From NCBI GenBank assembly GCA_017436525.1, contig JAFSCX010000004.1, forward strand, positions 4,788-68,787: a stretch of 64,000 nucleotides of DNA. Reading direction: 5' to 3'. Both the position numbers and the translations under genes were made by a program. Positions 1 through 64,000 of the stretch are shown piece by piece. The DNA is from Clostridia bacterium. Its GTDB lineage: Bacteria > Bacillota > Clostridia > Oscillospirales > QAKW01. How positions within the stretch are numbered: the stretch's first letter is position 1; each line of letters begins with the position of its first letter. Below the pieces are notes generated by a model. The model saw nothing but the letters and a program-made list of their open reading frames with translations. It was not told where the DNA came from and searched no databases.

Positions 1-125
1 TTTGGAGAAGAGCCAAAAGGTCTTGCTGGTGGATCCTCAAAGCAAAAGAGACCTTTGGGGGCGGTTTGACCATCAATTTTTTGAGTTGGAATCCATATTA
101 GAGAATCTATAAAAAGGGGAACACC

Positions 126-1322
126 ATGCTTCAGTATGAGAAACTATCCGAAGAAACAGAACAGCGAATTTTATTGGATCGGCAAACTTGGGGGATGCCT
201 CGGTTTGCTTTTTCGGAGGAGCAGGTTGTGCGGCGGGATGGAGAGCGGGATCGGGCTACTGCCTTGCGGCCGGCATTTATTCGGGATATCGATAAGATCA
301 TCCATTGCCCCTACTACAACCGCTATGCCGATAAAACGCAGGTCTTCTCCTTTTATAAAAATGATGATATTACGCGGCGGGGGCTTCATGTGCAGCTGGT
401 TTCCCGCATTGCCCGCACCATCGGAAGAGCGCTGAATCTGAATTTAGATCTCATTGAAGCGATTGCGCTGGGCCATGATATCGGCCACACCCCCTTCGGC
501 CACGCAGGGGAGGCTTATTTGGATGCGCTTCTTTATAGCTATAGCGAGCGGCATTTCAGCCATAATATCCATTCGGTGCGGGTATTGGATCAGATCTTTC
601 CTTATAATATCTCGCTGCAGACCTTAAGCGGAATTGCCGCCCACGATGGAGAACTGGAACTCGCGGAATATCACCCCGCTCCTTTGCAGGATTTTGAGGA
701 ATTCGATCGCCAGATTGCGGGCTGCTATCAGGATCGCGCCAATGTGAAGCGGTTAATCCCTTCTACCTTGGAAGGGTGTGTCATGCGGATTGCGGATATT
801 ATTGCTTATCTTGGCAAGGATCGGCAGGATGCAGAGCGGGCAGGCTTGAATGGCACTTATGATTATGAGGGCGGGGCGATCGGTGTTCATAATGCAGAGA
901 TTATCAATAATCTTATTGTAAATATTGTAGAGCATAGCTATGGGAAGCCATATATTAAGATGGATGCCGCTCATTTTGAGGCGCTTCAAAAGGCTAAGGC
1001 CGCAAATTATGCTTTGATTTATAAAAATGAGGCGGTTCAATTGCGCCTTTCCCAAACAGTTGCCCCCATGATGGAGCAGCTTTATAAGCAATTGAGAGCA
1101 GATCTTTTGGAGAGGAGAGCGGCATCTCCCATTTTCTCCCATCATATTGATTATATCAATCAAGCACACTATAAGCGAGCAGTCCCTTATGAAGAGACCG
1201 CTCCCGATCAGATAGTGGCAGATTATATTGCCAGCATGACCGATGATTATTTGATCGATCTCTATGCCTATCTTTTCCCCAAAAGCTCTTTGAAAATAGA
1301 ATATAAGAGTTATTTCGAATAA
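126..1322 (+). CDS. HD-domain dNTP (dGTP) triphosphohydrolase-like protein
   Basis: 398-aa ORF with the HD-phosphohydrolase motif ALGHDIGHTPFGHAGE. Length is typical of Dgt-like proteins. RBS AAGGGGA lies upstream of the ATG. Confidence 0.8.
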   Translation: MLQYEKLSEETEQRILLDRQTWGMPRFAFSEEQVVRRDGERDRATALRPAFIRDIDKIIHCPYYNRYADKTQVFSFYKNDDITRRGLHVQLVSRIARTIGRALNLNLDLIEAIALGHDIGHTPFGHAGEAYLDALLYSYSERHFSHNIHSVRVLDQIFPYNISLQTLSGIAAHDGELELAEYHPAPLQDFEEFDRQIAGCYQDRANVKRLIPSTLEGCVMRIADIIAYLGKDRQDAERAGLNGTYDYEGGAIGVHNAEIINNLIVNIVEHSYGKPYIKMDAAHFEALQKAKAANYALIYKNEAVQLRLSQTVAPMMEQLYKQLRADLLERRAASPIFSHHIDYINQAHYKRAVPYEETAPDQIVADYIASMTDDYLIDLYAYLFPKSSLKIEYKSYFE

Positions 1323-1334
1323 CGGTGGTATTTA

Positions 1335-1363
1335 TTGACAATATATTTCATAAATGTTAAAAT
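1335..1363 (+). promoter_or_regulatory. Sigma-70-type promoter for the SPFH gene
   Basis: TTGACA (1335-1340), 17-nt spacer, TAAAAT (1358-1363), about 25 nt upstream of the RBS/ATG at 1389. Confidence 0.5.
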
Positions 1364-1388
1364 ATAAAAAAAGAAAAGGAGATTTACT

Positions 1389-2336
1389 ATGGGACCGTTT
1401 TTTGTCGTATTATTAGTTTTGATTTTGATTTTGATTGTTGCCAATATCAAGATCGTGCCTCAGGCACATGAGTTTGTTATTGAGCTTTTGGGCAAATATC
1501 GCACCACCTGGTCGGCAGGCCTTCATATTAAGATTCCTCTGCTGGAGCGGGTTTCCAAAAGAGTAACCTTAAAGGAGCAGGTGCTGGATTCTCCTCCCCA
1601 GCCGGTTATTACAAAAGATAATGTTACCATGCAGATCGATACCGTGATTTATTACGCGATTTATGATGCAAAGCTTTATGCATACGGCGCAGTTAATCCC
1701 GTATCTGCTTTGGCCAATCTTGCCGCCACTACCCTGCGTAACCTGGTAGGTGAGCTGGAGCTGGATGGAACTCTGACCTCTCGCGATACGATTAATGCGA
1801 AAATGACAGAGATTCTGGATGAAGCCACTGATAAATGGGGCATCAAGGTCCATCGGGTAGAGCTGAGAAATATCATCCCTCCCGCTGAGATTCAAAATGC
1901 CATGGAGAAGCAGATGAAGGCGGAGCGTGATCGCCGCGAGACCATGCTGCAAGCCGAGGGCCATAAGGCCGCCTCTATCACCCGCGCAGAGGGTGAAAAG
2001 CAGGCAATGATCCTTGCGGCAGAGGGTGAGCGGGATGCGCGGATCGCCCGTGCGGAAGGTGAAGCCCGCGCCATCTTCCTTTCTAAAAAAGCAGAGGCAG
2101 ATGGTCTTAGAGAGCTGAAGGAAGCAGGCGCCGATGCTGCCATTTTGGAGCTGAAAAAATATGAAGCGCTGGTCGCTATGGCTAATGGAAAGGCTTCTAA
2201 GATTATTGTACCCACCGATGCGGTGGAGATGACCAAAGCCAATGTGCTTTTCTCCGAAACCACCGGCCTTGGAGATGTAACCCCTGAGGCTCCGGAAGAG
2301 CCCAAAAAGGTTAAAGAAGATCCTTGCTGTGATTAA
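1389..2336 (+). CDS. SPFH/Band-7 (stomatin/prohibitin-like) membrane protein
   Basis: N-terminal TM helix (FFVVLLVLILILIVANI), an SPFH core (IVPQAHEFVIELLGKY...), and an Ala/Glu-rich coiled coil (AEGE/RAEGE repeats). Confidence 0.85.
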   Translation: MGPFFVVLLVLILILIVANIKIVPQAHEFVIELLGKYRTTWSAGLHIKIPLLERVSKRVTLKEQVLDSPPQPVITKDNVTMQIDTVIYYAIYDAKLYAYGAVNPVSALANLAATTLRNLVGELELDGTLTSRDTINAKMTEILDEATDKWGIKVHRVELRNIIPPAEIQNAMEKQMKAERDRRETMLQAEGHKAASITRAEGEKQAMILAAEGERDARIARAEGEARAIFLSKKAEADGLRELKEAGADAAILELKKYEALVAMANGKASKIIVPTDAVEMTKANVLFSETTGLGDVTPEAPEEPKKVKEDPCCD

Positions 2337-2375
2337 AAAATCCCCTTAATGCATAAGCATTAAGGGGATTTTTTT
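2337..2375. terminator. Bidirectional rho-independent terminator between convergent genes
   Basis: AATCCCCTTAATGC / GCATTAAGGGGATT stem flanked by an A-run and a T-run. Confidence 0.8.
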
Positions 2376-3126
2376 ATCCTAAAAGAACGTCTGTTATGAG
2401 CATAATGCAAAAGCCGATCAGAAGGGAGTAGGTAGCCCCGCGCTGGCTGCCGTGGGCATGGGTCTCGGGAATCATCTCATCGCTGATGACATAAAGCATG
2501 GTCCCTCCCGCAAAAGCAAGAGCAAAGGGCAGGATCGCTTGGGAGAGCGCCACTGCAAAATAGCCGATCAAGGTGCCTACTACCTCCACAACACCGGTGA
2601 GTGCGGCGGCAATAAAGGTTCTTGCGGGGGAGACACCCGCCGCCAGCATCGGCCCGATAATCACCATTCCTTCCGGAATGTTTTGCAGAGCAATTCCGCC
2701 TGCGATAATGAGGGCCTGAGCGGGGTCGTCGGAGCCAAATCCCACCCCCGCCGCAATTCCCTCGGGAAGATTATGAATGGCGATGGCACCCACAAACAGC
2801 AGCACCTTGCCAAGTTTTGCATCGGGGTGCTTCTCTTTCTCCACTCCTGCAAGCTTATGAAGATGGGGAACCAGCTTATCGATTAAATTAAGGCAAAGAG
2901 CGCCTGTAAAGATGCCTGCAATCGTAACCAAAAGAGCGAATTTTCCGCCATATTCCAAGGAGGGGAGAATCAGCCCCAATATCGCCGCGGCCAGCATGAC
3001 CCCTGCGGCAAATGCCAGGACAATGTCGGAAAACCGATGGGAAAGCTTTTTGAATAGAAATCCGATCGCAGAGCCGAAAATGGTGGCGCCGCCTACGCCG
3101 AGAGCGGTCAGTAATACCAATCTCAT
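2374..3126 (-). CDS. ZIP-family divalent metal (zinc) transporter, ZupT/GufA-like
   Basis: 250 aa, polytopic. Contains paired HNLPEG and QNIPEG motifs and EMIPETH, which are characteristic of ZIP transporters. Confidence 0.85.
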   Translation of the reverse strand: MRLVLLTALGVGGATIFGSAIGFLFKKLSHRFSDIVLAFAAGVMLAAAILGLILPSLEYGGKFALLVTIAGIFTGALCLNLIDKLVPHLHKLAGVEKEKHPDAKLGKVLLFVGAIAIHNLPEGIAAGVGFGSDDPAQALIIAGGIALQNIPEGMVIIGPMLAAGVSPARTFIAAALTGVVEVVGTLIGYFAVALSQAILPFALAFAGGTMLYVISDEMIPETHAHGSQRGATYSLLIGFCIMLITDVLLG

Positions 3127-3184
3127 ATATCTGCTCCTTTATAGATTTTTTTCTTATTTTATCATATAAACGGGATTTTCGCAA

Positions 3185-4174
3185 TCAATAAGTTTTATAG
3201 TGATCGAAAGTTGCAAAAAAATTTAAGAGTTCTTTTTGATAAGCGTCGGGCGCTGAATAATAGCTCATGCCATGATCGGCATGGGGGATAATCAACATTC
3301 GTTTCGGTCCGGCGCAGGCTTTATAATTTTCATAAGTCATCTCTACCGGTACAAAATGATCCTCCTTCCCATGGATCAGCAAAATCGGGATGGTGCTTTG
3401 GCAGAGCGCATCTAATGTGGAAAAATCGTTGGCCCCGACCTGCAAGGTCTTTTTGCAAAAATGATCTGCCAGCTGCCCCCGCAGGCGATAGGAAAGGTGA
3501 AGATTCTTTTCCGAGACATGCTTCCAAATGGCATGAGGGGAAGTGAAGCCGCAATCAGCGATGATCCCCTTCACATTGCAGGGTAAGCCAAGATCTGCCG
3601 CCATCAATACAGTGGCCGCGCCCATGGAAATGCCGGCAAGATAGAGGGGGAATTTTCCCATTCTTTGATTGACCCATTGAATCCAACATAAGCAATCCTG
3701 CCGCTCTATCAGGCCAAAGCTCATGTGTTCCCCGCCGCTTTCTCCTTGCCCTCGTTGCTCGGCAAAAAGCACATTGCAGCCGGCCTTATGCCAAAAAGAC
3801 GCGATCAAACCAAAATCCCGCGCCCAAGAGGAGCGCCAGCCATGCATGGCGATGATGGTGCGGGCGGGATTTTTGGCAGGATACCAATGGCCTACCAAAG
3901 GAATGCCATCCGCGCCTTTGATCTCGATTTTTTGAGTAGGGAGAGAGCGAAGCTGCTTCTCTCCCTTGCGAAGAGCGCAAAGAAATTCCTTTTGCGGCAG
4001 AATTCCGCTGACCATCTCTCGAACTATTGGGATGTTTTCGATTTTTTTTGCGCCGTTTCGCTCCAGAGCGATTCCGAATAATCGCTTGGTCAGAGCATAA
4101 GAAAAAAATGCCCCGGCGCCAAGGGCTGCTGTGAGAAGAATGAAAAGATGAAGAGCGTGTGATTTTCGGTCCAT
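3185..4174 (-). CDS. Membrane-anchored alpha/beta hydrolase
   Basis: N-terminal TM helix, nucleophile elbow GISMGAAT (GxSxG), a C-terminal HGKEDHFVP/HADHG-type acid/His region. Confidence 0.75.
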   Translation of the reverse strand: MDRKSHALHLFILLTAALGAGAFFSYALTKRLFGIALERNGAKKIENIPIVREMVSGILPQKEFLCALRKGEKQLRSLPTQKIEIKGADGIPLVGHWYPAKNPARTIIAMHGWRSSWARDFGLIASFWHKAGCNVLFAEQRGQGESGGEHMSFGLIERQDCLCWIQWVNQRMGKFPLYLAGISMGAATVLMAADLGLPCNVKGIIADCGFTSPHAIWKHVSEKNLHLSYRLRGQLADHFCKKTLQVGANDFSTLDALCQSTIPILLIHGKEDHFVPVEMTYENYKACAGPKRMLIIPHADHGMSYYSAPDAYQKELLNFFATFDHYKTY

Positions 4175-4385
4175 GATCGATACCTCGTTAAGGATATTAA
4201 TTGTATTTTATTATCACCTTAAATGGTCGGCAATATAGATGTGAATCGTTAAAATAAATTAAAAAGGGGAAAAGGGTGAAAGCTTTATTGCAGTGTTTTA
4301 TTGCTCGAAGACCATTTTCAAGGTAGGAGCATAGAATAAAAGGAGCAAGCATTTGCTCTATAATTCTATGAGGAGAGTAATCAAG

Positions 4386-5531
4386 ATGAATGTTTATAGA
4401 TTTTCAGGCTGCGGCGATGAAGAGTATAGCTACGGTTGCGGAAGAAATTCTGCAAGCAGCTATTCTCATAATGAGCATTGCTGCTGCCCCGTCTGCTGCC
4501 CGGTACAACCCGGTCCCACCGGAGCCACCGGCGCAACAGGCCCTCGGGGCGCGACCGGCCCCACCGGTCCCCAAGGGATTCAAGGGGTCCAAGGCGTTGA
4601 AGGTCCGGCAGGAGCAACCGGTCCTGTCGGTCCTGCCGGATCCCAAGGCGTGCAGGGAATTCAAGGCCCCATCGGCCCCGCAGGACCTACCGGCGCTACC
4701 GGCGCAATCGGCGCAACCGGCCCCACAGGTGCCACAGGTGCCATCGGTCCGATCGGCGCAACCGGTCCCGCAGGTGCTATAGGCGCTACCGGCGCCACAG
4801 GTCCTACCGGTGCTACAGGTGCCACAGGTGCCATCGGTCCGATCGGTGCAACCGGCCCCGCAGGTGCAACCGGCGCCACAGGTCCTATCGGCCCCGCAGG
4901 TGCAACCGGCGCTACAGGAGCTACCGGTTCCGCAGGTGCTACAGGAGCAACCGGCCCTGCAGGAGCTACCGGCGCTACAGGTCCTATCGGCCCCGCGGGT
5001 GCAACCGGCGCTACAGGAGCTACCGGTCCCGCAGGTGCTACAGGAGCAACCGGCCCTGCAGGAGCTACCGGCGCTACCGGCGCAACCGGTGCTACAGGCC
5101 CCGCCGCAGTGCCGGCTTTCTTGCAGGCGCTAAACGAGGAAGCCCAAGCCTCTGCCGCAGAGGGGGCTATTACCTTTGCTACTACGCCCTTGAACGTTGG
5201 TACTGCTGTGAGCCATGCAGATGGGTCTTCGGTGGTTACGGTAGAGGATGAGGGCTACTATTTAGTGGCGTTCCAGACAACCGCCTCTCCCACCGCTTTG
5301 GCAGGTTCGCCTGCTTCTTTGGGGGCTACCCTTTATCAGGATGGTGCGGCCGTTCCGGGGGCGCAAGCAACGGTTTCCTTCACCGATACGGATGAGCTTG
5401 CCACCCTTTCCTTTGTCATCCCCATTGCAGTAGCAAGCACCCCCTCTACGTTGCAGGTGCTTACCGATAGCGCAGGTTTTGATCTCACGCAATCCGCTCT
5501 TACTGTGCAGCGCTTGGGCGATATCGCCTGA
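4386..5531 (+). CDS. Collagen-like triple-helix repeat protein with a BclA-like C-terminal globular domain
   Basis: About 66 uninterrupted G-X-Y triplets ([22 protein letters not shown]...). The N-terminus is Cys-rich ([11 protein letters not shown]...HCCCPVCCP). A non-repetitive beta-rich C-terminal domain of about 145 aa follows. ATG 4386 is preferred over the track's TTG 4353 because AGGAGA lies 8 nt upstream. Confidence 0.85.
4509..5100 (+). repeat. Coding tandem repeat (9-nt GXY periodicity with higher-order 90/99-nt duplications)
   Basis: GGn-nCn-ACn/GCn periodicity. 4881-4979 and 4980-5078 are 99-nt units differing at 3 positions. 4725-4776 and 4815-4866 are about 52 nt with 2 mismatches. 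Confidence 0.9.
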
Positions 5532-5538
5532 TTCTAAA

Positions 5539-5572
5539 ATGTGCGCCTGCCTCAAAAAAGGCAGGCGCACAT
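5539..5572 (+). other. Perfect 13-bp stem-loop between the collagen-like gene and the glycosyltransferase gene
   Basis: ATGTGCGCCTGCC (5539-5551) / GGCAGGCGCACAT (5560-5572) with an 8-nt loop. No U-tract follows, so it may be a partial terminator or an mRNA-stabilising hairpin. Confidence 0.6.
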
Positions 5573-5589
5573 ATGAAAACGAGGTAAAG

Positions 5590-6642
5590 ATGGTCAGTAT
5601 TTCTCTTTGCATGATTGTAAAAGATGAAGAGGCGGTGCTGGAGCGGTGCCTGAGGAGCGTGGTTGAAGCGGTGGACGAGATCATCATTGCGGATACCGGC
5701 AGTACCGATCGCACCAAAGAGATCGCCGCCGCCTTCACCTCCAAAATATATGATTTTGAGTGGATTGATGATTTTGCAGCCGCCCGTAATTTTGCTTTTT
5801 CCAAGGCCACGATGGATTATCAATTCTGGCTGGATGCCGATGATGTGATGGATCGTGAGAATCTTGATCAGTTGCTTAAATTAAAAGCAACGCTATCCAA
5901 AGATACCGATGTAGTAATGATGGAATATTCGATGGGGGAGAAAGATACCTCTGCTCTTTCCTTCTATCGGGAACGGCTTTTGAGGCGAGAAGCGGGCTTT
6001 CTATGGGAAGGAGCGGTCCATGAAGTGATTGCTCCAAGAGGAAAGATTCTTTATAGCCCCATAATGATCCGCCATAAAAAAGAAAGAATCAGAGATCCCT
6101 TCAGAAATCTTAGGATTTATGAAAAGAAAATAGCAGATAGGTGTAAATTTACACCGCGAGAACGGTATTATTATGCCCGAGAGCTGGTGGATCACCGCCG
6201 TTGGGAGGAGGCAGAGCGGCAGCTGGGGCTTGCTTTGCGCGAAGAGCTTTGGCGGGTGGATCGCATCAATGCCTTAAGGCTGATGAGCCTTTGCCACAGA
6301 GCAAAAGGGGATCATCAAGGAGCATTGCAGATTCTTCTGACTGCCCTTTCCGAAGAGGCGCCCCGCGGGGAGCTTTGCTGCGCCATCGCAGATGCGTTCT
6401 TTGCCTTGCAGGATTGGGAAAACGCAGCCTTTTGGTATGAGCTTGCCCTATCTCGCCCACTGCCTCAGGATGGCTTTATTGAAAAGGATTGCTATGGGCT
6501 GAGCCCTGCTTTGCAGCTTTGCGTCTGCTGCTATAAAACGGGGCAGATAGAGAAGGCAAAGGAATGGAATGAGCGAGCGGCTCAATATGCGCCCGATTGC
6601 CCGCAGGTGGCCTATAATCGCAGTTTCTTTTTGAATCAATAA
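5590..6642 (+). CDS. Family-2 glycosyltransferase with a C-terminal TPR-like domain
   Basis: N-terminus VSISLCMIVKDEE...IIIADTGSTDRT...DDFAAARN...WLDADD matches GT2 DxD architecture. The C-terminal half has helical repeats (WENAAFWYELAL, IEKAKEWNERAAQYAP). The internal ATG at 5590 has a GAGG RBS. Confidence 0.8.
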   Translation: MVSISLCMIVKDEEAVLERCLRSVVEAVDEIIIADTGSTDRTKEIAAAFTSKIYDFEWIDDFAAARNFAFSKATMDYQFWLDADDVMDRENLDQLLKLKATLSKDTDVVMMEYSMGEKDTSALSFYRERLLRREAGFLWEGAVHEVIAPRGKILYSPIMIRHKKERIRDPFRNLRIYEKKIADRCKFTPRERYYYARELVDHRRWEEAERQLGLALREELWRVDRINALRLMSLCHRAKGDHQGALQILLTALSEEAPRGELCCAIADAFFALQDWENAAFWYELALSRPLPQDGFIEKDCYGLSPALQLCVCCYKTGQIEKAKEWNERAAQYAPDCPQVAYNRSFFLNQ

Positions 6643-6681
6643 AAAATGCACTCAGCGTTTGTTATGCTGAGTGCATTTATA
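6641..6681. terminator. Bidirectional terminator (GT gene / pnp)
   Basis: AAATGCACTCAGC / GCTGAGTGCATTT stem between convergent genes. Confidence 0.75.
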
Positions 6682-6693
6682 TTTAGAAGAAAA

Positions 6694-8817
6694 TTAGCCT
6701 TGCGCTTCCTGCTGAGCCTTCTCCATATCGATGAGGGCATCCTTGCGGGAGAGATTATAGCGGCCCTTGGAGTCGATCTCCATGAACTTAACCCAGATCT
6801 CGTCGCCTTCGCTTAAGAGATCCTCTACCTTCTCTACACGCTTTGTATCCAATTTGGAGATATGCACCAAGCCTTCCTTGCCGGGAGCAAACTCAACAAA
6901 TGCGCCAAACTCCATCAGCTTTACAACCTTAGCACGATAGATCTGGCCTACTTCGGGCTCAAATACAATGCCCTTGATAATCTCCATTGCTTCGTTGGAA
7001 GCGGCGGGATTGGAAGCAGAGATGAATACAGAGCCATCGTCCTCAATATCGATCTTAGCGCCGGTATCAGCGACGATCTTCTGGATCACCTTACCGCCGC
7101 TGCCGATCACCTCGCGGATCTTATCGGGATGGATCTTCATGGTGATGATCTTGGGTGCCCAATCCTTTACATCGGCGCGGGGAGCGGCGATGGCGGGAGC
7201 AATGACGTTATCGAGAATATGATAGCGAGCATCGCGGGTCTTGGTAAGAGCCTCGGCAATAATAGCCTCGGTCAAGCCATCCACCTTAATATCCATCTGG
7301 ATGGCGGTAATACCCTTCTTGGTACCTGCTACCTTAAAGTCCATATCACCGAAGAAATCTTCGATACCCTGAATATCAACCATGGTTACAAAGCTATCAT
7401 CGGGGCGGGTGATCAAGCCGCAGGAGATTCCTGCTACGGGAGCAGAAATGGGCACACCGGCATCCATCAGCGCCAAAGTAGAGCCGCAGATGGCGCCCTG
7501 AGAGGTAGAACCATTGGAGGTCAATACATCGGATACCAAGCGGATGGTATAGGGGAATACATCGGCAGAAGGAATAACAGGCTCCAGCGCACGCTCTGCC
7601 AAAGCACCATGGCCGATCTCGCGGCGGCCGGGGCTTCTGGAGGGGCGAGCCTCGCCGACAGTGAAGGAAGGCATATTATAATGATGCAGATAGCGCTTGC
7701 TCTCTACATTGTCCAGCCCATCCAGCAGCTGCTCCTCGCTGACCATACCTAAGGTACATACCGTCATAACCTGCGTCTTGCCGCGGGCAAAGAGGCCGCA
7801 ACCATGGACCTTGGGAAGAAGATCAACCTCAGCCCAGAGGGGGCGCATATCGTTGAGGCCGCGGCCATCAACACGCTTGCCCTCTTCGGAGATCCAATTA
7901 CGAACGATATATTTTTGCAGCTTATACATGCAATCATCAACCAAAGAAGCGTTTTCGCCCAACTGCTCATCAAACTTGGCATGGACCTTATCGGTTACAG
8001 CTTTGATTGCCTGATCCCGCTCCTGCTTCTCATAAACAACCAGAGCAGCCTTGGTATCCTCTTCGGCGAAATTCTTAACAGCCTCAAAAAGATCAGCGGG
8101 GACATCATAGGATTCAAAGGTAAATTTCTCTTTGCCAAGCTCTGCCACAATGCTATTGATGAAAGCGATGATCTCGGCATTGGCCTTATGACCGGTCATG
8201 ATGGCTTCCAGCATCTTATCCTCGGGCACTTCCTTGGCGCCGGCCTCGATCATGGTAACCTTCTTCTCGGTGGAAGCAACGGTTACAGCCATCAAAGATT
8301 TTTCTCTCTGCTCCTCGGTGGGGTTGAGGACAATCTCACCGTCTACCAAACCAACGGATACACCGCTGATGGGGCCGTTGAAGGGAATATCGGAGATAGA
8401 AAGGGCCACAGAAGCACCGATCATCCCAACGATCTCGGGGATGCAATCCTGATCCACTGCCATAACAGTGAGGTTGACATTTACATCATTACGCATATCC
8501 TTGGGGAAGAGGGGGCGGATAGAGCGGTCGATGACGCGGCTGCTCAAAATAGCCTTCTCAGAGGGGCGACCCTCTCTCTTCAAAAAGCCGCCGGGGATTT
8601 TTCCTGCAGCATACATCCGCTCTTCAAAGTCCACGGAAAGGGGGAAGAAGTCGATCCCATCGCGGGGCTTTGCGGCGGCAGTGGCGGTGGCAAGAATTAC
8701 GGTATCGCCATAGCGAACCAAAGCGCTGCCGTTGGCCAACTGAGCAAACTTTCCGGTCTCCACGATCAAGGGGCGGCCGGCAAACTCGGTTTTGAAAATC
8801 TTATGGTTTTCGTACAT
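6694..8817 (-). CDS. pnp: Polyribonucleotide nucleotidyltransferase (PNPase)
   Basis: 707 aa. Duplicated RNase PH-like cores plus C-terminal KH (GGKVIQKIVADTGAKIDIEDDG) and S1 (GQIYRAKVVKLMEFGAFVEF) domains. Canonical position downstream of rpsO. Confidence 0.97.
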   Translation of the reverse strand: MYENHKIFKTEFAGRPLIVETGKFAQLANGSALVRYGDTVILATATAAAKPRDGIDFFPLSVDFEERMYAAGKIPGGFLKREGRPSEKAILSSRVIDRSIRPLFPKDMRNDVNVNLTVMAVDQDCIPEIVGMIGASVALSISDIPFNGPISGVSVGLVDGEIVLNPTEEQREKSLMAVTVASTEKKVTMIEAGAKEVPEDKMLEAIMTGHKANAEIIAFINSIVAELGKEKFTFESYDVPADLFEAVKNFAEEDTKAALVVYEKQERDQAIKAVTDKVHAKFDEQLGENASLVDDCMYKLQKYIVRNWISEEGKRVDGRGLNDMRPLWAEVDLLPKVHGCGLFARGKTQVMTVCTLGMVSEEQLLDGLDNVESKRYLHHYNMPSFTVGEARPSRSPGRREIGHGALAERALEPVIPSADVFPYTIRLVSDVLTSNGSTSQGAICGSTLALMDAGVPISAPVAGISCGLITRPDDSFVTMVDIQGIEDFFGDMDFKVAGTKKGITAIQMDIKVDGLTEAIIAEALTKTRDARYHILDNVIAPAIAAPRADVKDWAPKIITMKIHPDKIREVIGSGGKVIQKIVADTGAKIDIEDDGSVFISASNPAASNEAMEIIKGIVFEPEVGQIYRAKVVKLMEFGAFVEFAPGKEGLVHISKLDTKRVEKVEDLLSEGDEIWVKFMEIDSKGRYNLSRKDALIDMEKAQQEAQG

Positions 8818-8986
8818 GTTTCAAATTCTCCTTCTTGATTTTTTCTTCCATTTCAAGAGGACCATTTTAGCACTTAATCCAAAAGTCTTTTTTGAAAAAC
8901 TTCTCGATTAACTGCTAAATGCGCCGCTCCCAAAATGGGAAAGAGGCAGAAAGAGGAAAAATCCTCTCTCCGCCTGCTTTTTTTAA

Positions 8987-9253
8987 TTACTTTCTGATGT
9001 TGAGCTTTTCGATGATCGCACGATAACGATTGATATCGGTCTTGGTCAGGTAGTTCAGAAGATTTCTTCTGTTACCAACCATTTTCAGCAGACCGCGACG
9101 GGAATGATGGTCGTTGGGGTTCTGCTTCAGATGCTCAGTCAGCTCGTTGATTCTTGCAGTAAGGATCGCGATCTGAACCTCGGGAGAACCGGTGTCCTTC
9201 TCATGAAGCTTATTCGCTGCAATTACAGAATCTTTGATTTCTTTCTTCAGCAT
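8987..9253 (-). CDS. rpsO: 30S ribosomal protein S15
   Basis: 88 aa with ...[49 protein letters not shown]. Confidence 0.97.
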
Positions 9254-9462
9254 AGCATGATCTCACCTTTCTATAAATTTGTCCGGCCGGAACTGAGACG
9301 CCGCTCGGTGAGGGGCGAACATCCAAGTTCGGTTACACTGACAATTTCGAATTATACTACATCTTTTCAAAAAAGTAAATACCTTTTTTATTTTTCTTTC
9401 AAACCTTGCATTTTACTTTCCTTAATTGTATAATAACTATAATATATTAAAATGGAGTTATT

Positions 9463-10737
9463 ATGCGAAGAAATATTTTCATATCTTTCATATTAATCGC
9501 CGCATTGCTTTTGGGCGGCTGCTCCTTCGGCGGGGATCTGAGCGCCATGCTCACCCCGCCTGCCATGAGCGTGGGGCAGGAAGCTCTCACCGGCGCCATT
9601 CGTGCCGCCATCGGGGAGAGCTATGAGCTGGTTTATCCCCAGGCCGGCCCGTATCGTACCGGCATTATTTCGGTGGATCTGACCGGCGATGAAAGAAACG
9701 AAGCGGTCTGCTTCTATCGTGCTTTATCTAAAGGCGCAAAGCTTCGCTTTTTGGTAATGGAAAATCAAGGGGAAAGCTGGAGCGTATTGGCGCGGGGCGA
9801 AAGTGAGGCTTCTTCGGTAGGAAGAGTGGCCTTCGGAGATATTGATGGCCGCGGCGCTGCCGAGCTGATTGTGGGCTGGCAGTATCTTACCGAGGCCGAT
9901 GGAAGCTTTGATATTTATACCTTAGAAGATGGATCGGCCGTCAGCTGCCATACCGGCCTTTACAGCCGCTTTGTGGTGCTGGAGGGGAATCCGGGCGCAT
10001 TGGTGGTGATCAGCCGCAATGCGGAGAGCCGCGCTGTTACAGCCTCTTTGATCGGAAAGCAGCAAGGCGGAATCGGCGTGGTCAATACCGTAGCCATGAA
10101 CGATCGGGCTGTGGATTATCTGGCAGTGGAGGCCGGGCGGATTAAGGGCGATCTGCCTGCTGTATTTGTAGATGAGCAGCTGGAAGGCGGCCAAAGCGCG
10201 ACAGAGGTATTGGTCATCAATGAGCAGGGTCGCCTTGCCAATGAGCTGATCAATCAGGTGAATATGAGCACGCTGCGTTATACGGCGGTTACCTGCAGAG
10301 ATGTCAATCATGATGAGCGAGCAGAAGTGCCGACCGAGGTGATGCTGCCTTCTTATATGCGCAACGGCGTTTCGGAAAATCAATATCTGATCCAATGGAA
10401 TTCCTATGATGGGCAGCAGCTTGAGCCTGTATCGCAAGCATTTATTAATGTAACAGAGAATTTCTCCCTTTCTTTTACAAAAGAATGGGAAGGAAAGATT
10501 ACCATAGAGCGGCCGGCAGATCGCGATCGCGCCTATCAGTTTAAGAGCCTGAAAGGGGAGCTTCTTTTCACAGTGCAGGTCTATGGCTTGGCGGAATATT
10601 CCGAAGAGCTGGGGCGCCAAGGCTGGCGAAAGCTTTATACCGATAGCGATCGGGTCTATACGGTCTATTGCGAGGAAGAAAATTCCTTTGGCATTACCTA
10701 TACGCAGATTTACGGTCTGTTTGATGCAATTAGTTGA
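9463..10737 (+). CDS. Lipoprotein of unknown function
   Basis: Signal peptide with lipobox LLLGGC|S. Contains an FG-GAP-like segment FGDIDGRGAAELIVGW. I recognise no enzymatic motif. Confidence 0.6.
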   Translation: MRRNIFISFILIAALLLGGCSFGGDLSAMLTPPAMSVGQEALTGAIRAAIGESYELVYPQAGPYRTGIISVDLTGDERNEAVCFYRALSKGAKLRFLVMENQGESWSVLARGESEASSVGRVAFGDIDGRGAAELIVGWQYLTEADGSFDIYTLEDGSAVSCHTGLYSRFVVLEGNPGALVVISRNAESRAVTASLIGKQQGGIGVVNTVAMNDRAVDYLAVEAGRIKGDLPAVFVDEQLEGGQSATEVLVINEQGRLANELINQVNMSTLRYTAVTCRDVNHDERAEVPTEVMLPSYMRNGVSENQYLIQWNSYDGQQLEPVSQAFINVTENFSLSFTKEWEGKITIERPADRDRAYQFKSLKGELLFTVQVYGLAEYSEELGRQGWRKLYTDSDRVYTVYCEEENSFGITYTQIYGLFDAIS

Positions 10738-10750
10738 AGGGGTTGATAAG

Positions 10751-11452
10751 ATGAAAAAAGTATTGGTTTTGGAAGATGAGGAAGCGATCCGCGGATTTGT
10801 GGTGCTGAATCTGAAAAGAGCGGGATATGAGACCATCGAGGCCTCCACAGGTGAAGATGCTTTAGTCCTTTTCGATCAGAATCCCGATATTGATGTGGCG
10901 GTATTGGATGTCATGCTGCCGGGAATTGATGGCTTGGAGGTCTGCAAGACCATTCGGGCGTCCAATCAAAAGGTGGGTATTATTATGCTCACCGCCAAAT
11001 CGCAGGAAAATGATAAGGTGGCAGGGCTGATGAACGGCGCGGATGATTATGTATCCAAGCCCTTTTCTCCCTTGGAGCTGATTGTGCGGGTGGATAGCCT
11101 GTATCGCAGAGTGCAGCTGATGAAGGGGAATGCGCAGGAGAATAGCGACGAGATTAAAGACGGCCCCTTTATCCTCAATACCAAAAGCCGCCGGCTGGAA
11201 AAGAGCGGAAAAAAGGTAGAGGTTACCCAAGTGGAATTTCAGCTGATGCGTCATTTTTTGGAAAATACGGGGAAAGCATTCTCCCGCGAGGAAATTTTCC
11301 GCAAGGTATGGAGCGATAATTTCGGCGGCGATCGCCATAAAATTGTAGATGTCAATATCCGCAGATTGCGGCTGAAGATCGAGGATGATCCCTCCAACCC
11401 TACGTATATTCAGACTGTATGGGGATTTGGCTATCGGTGGGGAAATGAATAA
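10751..11452 (+). CDS. OmpR-family response regulator
   Basis: Receiver domain (KVLVLEDEEAIRGF...DVMLPGIDGLEVC) plus winged-helix output (VDVNIRRLRLKIE...VWGFGYRW). Start moved to ATG 10751; the upstream part of the track ORF overlaps the lipoprotein gene. Confidence 0.9.
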   Translation: MKKVLVLEDEEAIRGFVVLNLKRAGYETIEASTGEDALVLFDQNPDIDVAVLDVMLPGIDGLEVCKTIRASNQKVGIIMLTAKSQENDKVAGLMNGADDYVSKPFSPLELIVRVDSLYRRVQLMKGNAQENSDEIKDGPFILNTKSRRLEKSGKKVEVTQVEFQLMRHFLENTGKAFSREEIFRKVWSDNFGGDRHKIVDVNIRRLRLKIEDDPSNPTYIQTVWGFGYRWGNE

Positions 11453-12962
11453 GCGTCAATGGCTTGAAAATTTAAGAGAGAAGATCGAATCCCTTAAAGA
11501 GAAGCTGTCGATTTGGGTGGATGTGGTCCGTAAGCATATCTTTACGGGCATCACCCGCCGTTGGCTGATCAATGTCTTCGGCGTTACCCTTTTGGTGGTG
11601 GTGCTGATCTTTACGGTGATGGGCGCGATCATTCAGAATTTCTACTATAATAACTGTATCAGTACCTTAAAAGCCAGCGGAGATTATATGTCTAAGTATT
11701 TTGAGCGGTATATTTACCCCGAATACCGAAGCATCTCGGCAGGGCTGATGGCGATGGTAGAAGATTTTGAGGATAAGAGCATCATGGAGATGCAGGTAGC
11801 CTCCATGAGCGGCAGCATTGCCTATTCCTCCACCGGCTTTGAGATGGATTCCCTTTATGAGACCAATGATCTGCTGCAGGCAAGAGGCGGAAAGACCGCC
11901 CATTGGATCGGAAAATATCAGCCTTCAGGGGAGCAGGTGGTCAGCGTATCAATGCCCCTATATACCGATGATGGAATTCAGGTGGGGACCTTGCGGATGA
12001 TGTCGTCCCTCAAGGCAGTGGACCGCACGCTGATGCATATTAATTGGATGATTGTAGGAATCGGGTTCTTTATTGTCATTCTTACTGCGTTTACCGGCAC
12101 CTATTTTATCAAATCCATTGTATTGCCGGTAGGCTTCATCAATGATACGGCGCTGGAGATTGCAAAGGGCAATATGACCGCGCGGGTAAAATTTGAAGAG
12201 AAAAACGATGAGATCGGCCGCTTGGGGCAGACGATTAATACCATGGCGGAAGAGCTATCTCAAACCGAGCGGCTGAAGAATGAATTCATATCTTCCATCT
12301 CCCATGAGCTGCGTACCCCTCTGACTGCCATCCGCGGCTGGACAGAGACCATGCTGGCAGGGGCCGAGAATATGGATGGGACCACCAAGCGAGGGGTAGA
12401 GATTATCTATAGCGAGACCGAGCGCCTCTCCAAGATGGTGGAGGAGCTTTTGGATATGTCCCGCTTGCAAAACGGAAGCATGAAGCTTTCGGTGGAGCAG
12501 ACGGATCTTTTGGCGGAATTTGAAGAGACGGTCTTCATGATGTGTGAGCGGGCCAAGAGCGAAGATATATTGATCGAATATATTCCGGAGGAGGCAGATA
12601 TTCCCGCCCTTGTGGATAAGGATCGGGTCAAGCAGGTCTTCTTTAATGTCATCGATAATGCGATCAAGCATTCTCATGCAGGCGGCAGAATCGAGATTGC
12701 TGCCCGCGTTGAAGAGCAGAGAGCGCTTTTCATTGTGGAAGACCATGGAGAAGGAATCAGCGCAGAGGATTTGCCTCATATTAAAGATATGTTTTATAAA
12801 GGAAGCTCCCAAAAGCGCGGGAGCGGGATCGGCCTTGGAGTATCGGACGAAATCATGCAGCTCCACGGCGGTTCCTTGGAAATTGAGAGTACCTTAAATG
12901 TTGGCACTGTAGTTACCATCTCCTTCCCCATTGAACCGGAGAAAGAAGAAGCTGCAGACTGA
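11445..12962 (+). CDS. Sensor histidine kinase (two TM helices, extracytoplasmic loop, HAMP, HisKA, HATPase)
   Basis: H-box SHELRTPLTAIRGW, N-box FNVIDNAIKH, G-boxes DHGEGIS and GSGIGLGV. The ATG at 11445 overlaps the response regulator stop (ATGAATAA). Confidence 0.9.
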   Translation: MNKRQWLENLREKIESLKEKLSIWVDVVRKHIFTGITRRWLINVFGVTLLVVVLIFTVMGAIIQNFYYNNCISTLKASGDYMSKYFERYIYPEYRSISAGLMAMVEDFEDKSIMEMQVASMSGSIAYSSTGFEMDSLYETNDLLQARGGKTAHWIGKYQPSGEQVVSVSMPLYTDDGIQVGTLRMMSSLKAVDRTLMHINWMIVGIGFFIVILTAFTGTYFIKSIVLPVGFINDTALEIAKGNMTARVKFEEKNDEIGRLGQTINTMAEELSQTERLKNEFISSISHELRTPLTAIRGWTETMLAGAENMDGTTKRGVEIIYSETERLSKMVEELLDMSRLQNGSMKLSVEQTDLLAEFEETVFMMCERAKSEDILIEYIPEEADIPALVDKDRVKQVFFNVIDNAIKHSHAGGRIEIAARVEEQRALFIVEDHGEGISAEDLPHIKDMFYKGSSQKRGSGIGLGVSDEIMQLHGGSLEIESTLNVGTVVTISFPIEPEKEEAAD

Positions 12963-12981
12963 GTTTTTAGGAGGATGTGCT

Positions 12982-14454
12982 ATGGCAGAATATGCATTGG
13001 GAATCGGTATCGGATTGCTGTTCTATTTTTATACCGTTACCTGTGTCTTTTTCACTGTACGGGTCGCTGCTTTGAAGGGCAGGCGAAAAAGATGGGGCTG
13101 GCTTGCGCTCTTTTTGGGGTTGATCGGCTTTTTGGTTGTATGCTTCCTGCCGAATGGGAAAGGTGTGAGCGGGGAGACCAATCCCGTCAAGGCGGCATTT
13201 CGCCAAATGACAGGCCTCTCTCCCTTGGCTACATGGCTGATTGCGGCAGGCTTGGTGGTGATTGTAGGAGGGGCTCTCATTGGCACTCGTTTGGGGGTCT
13301 ATTTGGAGAATCGCGCCTATGAGAAGGAATTGAGCGAAAAGGAAAGCAACGAAAATGCGTTGGCTCCTGCTTCTGTATACGGAACGGTAGAAAGGATTTT
13401 TGCGGGCAAAGGCCGTAATTATGCCATCACCGATCAAGGAGATCTTTATGGCTGGGGCAATGTGGCCATCACGCCGCTGGATGAGAGCGGCCGCCTTTAT
13501 GAGAAGGTGCAAAAGGTTGCGACAGTAGGGGAGACGACTCTTTTGCTGACAACCGACGGTACGCTCTACGGCAAGGGCAATAATACCAACGGCCTGATTG
13601 CAGGTGCCGAGGAGAAGAATGTAAAAACCTTTACTAAAATTGAGAGCGATGTATTAGATTTTGATCTGGGTGAAACCGCTGCGGCGTTGATTACCAAGCG
13701 GAAGAATCTTTATATCTGGGGTGTGAACACCTATGGTCAGTTGGCAAAGGATGTAGAAAAACGGGCGGAAATCACCGATAAAATTGCATCTGATATCCAA
13801 AAGGTAGAGGTAACCGCCCGCTCGGTCTATTATCTCAATGAGAGCGGCGAGGTTTATGGAGTGGGCAATAATGCCTATGGGCAATTCGGCCTCGGAGATA
13901 AAAAGGTTCGCTACGGAGTGGCGAAGATTGCAAGCAGCTGCAAGGATTTTGCGGCAGGCGAGGATTTTCTGATGCTTCTTAAAAAAGACGGCAGTGTCTG
14001 GACCTGCGGCAATGATGCCTTCGGTCAGCTGGGTCGTAAGACGATGGAAGAGCTGAGCGAGAGCGAGAAAAAAAACCTTGAAAAAGCAAAAGAAAAAGGG
14101 AAAGAAGAAAAAATCCAAATCAAAAAGGCGGCTGAATTCGGGCAGGTAGATCTGCCGGAAGAGGTTTCCAAGGTGGAGGGAGCAGGGCATAGCGCTTTTG
14201 CCTTGATCGGCGGCAATGTCTATGGTTGGGGAGAAAACCAACTGGGGCAGCTGGGCACCGGTTCTAATAAAAATTGCGCCTCTCCGGAATTGGTCTATCG
14301 CAAGGCGGCAGATCTTTCGGCAAGCGGCAGCTGCACTCTGATCCTCTCGGAGGATGGTGCTCTTCTGGGGGCAGGGGATCGCAGAGATCATCAGCTTGGT
14401 GCGCAAAGCGGCCATGGCTTTAAGAGTATTGCTCAGATAAAGGAGGGAGAATGA
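12982..14454 (+). CDS. Membrane-anchored RCC1-repeat (beta-propeller) protein
   Basis: Three predicted N-terminal TM helices, then about 7 RCC1-like blades (LYGWGN, LYGKGNNTNGL, LYIWGVNTYGQL, VYGVGNNAYGQFGLG, VWTCGNDAFGQLG, VYGWGENQLGQLG). A Lys/Glu-rich insert (SESEKKNLEKAKEKGKEEK) is present. ATG 12982 sits behind AGGAGG. Confidence 0.8.
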   Translation: MAEYALGIGIGLLFYFYTVTCVFFTVRVAALKGRRKRWGWLALFLGLIGFLVVCFLPNGKGVSGETNPVKAAFRQMTGLSPLATWLIAAGLVVIVGGALIGTRLGVYLENRAYEKELSEKESNENALAPASVYGTVERIFAGKGRNYAITDQGDLYGWGNVAITPLDESGRLYEKVQKVATVGETTLLLTTDGTLYGKGNNTNGLIAGAEEKNVKTFTKIESDVLDFDLGETAAALITKRKNLYIWGVNTYGQLAKDVEKRAEITDKIASDIQKVEVTARSVYYLNESGEVYGVGNNAYGQFGLGDKKVRYGVAKIASSCKDFAAGEDFLMLLKKDGSVWTCGNDAFGQLGRKTMEELSESEKKNLEKAKEKGKEEKIQIKKAAEFGQVDLPEEVSKVEGAGHSAFALIGGNVYGWGENQLGQLGTGSNKNCASPELVYRKAADLSASGSCTLILSEDGALLGAGDRRDHQLGAQSGHGFKSIAQIKEGE

Positions 14455-15785
14455 TGCTTCGTATTATTTCTGTCGTCGGCTATGTTTTCGGGGCGCTCTT
14501 TGTCCTTCTTTTATTATTGAGCCTTCTGAGAAATACCAAAAAGAAAAGCCTCAAGGTGAGAAAAAAGATCATCAATCGCCGCAAAGTCTATGGCGTGGCG
14601 GCCCTCTTCTTTTTGGTGATCGGGATTGTATTGCAGGTATCTGCAGGGCAGGGGGAGAAAAATCCCAAGGAATTTATCAATGATACGATTCCTGAAGACG
14701 TCTATCAAGCCAATCATTCCTATTCAAGCCTGCCTTCTGAGATTTTTGCGGCGGGAGACGATTATTATATTAAAAATGGAAAGAATCAGATCTTCGGCTA
14801 CCTTGATATCGGCACAGTGGTAGAGACAGAAGACGGTAAAAAGGTGGATTCCTCGTCCTATGAATCGGGCCTTTGCTATACCGACGCTTTGCAGGTAGCA
14901 GGCGGAAAGGATTTTCTGGCGGTGCGCTCCAAGAGCGGCGCGCTGACTCTGATGGGCGCATTTGAATATCTCGCCTATGAAAAGGATACGAGCCATTTTG
15001 AAGGGGAGAAGCGGGCAGAAAAATGCACCTTTTTGGATGCCAACAGTAATAATCTTTTCTATGTGGAAGACGGCACCCTCTACTCGGCAGGTTATAATGC
15101 CTTTGGGGTATTGGGCGATGGTACGGAGCGCAATCGCTTGGAAAGCAGTGCGATTTTAGAGAATGTGGCATCGGTTTCGGTAAGCCCCACCCATGTATTG
15201 GCGGTAGATATTTACGGCAATCTTTATGGATTCGGCGACAACAGCTATTCCGAAATGGGCAACCGCACCACTGCCCAAAGCCCCACGCCCATTAAGCTGA
15301 TGAGCGGGGTGAAGCAAGCGCAGGCCGGAAAATATTTCAGCGTGGTGCTCACGAAAAACGGCGAGGTCTATACAGCCGGCCGCAATCATCTCGGCCAGTT
15401 GGGGACAGAGGACTATCGGGATTATGCCACCTATATGAAGGTGCTGGAGGGTGTGGATAAAATTTCGGTCAAAGGAAATTCCTGCGCAGCCCTCACTGCC
15501 GGCGGTACCCTTTATGTATGGGGGGATAATGCAAAGTATCAGCTGGGCATCAGCGAGCAAAAGGTCAATAAACCCACCAAGGTTTCTGCTGATGTATATG
15601 ATATGGCAATGGGCGAAAACTCCATGGGTGTAATCCTTTTGAATCGGAATGTGGCGGTTACCGGCGTGGCAAGAGAGCAGAAGGATAATGCCTATCTGCG
15701 CACCATCTATGAATTGAATGCGCAGGTCCCCGAGGAGTATTTATATCGCCCCTTGGTCGTCCTGCCTGCTCGGGATGGAGAATAA
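14451..15785 (+). CDS. Second membrane-anchored RCC1-repeat protein
   Basis: Two N-terminal hydrophobic helices, then RCC1-like blades (LYSAGYNAFGVLGDG, LYGFGDNSYSEMG, VYTAGRNHLGQLG, LYVWGDNAKYQLG). ATGATG overlaps the upstream TGA, which suggests translational coupling. Confidence 0.8.
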   Translation: MMLRIISVVGYVFGALFVLLLLLSLLRNTKKKSLKVRKKIINRRKVYGVAALFFLVIGIVLQVSAGQGEKNPKEFINDTIPEDVYQANHSYSSLPSEIFAAGDDYYIKNGKNQIFGYLDIGTVVETEDGKKVDSSSYESGLCYTDALQVAGGKDFLAVRSKSGALTLMGAFEYLAYEKDTSHFEGEKRAEKCTFLDANSNNLFYVEDGTLYSAGYNAFGVLGDGTERNRLESSAILENVASVSVSPTHVLAVDIYGNLYGFGDNSYSEMGNRTTAQSPTPIKLMSGVKQAQAGKYFSVVLTKNGEVYTAGRNHLGQLGTEDYRDYATYMKVLEGVDKISVKGNSCAALTAGGTLYVWGDNAKYQLGISEQKVNKPTKVSADVYDMAMGENSMGVILLNRNVAVTGVAREQKDNAYLRTIYELNAQVPEEYLYRPLVVLPARDGE

Positions 15786-15871
15786 TTTGATTTTTTTGAA
15801 AAAAATACTTGATTTTGGATAATAAGTATGATAATATACTTGGGTAATAAAGCGAAGGAGAGGTGAAAAGC

Positions 15872-16075
15872 ATGAAGGAAGGGATTCATCCCAATTATGA
15901 CAAGGCCGTTGTAAAATGCGCCTGCGGTAACACGTTCGAGACTCGGTCAACCAAGAACGAGATCAAGGTTGAAATTTGTTCCAAGTGTCATCCTTTCTTT
16001 ACAGGCAAACAGAAGCTGGTAGATACCGGCGGCCGTGTTGACAGATTTAAGAAAAGATTTAATCTCGACAAGTAA
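15872..16075 (+). CDS. rpmE: 50S ribosomal protein L31 (type A, Zn-ribbon form)
   Basis: MKEGIHPNY...CACGN...[13 protein letters not shown]...[13 protein letters not shown] 15872 behind AAGGAGAGG is preferred over the track's GTG 15863. Confidence 0.95.
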
Positions 16076-16078
16076 GTT

Positions 16079-16111
16079 AAAAGACCGAAGGTTCTGCCTT
16101 CGGTCTTTTTT
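16079..16111 (+). terminator. Rho-independent terminator after rpmE
   Basis: GACCGAAGG / CCTTCGGTC stem followed by TTTTTT. Confidence 0.85.
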
Positions 16112-16135
16112 ACATAAAAGTACGGAGGAAGAAAA

Positions 16136-16774
16136 ATGATCCATACGATTATATGGGATTTCAACGGCACTGTATTGAACGATCGCGCCTCTTCCACCGA
16201 GGCGGTCAACCGCATGATGGCCCGCCGCGCTTTAGGCTCCATCACCGAGGAATGGTATGCCGCCAATCTCATTATGCCCTTGGAGGCCTTTTATGAGAGC
16301 GTAGGCTTCGATATGAGGATAGAGCGCATTGAGCGTTTGAGCGAAGAATTTCAGCAAGAATGTGCAAAGGTAGAGCGGCCTATTTTCCCCGAAGTCAGAG
16401 CCGCTTTAGAGAAATTGCAAAAGAAGGGCTACCGCCAGCTGCTTTTCTCCTCTTTGCATCAATCCATTTTGGAAAAGCAGGCCCAAGAGCGGGGGATCAG
16501 CGGCTATTTTGAGAAAATCATGGGCCGCTCCGATCGAAGCTTGGGCAGTAAAGAAGCGGCGGCAAAGGCTTATCTGGAAGAGAAGAAAATAGATCCCAAG
16601 TGTGTATTGTTTGTAGGGGATCTGACCACCGATTGGGAGATGGCGGAATATGTGGGCTCGCCCTGCGTGCTGATCCCCAAAGGGCATCAGGATGAAAAGC
16701 GCCTTTCTTCTACCGGCGCTTATATATTAAAAGATGCATCGGCGCTTTTGGCATTTCTGGAGGAATTGAAATGA
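16136..16774 (+). CDS. HAD-superfamily hydrolase (phosphoglycolate phosphatase-like)
   Basis: Motif I-like IIWDFNGTVLND, and motif IV-like FVGDLTTDWEMA. Confidence 0.7.
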   Translation: MIHTIIWDFNGTVLNDRASSTEAVNRMMARRALGSITEEWYAANLIMPLEAFYESVGFDMRIERIERLSEEFQQECAKVERPIFPEVRAALEKLQKKGYRQLLFSSLHQSILEKQAQERGISGYFEKIMGRSDRSLGSKEAAAKAYLEEKKIDPKCVLFVGDLTTDWEMAEYVGSPCVLIPKGHQDEKRLSSTGAYILKDASALLAFLEELK

Positions 16775-17406
16775 AGATCGAAGCCATTTTGGAAAATTTC
16801 AAAAAGAATCGTTATGAGCCTTATTATTTGGAGCGCAAGGAAGAGGTGGGCCCTCTTTTGAAAAAGCTTCTTGAAGAAGGCTGCAGCGTCAGCGTGGGCG
16901 GCTCAGAGACCTTGAAGCAGGTAGGCGCCTTGGAATTGCTGAAGGAAGGGCCTTATCAATATCTGGATCGGTATCAAGAGGGCTTGAGCGCTGATGAAAT
17001 CCGAAAGGTCTTTTTGGATGCGCTTTCTGCTGATTTTTATCTCACCTCTGCCAATGCTGTTACCGAGCAGGGGGAGCTTGTCAATGTGGATGGGAATTGC
17101 AATCGGATCGCGGCCATCAGCTTTGGCCCGAAAAATGTAATTGTGGTGGCAGGAATCAATAAGCTGGTGCCGAATGTGGATGCAGGCATCAAGCGAATCA
17201 AGAGGATTGCGGCCCCTCTTAATACAAAGCGCCTCGGCTGCAATACTTATTGCAAAGAAAAAGGCGTCTGTATGGGGGTGGATGGTTCCATGACCGATGG
17301 ATGCCGATCGGAAGGGCGGATTTGTTGCGGCTATCTTATCAGCGGCCCGCAGCGTGTTCCCGGCAGAATCAAATTGATTTTGGTGGGCGAGGAACTTGGT
17401 TATTAA
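16771..17406 (+). CDS. LUD-domain (LutC/YkgG-like, DUF162) protein with a Cys-rich C-terminus
   Basis: SANAVTEQGELVNVDGNCNRIAA is typical of LUD domains. C-terminal CNTYC...C...C...CC cluster. ATGA overlap with the upstream gene. Confidence 0.65.
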   Translation: MKIEAILENFKKNRYEPYYLERKEEVGPLLKKLLEEGCSVSVGGSETLKQVGALELLKEGPYQYLDRYQEGLSADEIRKVFLDALSADFYLTSANAVTEQGELVNVDGNCNRIAAISFGPKNVIVVAGINKLVPNVDAGIKRIKRIAAPLNTKRLGCNTYCKEKGVCMGVDGSMTDGCRSEGRICCGYLISGPQRVPGRIKLILVGEELGY

Positions 17407-17471
17407 GCAAAAATAAGTAATCCGCCTCTTAAAAACAGGTTCGGATTATTCGTGTTTAACGGAGGAAAAGA

Positions 17472-19214
17472 ATGATCAGAAAACTTGCAGGGTGTATTCG
17501 TGAATATAAGCGCGCCTCTATTTTATCGCCTCTCATTGTAATGCTGGAGGTGGTGCTGGAGTGCATCCTTCCTTTTATGACAGCAGAGCTTGTAAATGAA
17601 ATTCAAGGTAATTGCGAAATGCGGGTCCTTTTGAAATATGCATGCCTATTGGTGATCATGGCGGCCCTTTCTCTGACCTGCGGCGCATTGGCGGGGCATT
17701 TTTGCGCCACTGCCGCCTGCGGCTTTGCAAAAAATTTGAGAAAAGATTTATTTTATAATGTGCAGCGGTTTTCTTTCGGAAATATTGATAAATTTTCCAC
17801 TTCCAGCTTGGTTACTCGCTTGACCACCGATGTAGCCAATGTGCAGATGTCTTATATGATGCTGGTTCGCACCGCCTTCCGCGCTCCCTTCATGATGATT
17901 TTCTCCTTTATAATGGCATTTTATATGGGCGGAAAGATGGCATGGGTATTTGTGGTGGTAATGCCGATCTTAGCCTTTGGGCTTTTGATGATCGCAAAAA
18001 AGGCAATGCCCATCTTCCGCAAGGTATTTCGCAAATATGATACCCTGAATAATTCCGTGCAGGAAAATATCCAAGGAATGCGGGTTGTGAAGGCATTTGT
18101 GCGGGAGGAGCAGGAAATCAAAAAATTCGGCGCCGCCAGCGAAGAGGTGGCAGGAGATTTCACCCGCGCCGAAAAATTATTGGCTTTGAATCATCCCTTA
18201 ATGCAATTTTGCCTGAATATTGTCATGCTGGTGGTTATCTTTTTCGGCTCTCAGCTGGTCATCTCCAGCAATAGCACTGCTCTTACCGTCGGCCAGCTTT
18301 CTGCTCTTTTGACCTATGGAATGCAGATTTTGATGAGCCTGATGATGCTTTCCATGATCTTTGTCATGCTTACAATGTCGGCAGAATCTGCCCGCAGAAT
18401 CGTGGAGGTGCTGGAGGAAAAAAGCACTATTCTGAATCCCGAGAATCCCTGCTTTGAAGTAGAGGATGGCAGCATTGAATTCAAAAAGGTCTCCTTTAAG
18501 TATTCCGAAAAAGCGGAGCGGTATGCTCTGCAGGATATTGATCTGAAGATCGAATCGGGCCAGACCATCGGGATCATCGGCGGCACGGGAAGCAGCAAGA
18601 CGACCTTAATTCAGCTGATTTCCCGCCTATATGATGTAAGCGAAGGCGCCGTATGGGTAGGGGGCAAGGATGTAAGAGAATATGATCTTGATTCCTTGCG
18701 TAACCAAGTGGCGGTTGTGCTGCAAAAGAATGTGCTATTTGCAGGCACCATCAAGGAAAATCTGCGCTGGGGCGATCTTCATGCCACCGATGAAGAATTG
18801 GTTGAAGCATGTAAGCTTGCTTGCGCTCATGATTTTATCATGCAATTTCCCGATGGGTATGATACCCATATCGATCAAGGCGGCACCAATGTTTCGGGCG
18901 GGCAAAAGCAGCGCCTTTGCATTGCGAGAGCGCTTTTGAAGAAGCCTAAAATCTTGATCTTGGATGATTCCACCAGCGCGGTGGATACCCATACCGATGC
19001 AGTAATCCGCAAGGCCTTCCGCGAGGTCATCCCCGGGACAACAAAGTTGATTATCGCGCAGCGGATCTCCTCGGTGGAGGAGGCGGATCGGATCGTTGTC
19101 ATGAACGGCGGAAGAATTGATGATATCGGCACCCATCAAGAGCTTCTTTCCCGCAATGAGATCTATCAAGAGGTTTATACCTCTCAAACCAAAGGGGGCG
19201 AAGAAAATGAGTAA
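17472..19214 (+). CDS. ABC exporter, fused permease/ATPase (half of a heterodimeric multidrug/lipid-type pair)
   Basis: Six-TM N-terminal domain. Walker A GGTGSSKTT, signature VSGGQKQRLCIARA, Walker B ILILDDSTSAVD. Confidence 0.9.
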   Translation: MIRKLAGCIREYKRASILSPLIVMLEVVLECILPFMTAELVNEIQGNCEMRVLLKYACLLVIMAALSLTCGALAGHFCATAACGFAKNLRKDLFYNVQRFSFGNIDKFSTSSLVTRLTTDVANVQMSYMMLVRTAFRAPFMMIFSFIMAFYMGGKMAWVFVVVMPILAFGLLMIAKKAMPIFRKVFRKYDTLNNSVQENIQGMRVVKAFVREEQEIKKFGAASEEVAGDFTRAEKLLALNHPLMQFCLNIVMLVVIFFGSQLVISSNSTALTVGQLSALLTYGMQILMSLMMLSMIFVMLTMSAESARRIVEVLEEKSTILNPENPCFEVEDGSIEFKKVSFKYSEKAERYALQDIDLKIESGQTIGIIGGTGSSKTTLIQLISRLYDVSEGAVWVGGKDVREYDLDSLRNQVAVVLQKNVLFAGTIKENLRWGDLHATDEELVEACKLACAHDFIMQFPDGYDTHIDQGGTNVSGGQKQRLCIARALLKKPKILILDDSTSAVDTHTDAVIRKAFREVIPGTTKLIIAQRISSVEEADRIVVMNGGRIDDIGTHQELLSRNEIYQEVYTSQTKGGEENE

Positions 19215-21141
19215 AAAGAATATGCGCCCTCCCATGAAAGCCCCTAAGGGTACGCTGAAGCGGGTAATCACCTATCTTTTTAAGGATTATCCCCTTCATC
19301 TTTCGGTGGTGGTCGGCTGCCTTTTGTTTACTGCGGTAGCCAGCACCATGCCCGCCATCTTTATGGGCCGAACCGTAAGTATTATTGAAAAAGCCTTGGC
19401 AAGAATCCAAGGCGGCGCGGCCCCTGCTGCTGCATTGGAGGAGGTCTTTAGCGGAATCCTCGCCATTAGCGTAACCCTTCTTTGCATTTATGCAGTGTCC
19501 TTAACCTGCTCTTTCACCTATAATCGCTTAATGGCGATTGTAACCCAAGGCTTTTTGCATAAGATGCGCAAGCGGATGTTTGAAGGGATGCAAAAGCTTC
19601 CGATCCGCTATTTCGATCAGAATCATACCGGTGATATCATGAGCTATTATACCAATGATATCGATACCCTTCGCCAGTTGATCTCTCAGAGTATGCCGAA
19701 TGTAATCAATGCGGTGATCGTTGTGGTGATGGTGGTCTCCATTATGCTCTATTATAGCATTTGGATGACGATTGTCGTCTTTTTAGGCGTGATTGCCATG
19801 TTCCTTGTTACCAGAAAGGTGGGCGGCAACAGCGCAAAGTTCTTTATCCGTCAGCAGCAGTCTGTGGGTAAGATGGAGGGCTTTGTGGAGGAGATTATGA
19901 ACGGCCAGAAGGTGGTGCAGGTCTTCTGCCATGAAGAGGAGAGCAAAAAGGATTTTGATGAGCTGAATGAGAAGCTTTTCAAGGATGCGGAAAGCGCCAA
20001 TCGCTTTGCCAATATGCTGATGCCGATCTTGGGCAATATCGGCAATGTGCTTTATGTGGCGGTGGCTATTTTGGGCGGCGCGCTGCTGATTATGAAGGTG
20101 CCGAATTTCTCCTTATCCGGTTTGCCGCTCTCTTTGGCGGTCGTGGTTCCATTCTTGAATATGACCAAGCAATTCACCGGCAATGTATCGCAGATTTCTC
20201 AGCAGGTCAATGCAGTGGTGATGGCGCAGGCAGGCGCCGCGCGGCTCTTTGCCCTGATGGACCAGATTCCCGAGACGGATGAGGGCTATGTAACCCTCGT
20301 AAACTGCCGCGAAGAGGCGGGGAAGATTGTAGAGTGTAAAGAGCGGACCGGTATGTGGGCATGGAAGCATCCCCATCAGGCCGATGGCTCGGTTACCTAT
20401 ACCAAGCTTGCGGGGGATGTGGTGCTGGATCATGTAGATTTCGGATATGTGCCTGAGAAGATTGTCCTTCATGATATCAGCCTTTATGCTGAGCCCGGTC
20501 AGAAGGTGGCGTTTGTGGGCGCGACAGGCGCAGGCAAGACTACCATTACCAATCTGATTAACCGTTTTTATGACATTGCGGACGGTAAAATCCGCTACGA
20601 TGGGATCAATATCAATAAGATCAAAAAAGCCGATCTGCGCCGTTCTTTAGGGGTTGTATTGCAGGATACCAATCTCTTTACGGGGACGGTAATGGAGAAT
20701 ATCCGCTATGGTAAATTAGACGCTACCGATGAAGAGTGTATGGAAGCGGCGCGGCTTGCCAATGCGGATGATTTCATCCGCCGCCTGCCCGACGGTTATC
20801 AGACGATGCTGACAGCGAATGGCTCTAATCTTTCCCAAGGCCAGCGTCAGCTGCTCTCCATTGCCCGCGCTGCAGTGGCAGATCCCCCTGTGATGATCAT
20901 GGATGAGGCCACCTCCTCCATTGATACCCGTACCGAGCGCTTGGTGCAGGAGGGAATGGATCGCCTGATGAAGGGGCGCACCGTATTTATCATTGCGCAC
21001 CGCCTCTCTACCGTGCAAAATTCCGATGTGATCATGGTATTGGAGCAAGGGCGAATTATTGAGCGCGGCAACCATGAAAAGCTGATTGCTGAAAAAGGAA
21101 AATACTATCAGCTTTATACCGGCGCTTTTGAATTAGAATAA
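19207..21141 (+). CDS. ABC exporter, fused permease/ATPase (partner subunit)
   Basis: Walker A GATGAGKTT, signature LSQGQRQLLSIARA, Walker B VMIMDEATSSID. ATG 19207 overlaps the upstream stop. Confidence 0.9.
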   Translation: MSKKNMRPPMKAPKGTLKRVITYLFKDYPLHLSVVVGCLLFTAVASTMPAIFMGRTVSIIEKALARIQGGAAPAAALEEVFSGILAISVTLLCIYAVSLTCSFTYNRLMAIVTQGFLHKMRKRMFEGMQKLPIRYFDQNHTGDIMSYYTNDIDTLRQLISQSMPNVINAVIVVVMVVSIMLYYSIWMTIVVFLGVIAMFLVTRKVGGNSAKFFIRQQQSVGKMEGFVEEIMNGQKVVQVFCHEEESKKDFDELNEKLFKDAESANRFANMLMPILGNIGNVLYVAVAILGGALLIMKVPNFSLSGLPLSLAVVVPFLNMTKQFTGNVSQISQQVNAVVMAQAGAARLFALMDQIPETDEGYVTLVNCREEAGKIVECKERTGMWAWKHPHQADGSVTYTKLAGDVVLDHVDFGYVPEKIVLHDISLYAEPGQKVAFVGATGAGKTTITNLINRFYDIADGKIRYDGININKIKKADLRRSLGVVLQDTNLFTGTVMENIRYGKLDATDEECMEAARLANADDFIRRLPDGYQTMLTANGSNLSQGQRQLLSIARAAVADPPVMIMDEATSSIDTRTERLVQEGMDRLMKGRTVFIIAHRLSTVQNSDVIMVLEQGRIIERGNHEKLIAEKGKYYQLYTGAFELE

Positions 21142-21149
21142 GAATAAGA

Positions 21150-21417
21150 AATTCCCCTCTCTATTTTGGCAATGTTCTTAATGAACATTGCCAAAAAGTT
21201 TTATTCGCCTTGCGGCGAGTTTTATTGCTTCGCAGTGGTATTCGGCTTAATGCCGAGTGTTATTCGCTTCGCGAGTTTTGGCGGCGAATAAAATATCACT
21301 AAAACCGTAGGTTTTAATATCACTTTCTTTTGGGAATAGCTCGCCAAAGGCGAGGAATTTTCAAAAGAAAATATCACTCCGACAAAGTCGGAATACCACT
21401 TTAAAGAGAGGGGAATT
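21150..21417. repeat. Inverted-repeat-bounded intergenic hairpin cluster (MITE-like or structured element)
   Basis: Perfect 13-nt terminal inverted repeat AATTCCCCTCTCT (21150-21162) / AGAGAGGGGAATT (21405-21417). Inside are a terminator-like hairpin (21165-21198), four TTATTCG-type mini-hairpins, and AATATCACT x3 plus AATACCACT each followed by a short hairpin. Confidence 0.6.
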
Positions 21418-21481
21418 GACTTTATGGGAAAGATTTAATAAAATAGAGAGTGAAATAAATGGCGAAAAGAGGTGAGCAACC

Positions 21482-23272
21482 ATGGAAACTGCAAAATATC
21501 CGTTACCAATGACCAAAAGGGAATTAGAAGAGAGAGGGATCGGCCGGCCTGATTTTATCCTTGTAAGCGGAGATGCCTATATTGACCACCCCTCTTTCGG
21601 CACAGCCATTATCGGCCGAATTTTAGAGCGGGCGGGCTTTTCTGTGGCGGTAATTGCCCAGCCTAATTGGAAGAGCTTGGATGATTTTACCGCATTGGGC
21701 GAGCCCCGTCTTGGCTTTTTAGTCAACGCAGGCAATGTGGATTCCATGGTCGCGAATTATACAGTAGCTAAGCGTAAGCGGGATTATGATTATTATTCTC
21801 CCGGCGGAAAAGCGGGGCGCCGCCCCGATCGGGCAGTCATTGTCTACTGCCAAAAGATCAGAGAAGCCTATGGGGATATTCCGATTGTCATCGGCGGAAT
21901 TGAGGCCTCCTTGCGGCGGTTTGCCCATTATGATTATTGGCAGGGAAAGATCCGCCGAAGCATCCTTGTGGATAGCGGCGCCGATCTTCTCAGCTACGGC
22001 ATGGGAGAGCGCTCCCTTTTGCGGATTGCAGAGCTTTTGGATCGGGGAATTCCCGTCCGCAAGATTCGGGACGTGGCCGGTACGGTGATTTTCGCTGAAT
22101 CGGAATATAAGCCCAAAGGGGCTTATATTGCACTGCCTTCTTATCATAAAGTGGCGGCAGATAAAGAAAAATATGCCGCATCCTTTAAGATGCAATATCA
22201 GAATTGTGATGCAGTGGGCGGCAAAATTCTGGTAGAGGCTTATGATGAAGGGATTTTGGTCCAAAATCCCCCTTCTGCTCCCTTAACCACCAAAGAATTG
22301 GATGATCTTGCCTCCATTCCCTATACCCGCAAAGCCCATCCGATTTATGGAAAGGATGGGATTCCCGCCTTGGAGGAGGTGGAATTTTCCATCACTCATA
22401 ATCGCGGCTGCTTCGGTGGGTGTGCCTTTTGCGCCATTGCCTATCATCAGGGCAGAGCCGTAACCTCTCGGAGTATGGAATCGGTCCTTGAAGAAGTAGA
22501 ATATCTGACTACTCTGCCCGATTTTAAGGGCTATATCCATGATATCGGCGGCCCTACCGCCAATTTTCGCCAAGGGCCGTGTAAAGCGGTAGCGGAAGGG
22601 AAAAAGGGAGTCTGCGCCAATCGCAGATGCCTCACCCCCACGCCCTGCCCCAATCTTTTGGTGGATCATAGCGAATATATCGAGCTGCTCAGACGTGCTG
22701 CGGCAGTGAAGGGTGTGAAAAAGGTATTTGTACGCTCCGGAATCCGCCATGATTATGTGATGGCCGATAAAGCCCATGGCGGCCGCTTTATCGAAGCGCT
22801 TGCCAAGCGCCATGTATCGGGCCAGCTGCGGGCAGCTCCCGAGCATATCTGCCCGGAGGTCCTTCATTTTATGGGCAAGCCCTCTTATGAAGTGTATCAA
22901 CGCTTTGTAGAGCGGTTTGATGCGGCCAGTAAAAAAGCAGGGCTGGAGCAGTATGTTGTGCCGTATCTGATGTCTTCTCATCCCGGCTCCACCATGCAAA
23001 GCGCTGAAAAGATGGCGCGCTATATGCAGCAGCATAAGCTGAAAAGCGATCAGGTGCAGGATTTTTATCCCACCCCCGGCACTGCGGCGACAGTGATGTA
23101 TTGGTCCGGGCTGGATCCCTTCACCGGCAAAAAGGTCTATGTGGCTACCTCTCCCGAGGAGAAAAAAGCCCAAAGAGCCCTTCTTGGCAAGCCTGCTATG
23201 GCGATGAAGAAAAAAAGCGTCCCCGTAAAGCCGCGCAGAAAGGGAGCAAATGCCAAAAGAAAGCGAAAATAA
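21482..23272 (+). CDS. YgiQ-family radical SAM protein (UPF0313)
   Basis: 596 aa with radical SAM triad CFGGCAFC, a YgiQ-like N-terminal domain (DFILVSGDAYIDHPSFG), and a Lys/Arg-rich tail. Confidence 0.85.
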   Translation: METAKYPLPMTKRELEERGIGRPDFILVSGDAYIDHPSFGTAIIGRILERAGFSVAVIAQPNWKSLDDFTALGEPRLGFLVNAGNVDSMVANYTVAKRKRDYDYYSPGGKAGRRPDRAVIVYCQKIREAYGDIPIVIGGIEASLRRFAHYDYWQGKIRRSILVDSGADLLSYGMGERSLLRIAELLDRGIPVRKIRDVAGTVIFAESEYKPKGAYIALPSYHKVAADKEKYAASFKMQYQNCDAVGGKILVEAYDEGILVQNPPSAPLTTKELDDLASIPYTRKAHPIYGKDGIPALEEVEFSITHNRGCFGGCAFCAIAYHQGRAVTSRSMESVLEEVEYLTTLPDFKGYIHDIGGPTANFRQGPCKAVAEGKKGVCANRRCLTPTPCPNLLVDHSEYIELLRRAAAVKGVKKVFVRSGIRHDYVMADKAHGGRFIEALAKRHVSGQLRAAPEHICPEVLHFMGKPSYEVYQRFVERFDAASKKAGLEQYVVPYLMSSHPGSTMQSAEKMARYMQQHKLKSDQVQDFYPTPGTAATVMYWSGLDPFTGKKVYVATSPEEKKAQRALLGKPAMAMKKKSVPVKPRRKGANAKRKRK

Positions 23273-23336
23273 CCTTGACTCAACGAGGAAAAATGGATAT
23301 TATATAATATGAATATTATATATTCGGAGGAAATGT

Positions 23337-24059
23337 ATGCTTGAGTTAAAAAATGTATCCTTTGCGGTGGATAATGAAGACGGCCGCAAAGAGATTCTTA
23401 AAGATATCAATCTCACCATTAATGAGCGATTTGTGGCCATCACAGGCCCCAATGGCGGCGGAAAGAGCACCCTTGCCAAAATTATCGCAGGAATCTATCA
23501 GCCCACATCCGGAAAAATTTATCTGGATGGAGAGGATATTACCGATTTTTCCATTACCGAGCGGGCAAGAAAGGGCATCAGCTTTGCCTTTCAGCAGCCG
23601 GTACGCTTCAAGGGGATCACGGTTAAGGATCTTCTCACCCTTGCGGCAGGCAAGTCCTTGAATGTGGGAGAAGCCTGCGCCTATCTTTCGGAGGTGGGGC
23701 TTTGCGCAAGAGATTATGTAAACCGCGAAGTCAACGCCAGCCTTTCCGGCGGTGAGCTGAAAAGAATTGAAATTGCAACGGTCCTTGCCAGAAAGACCAA
23801 GATCTCGGTTTTTGATGAGCCGGAGGCAGGAATTGATCTTTGGAGCTTTGGGAATCTGATCGCTGTCTTTGAAAAGATGCATGAGACATTGGGCGGCTCT
23901 ATTTTGATCATCTCCCATCAGGAGCGGATCCTAAATATTGCCGATAAGATCGTGGTTGTGGCAGACGGAACGATCCGTGCAGTGGGCAGTAAGGATGAAA
24001 TTTTGCCCACCCTTTTGCAAGGCGAGAGCCCTTGCAAGGTATTGACTGAAAAATTATAA
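23337..24059 (+). CDS. sufC: SufC-like Fe-S cluster assembly ATPase
   Basis: Walker A GPNGGGKSTL, signature LSGGELKRIEIA, Walker B VFDEPEAGID. Followed by a SufB/D-family gene. Confidence 0.75.
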   Translation: MLELKNVSFAVDNEDGRKEILKDINLTINERFVAITGPNGGGKSTLAKIIAGIYQPTSGKIYLDGEDITDFSITERARKGISFAFQQPVRFKGITVKDLLTLAAGKSLNVGEACAYLSEVGLCARDYVNREVNASLSGGELKRIEIATVLARKTKISVFDEPEAGIDLWSFGNLIAVFEKMHETLGGSILIISHQERILNIADKIVVVADGTIRAVGSKDEILPTLLQGESPCKVLTEKL

Positions 24060-24069
24060 GAGGTAGAAA

Positions 24070-24987
24070 ATGGATCAAATTCAAAAGACGTTATTAGAGC
24101 AGGTGGCGGATCTCCATGAGATCCCCGATGGGGCCTATAATATCCGCGCCAATGGTGCGGGAGCAGGCCGCAGTACTACTGCCAATATTGATATTGTTAC
24201 AAAAGAAGATTCCGATGGAATCGATATTATTATTAAGCCCTTCACCAAGAAGGAGAGCGTTCATATCCCTGTAATCATTAGTGAGACAGGGATTCAGGAT
24301 CTGGTATATAATGATTTTTATATCGGCGAAGGCGCGGATGTAACGATTGTGGCCGGTTGCGGCATCCATAATGGGGGCGATAGCGAAAGCCGCCATGATG
24401 GAATTCATACCTTCCATGTGGGCAAAAATGCCCGTGTGCGCTATGTGGAGAAGCATTACGGCCAAGGCGATGGCAATGGTCAAAATATCATGAACCCCAC
24501 CACCATCATCGAGGTGGAGGAAGGGGGCTATCTTGAGATGGAGACCGTGCAGATCAAGGGCGTGGATTCCACCAAGCGGGTTACCAAAGCCCGCCTTGAT
24601 GCGGAGGCAACCCTGATCATTAAGGAAAAGATTATGACCCACGGCCGCCAATATGCGGAGACCGATTTTACCGTCGATATGGATGGAGAGGGCTGCCATG
24701 CCAATCTGATTTCCCGCTCGGTGGCAAAGGAATATTCCAAGCAGATCTTCCGCTCCAATATTCGGGGCAATAATGCCTGCACCGGCCATTCCGAGTGTGA
24801 TGCCATTATTATGGATCAAGCGGTGGTTGCGGCCATTCCCGAGATTACTGCGGCTCATTTGGATGCCAGCTTGATTCATGAAGCGGCCATCGGCAAGATT
24901 GCAGGGGAGCAGCTGACCAAGCTGATGACCCTCGGCCTTTCCGAGCAGGAGGCCGAGGAGCAGATTGTAAACGGGTTCTTGAAATGA
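24070..24987 (+). CDS. SufB/SufD-family Fe-S assembly protein (short form)
   Basis: 305 aa. The C-terminal region ...DASLIHEAAIGKIAGEQLTKLMTLGLSEQEAEEQIVNGFL is typical of the SufBD beta-helix family. Confidence 0.75.
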   Translation: MDQIQKTLLEQVADLHEIPDGAYNIRANGAGAGRSTTANIDIVTKEDSDGIDIIIKPFTKKESVHIPVIISETGIQDLVYNDFYIGEGADVTIVAGCGIHNGGDSESRHDGIHTFHVGKNARVRYVEKHYGQGDGNGQNIMNPTTIIEVEEGGYLEMETVQIKGVDSTKRVTKARLDAEATLIIKEKIMTHGRQYAETDFTVDMDGEGCHANLISRSVAKEYSKQIFRSNIRGNNACTGHSECDAIIMDQAVVAAIPEITAAHLDASLIHEAAIGKIAGEQLTKLMTLGLSEQEAEEQIVNGFLK

Positions 24988-25436
24988 TCGATACCACTCT
25001 TTGCCATTTAGAGCAGAATGATTGCTATTTGATGCTCCATCGTATCAAAAAGGAAAAGGACGTCAATAAAGATAAATGGATCGGTGTGGGCGGAAAGTTC
25101 TTAGAAGGGGAAAGCCCCGAGGAATGTGCCCGCCGAGAAATTTTGGAGGAGACGGGGCTGATTGTAGATCAATTGGAATACCGCGGAATTGTCGATTTCC
25201 ATTGCATCGGCTGGCCCGATGAGCGGATGCACCTTTTTTGGAGTAATTCCTGGAGCGGGCAGCTGAAGGAATGTGATGAGGGGGCATTGGAATGGGTGGA
25301 AAAATCGCGAATGGGCGATCTTCCTCAATGGGAAGGAGATAAAATCTTCTTAAAACTTTTAGAAGAGCGTGCCCCTTTCTTTCATTTAGAACTTTTCTAT
25401 GAGGGAGACCGTCTTGTGGAATGGAAAATGCTGTAG
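24984..25436 (+). CDS. NUDIX hydrolase (MutT/8-oxo-dGTPase-like)
   Basis: Nudix box GGKFLEGESPEECARREILEETG. Confidence 0.85.
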   Translation: MIDTTLCHLEQNDCYLMLHRIKKEKDVNKDKWIGVGGKFLEGESPEECARREILEETGLIVDQLEYRGIVDFHCIGWPDERMHLFWSNSWSGQLKECDEGALEWVEKSRMGDLPQWEGDKIFLKLLEERAPFFHLELFYEGDRLVEWKML

Positions 25437-25465
25437 AGTGTAATTTTACACCGTAATATGTGTAA

Positions 25466-25505
25466 AGAAAAGCCTTGAAAATGCTTGCATTTTCAAGGCT
25501 TTTCT
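25466..25505. terminator. Bidirectional terminator (NUDIX gene / lysA)
   Basis: AGCCTTGAAAATG / CATTTTCAAGGCT stem flanked by A- and T-runs. Confidence 0.8.
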
Positions 25506-25540
25506 ATTGATTGGGGATTTTTTTGCTGAAAGGGAATCTC

Positions 25541-26839
25541 TTAGAGATCATTCTGCATGACATCCTCGATGGTCTCTCTTTTTACAACCAATCGATGGGT
25601 TCCGCCCTTCAGCATGACAATCGGAAGCCGAGGGATTCGATTATAATTGGAAGCCATGGAGAAATTATAAGCGCCGGTAGTCAATACCGCAATCGGATCT
25701 CCGCGCTTAAGAGAGGCAGGAAGGGTGATATTTTCTTGAATAATATCGCCGCTTTCGCAGCACCGCCCGACCAAGGAGCAGGGGAAATCACATTCTTCCT
25801 TCATGCGATCGGGGGCTACTACCGTATATTCAGAGCCATAGAGGGCATAGCGGGGATTATCGCTCATGCCGCCGTCTACAGAAATATAGTTTTTATAGCC
25901 GGGGATCTTTTTGATGGTGCCGATGGTATAAAGGGTCATTCCCGAATCCGCCACAATGCTGCGGCCCGGCTCCAGCCGAATGGCGGGCATCGGCAGATCC
26001 AATGCTGCCGCTTGGCTCTTGACCGCTTTTGCGACTTCTGCAATGTTGGCAGCAATATCCAGCTCAGGATCGGTTTCCAAATAGCGCACTCCATAGCCGC
26101 CGCCAAGATCCAGCTCCTTTGCAGTATATCCGTATTTTTCGCGGATTTTGCCGATAAATTCCATCATGATCTCGGAGGAGCGAATAAAGGTATCGGAATC
26201 GAATACCTGAGAGCCCACATGGCAATGGAAGCCCCGCAGATCAATATGGGAGAGGGAGAGCGCAAGGGCGGTAATGGCTTCGGCCTGACCGGTCTCGATG
26301 GCAGAGCCGAATTTGGAATCTACTTTACCGGTATTGACCGCCTCATAAGTATGGGTATCAATGCCGGGGGTCAGCCGCAGAAGGATCTTTTGGGAATGAT
26401 TCTTTTTTGCGGCAATATCCTCAATGGCATAAAGCTCATCCTCATTGTCGACGACAAAGTAGCCCACGCCCTTTTCAATGGCATAAGCAATATCTGCATC
26501 GGTTTTATTATTGCTATGGAAATAGGCCTGCTCCAAGGGGAAGCCTGCTTCATGGGCGGTAATGATTTCTCCGCAGGAGACAACATCAATGCCCATTTGC
26601 TCTTCCTTCATGATGCGGTAGATCTCCTTGAAGGAGGCCGCCTTGCTGGCATAAAGAGGCAGAGCATCCTGCCCGAAATATTCTTTCATTGCCTCCCGAT
26701 AGGTGCGGCAACGCTCGCGAATGAGATCCTCATCCATCAAATAAAGAGGAGAGCCGTATGTTCTTAAAAGAGAGACGGTATCCTGCCCTGCAAACAGGAG
26801 GATACCGCGCTCGTCAACAGTAAGGTTTTTACAAATCAT
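25541..26839 (-). CDS. lysA: Diaminopimelate decarboxylase
   Basis: 432 aa with fold-type III PLP decarboxylase features (YASKA PLP-lysine region, GGGYG, CESGD). Last gene of the dap/lys operon. Confidence 0.9.
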   Translation of the reverse strand: MICKNLTVDERGILLFAGQDTVSLLRTYGSPLYLMDEDLIRERCRTYREAMKEYFGQDALPLYASKAASFKEIYRIMKEEQMGIDVVSCGEIITAHEAGFPLEQAYFHSNNKTDADIAYAIEKGVGYFVVDNEDELYAIEDIAAKKNHSQKILLRLTPGIDTHTYEAVNTGKVDSKFGSAIETGQAEAITALALSLSHIDLRGFHCHVGSQVFDSDTFIRSSEIMMEFIGKIREKYGYTAKELDLGGGYGVRYLETDPELDIAANIAEVAKAVKSQAAALDLPMPAIRLEPGRSIVADSGMTLYTIGTIKKIPGYKNYISVDGGMSDNPRYALYGSEYTVVAPDRMKEECDFPCSLVGRCCESGDIIQENITLPASLKRGDPIAVLTTGAYNFSMASNYNRIPRLPIVMLKGGTHRLVVKRETIEDVMQNDL

Positions 26840-26844
26840 ATTTA

Positions 26845-28170
26845 TTATTGTCCTTTACGGGGATCAAATGCGTTATAAAGGGCGTTCATGGCAGGCAGAT
26901 AATCCTCTGCGCTGATGCCCACAATGATATTCAGCTCGCTGGAGCCCTGATCGATCATGCGGATATTGATTTTCTCTTTGGCCAAAGTATCAAAAACCTT
27001 AGCGGCCACACCGGGAGAGCTGATCATACCGCGGCCAACCACTGCCAGCAGCGCCAAATTATCATATACGCGAATGGTATCGGGGCGCACCGACCGCATC
27101 AGATCGGCGACCACCAGATCCTTCTTGCCTTCCAGCTCCTTATTGCTCAGCACAACGGTGATGGTGTCGATACCGGAGGGGAGATGCTCAAAATTGATGC
27201 CTCTGCGCTCGATGGTTTCCAAAACTCTGCGGCCGTAGCCCAGCTCAGAGTTCATCATATCCCGCTCGATATAGATGGCAGTAAAGCCCGTCTTTCCGGC
27301 AATGCCGGTTACGACGCGATCTCCGCTCATGCCGTCTGCATGGGGGACAATCATCGTGCCGATATCTTCCGGCGCGTTGGTATTGCGGATATTGATGGGG
27401 ATTCCGCTGCGGCGCACGGGGAATACCGCATCTTCATGGAGCACCGTTGCGCCCATGTATGAAAGCTCTCTGAGCTCGCGATAGGTAATGATATCGATGG
27501 GAGCAGGGTTCTCAACAATGCGGGGATCTGCCATCAGCATACCGGAAACATCGGTCCAGTTTTCATAGAGATCTGCTTCCAATGCCTCTGCCAAAATGGA
27601 GCCGGTGATATCCGAGCCGCCGCGGGAGAAGGTCTTGATCGATCCATCGGGCATAGCACCATAAAAACCGGGTACTACAGCCCGAGGCACCATGGCCAAA
27701 AGATTCTCCAATACGGTATTGGTCTTATGGCTATCCAGCTTTCCGTCTTTGGTAAAGAAGATGCAGCGCTCTGCATCGATAAATTCTACTCCCAGATAAT
27801 CTGCAAGGATCATGGAATTGAAATATTCGCCGCGGCTTGCTACGTAATCAACAGTTGCCCCTGCTCCGATGGCTTCATATACCGTATTGAGCTCTTCTTC
27901 GATGGAAAGGGAGAGCCCTAAATCCTGAATGATCCCGCGGAAACGATTGGCGATCAGCTCAAAGGTCTCCTTAAAGGGATTGCGATCGGTAGCGAGGGCA
28001 TGGCAACGAAGCAAAAGATCGGTTACCTTCTCATCCTCATAATGGCGCTTACCGGGCGCACTTGCGACCACATAGCGGCGCTCAGGCTCTGCATTGATAA
28101 TGGCGGCCACTTTGCGGAATTGATCCGCATCAGCAAGGGAGCTGCCGCCAAACTTTACTACTTTCAACAT
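26845..28170 (-). CDS. Aspartate kinase
   Basis: N-terminus MLKVVKFGGSSLAD, C-terminal ACT-like repeats. Located within the lysine biosynthesis operon. Confidence 0.9.
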   Translation of the reverse strand: MLKVVKFGGSSLADADQFRKVAAIINAEPERRYVVASAPGKRHYEDEKVTDLLLRCHALATDRNPFKETFELIANRFRGIIQDLGLSLSIEEELNTVYEAIGAGATVDYVASRGEYFNSMILADYLGVEFIDAERCIFFTKDGKLDSHKTNTVLENLLAMVPRAVVPGFYGAMPDGSIKTFSRGGSDITGSILAEALEADLYENWTDVSGMLMADPRIVENPAPIDIITYRELRELSYMGATVLHEDAVFPVRRSGIPINIRNTNAPEDIGTMIVPHADGMSGDRVVTGIAGKTGFTAIYIERDMMNSELGYGRRVLETIERRGINFEHLPSGIDTITVVLSNKELEGKKDLVVADLMRSVRPDTIRVYDNLALLAVVGRGMISSPGVAAKVFDTLAKEKINIRMIDQGSSELNIIVGISAEDYLPAMNALYNAFDPRKGQ

Positions 28171-28193
28171 AACAATTCTAATCCTCGTCTAAC

Positions 28194-28937
28194 TTAAAAT
28201 TTAATCATATCCTGCATCTTATAAAGACCTGCAGGTTGCTTGCAAAGAAATTCTGCTGCCGCAATGGCGCCTTCTGCAAAAAGGGCGCGATCGTGGGCTT
28301 CGTGCTTTAAGGTGATGGTCTCGGCATCGGTGCCGACCAATACCTCATGGGTGCCCACAATATTGCCCATGCGGATGGCATGGATTCCGATTTCTTCATC
28401 GGCTCTCTTTCCATGGCCGCCTCTCCCGCAAAGGAAGGTTGCTTTCTTGAGAATTTCGCGGATTCCTTCTGCAATCATCAAGGCTGTCCCGCTGGGGGCA
28501 TCCAATTTGCGATTATGATGGGTTTCCACAATCTCGATATTTGCATGGGGGTAAAGGGCGGCCGTCTTTTTCGCAAGCTCTGCCAAAAGGGCAACGCCCA
28601 TCGACATATTGGCGGAGAAGAATACAGGGATTTCCTTAGCCGCTTCCGTAATCAGCTTTTTCTCGCTATCGGTATGGCCGGTGGTGGAAAGCACGACCGG
28701 AAGATGCGCTTTTATTGCATAATCCAAAAGGCTTTTGGTGGCAGCATGATGGGAAAAATCAATGATGCAATCTGCCCCTTCAGGGACATCGGCAGGGGAT
28801 TGATAGCAAGGAAACCCGCTTTGATTTCCGCCAAGGTCTACTCCCGCATGCAAGGAGGCGCCGCGAAAGCCCTCTTCCGCCAAGCGGATCACCTGCTGCC
28901 CCATACGGCCGCAGGCGCCGAATACAATGATTCTCAT
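28194..28937 (-). CDS. dapB: 4-hydroxy-tetrahydrodipicolinate reductase
   Basis: NAD(P)-binding MRIIVFGACGRMG and substrate motif ETHHNRKLDAPSGTA. Confidence 0.92.
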   Translation of the reverse strand: MRIIVFGACGRMGQQVIRLAEEGFRGASLHAGVDLGGNQSGFPCYQSPADVPEGADCIIDFSHHAATKSLLDYAIKAHLPVVLSTTGHTDSEKKLITEAAKEIPVFFSANMSMGVALLAELAKKTAALYPHANIEIVETHHNRKLDAPSGTALMIAEGIREILKKATFLCGRGGHGKRADEEIGIHAIRMGNIVGTHEVLVGTDAETITLKHEAHDRALFAEGAIAAAEFLCKQPAGLYKMQDMIKF

Positions 28938-29821
28938 ATTTTAATTCCTTCCGCTCTCATCAGAGCATAGAGATTTTGCTTATTGGCCTCCTCCATGGGA
29001 GTAAGAGGCAGGCGCAGATAATTTTCACCAAAGCCCATGGCAGAAAGAGCCGCTTTTACAGGGATGGGATTTACCTCGCAGAAGAGGGCTTTGATCAAAG
29101 GCAGATACCGAAGCTGCAGCGCGCGAGCGCCTTCGATATCCCCTCGGAAGAAACGATCGCAAAGCTCAACTGTCTCGCGGGGGAGCACATTGGAGAGCAC
29201 AGAGATAACGCCGATGCCTCCCAAAGCCATGATGGGCAGAATCTGATCATCGTTGCCGGAATAAATATCCATCTTATCGCCTACCAAAAGCTTGGTCTCG
29301 GCAATCTGAGAGATATCGCCGCCCGCTGCCTTGAGGCCTACAATATTAGGATGCTCTGCAAGCTTTGCGCAGGTGGCAGGCAGAATATTGCAGCCGGTGC
29401 GGGAGGGTACATTATAAAGAATGATGGGCTTATCCACTGCATCGGCAATGGCGGTAAAGGATTGAACCAGCCCGTTCTGCGTTGCTTTGTTATAGTAGGG
29501 AGTAACCGTCAGCAAACCATCGACCCCTGCGGCGCAGGCGTGGCGGGAAAGCTCGACTGCATAGGAGGTATCATTGGAGCCGGTCCCTGCAATGACAGGG
29601 ATTTTGCCCCCGATCCGATTCATGGTAAAATCAATCACCTCGCGGTGCTCTTTATCGCTTAAAGTGGAGCCCTCGCCGGTGGTGCCTACCGTAATGATAG
29701 CGTTGACCCCTTCGGCCACCTGCCAATCCAAAAGTTTGCCGTAGCTTTCATAATCCACGCCCATTTTGGTCATGGGAGTGATGATAGCGGTTCCTACGCC
29801 CTTGAAGATCGGATTCGACAT
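28934..29821 (-). CDS. dapA: 4-hydroxy-tetrahydrodipicolinate synthase
   Basis: GVGTAIITPM...VGTTGEGSTLS...YNVPSRTG motifs. Start set to ATG 29821 behind AAGGAGG; the longer track ORF runs into the riboswitch terminator. ATGA overlap with dapB. Confidence 0.92.
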   Translation of the reverse strand: MSNPIFKGVGTAIITPMTKMGVDYESYGKLLDWQVAEGVNAIITVGTTGEGSTLSDKEHREVIDFTMNRIGGKIPVIAGTGSNDTSYAVELSRHACAAGVDGLLTVTPYYNKATQNGLVQSFTAIADAVDKPIILYNVPSRTGCNILPATCAKLAEHPNIVGLKAAGGDISQIAETKLLVGDKMDIYSGNDDQILPIMALGGIGVISVLSNVLPRETVELCDRFFRGDIEGARALQLRYLPLIKALFCEVNPIPVKAALSAMGFGENYLRLPLTPMEEANKQNLYALMRAEGIKI

Positions 29822-29847
29822 ATTGATATCCTCCTTGTAAAAATTCC

Positions 29848-30102
29848 GAAAAAACAAAAATGATAGCTGCGAAGCGGCAACTATCATACTAAATCAAAGC
29901 TTTTGGCGAAAAACATCAAAATTCGCCAAAATATAGTAAAGATAGCGCTCCGCAAATCTATGCGACAGCAACAGAACTCTTATTTCCTGCTGCCAGAACG
30001 ATCCTTTGCCATGGATCGCCTTCGGCACCCATCCCTTTCTGCGGCCTCCGCTTTCGGCAAGCGCCATGAAGCTGCGTACTGATGATGCAATGCACCTCTA
30101 TC
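29848..30102 (-). promoter_or_regulatory. Lysine riboswitch (L-box) with terminator expression platform
   Basis: The minus strand reads GATAGAGGTGC...AGTA...GGAGG...GGGATGGGTGCCGAAGG...CTGTTGCTGTCGC...GAGCGCTATC, matching conserved L-box blocks with a P1 of GATAG/CTATC. A downstream hairpin (29861-29886) is followed by TTTTTGTTTTTT on the minus strand. That hairpin has a G-U pair only in the minus-strand RNA. Confidence 0.8.
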
Positions 30103-30111
30103 GATGGTTAG

Positions 30112-30140
30112 AGGATAGCATAAGTGCCGAAAAATGTCAA
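30112..30140 (-). promoter_or_regulatory. Promoter for the L-box/dapA operon
   Basis: Minus strand TTGACA (30140-30135), 17-nt spacer, TATCCT (30117-30112) preceded by TGC. It ends about 10 nt upstream of the aptamer 5' end. Confidence 0.5.
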
Positions 30141-30210
30141 CCCTCAGAGAAGGATTTCGGCTGACTGCCCAACTTTCTTTGAGGAATCGTGTAATTTTTT
30201 AGCGGTCTGC

Positions 30211-31029
30211 TTAAAAATCCAAAGTCTCACCGGACTCTACCTTGATGAGATCTTTGCCGTCTGTAGAGAACCAGAGGGTATAAAGGGTGGGATTATAAAC
30301 CCTTCTTCCATCGGCTGAGAATTGCAGCTGATGGAAGGCTTCAATATAGGAGAAGATCTCGATATTGGTGGCATACCAGATATCTTCTCTGCCGCCCATA
30401 TATTCCGCAAATTCTTCGATAACATTCCAATTATCATTATCATCAAATTCATAGCTATGGCCCCAAAGGTAGAAAAGCTCGGAGCGAAATTTAACGTTCT
30501 TTTCCGCAAAGGTTTTAGCAAGCTCCATCAAGCGGGGATTATTATGATGGCAGGTGGCAGGAAGCCGCGCCCAATCGGTAGGGATCTTAAAACTTTCGGT
30601 GGTAACGGTGGTGCGGGAATAAAGGATTCCAAGATCCTTCAGCTGATCGGCCAGTGTATCAGTAAAACTATTGTTGGGATAAGCCATGCCACGGCAAATC
30701 CCGCCGAAAAGCCGCTCAATCTCTTGGCGATCCTTGCGGATTTCCTCAAAGGCAAGATGCAGGGGGAGCAGTTCTAAAAAGGGATGGGTATAGGAATGGA
30801 CTGCAACCTCCATGCCGCTATCGGTATAAAGATCAACTGCTTCTTGCTCCATCAGGCGGCGGTGTTCCCCTGGCTTTTTTGCAAAAAGGCCGGTATTGAT
30901 ATTAAAGGTGCCCTTGAGCCCGTTTTTTTGCATAATCTCAATCAGGCGTTTATCTTGGATCACAGCATCATCATAGCTTAAGGTCAGCGCCTTTCTAAGG
31001 CCGCCGGGATAACGCATATAGGTATTCAT
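30211..31029 (-). CDS. Polysaccharide deacetylase (CE4/NodB-homology) family protein
   Basis: LTLSYDDAVIQDKRLIEIMQKNGLKGTFNIN and VAVHSYTHP motifs (Asp-Asp and His-x-x-x-His metal ligand pattern). Confidence 0.8.
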   Translation of the reverse strand: MNTYMRYPGGLRKALTLSYDDAVIQDKRLIEIMQKNGLKGTFNINTGLFAKKPGEHRRLMEQEAVDLYTDSGMEVAVHSYTHPFLELLPLHLAFEEIRKDRQEIERLFGGICRGMAYPNNSFTDTLADQLKDLGILYSRTTVTTESFKIPTDWARLPATCHHNNPRLMELAKTFAEKNVKFRSELFYLWGHSYEFDDNDNWNVIEEFAEYMGGREDIWYATNIEIFSYIEAFHQLQFSADGRRVYNPTLYTLWFSTDGKDLIKVESGETLDF

Positions 31030-31107
31030 GACATATCACTCCTTATTGTTTTCATACAAAGTCATTATACCACTATATTTTCTAAAAGTAAACCTATACG
31101 AATTAAA

Positions 31108-31462
31108 AAAGATTGGAAAAAACACGTTTTTTCCAATCTTTCAGCGTGTCAAAAAACTCCTGCGGAGGTTTTTGATACGCTGGGAGACTCTCAAAAAAGA
31201 GTGCAGATTTCGTCGATCTGTTCTCGTCGGCGTACACAGGTACGGCAGAGAGCAGATCGGCGGAAAGCAGAAAAGTTTAATCAAAAAACCGCATGATGAT
31301 GCGGATTTTTTCCTTATAATAAGAAAGCAAGGAAAAAAGAGTGGTTTTTTTCCTTTGCTGATTTATAGAATCGGCAGAATTCTTTTATTCTCTTATTTTC
31401 TGCGGTCTGTGCCTTTTTTGACAGTCTGAAAGATTGGAAAAAACACGTTTTTTCCAATCTTT
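31108..31462. repeat. About 290-bp hairpin-rich insert flanked by two identical copies of a terminator palindrome
   Basis: A 32-nt palindrome AAGATTGGAAAAAACACGTTTTTTCCAATCTT occurs at 31109-31140 and 31430-31461. Just inside it is an imperfect inverted repeat TCAGCGTGTCAAAAAA (31141-31156) / TTTTTTGACAGTCTGA (31415-31430). Confidence 0.65.
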
Positions 31463-31465
31463 TTA

Positions 31466-32134
31466 TCATTGGACCGAAATTACGGTCAAAATACGGCCGT
31501 CTACTTTGAATTGCAAAGAGATCTCCCCGTAATCCATGGTATAGATTCGATCGGGATCTTCCTGATAGGCGGGGCGGGGGTCCTGCTCCAAAAGCTTCAA
31601 AACGGTCTCTTGATGCTCTTTTGGAATTTTTTCTAAAATTTCAATGGGGCAGTTGGCTTTGAGCGGCCCATCGGTTTTGGTGTCGGCAAAGCCGCCCGTC
31701 GCCTCGGGATGGGAATCGGTATAGGCAAGATAGGGCTTGATATCGAAGATGGGGGTGCCGTCTAAAAGATCGGCCCCTTCAATATGCAGAATCGGCCCTT
31801 GGGGGCTATCGGGGGTAATGCCGATGAGCTTTACCGAAGAGAGGCCGATTTCATTGGGGCGGAAAGGGGAGCGGGTGGCAAAGACGCCGATGCGTGTATT
31901 GCCTCCCAAGCGGGGCGGGCGCACCGTGGGGGACCAGCCCTCCCGCAGGGCCTCGGAAAATTGCCAGAGAAGCCAAATGTGAGAAAAATCCTCCAGCCCC
32001 TTAATGGCATCAATATTTCGATATGGAGGCTCAAAGACGATATCTGCCTTGGTTTTTACCAATCCGCTCTGCCGAGGAATTCCGAATTTTTCATTGAAAT
32101 CCGAGCGGATGCGGGCAATTATTTCAAGTTTCAT
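31466..32134 (-). CDS. trmO: tRNA (t6A37-N6)-methyltransferase TrmO (TsaA/YaeB family)
   Basis: FGIPRQSG..., IWLLWQF..., VFATRSPFRPNEIGLS motifs typical of TsaA-like proteins. Confidence 0.8.
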   Translation of the reverse strand: MKLEIIARIRSDFNEKFGIPRQSGLVKTKADIVFEPPYRNIDAIKGLEDFSHIWLLWQFSEALREGWSPTVRPPRLGGNTRIGVFATRSPFRPNEIGLSSVKLIGITPDSPQGPILHIEGADLLDGTPIFDIKPYLAYTDSHPEATGGFADTKTDGPLKANCPIEILEKIPKEHQETVLKLLEQDPRPAYQEDPDRIYTMDYGEISLQFKVDGRILTVISVQ

Positions 32135-32143
32135 GAAAATCTC

Positions 32144-32467
32144 CTAAAAGATAAATTGAACCAGCGCCATATAGCAGATGGTTCCTGCTGCAATGGAAAG
32201 GAGCATATTCCTTTTCCAAAGATGCAGGCCGATGATCAAAGCGATGGAGAGCAGCTCCGGCAATCCATGGCTCCCTGATAGCAGGGATACATCCTTTAGG
32301 CAATAGACCACCAGCATCGAAAAGATGGCGGCGGGCAAAGCCTTGCCTAAATATTGAATGTAGCGGGGTGTTTTGCCCTTGGAAAAGATCAAAAAGGGCA
32401 GAAAGCGGGTGAGCATGGTGCCCAGCGCACAGATGGCGATGGTGATGATTTCTTGGCTTAATGTCAT
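32144..32467 (-). CDS. azlD: AzlD-family branched-chain amino acid transport protein
   Basis: 107-aa hydrophobic protein immediately downstream of, and overlapping, an AzlC-like gene. Confidence 0.7.
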
Positions 32468-33174
32468 TGGAGGCCACCTGCTTTCTCAATGGGCTTTTTG
32501 AAAAGGGTCAGCCCCGCTAAAATGCAGATCATGGTAGGAAGCAGGAAGGAATCTGCCCCAAAGCCGAGCAGGCAGAAAACCGAAGCGATCAAGCCGATCA
32601 AAGCGGTAATATGCCGCTTTTCCTTCAGCCATTGCTCCAAAAAGATGACGACAAACAGAGCGGTCATGACAAATTCAAGCCCTTCTGTATTGATGGAAAT
32701 GATCGATCCGAAAATACCGCCCAGGGTCGCTCCCGCCACCCAATAGAATTGATTCAGAAGGGTTACGAAAAACATAAACCAGCCTCTATCCGCATCCTGC
32801 GGGATCGAAGCAGAATAATTGATGGAAAAACTCTCGTCGCACATCCCGAAGATGAGGTAAATCTTTTTCCAACCGGTATTTTTATATTTTTCCAGCATGG
32901 AGATGCCGTAGAAAAGATGGCGGGCTTGAATCATCAATGCCATCAAAAACGTCTGTAAAGGGGCAAAGCTTCCCAAAAGCATGGAGACGGCCACAAACTC
33001 CAGCGAGCCGCCGAAAATGGTAAGCGCCATCAGCATGGGGTAGAGAAAGGAAAAGCCTAAAGAGCGCATATAAAAGCCATAGGAAAAGCCCAAAAACAGA
33101 AAGCCGGTCAGAATCGGCAGTGTCTGAGGGAGAGCGGCTGAAAAGGAGCGCTTGATGATGGTGGATCGGCTCAT
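32464..33174 (-). CDS. azlC: AzlC-family branched-chain amino acid transporter subunit
   Basis: 236-aa polytopic protein. The size and pairing with a small AzlD-like protein are typical. Confidence 0.7.
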
Positions 33175-34829
33175 TTTTCAGCCTCTTCTGCGATAGAGGC
33201 GGCCAATTCCAGCGCATCATCGATATGGGGGAGAAAATGCTCCTTGCCCACACGCTCAATAAAGCCTGCTTTTTCCATGGTATGCATCGGCTGCTCATTG
33301 ACATGGGAGAAGATAATGGCGATATTTTTCTTGGCACACCGCTGATAGAGGGCTTCCAGCGCATTCATGGCGGTGGCATCAATGGCCGAAACGCTGCGCA
33401 TCCGCAGCACCAAGCAGCGGGTGAAGCTTCTGAGGCTGATTTCGGCGATGCGGTCGGCCGCGCCGAAAAAGAGAGGGCCGCTGATCTCATAAATCCGCAC
33501 GCCCTTGGGCACAGGGCGCAGGGCATGGGTATCATCCCATTCCTCTTCGGTATAGGCCCAGCTGCGTACCGAGGTCTCGTCGCTCATCCGCTTCATAAAA
33601 AGAATGCAAGCGGCCACAAGGCCCACCACGATGGCGACTACCAAATCGAAGATGACCGTCAGCAGGAAGGTGATGACCAAGACAAAGATATCGCTCTTGG
33701 GCGCAGTCTTAAGCAGACGGACAAAAGGCCTCCATTGGCACATATTATAAGCCACATGGAAGAGAATTGCCGCAATAACCGGCATGGGAATCAGCGCCGC
33801 ATAAGGCATCAGTAAGACCAAAATCAGCAGTAAAACAAGGGCATGAACCATTCCGGAAACGGGGGTCTTGCCGCCGCTTTTGATGTTGGCGGCGGTGCGG
33901 GCGATGGCGCCGGTGGCGGGGATTCCGCCGAAGAGGGCAGAGCCTAAGTTGCCGATTCCTTGAGCCACCAGCTCGGCGTTGGAGCGGTGCTTGCTATTGG
34001 TCATGCCGTCTGCCACTACGCAGGAAAGCAGCGATTCGATGGCTGCTAAGATGGCGATGGTGAAGGCATCGGGAAGAACGGCGCGAATCAGCCCGAAATC
34101 AAAGCCGGGCAGGCGGAAGGCGGGGAGGGCGCTGCTTACGGTATAAAGATCGCCGATGGTGTTGACCTCCAGAGAAAAGCCCTTTACCAGCCCGATCCCG
34201 ATCAATACAGCAATCAGGGAGCCGGGAATCTTATTGAGATAGGGGATCTTCGGCCAAAAGATCAGCACTGCAAGGCTTAAGAGCCCAACTGCGACTGCCC
34301 AAAGATTGACGGTATTAAAATGATGGATCACCGCCTCCACCTTTTCGATGGTTTCGATGGGAGCGAGACCCTTGGGGTAGGTGAGGCCGAAAAAGTCCTT
34401 CAGCTGCCCCACCAGAATGGTAACGGCGATGCCGGCGGTAAAGCCGGTGGTGATGGTATAGGGAATGAATTTGATGAGGCTTCCCAATTTGAAGATCCCC
34501 ATCAGGATGAGAAGGATGCCTGCCATCAAAGTGGCAATCATCAGCCCTTCCATTCCGTTGGCGGCCACAATCCCTGCCACAATGGTAGCGAAGGCGGCGG
34601 TGGGACCTGCGATCTGCACCTTGGATCCGCCGAAGAAGGAGATCAAAAAACCTGCCACAATGGCGGTATAGAGGCCTTCCTCAGGCCCAACCCCCGAAGC
34701 CAGCGCCAAGGCGATGGAGAGAGGCAGGGCAATGATGGCCACAATGATTCCTGCAATGATATCGTTGATCAGCTGCTTTCCGGTATACCCTTTGAGGGAT
34801 GAAAAGAGCATAGGTTTGAGTTCTTTCAT
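33171..34829 (-). CDS. SulP-family anion transporter with a C-terminal STAS domain
   Basis: 552 aa. N-terminal polytopic domain (AGIIVAIIALPLSIALALASG...). The C-terminal cytoplasmic STAS-like segment (VRIYEISGPLFFGAADRI...LRMRSVSAIDATAMNAL) matches the family pattern. Confidence 0.85.
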   Translation of the reverse strand: MKELKPMLFSSLKGYTGKQLINDIIAGIIVAIIALPLSIALALASGVGPEEGLYTAIVAGFLISFFGGSKVQIAGPTAAFATIVAGIVAANGMEGLMIATLMAGILLILMGIFKLGSLIKFIPYTITTGFTAGIAVTILVGQLKDFFGLTYPKGLAPIETIEKVEAVIHHFNTVNLWAVAVGLLSLAVLIFWPKIPYLNKIPGSLIAVLIGIGLVKGFSLEVNTIGDLYTVSSALPAFRLPGFDFGLIRAVLPDAFTIAILAAIESLLSCVVADGMTNSKHRSNAELVAQGIGNLGSALFGGIPATGAIARTAANIKSGGKTPVSGMVHALVLLLILVLLMPYAALIPMPVIAAILFHVAYNMCQWRPFVRLLKTAPKSDIFVLVITFLLTVIFDLVVAIVVGLVAACILFMKRMSDETSVRSWAYTEEEWDDTHALRPVPKGVRIYEISGPLFFGAADRIAEISLRSFTRCLVLRMRSVSAIDATAMNALEALYQRCAKKNIAIIFSHVNEQPMHTMEKAGFIERVGKEHFLPHIDDALELAASIAEEAEK

Positions 34830-34972
34830 AATTTCCTCCTATATAATTTTAACAGAAAAATTATAGTCCCCCTTTGCCTGTGAAGTCAAGAGAAATCTTG
34901 CGTCAGACTTGCTTTTTAGGAAAAAAAGAGTATAATCAATAAAAGGGAACGTTATGGAAAAGAGGATGAATT

Positions 34973-36157
34973 TTGAGCTATTCTGTTTATGAGCGAAAAG
35001 AAGATTGCTGCGGTTGCACCGCTTGCATGAATATCTGCCCCAAGGGGGCTATAACCATGCAGGCAGATGAGGAGGGCTTTCTTTATCCTGAAATAGATGG
35101 GAAACGGTGCATCGAATGTGGTCTTTGCAAAAAAATCTGCGCTTTTCAGAAAGAGGAACTTTCCTTGGAAGAGATGCCGCAAGTTTATGCGGTAAAGGCA
35201 TCGGATGAGATCCGCCGGCAAAGCTCCTCCGGAGGATGTTTTACCGCTTTTTCCGATGTAATATTGCAAAAGGGCGGAGCGGTTTATGGCTGCGCCTTTG
35301 ATGAAAAGCTCAAAGCAGAGCATATTCGCGCGGAAAATGAGCGGGAGAGAGACCGCTGCCGCGGCTCTAAATATTCCCAAAGCGATCTCGGAACTATTTT
35401 TTCAAGCGTGAAAGAAGATCTCAAAGCGGGCAGAGAGGTGCTCTTTACCGGCACCACCTGCCAGACTGCCGCTTTGCGGGAAGTTCTTTCCGAGCAAGAG
35501 CAGAAAAATCTTTATACGGTGGATATCATCTGCCATGGTACCCCCTCACCGAGGCTTTTTGCGGATTTTATTGAATATATCGAGCAAAAGCGCAATAAGA
35601 AGGTAAAAGCTTATTATCATCGCCCGAAAGACCTTGGTTGGCGAGGCGGGGAGAAGTTGATCTACGCCGATGGTAAAAAAGAAAGCCGGACAACCCTTGT
35701 GGATGGATGGCGCAATATCTTCTATGGAGATCTTGCCCTTCGGCCATCCTGCTATCAATGCCGCTATAGCAATCCTTGCCGCCCTTCGGATATCACCATT
35801 GCCGATTTTTGGGGAATTGAGGGCTATGCCCCCGAATTTTCCGATGCCTTAGGGGTTTCCTTGGCGCTGGTCAGCAGCGAAAAAGGGCGTCGGCTTTTTG
35901 AGGCGTGCAGATCTTCGCTGCAGATAATAGAGCGAACCATGGAGGAGGCGGTGGTGAAGAACCCCAATCTGAAGGTGCCGACCGCCCGCCCTGCAGCGAG
36001 AACGCAATTCTGGGCTTTATATAAGGAGGGCGGATTTCCGGCGATTATGCGGCTCTATGGCAAGGATACCTTGAAACAAAAAATCAAGTATGCAATCAAG
36101 GCAATAATGAGAAAATGCGGCCTTTTTGCATTGGCTAAAAAAATCTTGAAGAAATAA
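34973..36157 (+). CDS. FrhB/FdhB-like (coenzyme F420 hydrogenase beta-type) iron-sulfur flavoprotein
   Basis: N-terminal 2x[4Fe-4S] ferredoxin motifs (CCGCTACMNICP, CIECGLCKKICA) followed by an FrhB_FdhB-like body (GTTCQTAALR, DIICHGTPS). TTG start with AGAGGA 6 nt upstream. Confidence 0.65.
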   Translation: MSYSVYERKEDCCGCTACMNICPKGAITMQADEEGFLYPEIDGKRCIECGLCKKICAFQKEELSLEEMPQVYAVKASDEIRRQSSSGGCFTAFSDVILQKGGAVYGCAFDEKLKAEHIRAENERERDRCRGSKYSQSDLGTIFSSVKEDLKAGREVLFTGTTCQTAALREVLSEQEQKNLYTVDIICHGTPSPRLFADFIEYIEQKRNKKVKAYYHRPKDLGWRGGEKLIYADGKKESRTTLVDGWRNIFYGDLALRPSCYQCRYSNPCRPSDITIADFWGIEGYAPEFSDALGVSLALVSSEKGRRLFEACRSSLQIIERTMEEAVVKNPNLKVPTARPAARTQFWALYKEGGFPAIMRLYGKDTLKQKIKYAIKAIMRKCGLFALAKKILKK

Positions 36158-36159
36158 GA

Positions 36160-36205
36160 GGATATCCATCTGTGGGCAACCGCTTGCAGATGGATATTTT
36201 GTTTG
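36160..36205 (+). terminator. Rho-independent terminator
   Basis: ATATCCATCTG / CAGATGGATAT stem followed by TTTTGTTT. Confidence 0.7.
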
Positions 36206-36213
36206 GATAACCC

Positions 36214-36242
36214 TTGAAAAATCAAGGCAAAGGTGGTATACT
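36214..36242 (+). promoter_or_regulatory. atp operon promoter (extended -10)
   Basis: TTGAAA (36214-36219), 17-nt spacer ending in TGG, TATACT (36237-36242). Confidence 0.55.
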
Positions 36243-36256
36243 GATGCAGTAAGAGG

Positions 36257-36574
36257 GTGATCAAAATCGATAATAATTTTTTGGGAGCGGGTATCGCATG
36301 TCTTGCGGGCGTAGGAATTGCCGCAATTAATTATGCAGTTGCCCGTTTTATATTGAAAAAATATCCTGATCAATATGCTGTCGGCCAGCTGATTCGTCAG
36401 GTGCTGCAGATCGGATATCTGCTTCTTCTTTATTTTGCAGGGGCATATCTTCCGTGGGATCGCGTCTGGCTTTTGGTGGGCGGAGCATTGGGGCTTACGT
36501 TGCTGATGCCGCTCTTCACTTATCGCTTGCTTAAGCTGAATGGCTCGGGAAAGGAGGATGGATCTGATGGGTGA
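36257..36574 (+). CDS. Small membrane protein in the AtpI/AtpZ position of the atp operon
   Basis: 105-aa ORF with 3-4 hydrophobic helices directly upstream of, and overlapping, atpB. The GTG start abuts the AAGAGG motif, so the true start is uncertain. Confidence 0.45.
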   Translation: MIKIDNNFLGAGIACLAGVGIAAINYAVARFILKKYPDQYAVGQLIRQVLQIGYLLLLYFAGAYLPWDRVWLLVGGALGLTLLMPLFTYRLLKLNGSGKEDGSDG

Positions 36575-37241
36575 AAAATCGAGAGTGCTGTTTCGCTTGT
36601 TTGGCATTTTGGATGTAACGGGCGAAGTGGTTGCCATGTGGATCTTGCTGGCGCTGATTACCATAGTAGCGCTGATCGTTAAATTTCATTTGAAGGAGCG
36701 CCCCGGCCGATTCCAGAATATGATTGAGGCAGGGGTGGAATATCTGGACCATTTTCTCGGCGATATTCTGGGAGAGAAAAAAGCCCGCAAGCATTTTACC
36801 TTTCTTTCCTCGCTCTTTATCTTTATTTTGTTTGCCAATTATACGGGCTTGATCCCCGGCGTGGGGCTTTCGGATTATGTGAAAGCGCCTACCGCCTCCC
36901 TTTCGGTTACGGTAGGGCTTGGCGTGATCAGCTTTGTATTTTTGCAATATGTAGGCTTGCGGCATAGCGTAAAGGGCTATTTTAAGCGTTTTATCAGCCC
37001 GATGTTCTTTATGCTCCCGCTGATTTTGCTGGATGAATTTATTAAGCCCGCCTCTTTGGCGCTGCGTCTTTTCGGTAATGTATTTGGAGAAGAGATGGTT
37101 ACCGAAGAGCTCTATCATATATTCCCCATCGGAATCCCCGTGGTGATGATGGTGTTATCCATCCTTTTCTGCTATCTGCAGGCCATGGTATTCACTATGC
37201 TCACCTCGATCTATCTCGATGAGATGACCGAAGAAGAATAA
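36567..37241 (+). CDS. atpB: F0F1 ATP synthase subunit a
   Basis: Polytopic protein with the conserved [13 protein letters not shown] arginine-containing helix. The internal ATG at 36567 was chosen. Confidence 0.9.
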
Positions 37242-37270
37242 ACTATATTTATAAAAAGGAGAATTTCAAC

Positions 37271-37498
37271 ATGACTTCCGGACTTATTGCTATCGCTGCT
37301 GCTATTGCTATCGCTGTGAGCACCATTGCACCCGCCTTGGGCCAGGGCCTGACCGCCAAGAGCGCAATGGAGAGTATTGCCCGCCAGCCCGATGCTGCCA
37401 AGGAGATTCGTTCTACCCTGATCATCGCTTTGGCGCTGATGGAGGCGCTGACCATCTATGGTCTGCTGATCGCTTTTATGCTGGTGGCAAAGGTATAA
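37271..37498 (+). CDS. atpE: F0F1 ATP synthase subunit c
   Basis: 75-aa hairpin protein with loop ARQPDA and the ion-binding carboxylate in [10 protein letters not shown]. Confidence 0.95.
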
Positions 37499-37508
37499 TA
37501 GGTGCTTT

Positions 37509-37928
37509 ATGACCATTCAATTGTCTGTTACAATATGGACCATCATCTGCTTTTGCTTGCTGATGGTGATCCTTCATCACCTGCTCTTTAAGCCGGTCCT
37601 TCAGCTGATGGATCGCCGCAAAGAGAAGATTGCGGCGGCCGCCGCCAAAAAAGAAGAATATGAGCGGCTTGCTGCAGAGCATGAGGCAAAGCTGATGGAG
37701 CAGCGCCAAGCCGCTCATGAAAAGCGCCAAAAGCAGATGAAGGATGCCCTTGAAAAGATTCGTATCGAAAGCAAGCTTGCGATTGATGGTGCAAAAAAAG
37801 AGCGAATCCGTGAGCTGGATTATAGCCATGCCAAGGCCGATGCGGAGCGAAAAGAGATCCTGCAGGTTCTCAGCGCCCATGGGCCTGCTCTTGCGCGCTC
37901 TTTTGCCGAGTGTTTGACAAAGGACTGA
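37509..37928 (+). CDS. atpF: F0F1 ATP synthase subunit b
   Basis: Single N-terminal TM helix, LFKPVLQLMDRRKEKI, and a long charged helix. Confidence 0.85.
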   Translation: MTIQLSVTIWTIICFCLLMVILHHLLFKPVLQLMDRRKEKIAAAAAKKEEYERLAAEHEAKLMEQRQAAHEKRQKQMKDALEKIRIESKLAIDGAKKERIRELDYSHAKADAERKEILQVLSAHGPALARSFAECLTKD

Positions 37929-37932
37929 TAAT

Positions 37933-40143
37933 ATGGAAATTCAATATGTAATTATCAATTTTCTGATCCTTGCAGGGATCATCATATTGTTTTGCCGCAA
38001 GACCATCATCGGTCTTTTCTCTACCCGCCGCCAGAAGATTTTGAGAGAGCTGGATGAGGCAGAAGCGCAGGAAAAGGCAGAGCTGCCCGAATTGCCTGCT
38101 TCGGAGCCTTTGGAGGCCTCTCTTCCCGAATCCCAAAAGGTGGCGGAAGAGCGCCTTGCTGCGGAGAAAAAGCTTGCGCGGATGAAGGCCTTTGGAAAGC
38201 GGGAATGTGATGAGATTCATCGCATTATGATCGATAAGGTAAAAAAAGAATTTTTCAAAGTGCTGGAAAAGAATGTGGAAGAGGTTTTCTCCAAGGAGCC
38301 CTATCTTTCTAAAATGAGAGAAAAAGAAGGAGCGATCGTAGAGAAGATCTTGGGGATGATTAAGCTTACTCCCGGAGATATGGCATATCTAAAGCGCCAT
38401 GATGTGCTTTATGTTACGATGATCTCTGCCCATCCCCTTGATGAGGCTTTGGTGAAGCGGGTGGACGAGGCTACTACAGCCCTTCTGGAAACGGTGGGTG
38501 GAAAAACCTCCCTTTGGGTATTGCAGGAGCCGAGCTTTATCGGCGGTCTTCGTCTGCGTATCGGGGATACGGTCTACGACGGGACCGTGTCCGAAGAATT
38601 GTATCAATTTGAAAGCGGCATTAAAAAGGAGCCCATTTCCTCCGAAGAAGCCGCGAAAGAGGTCTTGGCGGAGTTTTCCCAAAAGGCTTGCTCTGTTGTG
38701 CCGAAGATTCATGTTTATCAGCTGGGCCGTGTATTGCAGGTATCCGATGGAATCTGCTGGATGGACGGTTTGGCAGATATCATGTACGGTGAGGTTGTGG
38801 AATTTGAATGCGGTGAGCGGGGGATGGTGCTGGATATTCAGCCCGACCGAATCGGCTGCGTCATCTTTGGTGAATATGAAAATATTGAAAGCGGCAGCAA
38901 GGTGCGCCGCGTGGGCAGAATCGCAGCGGTGCCGGTAGGTGAGAGCTTATTGGGCCGCGTGGTGGATGCAGTGGGCAATCCTGTGGACGGAATGGGGCAT
39001 CTTTCCTATTCCGAGACCCGCCCCATAGAGCATCCGGCCCCCGGTATTCCCGATCGTGCCCCCGTCGGCAGGCCGCTTCATACCGGTATTAAAGCTATTG
39101 ATGCTTTGGTTCCCATCGGCCGCGGCCAAAGAGAGCTGATTATCGGCGATCGGCAGACCGGCAAGAGCGCCATTGCCTTGGATGCTATCATCAATCAAAA
39201 AGGAAAAGATACCATCTGTATCTATGTGGCTATCGGCCAAAAGGAGACCTTTGTTGCCGAGATCAAGGAACGCTTGGAGCAGCAAGGCGCCATGGATTAT
39301 ACCATTATCGTGGCGGCGAATGCCTCGGGATCTGCTGCAACGCAGTATATCGCGCCCTTCTCCGGCACAGCCATGGCAGAATACTTTATGTATTCGGGAA
39401 AGGATGTATTGATCATTTATGACGATCTTTCCAAGCATGCAGTGGCTTATCGCGAGCTTTCCCTTCTGCTTCACCGCCCCTCCGGCCGTGAGGCTTATCC
39501 CGGCGATATCTTCTACCTTCATTCCAGATTGCTGGAGCGCTCGGCGCAGCTTTCTGAAAAATTCGGCGGCGGCTCCATTACTGCTTTGCCGATTATTGAG
39601 ACCTTGGCAGGGGATATCTCGGCTTATATTCCTACCAATGTGATCTCTATTACCGATGGTCAGATCTTCTTGGAAAGTGAACTTTTCCATGAAGGGCAAC
39701 GGCCGGCGATCAATGTGGGCCTTTCTGTCTCTCGCGTGGGCGGTGCTGCCCAGACCAAACTGATGAAGCAGATGGCCTCCTCCCTTAGAACCAAGCTGGC
39801 CCAATATCGAGAACTTGCGGATTTCACCCAGCTTGGCACTGATGTGGATGAGGATACCAAAAAGACCTTGAATGCAGGCGCGCATCTGATGGAAGCGCTG
39901 AAGCAAGGCCGATATCAGCCCTTGGAGGATTGGATGCAGGCCTTGCTGCTCTTTGCAGTATCGGAAGGCTATGCGGATGATCTTTCCTTGGAAGAAACGG
40001 CGGCCTTTGAGCAAGGGCTGATTGCCTATTTCGGCAAAGCCTGCGTCTCTATTGTGGAGCGCTTGAAAACCGGTGCGAAGGCAGATCAAGCCTTGCTGGA
40101 GGAGATTCGCGCGGCCATGGCCTCCTTTTCAAAGAGGGCATAA
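37933..40143 (+). CDS. atpA: ATP synthase fusion protein: b-like anchor + delta(OSCP)-like segment + complete alpha subunit
   Basis: Uninterrupted 736-aa ORF. Residues 1 to about 85 give a TM helix (VIINFLILAGIIILF) plus a charged helix. Residues about 140-225 are a delta C-terminal-like signature (HPLDEALVKRV...SFIGGLRLRIGDTVYDGTVSEEL). Residues about 235-736 are alpha (VSDGICWMDGL, Walker A GDRQTGKSAIA, PSGREAYPGDIFYLHSRLLER). There is no separate atpH in the operon. Confidence 0.85.
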   Translation: MEIQYVIINFLILAGIIILFCRKTIIGLFSTRRQKILRELDEAEAQEKAELPELPASEPLEASLPESQKVAEERLAAEKKLARMKAFGKRECDEIHRIMIDKVKKEFFKVLEKNVEEVFSKEPYLSKMREKEGAIVEKILGMIKLTPGDMAYLKRHDVLYVTMISAHPLDEALVKRVDEATTALLETVGGKTSLWVLQEPSFIGGLRLRIGDTVYDGTVSEELYQFESGIKKEPISSEEAAKEVLAEFSQKACSVVPKIHVYQLGRVLQVSDGICWMDGLADIMYGEVVEFECGERGMVLDIQPDRIGCVIFGEYENIESGSKVRRVGRIAAVPVGESLLGRVVDAVGNPVDGMGHLSYSETRPIEHPAPGIPDRAPVGRPLHTGIKAIDALVPIGRGQRELIIGDRQTGKSAIALDAIINQKGKDTICIYVAIGQKETFVAEIKERLEQQGAMDYTIIVAANASGSAATQYIAPFSGTAMAEYFMYSGKDVLIIYDDLSKHAVAYRELSLLLHRPSGREAYPGDIFYLHSRLLERSAQLSEKFGGGSITALPIIETLAGDISAYIPTNVISITDGQIFLESELFHEGQRPAINVGLSVSRVGGAAQTKLMKQMASSLRTKLAQYRELADFTQLGTDVDEDTKKTLNAGAHLMEALKQGRYQPLEDWMQALLLFAVSEGYADDLSLEETAAFEQGLIAYFGKACVSIVERLKTGAKADQALLEEIRAAMASFSKRA

Positions 40144-40146
40144 ACC

Positions 40147-40968
40147 ATGGCAGCTATTCAAAGTTTGAAAAAGCAGCTTCGAGGCATTCGTTCCACCCAA
40201 AAGCTGGCTAAAGCAATGAAAACCATCTCCACCGTTAAATTTTCTAAATTAAACGGTGTATATAGCGGCTATTCCGCCTATGGAAAGCAATGCGAGCAGA
40301 TGTATCGGCAGTTTGGTGATGCCTTTTTAGAGATTGTAGGCGAAGGGCAGCCGGATGCGCCGGTCGCGCTGGTGGTTATAGCAGGGAATAAAGGTCTCTG
40401 CGGCAGTTTTAATTCGGAAGTGCTGCAGTACGCGAAAAGCCAAGCGGAATTGCTTGGCGCTTATCGGCTGATCCCTTGCGGCAAAAAGGCAATTCAATAT
40501 TTCAAAACCAAAAAAATGCCTGCTGAAAAAGAAGTGGTCTTTGGTGATGTGCCTTCTATTGAGGAGACATCGCGGCTTCTGGATGAGCTTCTCTTATGGC
40601 GAAAAGAAGGCAGAATCGGCAAGATCATGGTGGTCTATCCCCAATATCGGAATATGATGCTCCAGCAGCCGGTGATACGGGAATTTTTCGGCAAAGGCGG
40701 GCATGAGGCTTCCAATAGCCTATTTGTACCGGATCAGGCGACCCTTGCGGAGCAGATCGCCCGCAATGTTTTTCATGGGATGTTTTATGAGCTGGTATTG
40801 GAATCAGCCTTGGGAGCGCAGGCGGCTACCTTGATGACCATGCGCGCCGCTTTTGATACAGCCACCGACTATTGCACCCGCTTGGAAGGGCAGATCAATC
40901 GTCAGCGGCAGAGCGCAGTAACTGCCGATGTCATCGAGACCTCCTCCGAACGGGAGGAATCGTTCTAA
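40147..40968 (+). CDS. atpG: F0F1 ATP synthase subunit gamma
   Basis: N-terminus LKKQLRGIRSTQKLAKAMKTISTVKF and a C-terminal helix ...INRQRQSAVTADVIE. Confidence 0.9.
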   Translation: MAAIQSLKKQLRGIRSTQKLAKAMKTISTVKFSKLNGVYSGYSAYGKQCEQMYRQFGDAFLEIVGEGQPDAPVALVVIAGNKGLCGSFNSEVLQYAKSQAELLGAYRLIPCGKKAIQYFKTKKMPAEKEVVFGDVPSIEETSRLLDELLLWRKEGRIGKIMVVYPQYRNMMLQQPVIREFFGKGGHEASNSLFVPDQATLAEQIARNVFHGMFYELVLESALGAQAATLMTMRAAFDTATDYCTRLEGQINRQRQSAVTADVIETSSEREESF

Positions 40969-41042
40969 AGTGTAATTTTACACCGCGTTTTCGGTGCGAT
41001 TTTTGAAAAAATGCGTTTCATCAGACGCAGAAAATTAAGTGA

Positions 41043-42446
<1,404 letters not shown>

Positions 42447-42452
42447 GATGGT

Positions 42453-42737
42453 ATGAAACTTTCATTAAAGGTTATTACGCCCCAAGGCGTCCTTGGCCCC
42501 TTTGAATGTGATTCGGTGCATCTTACGATCTCGGATGATCTGAGCGGAAAAGGCGGCGGAAGCTATGGCATCCGCCCGGGGCATACTAAGGCGTTGCTCT
42601 CCCTTCAGGAAGGGCCGCTGGATGCTGATCTTGAGGAGCAATGCGTATTTTTTGCAAAGGCAGGGAGCGGCTTTGCTTCCATTGAGCAAAATATAGTAAC
42701 GGTTGTGGTAGAAACCTGCCAAATTGAATCAAAATAA
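42453..42737 (+). CDS. atpC: F0F1 ATP synthase subunit epsilon, short form (beta-sandwich only)
   Basis: 94 aa. The position and N-terminal pattern (KLSLKVITPQG...HLTISD...GIRPGHTKALLSL) fit the epsilon N-terminal domain. I see no C-terminal helical hairpin. Confidence 0.75.
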   Translation: MKLSLKVITPQGVLGPFECDSVHLTISDDLSGKGGGSYGIRPGHTKALLSLQEGPLDADLEEQCVFFAKAGSGFASIEQNIVTVVVETCQIESK

Positions 42738-42761
42738 AAAAGACCCAACGGGTCTTTTTTA
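42736..42761. terminator. Terminator after the atp operon (overlaps the stop of the convergent gene)
   Basis: AGACCC-AAC-GGGTCT followed by TTTTTT and preceded by an A-run. Confidence 0.75.
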
Positions 42762-43964
42762 TTTTGATTGATCATTGATAATCGGGCGATCCTCGGGGGA
42801 AGCGTAATCGGCGGTATTGGTGGATTTTCCTTGCCGATGAAGGCCGTTATTCAGCGCAGCGCTGATGAAATAATAAATGACGGCAAAGAAGGGGACGCCG
42901 ATGACCATGCCGAGGAAACCAAAGATTCCGCCGAATAAAAAGATGGCAAACATAATCCATAGGGCGGAAAGATTCATCTGCTTTCCTTGGATGCGGGGGT
43001 TGAGGATATTGCCGTCCAGCAGCTGCAGGATCACCGTATAAAGGATATACCAAAGCAGGTAAGAGGGCTTTACAATCAGGATGATCAGCCCCGGCGGGAC
43101 AGCGCCGATCCAAGGCCCGAAATAGGGAATGGTATTGAAAATACCGATAATAAGCGCATTTAATAAGGCGTAGGGGAAGCCGAAGATGGTCATAAAGAGA
43201 TAGGTTACAATCGCCACAATCAAAGAATCCAGCAGCTGAGCAGTGATAAAATGCAGGGTCTTTTCATGGGTGATGGATCCCACCAGCAATACTCTTTGGA
43301 TTCGCTCCTCTGTCTTAAAGAAAAAGCTGATAATCATCTTGCATTTTGCAATCAGCTTTTCCTTTCCTGCCAAAAAGTAGATGGAGATAATCAAGCCGAT
43401 AAAGAAATTCATCAGCCCGCTGCCGATTTTGATGGTGGTATTGGCAAGGGCAGGGAGCAGGCTGCCTAAATACCCCGAAAGAGAGGCAACCGCTTGCTTG
43501 ATCAGCTCGCCGATCTGCAGGGAATATTGCTGATAGAATTCATTGACGCTCGGATGAGCCTCAATAAAGCGGATGGCTTTAGCGGAAAAGGCGTTATAGT
43601 AATCCGGAATTCCGTTTACCAAGCTTGTAATATTGGAAAGGAGCTGAGGCAGCAGGTAGGATAGCATCCCGCCCAGGAGAAGCAGCACTGCCAAATAAGC
43701 CACCAGCAGAGAATAGGTGCGCTTCTTTCCGGCATTTTTAACCTTCTTAAATACCTTATTTTCCAGCAGATTGATAAATGGATTGATCAGATAAGCAATC
43801 ACAAATCCCACATAGAAGGGGATAAACAAAGAAAGTAATTTTCGGAATCCGCTCCATACTGTATTGAAATTGAGCAGAAACATAATGAAAAGTGCCGCCG
43901 CTGCCAGCACCAAAAAATAGCAGATGCCGCGGTCTTTTAATTCCTTGGACGGTTTGTATTTCAT
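42759..43964 (-). CDS. AI-2E family transporter (PerM/YhhT-like)
   Basis: Polytopic protein of about 400 aa with the typical ...FNTIPYFGPWIGAVPP... segment. ATG 43964 was chosen (AGGTGA RBS). Confidence 0.8.
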   Translation of the reverse strand: MKYKPSKELKDRGICYFLVLAAAALFIMFLLNFNTVWSGFRKLLSLFIPFYVGFVIAYLINPFINLLENKVFKKVKNAGKKRTYSLLVAYLAVLLLLGGMLSYLLPQLLSNITSLVNGIPDYYNAFSAKAIRFIEAHPSVNEFYQQYSLQIGELIKQAVASLSGYLGSLLPALANTTIKIGSGLMNFFIGLIISIYFLAGKEKLIAKCKMIISFFFKTEERIQRVLLVGSITHEKTLHFITAQLLDSLIVAIVTYLFMTIFGFPYALLNALIIGIFNTIPYFGPWIGAVPPGLIILIVKPSYLLWYILYTVILQLLDGNILNPRIQGKQMNLSALWIMFAIFLFGGIFGFLGMVIGVPFFAVIYYFISAALNNGLHRQGKSTNTADYASPEDRPIINDQSK

Positions 43965-44082
43965 GGTTTTTTCACCTCGCCTCATTATTATACACGATAT
44001 TTTTTGTTTTTACAATACAACCTTGCGCGTAAAATGATTTTATGTTAGAATAATAATCATCATCATTGAAAGGAAGCGAATC

Positions 44083-44586
44083 ATGATTTTATTACCCGAC
44101 CATCTTCTCCCCGATATTCTTCATCTGACCGATGAATTTTTAGATCGGCAGAAAATTCAAGGGATTATCTTTGATATTGATAATACTTTGGTAGGCTATC
44201 ATACCCCTGAGCCTACTGATGAAGTGAAAAAGCTCCTTGCCCACCTGCGGGATCGGGGCGTAAAGCTTGCGATTGCTTCCAATAATAAAAAGAGCCGCGT
44301 GCGGCGTTTTGCGGCGGATCTTGGGATGGCGGCCTATCATCGCAGCGCAAAGCCTCTTCCCATTGTCCTGCATCGTATTTGCAAGGATTTTGCGCTGCCC
44401 CAAGAAAATATCGCTTTGGTGGGGGATCAGATCTTTACCGATGTATGGGGCGGAAATTGGGCCGGTTTGCAGACGATATTGGTGGAGCCGGTGGATGTGC
44501 TGGAGAATAACCTTTTCTTTCGGATCAAGCGGGCGCTGGAAGGCCCGATCATCGCTCGTAAAAAGAGGGAGGAAAATCATGATTAA
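44083..44586 (+). CDS. YqeG-family HAD-IIIA phosphatase
   Basis: GIIFDIDNTLV (motif I), IASNN (motif II), VGDQIFTDVWGGN (motif IV). Size of 167 aa fits the family. Confidence 0.8.
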   Translation: MILLPDHLLPDILHLTDEFLDRQKIQGIIFDIDNTLVGYHTPEPTDEVKKLLAHLRDRGVKLAIASNNKKSRVRRFAADLGMAAYHRSAKPLPIVLHRICKDFALPQENIALVGDQIFTDVWGGNWAGLQTILVEPVDVLENNLFFRIKRALEGPIIARKKREENHD

Positions 44587-45430
44587 ATTCGGACCGGGCG
44601 GAAATTGCGAATGGTTTAAGGCGGAGGGCAATAAATCTTCCGATCAAATGCCCGCCTTTTTGGATAAGATCGGCCTTGATGCCTATGAGGTGGAATGCGG
44701 CCGCGGAGTAAGGATGAACCCTCAATCGGCCGATCGCCTGCGGGCAGAAGCGGAAAAATACGGCACGCTTCTCTCGGTCCATGCGCCTTATTATATTTCG
44801 ATGTCTTCCTTAGAAGAGGAAAAGCGAAAGGGGAGCGTGCGGTATCTTTTGGAGACGGCCGCCCTTGCCAAGCGTATCGGAGCAACGCGCATCATCTTTC
44901 ATTCCGGCTCCTGCGCCAAGCTTTCTCGGGAGGAGGCGGTCCGTCTGGCGCTTGATACGTTGCGGATGGCCATCGATGCTTATAAAGCCGAAGGATATGA
45001 GGATTTGATTTTATGCCCCGAGACGATGGGGAAGATCAATCAGCTGGGCTCCTTGGAGGAGGTTATGGCACTCTGCTCTTTGGATGATCGGCTGCTTCCC
45101 ACCATCGATTTTGGCCACCTCAACGCAAGGGAGCAGGGGAGATTCTTTTCTGCTGCCGATTATGAGCAGGTTCTCGATGTGATGCAAGATGGCTTGGGCG
45201 AATGGCGGAGCAAAAATTTCCATGCTCATTTTTCCAAGATTGAATATACCCAAGGGGGCGAAAAGCGGCATCTGACCTTTGAGGATCAGATCTATGGTCC
45301 TGAATTTTCTCCGTTGGCTGAGGTTTTGGTCAAGCGAGAGGCTTCGCCCATTATTATCTGTGAATCGGCGGGGAGCCAGAGTAAGGATGCCTTGGAAATG
45401 AAAAAGATTGCACTTTCAATGAAAAAATAG
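44579..45430 (+). CDS. Xylose-isomerase-like TIM-barrel protein (AP endonuclease family 2/Nfo-like)
   Basis: MIKFGPGGN..., SVHAPYYISM, IIFHSG, CPETMG, IDFGHLNA motifs resemble the AP_endonuc_2 fold. Internal ATG 44579 (ATGATTAA overlap with yqeG). The longer track ORF overlaps yqeG out of frame. Confidence 0.6.
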   Translation: MIKFGPGGNCEWFKAEGNKSSDQMPAFLDKIGLDAYEVECGRGVRMNPQSADRLRAEAEKYGTLLSVHAPYYISMSSLEEEKRKGSVRYLLETAALAKRIGATRIIFHSGSCAKLSREEAVRLALDTLRMAIDAYKAEGYEDLILCPETMGKINQLGSLEEVMALCSLDDRLLPTIDFGHLNAREQGRFFSAADYEQVLDVMQDGLGEWRSKNFHAHFSKIEYTQGGEKRHLTFEDQIYGPEFSPLAEVLVKREASPIIICESAGSQSKDALEMKKIALSMKK

Positions 45431-45525
45431 CGGGATTTCGCAAAAATAGGAATATTTTACTTGAAAAATCAAGAGGAATCATGTAAAATAAACTTTAGTA
45501 TAAAAAAGAAAGGAAATTAGGAACT

Positions 45526-46089
45526 ATGTTAACTGCAGGCGATTTCAGAAACGGCGTTACCTTTGATATGGACGGTCAGGTTTTTCAGGTCGTTGAATTT
45601 CAGCATGTAAAGCCCGGTAAAGGTGCTGCATTTGTCCGCACCAAATTCAAGAATGTCATCACCGGTGCTGTGGTGGAGAAGTCCTTCAACCCCACCGATA
45701 AGTTTGAGGAAGCTACCATCGATCGTAAGGATTATCAGTATCTTTATCAGGATGGCGATCTCTATTATTTCATGGATATGGAGACCTATGATCAGTTGCC
45801 TTTGGGCGCAGATAAGCTGGGCGAGGCTTTCAAATTTGTGAAAGAGAATGATACGGTAAAGATCATGTCTTATAAAGGCAACGTATTCGGCGTAGAATGC
45901 CCCTTCTTTGTAAAGCTCTATGTTACTGAGACGGAGCCCGGCGTTCGCGGCGATACCGCCACCAATGTTACCAAGCCCGCCACTTTGGAGACCGGCGCTG
46001 TAGTAAAGGTGCCCATCTTCATCAATGAAGGCGAGCTGATCGAGATCGATACCCGCACCGGCGAGTATATGGGTCGTGCAAAAGAGTAA
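45526..46089 (+). CDS. efp: Elongation factor P
   Basis: 187 aa with [22 protein letters not shown] containing the conserved modified-loop Lys. Confidence 0.97.
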
Positions 46090-46100
46090 GGAGAAAAGCC

Positions 46101-46523
46101 ATGTTAGAGAAGGTTGCTTATATTAAAGGCCTGATGCAGGGCATGAAGCTCAGCGAGAATGATCCTTATAAGGAGCTCTTTGAGAATATTGTCGATGTAT
46201 TGGATGATCTGGCTGCTTCCGTAGCAGATCTGGAGGATAATATCAACGATCTGGATGATTATATCACCGAGATCGATGAGGATCTGGAAGCAGTAGAGGA
46301 TTTCCTCGATGAAGAGTATGATGAGGAGTGCGATGAGGATGATTATTATACCATCGTATGCCCCACCTGCGGCGAGGAATTTTCTGTAGACGATGAGGTT
46401 GCAGAGCTTGGCAAGATCAATTGCCCCAATTGCGGCGAGGATCTTGAATTTGATCTCAACGACCTTGAATGTGAGTGCGGCTGCGATTGCGAGGAATGTG
46501 ATTCCGAGGAGTGCGGCGAGTAA
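46101..46523 (+). CDS. Highly acidic protein with a C-terminal zinc ribbon and Cys-rich tail
   Basis: 140 aa. Long Asp/Glu-rich helix. CPTCG...17 residues...CPNCG zinc-ribbon pair, then CECGCDCEECDSEECGE. Confidence 0.6.
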   Translation: MLEKVAYIKGLMQGMKLSENDPYKELFENIVDVLDDLAASVADLEDNINDLDDYITEIDEDLEAVEDFLDEEYDEECDEDDYYTIVCPTCGEEFSVDDEVAELGKINCPNCGEDLEFDLNDLECECGCDCEECDSEECGE

Positions 46524-46530
46524 AATGCAT

Positions 46531-46576
46531 GAAAGAGGCTCTATCTGTTTGATTCAGATAGAGCCTTTCTTTTTAT
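46531..46576 (+). terminator. Rho-independent terminator
   Basis: 16-bp stem AAAGAGGCTCTATCTG / CAGATAGAGCCTTTCT followed by TTTTT. Confidence 0.85.
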
Positions 46577-46707
46577 TCACATATCTACGAATAGTAGAAA
46601 ATATGATAATATTTATGATTATCTCTACTATAATCATTAACAAACCGTAGGTTTACAAGAAGGTAACGTTCAGTTATAATTAAATTAGAAAATTCGGAGG
46701 TGAGTGA

Positions 46708-48455
<1,748 letters not shown>

Positions 48456-48458
48456 GTT

Positions 48459-48496
48459 AAACCGCCCGATTTTCCTTAAAATCGGGCGGTTTTTAT
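48459..48496 (+). terminator. Rho-independent terminator
   Basis: AACCGCCCGATTTT / AAAATCGGGCGGTT stem followed by TTTTT. Confidence 0.85.
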
Positions 48497-48555
48497 TTGA
48501 CTTGTTTCTTTAATTGCAGTATAATAAATAAGATATTAAATGAATGAGGAAAACC

Positions 48556-50802
48556 ATGCTGCAAAGTGTTTTAGAAGAAAAATTGAATCAGATGAATGAA
48601 CGTCAGCGGGAAGCGGTGGAATATACCGAAGGCCCGTTGCTGATTTTGGCAGGCGCGGGCAGCGGAAAGACAACCGTCTTGATCAATCGGATCGCCTATT
48701 TGCTTTCTAAGGGGCTCTGCGCTCCCTATCATATCCTTGCCATTACCTTTACCAATAAGGCGGCAAAGGAGCTATGCGATCGCATTGATGCCATGATGGG
48801 CCCCGATGCTTTCGGGGTTACCGCCGCCACCTTCCATAGTTTTTGCGCAAGAGTTCTGCGGGCAGATATTGCCGCAGGCGGAATCTATACCGGCAGTTTT
48901 ACCATTTATGATGCGGATGATAGCCAGCGTGTTGTCAAGGCGGTCATGAAGGAATTGGAAATCGATGAGCAATTATTAGCTCCCCGCTCGGCGCAAAATG
49001 CCATCTCTGCCGCAAAGGATCAGCGGGTTTTGCCTTCGGAATATTGCGCTTATTACGGAAAAGATGTCCGCCATGAGCAAATTGCGAAGGTTTATGCCCG
49101 CTATGAGGCGGTATTGCAGGCCTCCAATGCGCTGGATTTTGATGATCTGATCTTAAAGACCGTGGAGCTCTTTGAAGCTCATCCCGAAATCTTGGCAAAA
49201 TATGCAGGCCGTTATCGTTATTGCATGGTGGATGAGTATCAGGATACCAATCCTTTGCAATATCGGCTGGTCTCGCTGCTCTCCTCTAAATTCGGCAATC
49301 TTTGCGTGGTAGGGGATGATGATCAGAGTATCTATAAATTCCGAGGCGCCACGATTGAGAATATTTTGCTTTTTGAAGAGCGCTTTCCCAATGCCAAGGT
49401 CATTCGTCTGGAGCAAAATTATCGCTCTACTGCCAATATTTTGGATGCGGCCAACGGGGTGATCGCTCATAATACAAGCCGAAAAGGGAAAACCCTTTGG
49501 ACAGCGGGCGAAAAAGGCGAGCCTGTCTATCTCAAGCGCCTTTCCGATGATTTTGAGGAGAGCCGCTTTGTAGTAGAGACCATTCAGGATCGGGTGGTGC
49601 AGGATGGTGCAAAATTCAGCGATTTTGCGGTGCTTTATCGCACCAATGCGCAATCCAATGCCATGGAGCGTTATCTTGTCAAGAGCGCGATTCCCTATAA
49701 AGTGGTGGGTGGTTTTCGCTTCTATGAACGTAAAGAAATTAAAGATATGCTCTCTTATCTGCAGTTGATCAATAATGAGCGGGATACTCTGCGCTTAAAG
49801 CGGATCATCAATGAGCCTAAGCGCAAGATCGGCGCTGCCACTGTCTCTGCATTGGAATCCATCTCCATGCAGGAAGGGCTTTCCATGCCGGAGGTTATGC
49901 GCCGCGTGGAGGAATATCCTGCCTTAAGCCGCGTTGCCTCTACCTTAAAGGAATTTGCTTCCATGATTGATGGGCTGAAGGAAACGTTGAAGGATACCCC
50001 CTTGGATGAATGGATCGCCATGGTGGCAAGAGAGAGCGGCTATACCACCATGCTGGAGCTGGAAGGGACCGATGAGGCCAAGGATCGGCTCAATAATATT
50101 ATGGAGCTTTGCTCCTCTGCCGCTCAATATCAAAAGGAAAATCCGGAAGGCGGGCTTTCGGGCTTCTTGGAAGAAATCTCGCTGATGACCGATCTGGATC
50201 AGCTTGCCGATGATGAAGAGCGGGTGGTGCTGATGACCCTTCATAGCGCCAAGGGCTTGGAATTCAATTATGTCTTTATGATCGGAATGGAGCAAGGGCT
50301 TTTTCCCAGCCAACGGGCGTTGGACGAGCCGGACGGGCTGGAAGAAGAGCGCCGCTTGATGTATGTAGGGGTTACCCGTGCAAGAAAGACCCTTTATCTG
50401 CTTCATACCCGCCAAAGAATGTTATATGGCCGCACTCAATTTTGCGTGCCCAGCGAATTTTTGAAGGAATTGCCGCCCTTGGTCTGCAAGGATCTGACAG
50501 TAAAGACCGAGGATCTCTTCGGCGGCAGCTTTTCCTATACTCCGCGCACTCCGTCGGCGTCTGCCGTTCGGGTGGGGCGGGTCAGCCATGCTGCTACTCC
50601 TGCCATCCGCCGACCTGCCCCTGCGCAGGAGGCGGCTCCCTTTGCATTTGAAGTGGGGGATCGGGTGCGCCATAATACCTTTGGAGAAGGCACCCTGCTC
50701 AGTAAGACTCCGATGGGCCGCGATCATCTCCTGGAGATTGAATTTGATAAAGTCGGCAAAAAGAAGATCATGGCAAATTTTGCAAAATTAACGAAAGCGT
50801 AA
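48556..50802 (+). CDS. pcrA: ATP-dependent DNA helicase PcrA/UvrD family
   Basis: Walker A AGAGSGKTTVL, DEYQDTN, VGDDDQSIYKFRGA, TLHSAKGLEF, YVGVTRAR helicase motifs. ATG 48556 is preferred (GAGGA RBS). Confidence 0.93.
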   Translation: MLQSVLEEKLNQMNERQREAVEYTEGPLLILAGAGSGKTTVLINRIAYLLSKGLCAPYHILAITFTNKAAKELCDRIDAMMGPDAFGVTAATFHSFCARVLRADIAAGGIYTGSFTIYDADDSQRVVKAVMKELEIDEQLLAPRSAQNAISAAKDQRVLPSEYCAYYGKDVRHEQIAKVYARYEAVLQASNALDFDDLILKTVELFEAHPEILAKYAGRYRYCMVDEYQDTNPLQYRLVSLLSSKFGNLCVVGDDDQSIYKFRGATIENILLFEERFPNAKVIRLEQNYRSTANILDAANGVIAHNTSRKGKTLWTAGEKGEPVYLKRLSDDFEESRFVVETIQDRVVQDGAKFSDFAVLYRTNAQSNAMERYLVKSAIPYKVVGGFRFYERKEIKDMLSYLQLINNERDTLRLKRIINEPKRKIGAATVSALESISMQEGLSMPEVMRRVEEYPALSRVASTLKEFASMIDGLKETLKDTPLDEWIAMVARESGYTTMLELEGTDEAKDRLNNIMELCSSAAQYQKENPEGGLSGFLEEISLMTDLDQLADDEERVVLMTLHSAKGLEFNYVFMIGMEQGLFPSQRALDEPDGLEEERRLMYVGVTRARKTLYLLHTRQRMLYGRTQFCVPSEFLKELPPLVCKDLTVKTEDLFGGSFSYTPRTPSASAVRVGRVSHAATPAIRRPAPAQEAAPFAFEVGDRVRHNTFGEGTLLSKTPMGRDHLLEIEFDKVGKKKIMANFAKLTKA

Positions 50803-50812
50803 GGTGTAAAAA

Positions 50813-51910
50813 GTGACTAAGATTGATATTTTCAGCGGCTTTTTAGGAGCCGGAAAGACAACCTTGATTCAAAAACTGATGAAAGAAGCCTATCAGGGCG
50901 AAAAGCTGGTTTTAATCGAAAATGAATTCGGAGAGATCGGAATCGATGGCGGCTTTCTGCAGGAAGCAGGAATTGAGATTACAGAAATGAATTCCGGCTG
51001 TATCTGCTGCTCCTTGGTAGGAGATTTTGGTAAGGCTTTGGAGAAAGTGCTGGAGCAATACCATCCCGATCGTATTCTGATCGAGCCCAGCGGTGTGGGA
51101 AAACTCAGCGATGTCATCGCTGCAGTGGCAGATTTGCAGCTTGATGATGTAAAGCTTAATTCCTTTACAACCGTTGCGGATGCTTCTAAATGTAAGATCT
51201 ATGCGAAGAATTTCGGCGAATTCTATAATAATCAGATCGAGAATGCGGCATGCATTGTATTGAGCCGCAGCCAGAATGTCAGTGAAGAAAAATTGGCGGC
51301 TGCAATTAAGCTGATTCGGGAAAAGAATCCCGAGGCTACCATTGTGGCCACCCCTTGGGATCAGCTGAGCGGCCGGCAGTTGCTGGATGCCATGGAGAAA
51401 AAGGATAGCCTTGCCTCCATCATGGAAGAACTTCATACTCACCATGAGCATGAGCATCATCACCATCATGAGCATGATGAGAATTGCACCTGCGGTTGCC
51501 ATGACCACGATCATGAGCATGAGCATCATCACGACCATGAGCATGAACATCATCACGACCATGAGCATCATCATGATCATGGCCCCGATTGCACCTGCGG
51601 CTGCCATGATCATCACCATCACCATGCAGATGAAGTGTTTATGAGCTGGGGGAAGGAGACGGCCCGCAAATATACCGCGCAGCAATTAGAGGAAATCTTG
51701 GCGGCGCTGGATACCAATGAATTCGGCACCATCCTTCGCGCCAAGGGAATGGTCGCGGGGGAGAGCGGAGAATGGATCTTTTTTGATTATGTCCCTGCCG
51801 AGCATAATGTCCGCAAAGGAAGCGCGCAGGTGATCGGCCGCCTTTGCGTGATTGGGGCTGATCTTAAAGAAGAAGCCTTGATGAAGCTTTTTGGCTTGGA
51901 GGATGAATGA
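50813..51910 (+). CDS. COG0523 (CobW/ZigA/YeiR-like) GTPase metallochaperone with a His-rich insert
   Basis: G1 GFLGAGKTTL, ENEFGE, metal motif CICCS. The His-rich region at 51434-51632 contains two CTCGCHDH cassettes. GTG start behind AAGGTG. Confidence 0.85.
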   Translation: MTKIDIFSGFLGAGKTTLIQKLMKEAYQGEKLVLIENEFGEIGIDGGFLQEAGIEITEMNSGCICCSLVGDFGKALEKVLEQYHPDRILIEPSGVGKLSDVIAAVADLQLDDVKLNSFTTVADASKCKIYAKNFGEFYNNQIENAACIVLSRSQNVSEEKLAAAIKLIREKNPEATIVATPWDQLSGRQLLDAMEKKDSLASIMEELHTHHEHEHHHHHEHDENCTCGCHDHDHEHEHHHDHEHEHHHDHEHHHDHGPDCTCGCHDHHHHHADEVFMSWGKETARKYTAQQLEEILAALDTNEFGTILRAKGMVAGESGEWIFFDYVPAEHNVRKGSAQVIGRLCVIGADLKEEALMKLFGLEDE

Positions 51911-52857
51911 TGGATCAAATTCCCGTATATCTTTTTACCGGCTTCTTGGATAGCGGCAAGACCCGCTTTATTCAGGAAACCTTGGAAAATAAGGATTATA
52001 ATGATGGTACTCCTACCCTTGTCCTCGTCTGCGAGGAAGGGGAGGAGGAATACGATCTTTCTAAGATGCCCCATGCCGAGCGAATCTCAATCCAGACCAT
52101 CGATTCCCCCGAAGAACTCAAAGCAAAGCATCTTCAGCGCTTGGCAAAGGGCTGCCGTGCGCAACGGGTCTTTTGGGAATACAACGGAATGTGGGATAAT
52201 AATCTGCTGAATGATGCTCTGCCCGAAGGATGGCTGGTGGTGCAGGAATTCTGCTTTATGAACGGCGAGGATATCCTTGTCTATAATGCCAATATGCGAA
52301 ATTTGGTGGTAGATAAGCTGCAGACTGCCGAAATGGTCATCTTTAATCGGATGGAGGAGCAAGCGGATGTAATGCCTTATCATAAGCTTGTCCGCGGAAT
52401 CTCTCGCAGAGCCGATATTGTCTATGAAACAAAAGAAGGAAGGGTCATTCCCGATACCATAGAGGATCCCCTTCCCTTTGATATGAATGCTCCCGTAATT
52501 GAGATCGAAGATATGGATTTTGCCATCTGGTATCGCGATCTTTCGGAGGAGCTTCCCAATTATGAAGGGAAAACCGTTCGCTTGAAAGGCAGGGTCATTT
52601 TAGATGAGCGGAGCGATGGGAGTTTCTTTGTCTTCGGCAGGCAGATGATGACCTGCTGCATTGAGGATATTCAGTTTGCCGGCGTTGCGGTATGCTATCC
52701 GGATGCCTTTTCTTTGCGCAACGGGCAATGGGCTACCGTTACCGCTAAAATCAAGATCGGCTATCATGAAGCCTATGGAAGAGAAGGCCCCGTGCTGACC
52801 GCGATCGAGTTGGAAGACGCAATCCCGCCTCAAGAAGAAGTTGCCACTTTTTATTAA
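51907..52857 (+). CDS. Degenerate CobW-like P-loop domain fused to a DUF1980/TIGR03943-like C-terminal domain
   Basis: N-terminus VYLFTGFLDSGKTRF (Walker A) with CEEGEEE replacing ENEFGE and no CxCC. The C-terminus FVFGRQMMTCCIEDIQF resembles the conserved CC motif of DUF1980 proteins. ATGATG overlap with the upstream gene. Confidence 0.55.
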   Translation: MMDQIPVYLFTGFLDSGKTRFIQETLENKDYNDGTPTLVLVCEEGEEEYDLSKMPHAERISIQTIDSPEELKAKHLQRLAKGCRAQRVFWEYNGMWDNNLLNDALPEGWLVVQEFCFMNGEDILVYNANMRNLVVDKLQTAEMVIFNRMEEQADVMPYHKLVRGISRRADIVYETKEGRVIPDTIEDPLPFDMNAPVIEIEDMDFAIWYRDLSEELPNYEGKTVRLKGRVILDERSDGSFFVFGRQMMTCCIEDIQFAGVAVCYPDAFSLRNGQWATVTAKIKIGYHEAYGREGPVLTAIELEDAIPPQEEVATFY

Positions 52858-52949
52858 AGCAAAATTTATTCGCAAAGAGCGAGTAAAATATCGATGCGTT
52901 GACTTTTTTTCTTGCAGGTTTATAAATCAGAAAACAAAGGAGAAAATGA

Positions 52950-53480
52950 ATGAATATTTGGCATGATATCGATCCCAAGCGGATCAATCCCGAGGATTTT
53001 GTGGCAGTAGTGGAGATTTCCAAAGGTAGTAAAAAGAAATATGAGCTGGATAAGGAAACCGGCCTGATCATTTTGGACCGTGTGCTCTATACCTCTACCC
53101 ACTATCCGGCCAATTATGGTTTTATCCCTCGCTCTTTCGGAGACGACGGCGATCCTCTGGATGTTTTAGTGCTCTGCTCCGAAGCGTTGGAGCCTCTGAC
53201 CCTTGTGCGCTGCTATCCCATCGGCTATATCAGCATGCTGGATGGCGGCCGCAACGATGAGAAGATCATCGCGATTCCTTTCACTGATCCCACCTATAAT
53301 AAATATCAAGATATTACCGATCTGCCTCCTCATATCTTTGATGAGATGGCCCATTTTTTCTCCGTCTATAAATCCTTAGAGCATAAAGAGACCGTTGCCG
53401 GCGAAGTACAAGGGCGCCAGGCCGCTGTCAAGGTCATTCAAGCCTCCCTTGATAATTATGTAGAGAATTTTTGCCGATAA
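52950..53480 (+). CDS. ppa: Family I inorganic pyrophosphatase
   Basis: YPANYGFIP...DGDPLDVLVL...DEKIIA motifs, 176 aa. Confidence 0.93.
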   Translation: MNIWHDIDPKRINPEDFVAVVEISKGSKKKYELDKETGLIILDRVLYTSTHYPANYGFIPRSFGDDGDPLDVLVLCSEALEPLTLVRCYPIGYISMLDGGRNDEKIIAIPFTDPTYNKYQDITDLPPHIFDEMAHFFSVYKSLEHKETVAGEVQGRQAAVKVIQASLDNYVENFCR

Positions 53481-53623
53481 AAGGGGCTGTAAAAAAAGTC
53501 TGAACCGCAAAAGGCAAGAAAAATACAGGCTCTAAACCGAGTTTCTTCCCCCAAAAGTGAAAGAGAAAGAAAAAATATTGCTGCATTGCAATATTTTTTC
53601 TTTTTTATCAGTGCCTTTTGCTA

Positions 53624-53807
53624 CCTTCGAATCGAGCCACTCGGCGTGCGTCAAATGGGATGGAAGCTGCTCCATTCTGGCAAAAGCAGAAAATCCGCTC
53701 TTTCCATCCCATTCTTCTTTTCCCCACTAAAACATGTTTTAGTGGGGGCCCCAATATTTCGCCTTCGGGTATCCCGTAACCTTTGGTTACGGCTCGATTT
53801 ACGAAGG
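53624..53807. other. Candidate multi-helix structured element (closing helix plus 3-4 internal hairpins)
   Basis: Closing helix CCTTCGAATCGAGCC (53624-53638) / GGCTCGATT-TA-CGAAGG (53791-53807). Internal helices are AATGGGATGGAA/TTCCATCCCATT (53654-53713), a perfect 26-nt palindrome (53722-53747), and CCGTAACC-TTT-GGTTACGG (53774-53792). No plausible ORF. Confidence 0.4.
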
Positions 53808-53832
53808 TTTCAAACATTTTTTCCTATCCCCC

Positions 53833-53880
53833 AAAAAGAGGCTGTGAAAAATCATTTTGATTTTTCACAGCCTCTTTTTT
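53833..53880. terminator. Bidirectional terminator (perfect 17-bp stem)
   Basis: GAGGCTGTGAAAAATCA / TGATTTTTCACAGCCTC flanked by AAAAA and TTTTTT. It overlaps the EamA gene stop. Confidence 0.8.
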
Positions 53881-54730
53881 ATACAAATACTGCCACAAAG
53901 ATTCCGCTCAGCACAATGGCGGTGCAGAAAAATTTATAAAGAATGTTTTTCTCCTTAAAGACCAGCCAGCCTGTCAGCACCGTGATCACCACCGAGGATT
54001 GCTTGATGACCGTCATCACCGTTACCTCGCTTTGGGGCATGGCGTTTGCTTCAAAAAGAAAGCGATCTCCCAATACCAAAGAGAGGCTCATTAAAGGAAT
54101 CCAATAGTTGGTTTTTAAGGTGCGCCAGTGAAGCTTTTCTCTTTGAATCAGAAGCACTATCCCATAAATCAAGGTCATGAAAAACATAAACCAAAATTGA
54201 AGCTGCGTAGAGGTCATATCCTTCATCAGCACCTTATCCATGGTGCCGGATACGGCATTTAAGAAGCAGTTGATCAGCGCCGCTAAGAGAATGGGAAAGG
54301 TCAGGGGCTTTTTGCTGCCTTCCTTTTTGAGATTCACCAAAATCAAGCCTAAGAGGACCAGCCCCATGCCGATGGCCTTGGGCGGGGTCATCCTCTCTCC
54401 CAAAGCGAATACTCCTAAGAGGGTGGAAAAGACCATGCGGGAGAGATCCATAATTCCATATAGGCTTACCGACATTTCTTTCAAAGCCGCCATGGCAAAC
54501 AGCCAGGCGGTGCAGACCACTGCTGCTTTGAGAAAGACATAAAAGATCTGCAAAGGAGAAAGAAGAAAGGCATCCCCCGAGAAGGGGAGCGCCAGAATCA
54601 GGCCGATCAGCGTATAGAAAAAGAGGATGACGGTAGAGCTGCTTTTTTTTAAGGCCGCTTTTTTCATTCCTTCGCGGCTGCCTTTCAAAAGGCCGAAGAT
54701 TAATACATATAAGATCCAAAGCTTTTCCAT
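53879..54730 (-). CDS. EamA/DMT-family transporter
   Basis: 283 aa, about 10 TM helices in two EamA-like halves. Confidence 0.75.
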   Translation of the reverse strand: MEKLWILYVLIFGLLKGSREGMKKAALKKSSSTVILFFYTLIGLILALPFSGDAFLLSPLQIFYVFLKAAVVCTAWLFAMAALKEMSVSLYGIMDLSRMVFSTLLGVFALGERMTPPKAIGMGLVLLGLILVNLKKEGSKKPLTFPILLAALINCFLNAVSGTMDKVLMKDMTSTQLQFWFMFFMTLIYGIVLLIQREKLHWRTLKTNYWIPLMSLSLVLGDRFLFEANAMPQSEVTVMTVIKQSSVVITVLTGWLVFKEKNILYKFFCTAIVLSGIFVAVFV

Positions 54731-54784
54731 CCCTCTCCTCCTTTCCTATATTATATTGAAATACCGGCTTGGTTTAATCAGATC

Positions 54785-55717
54785 TTATTTCTCCAGGATT
54801 TCAATGAGCTTCTTGGCATATTCCGCAAAGCCGATGGCATTGGGATGGACAGCATCAGCATAGAAGAATTCAAGATGAGGCACTAATTTATATCCATCGA
54901 TGATATGGAAGCCTCTCTTTTCGATCTCTTCTTGAATGACGCGGCGGCAATCATCAAAGTTGCCCATCTTTCTTGCCTTTTCTAAATCAAATCGCCAAAT
55001 AGGCAGGATGCAGTAAACCTCTTTTTCTCCATATGCTTCCTTGATCTGATCCAAAAATCCGGCGCACTCTCGGCGCAGCTCCTCTTGGCTCGCAAAACGG
55101 CCGTAGTCGTTGGTGCCGTATGCCACAACGATCGTCTCGGGATCGAAATCAATGGTATCAAAGGAATCTTTCAGATAATAAGCGCCGCCGATGCCGTTGA
55201 TCACTGAATCGGCATTGAGCTTGCGGGTTACCCGCCATGCATAGGAGGCGCTATCGAACCCTGAATTCCAGCCTTGGGTAATGGAATCGCCGATAAAGAG
55301 GATCTTGCGATCATATTGATGGGGGATGAGGGTTGCGCCGTCGGGGAGCTCTACCCATTCTAAAAGTCCTGCCACATCATGGCTGGGGAAGAGCAGCAAT
55401 ACTCTTTTTTCTCCCTTCCCAAGATCGGCATAAAATTCTGTTTCTTCCCCTGCGTTAAATTGCGCAACAGCCAGATCATCCACCAAAAGCTCGAATTTTC
55501 CGCTCGGTGCCTTGAATCGGATCCATTCGGCATCGGTATGAAAATCCAGCCGCACACCGGTGCAGCCGGCAGCCCGTTCGCCAAGATCCTCGCGTTCCTT
55601 GGACCAGACATCAATCTGCTTTTGGGTGCATTTATAAAAGCGGAGGCCTTTCTCCTCTTTTTCAACTCTTACTGCGCCGAAGGCAATGGATAATATTTTC
55701 TCGTTGGAAAGCTTCAT
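54785..55717 (-). CDS. SGNH/GDSL-family hydrolase with an N-terminal beta-rich domain
   Basis: Block I ILFIGDSITQGW, block III-like GTNDY, block V-like DAVHPN. Confidence 0.75.
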   Translation of the reverse strand: MKLSNEKILSIAFGAVRVEKEEKGLRFYKCTQKQIDVWSKEREDLGERAAGCTGVRLDFHTDAEWIRFKAPSGKFELLVDDLAVAQFNAGEETEFYADLGKGEKRVLLLFPSHDVAGLLEWVELPDGATLIPHQYDRKILFIGDSITQGWNSGFDSASYAWRVTRKLNADSVINGIGGAYYLKDSFDTIDFDPETIVVAYGTNDYGRFASQEELRRECAGFLDQIKEAYGEKEVYCILPIWRFDLEKARKMGNFDDCRRVIQEEIEKRGFHIIDGYKLVPHLEFFYADAVHPNAIGFAEYAKKLIEILEK

Positions 55718-55732
55718 TTTATGTTCTCCTTT

Positions 55733-55762
55733 AGAAAAGGTGGGCAGACGCCCACCTTTTTA
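55733..55762 (-). terminator. Terminator after the glutamine synthetase gene
   Basis: AAAAGGTGGGC-AGAC-GCCCACCTTTT hairpin. Confidence 0.7.
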
Positions 55763-55765
55763 TTT

Positions 55766-57865
55766 TTATTGAATGCTGAATAAAAGATCGTAGTAAGTGG
55801 GGAAGGGCCAGCTATCAGCAGGGATAATGATCTCCATTTTATCAATGATGGTTCTCAAGGTCTCAAGATCGGTATAGATTTCTTTTCGATAGTAAAGGCC
55901 GCGTTCATAGAAATCCTTAATGGTCTTGGCATACTTCCTCTTCTTCTCAAATGCGGTGCAGGTGAGATATAGCTCATCAGCCAATGCGGCAAGTTCTTTG
56001 AGCAGCGCTTCCTCCGCTTTGCAGAATAACTTACCAAGAGTCTTCTTCTTGGTAAGAAGCGTTGCAGCCAAGCGGGCTTGTTCGCGGCTTGCGGCGGGCA
56101 GGATCTCTCGCTTGATCATAGAATTGAGGGTGCGCGCCTCAATGTTGAGGGTTTTGCAATAGTTATCCACCATGATCTCATAGCGGGAATACATCTCGCC
56201 TTCGGTAAATACTCCGTGGCGGGTGAAGAGATCGATATTTTTCTGATGAACAAAGTAGGGCAGCACATCCATTGTAGAATGAAGATTGAGCAAGCCCCGC
56301 TTTTCTGCCTCTTTGACCCATTCATCGGAATAATTGTTGCCGTTGAAGATGATTCGCTTATGGGCCTTGATGGTATTCTGAATCAACTGCTGCAGCGCGG
56401 CATTAAGGTCGGTGGCTTTTTCCAGCTGATCTGCAAAGTCCATCAAGGTATCGGCAATAATGGTATTGAGGACAATATTGGCCTCGGCAATGGAGGCAGA
56501 GGAACCCAACATACGGAATTCGAATTTATTGTTGGTAAAGGCAAAGGGGGAAGTACGGTTGCGGTCGGTGGCATCTCTGGAGAAGCGGGGCAGGGTATGG
56601 ACACCGCCCTTCATCTCTACCGCATTTTCCGGTGCATAGACCGTCCCGCTTTCGATGGAATCCAAAATGGCATTCAGCTCATCCCCTAAAAACATGGATA
56701 CAATGGCGGGAGGCGCCTCGCTGGAGCCCAAGCGATGATCGTTGCCTGCAGAGGCAATGGAGAAGCGAAGCAGATCCTGATGCTCGTCTACCGCTTTGAT
56801 GACAGCGGCTAAAAAGAGCAAAAATTGGGTATTCTCTCTGGGGGAATCTCCGGGCTCTAAAAGATTGATGCCGGTATTGGTGGAGATGGACCAGTTATTA
56901 TGCTTTCCGCTTCCGTTGACGCCTGCAAAGGGCTTCTCATGAAGCAGGCAGGCCATGCCATGCTTGGCCGCAATCTTTTTCATCAGCTCCATGGTAAGCT
57001 GATTGTGATCGGTGGCAATATTGGTCTTGGAATAGACGGGGGCCAGCTCATGCTGAGCGGGAGCCGCTTCATTATGCTCGGTCTTTGCGTAGATTCCAAG
57101 CTTCCAGAGCTCTTCATCCAATTCCTTCATAAAGGCCAGAACCCTCGGCTTGATGGTGCCGAAATAATGATCGTCCATCTCCTGCCCTTTCGGGGGGCGG
57201 GAGCCGAAAAGGGTGCGCCCGCAAAGGATCAAATCCTTTCTTGCGCGATAAACCTTCTCATCCACAAGGAAATATTCCTGCTCAGGGCCGACGGTGGTAA
57301 CCGTCTTGGTAACCTCTTCGTTGCCGAAAAGTTTGAGGATTCTCATCGCCTGGCGGTTCACCGCTTCATCAGAGCGAAGCAGGGGTGTTTTTTTATCCAA
57401 TGCTTCTCCACCGTAAGAATAGAATACAGTGGGGATGCAAAGGGTAGAATCTTTAATAAAAGCATAGGAGGTCGGATCCCATGCAGTATAGCCTCTTGCC
57501 TCAAAGGTGGCGCGCAGGCCCCCGTTGGGGAAAGAGGAAGCATCGGGCTCGCCCTTGATCAGCTCCTTGCCGGAGAATTCCATCAATACCCCGCCGCATT
57601 TATCGGGGGTGATAAAGCTATCGTGCTTCTCGGCGGTAATGCCGGTCATGGGCTGGAACCAGTGGGTAAAATGAGTAGCACCCTTCTCCAATGCCCAGTC
57701 GCGCATGGCGGCGGCAACGGTGCCTGCAATGCTCTTATCTAAGCTCTTTCCGTTTTCAATGGTCTTTTTCAGTGCGTTATAAGCCTCTTCGGGCAGATAT
57801 TTTTGCATGGCTTTATCGTTGAATACCATGCTGCCGAAAAGTTCGGGGATTTGTCTTGCATCCAT
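55766..57865 (-). CDS. glnA: Type III glutamine synthetase (GlnN-type)
   Basis: 699 aa with a GSIII-type N-terminus ([18 protein letters not shown]...) and catalytic region [18 protein letters not shown]. Confidence 0.9.
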
Positions 57866-57987
57866 AGACCGAAAAAATCTCCTTTTTAATAAATTTATAA
57901 AATTATATCACAAAATTTTCGACTTTACAACAGTCAAAAAATATTTTATAATAATAAAAAATATTCGCTTCGAAAGGAGGGGTAGAA

Positions 57988-59361
57988 ATGTTGGAATCTC
58001 CCGATCATATTTTGATCGAATTAAAGAAGATGGCGGATGAAGGAAAATTCACCCCTTTTCGGAATATTGCAGAGCATTATGAAGCGGCCGACCTTGCTTG
58101 GGCGCTGGGAAGGTTGGACGATCGTTCGTTGGTGCTGGCCTTTCGGATGTTGGGCAAGGAAAGTGCGGCCAAGGTCTTTGTGGAGATGGAGACCGATGAG
58201 CAGGAACTGCTGATCGGGGCATTGACCGATCGAGAATTGAGGGCGGTAGTAGATGATCTTTATTTGGATGATGCCGCCGATTTGATCGAGGAATTGCCCG
58301 CCATTGTAGTTAAGCGGATCTTGAAGAATACAGATCCTCAGATGCGGGAGCAGATCAATGCCCTTTTGCGCTATCCCAAAGATAGTGCGGGAAGCATCAT
58401 GACGCCCGAATATATTGCATTACGCCGCACCATGACGGTTGCCGAGGCTTTTGATCGGATCCGCAAAATCGGGTTGGATAAAGAGACGGTCTATACCTGC
58501 TATGTGGTTACCAAATCCCGCCGCCTGGAAGGGGTTATAACCGTTAAGGACCTTCTGATGGCGGAGCTGGATGATAAAATTGAATCGCTGATGGAGCGGG
58601 ATGTGGTCAGCTTCAAGACCCTTGATGATCGGGAAATGGTAGCTCGCGCATTCGATAAATATGATTTTCTTGCTTTTCCCATTACCGATGGAGAAGGGCG
58701 TCTGGTCGGGATCGTTACGGTAGACGATGCAATGGATGTATTGCAGGAGGAGACCACCGAGGATATCGAAAAGATGGCGGCCATTTTGCCGGGCGATAAA
58801 CCCTATCTGAAGACAGGCGTGTTTGCCACCTTTAAGAATCGTATTCCTTGGCTTTTGATCTTGATGATTTCCGCCACCGTTACCGGCCGGATTATTGCCG
58901 GTTTTGAGGCGGCTCTTGCGGCGCAAGCAGCGCTGATTGCCTTTATTCCCATGCTGATGGATACTGCGGGCAATTCAGGCTCTCAGGCTTCGGTTACCGT
59001 CATCCGCGCTCTTTCGCTGCAGGAATTGCGCTTCGGCGATATATTTAAGGTCGTTTGGAAGGAATTGCGGGTATCGTTGCTTTGCGGTGTCTTTTTGAGT
59101 TTGGCAAATTTCATCAAGATCTTATTGATAGATCGGCTTCTTTTCGGCTCGCCGATTTCTATTATGATGGCGGCGGCAGTCTGCCTCACCCTATGCTTTA
59201 TCGTTGTAGTGGCGAAATTTGTCGGCTGCACATTGCCGATGGGCGCTAAGAAAATCGGCCTTGATCCTGCGGTGATGGCAAGCCCGTTTATTACAACGAT
59301 TGTGGATGCCATTTCGCTGCTGATTTATTTCGCCATTACGCGTGTTATGCTGGGAATATAA
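57988..59361 (+). CDS. mgtE: Magnesium transporter MgtE
   Basis: N-domain, tandem CBS domains, and a TM domain with PMLMDTAGNSGSQ. Confidence 0.92.
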   Translation: MLESPDHILIELKKMADEGKFTPFRNIAEHYEAADLAWALGRLDDRSLVLAFRMLGKESAAKVFVEMETDEQELLIGALTDRELRAVVDDLYLDDAADLIEELPAIVVKRILKNTDPQMREQINALLRYPKDSAGSIMTPEYIALRRTMTVAEAFDRIRKIGLDKETVYTCYVVTKSRRLEGVITVKDLLMAELDDKIESLMERDVVSFKTLDDREMVARAFDKYDFLAFPITDGEGRLVGIVTVDDAMDVLQEETTEDIEKMAAILPGDKPYLKTGVFATFKNRIPWLLILMISATVTGRIIAGFEAALAAQAALIAFIPMLMDTAGNSGSQASVTVIRALSLQELRFGDIFKVVWKELRVSLLCGVFLSLANFIKILLIDRLLFGSPISIMMAAAVCLTLCFIVVVAKFVGCTLPMGAKKIGLDPAVMASPFITTIVDAISLLIYFAITRVMLGI

Positions 59362-59389
59362 AATAATTGAAAAAACAGCAAAATTTCTC

Positions 59390-59418
59390 TTGCAATCCAT
59401 ATTTTTATATGATATACT
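59390..59418 (+). promoter_or_regulatory. rpsB-tsf promoter
   Basis: TTGCAA (59390-59395), 17-nt spacer, TATACT (59413-59418). Followed by a leader of about 105 nt with several complementary segments. Confidence 0.5.
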
Positions 59419-59530
59419 TTTAGGGCTGTAAAAATACTCACACAGCTCTTTGCCCCTTGTTTCGAAAGAAATTTCGGTGGGGTTTGCAGCAGAGAGCTGT
59501 GGCGGTAAAAAACAAAAGGAGGAAATAAAC

Positions 59531-60259
59531 ATGTCCGTTATTTCTATGAAACAGCTGTTGGAGGCCGGTGTACATTTCGGCCATCAGACCAGAAGATGGA
59601 ACCCCAAAATGGCAGAGTACATCTTCACCGAGAGAAATGGTATTTATATCATTGATCTGCAGAAGACCGTTAAGAAGGTCGAAGAGGCATACAACTTCAT
59701 GCGTGATGTTGCAGCCGAGGGCGGCGAGGTGCTTTTTGTAGGTACCAAGAAGCAGGCTCAGGAGTCTATCCGCGAGGAAGCAAAGAGAGTGGGTCAGTAT
59801 CATGTATCCGTTCGTTGGCCCGGCGGTATGCTCACCAACTTCAATACCATCCGTAAGTCCATCAACCGCTTGAATCAGCTGGAGAAGATGGCTGAGGACG
59901 GCACCTTCGATCTGCTTCCCAAGAAGGAAGTGCTGAAGCTTCGTCATGAGATGGAGATTCTGGAGAAGAACTATGGCGGTATCAAAGAGATGAAGAAGGC
60001 TCCTGCTGCATTGTTTGTAGTAGATCCCAAGAAGGAGCACATTGCAATCTCCGAGGCTAAGAAGCTGGGGATCCCCGTCGTTGCGATCGTTGATACCAAC
60101 TGTGATCCCGAAGAGGTCGATTTCCCCATCCCCGGCAATGACGATGCAATCCGCGCTGTTAAGCTGATTGCTGAGACCATGGCCAATGCGATTTTGGAAG
60201 GCAAGCAGGGCGAGCAGCTGGCTGATGAGGCCGCTGAGGAAGTTCCCGTTGCTGAATAA
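59531..60259 (+). CDS. rpsB: 30S ribosomal protein S2
   Basis: [30 protein letters not shown] 59531 sits behind AAGGAGG. Confidence 0.97.
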
Positions 60260-60277
60260 TCAAGGGAGGAAAAAAGA

Positions 60278-61189
60278 ATGAATTTTACTGCTAAAGATGT
60301 TGCCGCTCTGCGTGAGACCACCGGCTGCGGTATGATGGATTGTAAAAAAGCCCTCACCGAGGCAGACGGTAATGTAGATAAAGCAATCGAGCTTCTTCGC
60401 GAGAAGGGCCTTGCTGCTCAGGCAAAGAAGGCCAGCCGTATCGCTTCCGAGGGTATGGTTGATACCTATATTAATGAGAAGGTCGGCGTTATCATCGAGG
60501 TAAACTCCGAGACCGACTTTGTCGCAAAGAACGCAGAGTTCCAGGCTCTGGTTAAGGGCGCTGCTAAGGCTGCTGCTGATCATAATCCTGCCGATGTAGA
60601 TGCTCTGAAGGCTTGCAAATTTGAAGATACCGAGTTCACCGTTGAGGATATCCTTCGCGAGAAGATCCTGAAGATCGGTGAGAATATGAACATCCGTCGC
60701 TTTGAGCGTCTGGAAGGCAATTGCGTCAGCTATGTGCATGGCGGCGGCAGCGAGGCTGCTATGGTTCTCTTCGAGGGCGATGCTGCTAATGAGGCTGTTC
60801 GCGAGGCTCTTCGCAATGTCTGCATGCAGATCGTTGCAATGCATCCCGCATATCTCTGCCGTGAGGAAGTTCCCGCAGAGGTAATCGAGAATGAGAAGAA
60901 CATTCTTTTGGCTCAGATTAAGAATGATCCCAAGAACGCAAATAAGCCCGAGAACATTCTGGAGAAGATGATCGGCGGTAAGATCGGTAAGTATTATACC
61001 GAGAACTGCTTGCTGGAGCAGGCTTATGTAAGAGATGATAAGATCTCTGTAGGCGAATATCTCAAGCAGGTTGGCAAAGAGGCCGGTTCCGAAGTCGCCA
61101 TCAAGTCTTTTGTTTCCTATGTAAAGGGCGAAGGCCTTGAGAAGAGAGTCGATGATTTCGCAGCTGAAGTTGCCAGCATGAGCAAGTAA
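60278..61189 (+). CDS. tsf: Elongation factor Ts
   Basis: LRETTGCGMMDCKKAL UBA-like N-terminus, 303 aa, downstream of rpsB. Confidence 0.97.
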   Translation: MNFTAKDVAALRETTGCGMMDCKKALTEADGNVDKAIELLREKGLAAQAKKASRIASEGMVDTYINEKVGVIIEVNSETDFVAKNAEFQALVKGAAKAAADHNPADVDALKACKFEDTEFTVEDILREKILKIGENMNIRRFERLEGNCVSYVHGGGSEAAMVLFEGDAANEAVREALRNVCMQIVAMHPAYLCREEVPAEVIENEKNILLAQIKNDPKNANKPENILEKMIGGKIGKYYTENCLLEQAYVRDDKISVGEYLKQVGKEAGSEVAIKSFVSYVKGEGLEKRVDDFAAEVASMSK

Positions 61190-61260
61190 TTTTAGACCAA
61201 CTATTAAAAGCGACCTCGGTTTTTCCGAGGTCGCTTTGAAAAATTGAAGGAGAAGGTAAC

Positions 61261-61746
61261 ATGGCAGAAAAGGTTATTTCTTTAACTCTGGAAGGAAAAG
61301 CAAAGCTGGAGGCAGAGCTTGCCGAGCTGAAATCTACCAAGCGGGAAGAGATCGCAGAGAAGATCAAGGTTGCTCGTTCTTACGGCGACCTTTCCGAGAA
61401 TAGCGAATATGATGAAGCGAAAAATGAGCAGGCAATTGTCGAAGCTCGTATTGCTAAGCTGGAAGCTACCTTGAAAAATGCAGTCATCGTTGAGGATGAG
61501 GCTGCTCAGAAGGTAGACGAAGATCGCATCCGTTTGGGTACTCATATCACCGTATTGGATGTAGAGACCGGCGAAAAAATGGATTATGATATCGTAAGCT
61601 CCATCGAGGCGGATCCTATGAACGGTAAGATTTCTGATGACAGCCCCTTGGGTTCTGCTGTCTTGGGTAAAAAGAGCGGCGAGACGGTAGAGGTTGAGGC
61701 CCCCATCGGGATCTTGAAATATGAGATCCTTTCTGTAGAAAAGTAA
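61261..61746 (+). CDS. greA: Transcription elongation factor GreA
   Basis: YGDLSENSEYDEAKNEQ acidic-tip motif, 161 aa. Confidence 0.95.
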   Translation: MAEKVISLTLEGKAKLEAELAELKSTKREEIAEKIKVARSYGDLSENSEYDEAKNEQAIVEARIAKLEATLKNAVIVEDEAAQKVDEDRIRLGTHITVLDVETGEKMDYDIVSSIEADPMNGKISDDSPLGSAVLGKKSGETVEVEAPIGILKYEILSVEK

Positions 61747-61760
61747 TTAGGAGAAGATCA

Positions 61761-63257
61761 ATGGATCAGAATCAAAATCAAAATAATCAGCCCGAGCTCT
61801 CCTTGAGCGAGCAGCAGCAGATCCGCCGCGAGAAGCTGGCGGCAATGTGCGAGGCCGGCAACGATCCTTTTGTAAAGACCAAATATGATGTAGACGCTTA
61901 TTCCACCACCATTAAGGCGGATTATGAATCCTATGAGGAAAAGACGGTCTCCTTAGGCGGCCGTATCATTTCCCGCAGAATCATGGGGAAGGCCAGCTTT
62001 GTGGGCTTGCGTGATGGCGAGGGTGATATTCAGCTTTATGTCCGTAGAGACGATGTGGGTGAAGAGGTCTATGCCGATTTCAAAAAATGGGATATCGGCG
62101 ATTGCATCGGCGTTAAGGGCTTTGTTTTCAAGACCAAGACCGGGGAGATCTCTGTCCATGCGCAGCATATTGAGCTTTTGGCAAAATCCCTGCTGCCCCT
62201 GCCGGAAAAATTCCATGGCTTGAAGGATCAGGATTTGCGTTATCGCCAGCGCTATGTGGATCTGATTGTCAATCCCGAGGTGCGCGATACCTTCATAAAG
62301 CGCTCTCAGATTTTGCGTGAGATCCGTAATTATCTGGATAATAAGGGCTTTTTGGAGGTGGATACTCCGATCCTTGTTCCTTTGGAGATCGGTGCTTCCG
62401 CCCGCCCCTTTAAGACCCATCATAATACCCTCGATATGGATATGTATTTAAGAATCGAGACGGAGCTTTATCTGAAGCGCTTGATTGTGGGCGGTATGAA
62501 TAAGGTTTATGAGGTCGGCAGAATCTTCCGTAATGAGGGAATGGATACCAAGCATAATCCCGAATTCACCTCTATCGAGCTTTATCAGGCTTATACCGAT
62601 TATTATGGAATGATGGATCTGGTAGAAGAGCTCTATACCATGCTGGCAGAGAAGATCTGCGGCAGCACCAAGATTACCTATCAGGGCAAAGAAATCGATA
62701 TGGGTAAATGGGAGCGGCTGACTATGGTGGAGGCCGTTAAGAAATATGCAGGCGTGGATTATTATGATTGGAAATCCGATGAAGAAGCCCGCGCTTGCGC
62801 AAAGGAAAAGCATGTAGAGGTTCCCGCTAATGCTACTAAAGGCACTGTCCTTGTGGAGTTCTTTGATGCATATGTGGAAGAGAATCTCATCCAGCCCACC
62901 TTCATCTATGATTACCCCGTAGAGAATAGCCCCTTGGCAAAGCGGAAGCCCGAGGATCCCGCTTTCACCGAGCGGTTTGAGTATTTCATCAACTGCACGG
63001 AATACGGCAACGCCTTCAGCGAGCTCAATGATCCCATCGATCAAAGAGAGCGCTTTGAGAAGCAGGTTGCTGCTAAGAAAGCAGAGGATCCCAACTGTAA
63101 TTCCGAGGTAGATTATGATTATATCAATGCTTTGGAATATGGTATGGTCCCCACTGGCGGCCTCGGCTTCGGCATCGACCGCCTTGTCATGCTGCTGACC
63201 GATAGCCCCTCTATTCGGGACGTTTTATTGTTCCCCACGATGAAGCCTATCGACTAA
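61761..63257 (+). CDS. lysS: Lysine--tRNA ligase (class II)
   Basis: OB-fold N-domain, class II motifs FRNEGMDTKHNPEFTSIE and GGLGFGIDRLVMLL. Confidence 0.96.
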   Translation: MDQNQNQNNQPELSLSEQQQIRREKLAAMCEAGNDPFVKTKYDVDAYSTTIKADYESYEEKTVSLGGRIISRRIMGKASFVGLRDGEGDIQLYVRRDDVGEEVYADFKKWDIGDCIGVKGFVFKTKTGEISVHAQHIELLAKSLLPLPEKFHGLKDQDLRYRQRYVDLIVNPEVRDTFIKRSQILREIRNYLDNKGFLEVDTPILVPLEIGASARPFKTHHNTLDMDMYLRIETELYLKRLIVGGMNKVYEVGRIFRNEGMDTKHNPEFTSIELYQAYTDYYGMMDLVEELYTMLAEKICGSTKITYQGKEIDMGKWERLTMVEAVKKYAGVDYYDWKSDEEARACAKEKHVEVPANATKGTVLVEFFDAYVEENLIQPTFIYDYPVENSPLAKRKPEDPAFTERFEYFINCTEYGNAFSELNDPIDQRERFEKQVAAKKAEDPNCNSEVDYDYINALEYGMVPTGGLGFGIDRLVMLLTDSPSIRDVLLFPTMKPID

Positions 63258-63265
63258 CAAAATGG

Positions 63266-63302
63266 ACACCCTATGACTGCAAAAGTCATAGGGTGTTTTT
63301 TG
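63266..63302 (+). terminator. Rho-independent terminator after lysS
   Basis: ACACCCTATGACT / AGTCATAGGGTGT stem followed by TTTTTT. Confidence 0.85.
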
Positions 63303-63366
63303 AATATTAAAAAATATCCTTTGCCGATTACAAGATGAAAAAAACCTTAATACATGCTGGAGATAA

Positions 63367-63395
63367 TTGACTTATAATCAAAATCGGTGTATAAT
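63367..63395 (+). promoter_or_regulatory. Promoter for the cohesin-like gene
   Basis: TTGACT (63367-63372), 17-nt spacer, TATAAT (63390-63395). Confidence 0.5.
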
Positions 63396-63469
63396 GAACA
63401 AAAGAATAACATATTTGTTCTTTTTAATAGGGCAAAGTGCCTTATAATTCGTGAAATGGAGAGATGGTT

Positions 63470-64000
63470 ATGAGTATGCGTAGATTATTGTCATTAGTTG
63501 TAGCAATTGTAATGATGTTCAGCATTGTAGGCACGCAGTTGGTTGTTGCAAATGCAATCGGTGAGCCTACCGTTACAGTTGGCAGCGGAACCGGTGAGCG
63601 GGGAGAGGATGTAACCTTGACAATAGAGTTATCCAATAATCCGGGCATTTGCGCTGCCCAAATTTGGGTTCACTATGCTGAAGGATTGGTATTAAAATCG
63701 GCTACTGATTCCGGCCTTTTAGCGGGCGCCGAATTTGGCGGAGACAAGAATGCCAATCCCTATGGATTATCTTGGGAAGATGGCACCAATGCTGAGAGAG
63801 CAGATAATACCGGCAATGGCACATTGGTTACCTTGGTTTTCACCATCGATCCTTCTGCAGAGCTGGGTGATCATGATGTTTCTGTTACTTATGATTCGGG
63901 CGATATTTATAATATGGCCTTGGAGGATGTGGATTTCGCGCTTGTTTCCGGAACGGTAACAGTTAATTGCCAACATGTAAATACCGAAATTCGTGATAAT
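63470..64000 (+). CDS. Secreted cohesin-domain-like protein (5' part; runs off the window)
   Basis: Not in the ORF track because it has no stop inside the window. My translation is MSMRRLLSLVVAIVMMFSIVGTQLVVANA|IGEPTVTVGSGTGERGEDVTLTIELSNNPGICAAQIWVHYAEGL...GTLVTLVFTIDPSAELGDHDVSVTY. That gives a signal peptide plus a cohesin-like beta-sandwich pattern. Confidence 0.55.
   Translation, partial: MSMRRLLSLVVAIVMMFSIVGTQLVVANAIGEPTVTVGSGTGERGEDVTLTIELSNNPGICAAQIWVHYAEGLVLKSATDSGLLAGAEFGGDKNANPYGLSWEDGTNAERADNTGNGTLVTLVFTIDPSAELGDHDVSVTYDSGDIYNMALEDVDFALVSGTVTVNCQHVNTEIRDN

Follow-up and report, generated by a model that had tools for sequence, protein, structure and literature searches.

The atp operon

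The window, the whole 64-kb stretch of DNA that was analysed, carries an atp operon in the order I-like, a, c, b', fusion, gamma, beta and short epsilon. Its genes are as follows.

36257..36574, + strand: ORF for a small membrane protein ahead of atpB, called AtpI-like from its position alone
36540..37241, + strand: atpB, Fo subunit a, 233 aa as listed (PF00119, 151.7 bits)
37271..37498, + strand: atpE, Fo subunit c, 75 aa (PF00137, 64.4 bits)
37509..37928, + strand: atpF-like gene for b', 139 aa (PF00430, 33.6 bits, above the gathering score)
37933..40143, + strand: b-deltaCTD-alpha fusion ORF, 736 aa plus stop, uninterrupted frame (Pfam and NCBIfam domains)
40147..40968, + strand: atpG, gamma, 273 aa (PF00231, 157.7 bits)
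41052..42446, + strand: atpD, beta, 464 aa (PF00006, PF02874, PF22919)
42453..42737, + strand: atpC, short epsilon, 94 aa, a beta-sandwich without the C-terminal helical domain (PF02823 as sole match)

The AtpI-like ORF had no match in Pfam or NCBIfam; a homolog occupies the equivalent position at 75 of 81 related loci. The gene atpB is conserved in 77 loci. No Shine-Dalgarno (SD) sequence precedes its listed ATG, and the true start may be further downstream. The SD of atpE is strong (-9.3 kcal/mol), and subunit c shows the ion-site motif MEALTIYG and an Ala-rich helix 1. The protein encoded directly upstream of the fusion has subunit B' (NF006293) as its top NCBIfam match, measures 138-144 aa in 79 of 80 loci and is presumed to be the partner of the fused b module. 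Orthologs of the short epsilon range from 88 to 113 aa in 67 loci. A separate delta gene is absent from the operon in the window as well as from the operons of related loci, in agreement with the first-pass annotation, which had noted the lack of an atpH between atpF and atpG. The operon is conserved as a whole among these loci, including b', the short epsilon and the lack of delta. A short epsilon is not a universal companion of the fusion, since the epsilons of a distant fused clade (L084) and of a fusion class devoid of b (L085) measure 132-135 aa. No further ATPase or delta gene was found in the 64-kb window. Its remainder is composed of housekeeping genes and a lysine riboswitch, and tRNA genes are absent from it.

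Domain architecture of the fusion protein

The fusion ORF starts 4 nt past the TGA of the atpF-like gene. The predicted protein is divided into the following parts, given in order from the N-terminus.

37936..37992, + strand: N-terminal transmembrane helix of the b module, residues 2-20 (AF2 helix 2-20; PF00430 at 4-49; match to the PS3 b profile from b residue 11)
37996..38076, + strand: membrane-proximal b helix, residues 22-48 (AF2 helix 22-48; hhalign match to b')
38077..38133, + strand: Pro/Glu-rich linker, residues 49-67, predicted disordered, poorly conserved
38134..38397, + strand: long helices of the b module, residues 68-155 (68-120, 124-140 and 147-155; AF2; profile alignment reaching PS3 b residue 149 of 168)
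38404..38619, + strand: delta/OSCP C-terminal alpha/beta domain, residues 158-229 (PF00213; match to PS3 delta; strand/helix pattern in AF2)
38620..38643, + strand: junction linker IKKEPISS, residues 230-237 (gapless in 77 orthologs)
38644..40140, + strand: complete F1 alpha, residues 238-736, with N-terminal helix, beta-barrel, nucleotide-binding domain and C-terminal domain (TIGR00962; PF02874, PF00006, PF00306)

The first-pass annotation had read this ORF as a b-like segment, a delta C-terminal segment and a full-length alpha in a single frame, and it had proposed to test its N-terminal part with HMM searches; Pfam, TIGR00962 and the profiles of the N-terminal module concur with this reading. 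The assignment to b stays below threshold for the single sequence and is significant at the profile level. Pfam ATP-synt_B (PF00430) scored 26.2 bits at residues 4-49, just below its gathering score of 28; three distant homologs, P0173, P0179 and P0180, exceed that threshold. The profile built from the N-terminal modules of the orthologs matches the b subunit of Bacillus PS3 (E = 6e-8, b residues 11-149 of 168) and, in hhalign, the profile of the neighbouring b' (90 %, E = 1.6e-6). The AF2 model places helices at residues 2-20, 22-48 and 68-140 of the b module. The transmembrane helix is the best-conserved part of this module, residues 1-10 being almost invariant among orthologs. The linker at residues 49-67 is coil according to DSSP, with pLDDT below 50 at residues 52-65, and its amino-acid conservation of 0.36-0.53 is the minimum of the whole protein.

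The delta-like part matched Pfam OSCP (PF00213) at residues 154-227 with 37.0 bits, above the gathering score of 22.3, and residues 112-171 of PS3 delta (E = 1.8e-4). The OSCP match is confined to profile positions 98-169 of 172, corresponding to the delta C-terminal domain. In a complete delta, the N-terminal helical bundle sits on the three-fold axis and binds the N-termini of alpha. This domain had been described as shortened; it is indeed not intact, but in the fusion protein it is wholly absent, with profile positions 1-97 unmatched. The N-terminal 95-100 or so OSCP positions are equally unmatched in P0170, P0173, P0179 and P0180. The delta of the fusion is hence incomplete, since residues 1 to about 150 match b instead. 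Residues 69-157 were considered as a remnant of the delta N-domain and rejected, as they align with b and are modelled as long single helices by AF2.

The alpha part is complete. The Pfam domains for the beta-barrel (265-328), the nucleotide-binding domain (385-600) and the C-terminal domain (607-732) are all present in the expected order, residues 243-735 cover positions 6-500 of the NCBIfam model atpA (TIGR00962; 704.3 bits, cut-off 484.45), and alignments with alpha chains in the PDB reached E-values of about 1e-175 to 1e-183. Alpha begins at residue 237-238 (nt 38641-38644 approximately), slightly later than the residue 235 (nt ~38635) proposed initially.

Conservation and selection

Relatives were examined as loci extended by 6 kb on either side, whereas the source genome was represented by the 64-kb window. 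The comparison with related atp operons, suggested beforehand as a test of conservation, revealed that the fusion is kept: of the 80 species-level genomes, 76 have a frame that stays open over 733-742 aa, and the other four end at contig edges. Judged by sequence, this gut bacterium thus shares the fusion with at least 76 related species. Informative pairs yielded dN/dS ratios of 0.03-0.10 for the delta C-terminal domain and 0.03-0.07 for alpha. In the b parts the ratios were mostly 0.05-0.31 (mostly 0.05-0.22 for the long helices at residues 68-155), and every module of the fusion is thus under purifying selection.

Signals at the delta-alpha junction

The window contains the sequence AAGGAG (AGGAG at 38627-38631) 3 nt ahead of the ATT codon at residue 235. 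This element had been noted from the beginning and judged unconvincing as an internal start. It is real, with a predicted binding energy of -8.1 kcal/mol to the anti-SD, but it is not conserved, the combination with ATT being common to very few orthologs. Among 77 species the junction codon is ATH, CTT or GTN, with CTT in 12 of them; an ATG follows one codon later in 28 of the 77 but not in the window. The anti-SD energy over 77 orthologs was -1.8 kcal/mol at the junction, compared with -2.1 for the in-gene background and -5.1 for genuine starts. A canonical start codon together with an SD was present near the junction in seven of 77 species, within the range of the control windows (2-17). Synonymous-site entropy at the junction (0.85-0.88) is close to the gene mean (0.84). 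There is hence neither a conserved start codon nor a conserved SD at the junction across the 77 orthologs, and an internal translation start as a conserved feature was rejected on the basis of the codon census, the anti-SD energies, the counts of starts with SD and the synonymous-site entropy. The junction does carry a semi-conserved motif, (R/K/H)(E/D)P(I/L/V), for which we know of no protease signal.

Relation to known ATP synthases

The top Foldseek matches in the PDB, ranked before all plain alphas, were the engineered deltaΔN-alpha chains 9jc1_I, 9jc1_J and 9jc1_K (E = 7.6e-49, 576-577 aligned columns); they also rank first in the PDB when sequence and structure are taken together. The sequence alignment to 9jc1_I is continuous across the junction, with one 1-residue gap at the engineered GGSG-G linker. 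These chains belong to a Bacillus PS3 FoF1 engineered with deltaΔN-alpha and epsilonΔC (Ueno et al., Nat Commun 2025, PMC12229609; PDB 9jc1). As many as three stalks, each with an a-subunit, assemble in that enzyme, and its H+/ATP ratio is doubled; fully three-stalked particles were rare and the activity was below wild type, while every observed stalk kept its a-subunit (PMC12229609). Common to the engineered and the window protein are a delta C-terminal domain joined to the alpha N-terminus by a short linker, the lack of the delta N-domain and a junction length that differs by one residue; an epsilon without C-terminal domain is found in both systems. The earlier suggestion that the covalent link replaces the contact made by the delta N-domain equals the design principle that Ueno et al. 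(2025) demonstrated experimentally (PMC12229609). The PS3 enzyme is man-made and has a separate b2 homodimer, and its stalks are partly lost because b2 is bound non-covalently. In the window system, the fusion takes in b as well, and the operon encodes a distinct b'. Ueno et al., whose stalks had fallen off, wished for a version with stably bound stalks (PMC12229609).

Natural deltaΔN-alpha fusions were pointed out by the same authors in Acidaminococcus fermentans (UniProt D2RLW6; also G4Q3K6 and A0A1I2C5T3), and a multi-stalk enzyme was hypothesised (PMC12229609). By description, these are fusions of delta and alpha only, to which the window protein adds about 155 b residues with a transmembrane anchor. 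A homolog search retrieved 1189 matches to a b-less deltaCTD-alpha class widespread in Clostridia MAGs. Unlike the window protein, its chains begin directly at the delta C-terminal domain and are accompanied by one b, encoded separately and about 161-163 aa long; epsilon measures 135 aa in the sole complete operon seen. A literature search on multi-stalk, triple-fusion or Acidaminococcus ATP synthases yielded nothing beyond Ueno et al., with the Chloroflexus study discussed below among the citing works; the literature searched contained no case of b added to a delta-alpha fusion. The first-pass annotation knew of no covalent link to alpha. For delta this has been superseded since 2025 by the engineered enzyme and the natural Acidaminococcus proteins; for the additional fusion of b it stands as far as the searched literature goes. 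The window fusion is accordingly of the recently recognised deltaΔN-alpha kind with an extra fused b.

The mycobacterial b-delta subunit (PDB 7jg5 chain d, 445 aa) resembles the window protein in that a b-type subunit is fused to delta and pairs with a second, free b. In contrast, it keeps the delta N-domain, is not joined to alpha and occurs once per complex with a single stalk. Only the window delta C-terminal domain aligns with its delta part (7jg5_d residues 371-443). Lacking the delta N-domain and running on into alpha, the window chain does not belong to the mycobacterial type. The F1Fo of Chloroflexus aurantiacus, alpha3beta3gamma-epsilon-delta2-a2-b4-c10 (PNAS 2025, PMC12002316), is a naturally occurring F-type enzyme in which the peripheral stalk and the a-subunit are each present in more than one copy, but its two stalks are arranged via a dimer of shortened delta N-domains and none of its subunits are fused. 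In A/V-type enzymes, two or three stalks are found together with a single a-subunit (discussed in PMC12002316). The EG stalks of V/A-type enzymes and FliH-FliI of type III secretion likewise attach one stalk per N-terminal region of a non-catalytic (B) or ATPase subunit, so that two or three stalks result, and FliH is regarded as b-plus-delta-like (10.1101/2021.01.01.425057). These associations are non-covalent, however, and the EG stalks have no transmembrane anchor and serve one a-subunit; the resemblance is one of analogy and distant homology, not of family membership.

A proposed three-stalk enzyme

Since the operon encodes no separate alpha or delta and no conserved sign of an internal start exists, all three alpha positions of alpha3beta3 are most likely filled by the fusion protein. 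The delta N-domain on the three-fold axis restricts the enzyme to one stalk, and without it nothing would limit or centre a single stalk (PMC12229609). With this domain missing, each alpha would bear its own covalently attached, membrane-anchored stalk, and the additional fusion of b would tie one stalk to every alpha. Each fused stalk presumably pairs with the separately encoded b' (139 aa), and by analogy three pairs of b/b' transmembrane helices would surround one c-ring. The F-type ATP synthase would thereby possess three peripheral stalks. We consider as the best reading of the locus (probability about 0.6) an F-ATP synthase in which three stalks are obligate and the ion/ATP ratio may be raised. 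Three tethered stalk modules per enzyme, internal initiation and proteolytic processing had been offered initially as ways out of the conflict between three alphas and a single stalk; the tethered modules are the best supported of them, internal initiation is disfavoured, and proteolysis stays compatible with the sequence.

If the engineered PS3 enzyme is taken as a guide, every stalk may also recruit its own a-subunit. Both multiple a-subunits and an increased H+/ATP ratio are suggested less strongly than the number of stalks. Several a-subunits would translocate more ions per turn of the c-ring, and ATP could consequently be made at a lower ion-motive force. In its most far-reaching form, the proposal would assign to this gut and rumen clade of Oscillospirales (at least 76 species-level genomes) an obligate set of three stalks with one a-subunit each and a number of ions per ATP close to the c-ring size (10 or more) rather than one third of it. 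We regard this form as tentative, with the odds somewhat against it. If true, no other natural rotary ATPase would reach so high a coupling ratio, and fermentative anaerobes could synthesise ATP even when the ion-motive force is very low.

Among the basic bioenergetic constants is the ion-to-ATP ratio, long held to be set by the c-ring size alone, with one stalk and one a-subunit per enzyme. This view was broken twice in 2025, by the engineered three-stalk enzyme and by the natural two-stalk enzyme of Chloroflexus. The gene described here looks like nature's answer to the request of the engineers: b, the delta C-domain and alpha form a single chain, so that every alpha must carry a stalk. The enzyme probably has three stalks instead of one, a design so far only engineered. 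Conserved in many abundant gut and rumen bacteria, the gene offers a concrete, clonable natural system for asking whether F-ATP synthases with three stalks and three a-subunits exist, and what their coupling ratio is.

Alternative explanations

Three stalks might form while only one of them binds an a-subunit, the other two b/b' transmembrane pairs acting as orphan anchors that stiffen the stator in the manner of the V/A EG stalks, with an unchanged ion/ATP ratio. The combination of two or three stalks with a single a-subunit in A/V-type enzymes (PMC12002316) is in line with this arrangement, as are the single atpB gene of the operon, which has no obvious strong SD, and the flexible Pro-rich linker near the membrane in the b module of the AF2 model. 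We consider it unlikely, given that all observed stalks of the engineered multi-stalk enzyme were a-bound (PMC12229609), that Chloroflexus has two a-subunits for its two stalks (PMC12002316), and that the strong conservation of the fused b transmembrane helix is as expected of a specific contact. The gene could also specify a precursor or two products, proteolysis at the junction or a non-canonical internal start (e.g. ATT or ATA) releasing free alpha for two of the three positions and leaving an ordinary single stalk with one uncleaved fusion. This would keep the canonical 3:1 stoichiometry, and the semi-conserved junction motif, the AAGGAG before ATT-235 in the window and the ATG found one codon later in some orthologs could be read in its favour. 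Yet the SD at the junction is no stronger than the in-gene background, start codons with SD do not exceed the controls, 12 species have CTT as the junction codon, synonymous sites are unconstrained, and a lone stalk would be neither limited nor centred without the delta N-domain (PMC12229609). We rate a release of free alpha as unlikely.

An origin of the fusion from faulty assembly or sequencing, or from a lost atpH stop that left a pseudogene, was suspected beforehand, the observation being that of a single window of likely metagenome-derived sequence. The equally open frame in 76 independent species-level assemblies, the gapless junction and dN/dS ratios well under 1 in all modules refute this, and its probability is practically nil. 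It is very unlikely that a second, unfused atpA, possibly with an atpH, lies elsewhere in the genome and that the fusion fills only one position or serves a specialised second enzyme. The visible part of the genome is limited to 64 kb, and alphas of about 470-520 aa from related MAGs are entered in protein databases as "stand-alone"; against this stand the lack of another ATPase or delta gene in the window and the otherwise complete and conserved operon. The candidates for unfused relatives were moreover rejected: P0013 and P0049 are truncated fusions, P0058 begins, by sequence, within the delta-like domain, and P0059 and P0069 (loci L081 and L083), checked on their contigs, are alphas annotated from internal codons of open fused ORFs in the same operon. 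In these last two records, the NCBI pipeline called a "normal" alpha from an internal codon, non-canonical in one of them, and left 230-270 upstream codons unannotated, a systematic error that conceals the fusion from users of the database.

The fused gene and its conservation

The b-deltaCTD-alpha fusion (deltaCTD, delta/OSCP C-terminal domain) is encoded by one unbroken ORF, which starts 4 nt past the stop codon of an atpF-like gene (b') and ends 3 nt ahead of atpG. Its operon neighbours were identified with Pfam as subunits a (PF00119), c (PF00137), b' (PF00430), gamma, beta and epsilon, and no separate delta gene was detected in the atp operon of the window. Domains and operon content thus bear out the first-pass annotation, which had described b-like, delta-like and alpha parts and no separate delta. 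Epsilon consists of the N-terminal beta-sandwich only, without the C-terminal inhibitory helices. A membrane-protein ORF overlapping the listed atpB start recurs at this place in 75 of 81 related loci, has no match in Pfam or NCBIfam and is AtpI-like by position only.

Genes of the atp operon (window coordinates)
36257-36574 (+), membrane-protein ORF, 105 aa
37271-37498 (+), c subunit
37509-37928, b', 139 aa
37933..40143 (+), fusion, 736 aa
42453-42737 (+), epsilon, 94 aa

One genome per species (GTDB) was scanned, which gave 111 relatives; 80 loci were kept. They belong without exception to Acutalibacteraceae, Oscillospiraceae, 'Ca. Fimenecus' or unclassified Clostridia MAGs, and the labels of several name ruminant gut hosts. 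The closest relative (L001) is 96.6 % identical. The frame is open from the b-like start over 733-742 aa in 76 of the 80 loci, the other four running off contig ends, and the junction alignment is gap-free in 77/77 sequences. Values of dN/dS (Nei-Gojobori, informative pairs) ranged from 0.03 to 0.10 in the delta domain and from 0.03 to 0.07 in alpha; those of the b parts fell mostly between 0.05 and 0.31. The length of b' is 138-144 aa in 79/80 loci and that of epsilon 88-113 aa in 67 loci of the window's clade; the operons of related loci contain no delta gene. The open frames, gapless junction, low dN/dS and conserved operon exclude an indel artefact or a pseudogene. Comparison with related atp operons, which the first-pass annotation had proposed, confirms a conserved gene fusion under selection, and at the DNA and ORF level the fusion is very probably the functional gene product.

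Identity of the b and delta modules

The delta part is unambiguous: it can be aligned to Bacillus PS3 delta (residues 112-171), to mitochondrial OSCPs and to the mycobacterial b-delta chain (residues 371-443). Its N-terminal domain, which had initially been read as shortened, is absent altogether (OSCP positions 98-169 only). Since the single sequence was sub-threshold for b, residues 1-150 of 18 species were combined into a profile. It matched the PS3 b subunit (E = 6e-8, b residues 11-149 of 168) and the profile of the neighbouring b' (hhalign, 90 %, E = 1.6e-6); three distant fused homologs, P0173, P0179 and P0180, pass the PF00430 threshold. Both modules named from the sequence were therefore recovered, OSCP above its gathering score and b at profile level. 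The AlphaFold2 model has a mean pLDDT of 73.5.

Segments of the fusion (residues)
4-49, ATP-synt_B (Pfam, 26.2 bits, slightly under the gathering score of 28)
154-227, OSCP (Pfam, 37.0 bits, above the gathering score; profile positions 98-169 of 172 only)
265-328, 385-600, 607-732, three alpha domains (Pfam)
243-735, atpA equivalog (NCBIfam, 704 bits, cut-off 484)
2-20, TM helix (AlphaFold2)
22-48, helix (AlphaFold2)
49-67, Pro-rich segment without regular structure (AlphaFold2, pLDDT < 50 at 52-65)
68-120, 124-140, 147-155, long helices (AlphaFold2)
158-229, alpha/beta domain (AlphaFold2)
230-237, linker (AlphaFold2)
238-253, alpha N-terminal helix, followed by the beta-barrel (AlphaFold2)

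Residues 49-67 (window 38077-38133) form a Pro/Glu-rich, poorly conserved, membrane-proximal segment of the fused b, predicted as a disordered linker; in the related locus L083 (3125-5497) it is far longer and very acidic. Might it provide the slack to reach an a-subunit?

Natural fusion classes

Ueno et al. (Nat Commun 2025, PMC12229609) pointed to natural delta-alpha fusions that lack the delta N-domain, one from Acidaminococcus fermentans (D2RLW6) and two more among UniProt entries. They called them delta-alpha fusions, with b unmentioned, and proposed the existence of natural multi-stalk enzymes. An exhaustive phmmer search with residues 150-330 against 1.84 billion representatives, followed by Pfam and sequence inspection, resolved three natural classes. 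The window protein belongs to the b-deltaCTD-alpha class (about 745-770 aa), which comprises its own clade and more distant ones (P0170, P0173, P0180; P0153, P0164) and of which no description was found in the literature searched. A distant clade of this class (L084) retains an epsilon of 132 aa that carries PF00401 (L084:4878-5276); the short form is thus specific to the window's clade.

The b-less deltaCTD-alpha class (P0197, P0200, P0204, P0241, P0243; loci L085:6001-7747 and L086:6001-6696) starts with a Met a few residues ahead of the delta domain and is large, with 1189 database matches bearing Clostridia MAG names. Its operon reads a-c-b(161-163 aa)-[deltaCTD-alpha], continuing in the complete example L085 with gamma-beta-epsilon(135 aa); there is a single separate b, and the c subunit is unusually long (122-124 aa). 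In the third type, P0277 (667 aa, AT-rich organism), delta is retained nearly in full (OSCP profile 24-171), N-domain included, and is fused to alpha. By published description only, the D2RLW6-type fusions are set apart from the window protein, in which b is added. The mycobacterial b-delta fusion differs from it in keeping the delta N-domain, in being separate from alpha and in having one stalk.

Internal initiation and annotation

Internal initiation, offered by the first-pass annotation as one way out of the stoichiometry problem with an AGGAG as its only, unconvincing candidate, would yield free alpha. The window does carry a Shine-Dalgarno sequence (AAGGAG before ATT-235, -8.1 kcal/mol with the anti-SD), but the orthologs are at background: their mean energy at the junction is -1.8, on a par with the average inside the gene (-2.1, sd 2.6, over every position) and far from the -5.1 of genuine starts of the same gene. 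The junction codon (Ile-235, ATT, in the window) is ATT, ATA or ATC in 60 species, CTT or CTC in 13 and GTN in 4; the next codon is ATG in 28/77, not in the window. ATG, GTG or TTG with a good SD occurs within codons 215-262 in 7/77 sequences; the count is 2-17 in control windows from other parts of the gene. At the junction, synonymous sites have the same entropy (0.85-0.88) as in the gene on average (0.84) and hence show no constraint from a hidden nucleotide element.

The 'stand-alone' alphas of two relatives are annotation products. The NCBI-called alpha of L081:4299-6509 (GCA_051892415.1, 502 aa) starts at the ATA (Ile) junction codon of an open fused ORF, that of L083:~3185-5497 (GCA_024405755.1, 498 aa) further inside such an ORF. 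Both records leave 700-820 nt of open, in-frame sequence ahead of the called start without annotation. Public annotation thus conceals the fusion by calling alpha from internal codons. Partial copies carry the name 'subunit delta, partial'. Given these start, SD and entropy results and the annotation products, internal initiation is not supported. Less probably, free alpha might be released from the fusion by proteolysis.

Number of peripheral stalks

Ueno et al. reasoned that the delta N-domain fills the three-fold axis of alpha3beta3, so that there is one stalk per enzyme. In Bacillus PS3 they removed this domain, joined delta residues 105-178 to the N-terminus of alpha, with a short linker in between, and used epsilon without its C-terminal domain. 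The enzyme had up to three stalks with an a-subunit on each, an H+/ATP of 5.8 (about twice wild type) and ATP synthesis at low pmf; its non-covalently bound stalks were partly shed during preparation (PMC12229609). A solved natural enzyme, from Chloroflexus aurantiacus, has two stalks and two a-subunits via a dimer of shortened delta N-domains (PMC12002316).

The window protein and the engineered PS3 chain 9jc1_I form one alignment that begins in the delta domain, crosses the linker and continues in alpha, its only gap being 1 residue long; in Foldseek, the three 9jc1 fusion chains come out ahead of every ordinary PDB alpha. The window operon shares with this design the lack of a delta N-domain, the fusion of the delta C-domain to alpha and the short epsilon, and goes beyond it in that b itself is fused as well. 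Each alpha would be covalently linked to a membrane anchor through the fused b, and the separate b' would be on hand as second strand of each stalk. After the engineered precedent, three peripheral stalks are the most likely architecture (probability about 0.6), and the first-pass interpretation is supported overall, its domains being confirmed and conserved. An a-subunit on each stalk would give a higher ion/ATP ratio; three a-subunits with such a ratio are possible, though less certain than three stalks. The fusion is the natural counterpart of the 2025 engineering result, its extra b fusion making the predicted three-stalk architecture obligatory.

Other features of the window

Helix 1 of the c subunit is Ala-rich in place of the GxGxGxG motif. 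We take its ion site 'GQG ... MEALTIYG' to resemble that of cyanobacterial proton-binding c and not the Na+ types (E-S/T-T); helix 1 and the 'MEALTIYG' site together presumably resemble large-ring and proton-type c subunits. Elsewhere, a 424-aa ORF matches no Pfam family at E <= 1e-5, and an ordinary lysine riboswitch (RF00168, 79 bits) is found upstream of a dapA, aspartokinase and diaminopimelate decarboxylase block.

4353-5531 (+), collagen-triple-helix-repeat protein (PF01391) adjoining a GT2/TPR protein
9463-10737 (+), 424-aa ORF
12931-15785 (+), two adjoining RCC1-repeat proteins downstream of a histidine kinase
29935-30108 (-), lysine riboswitch
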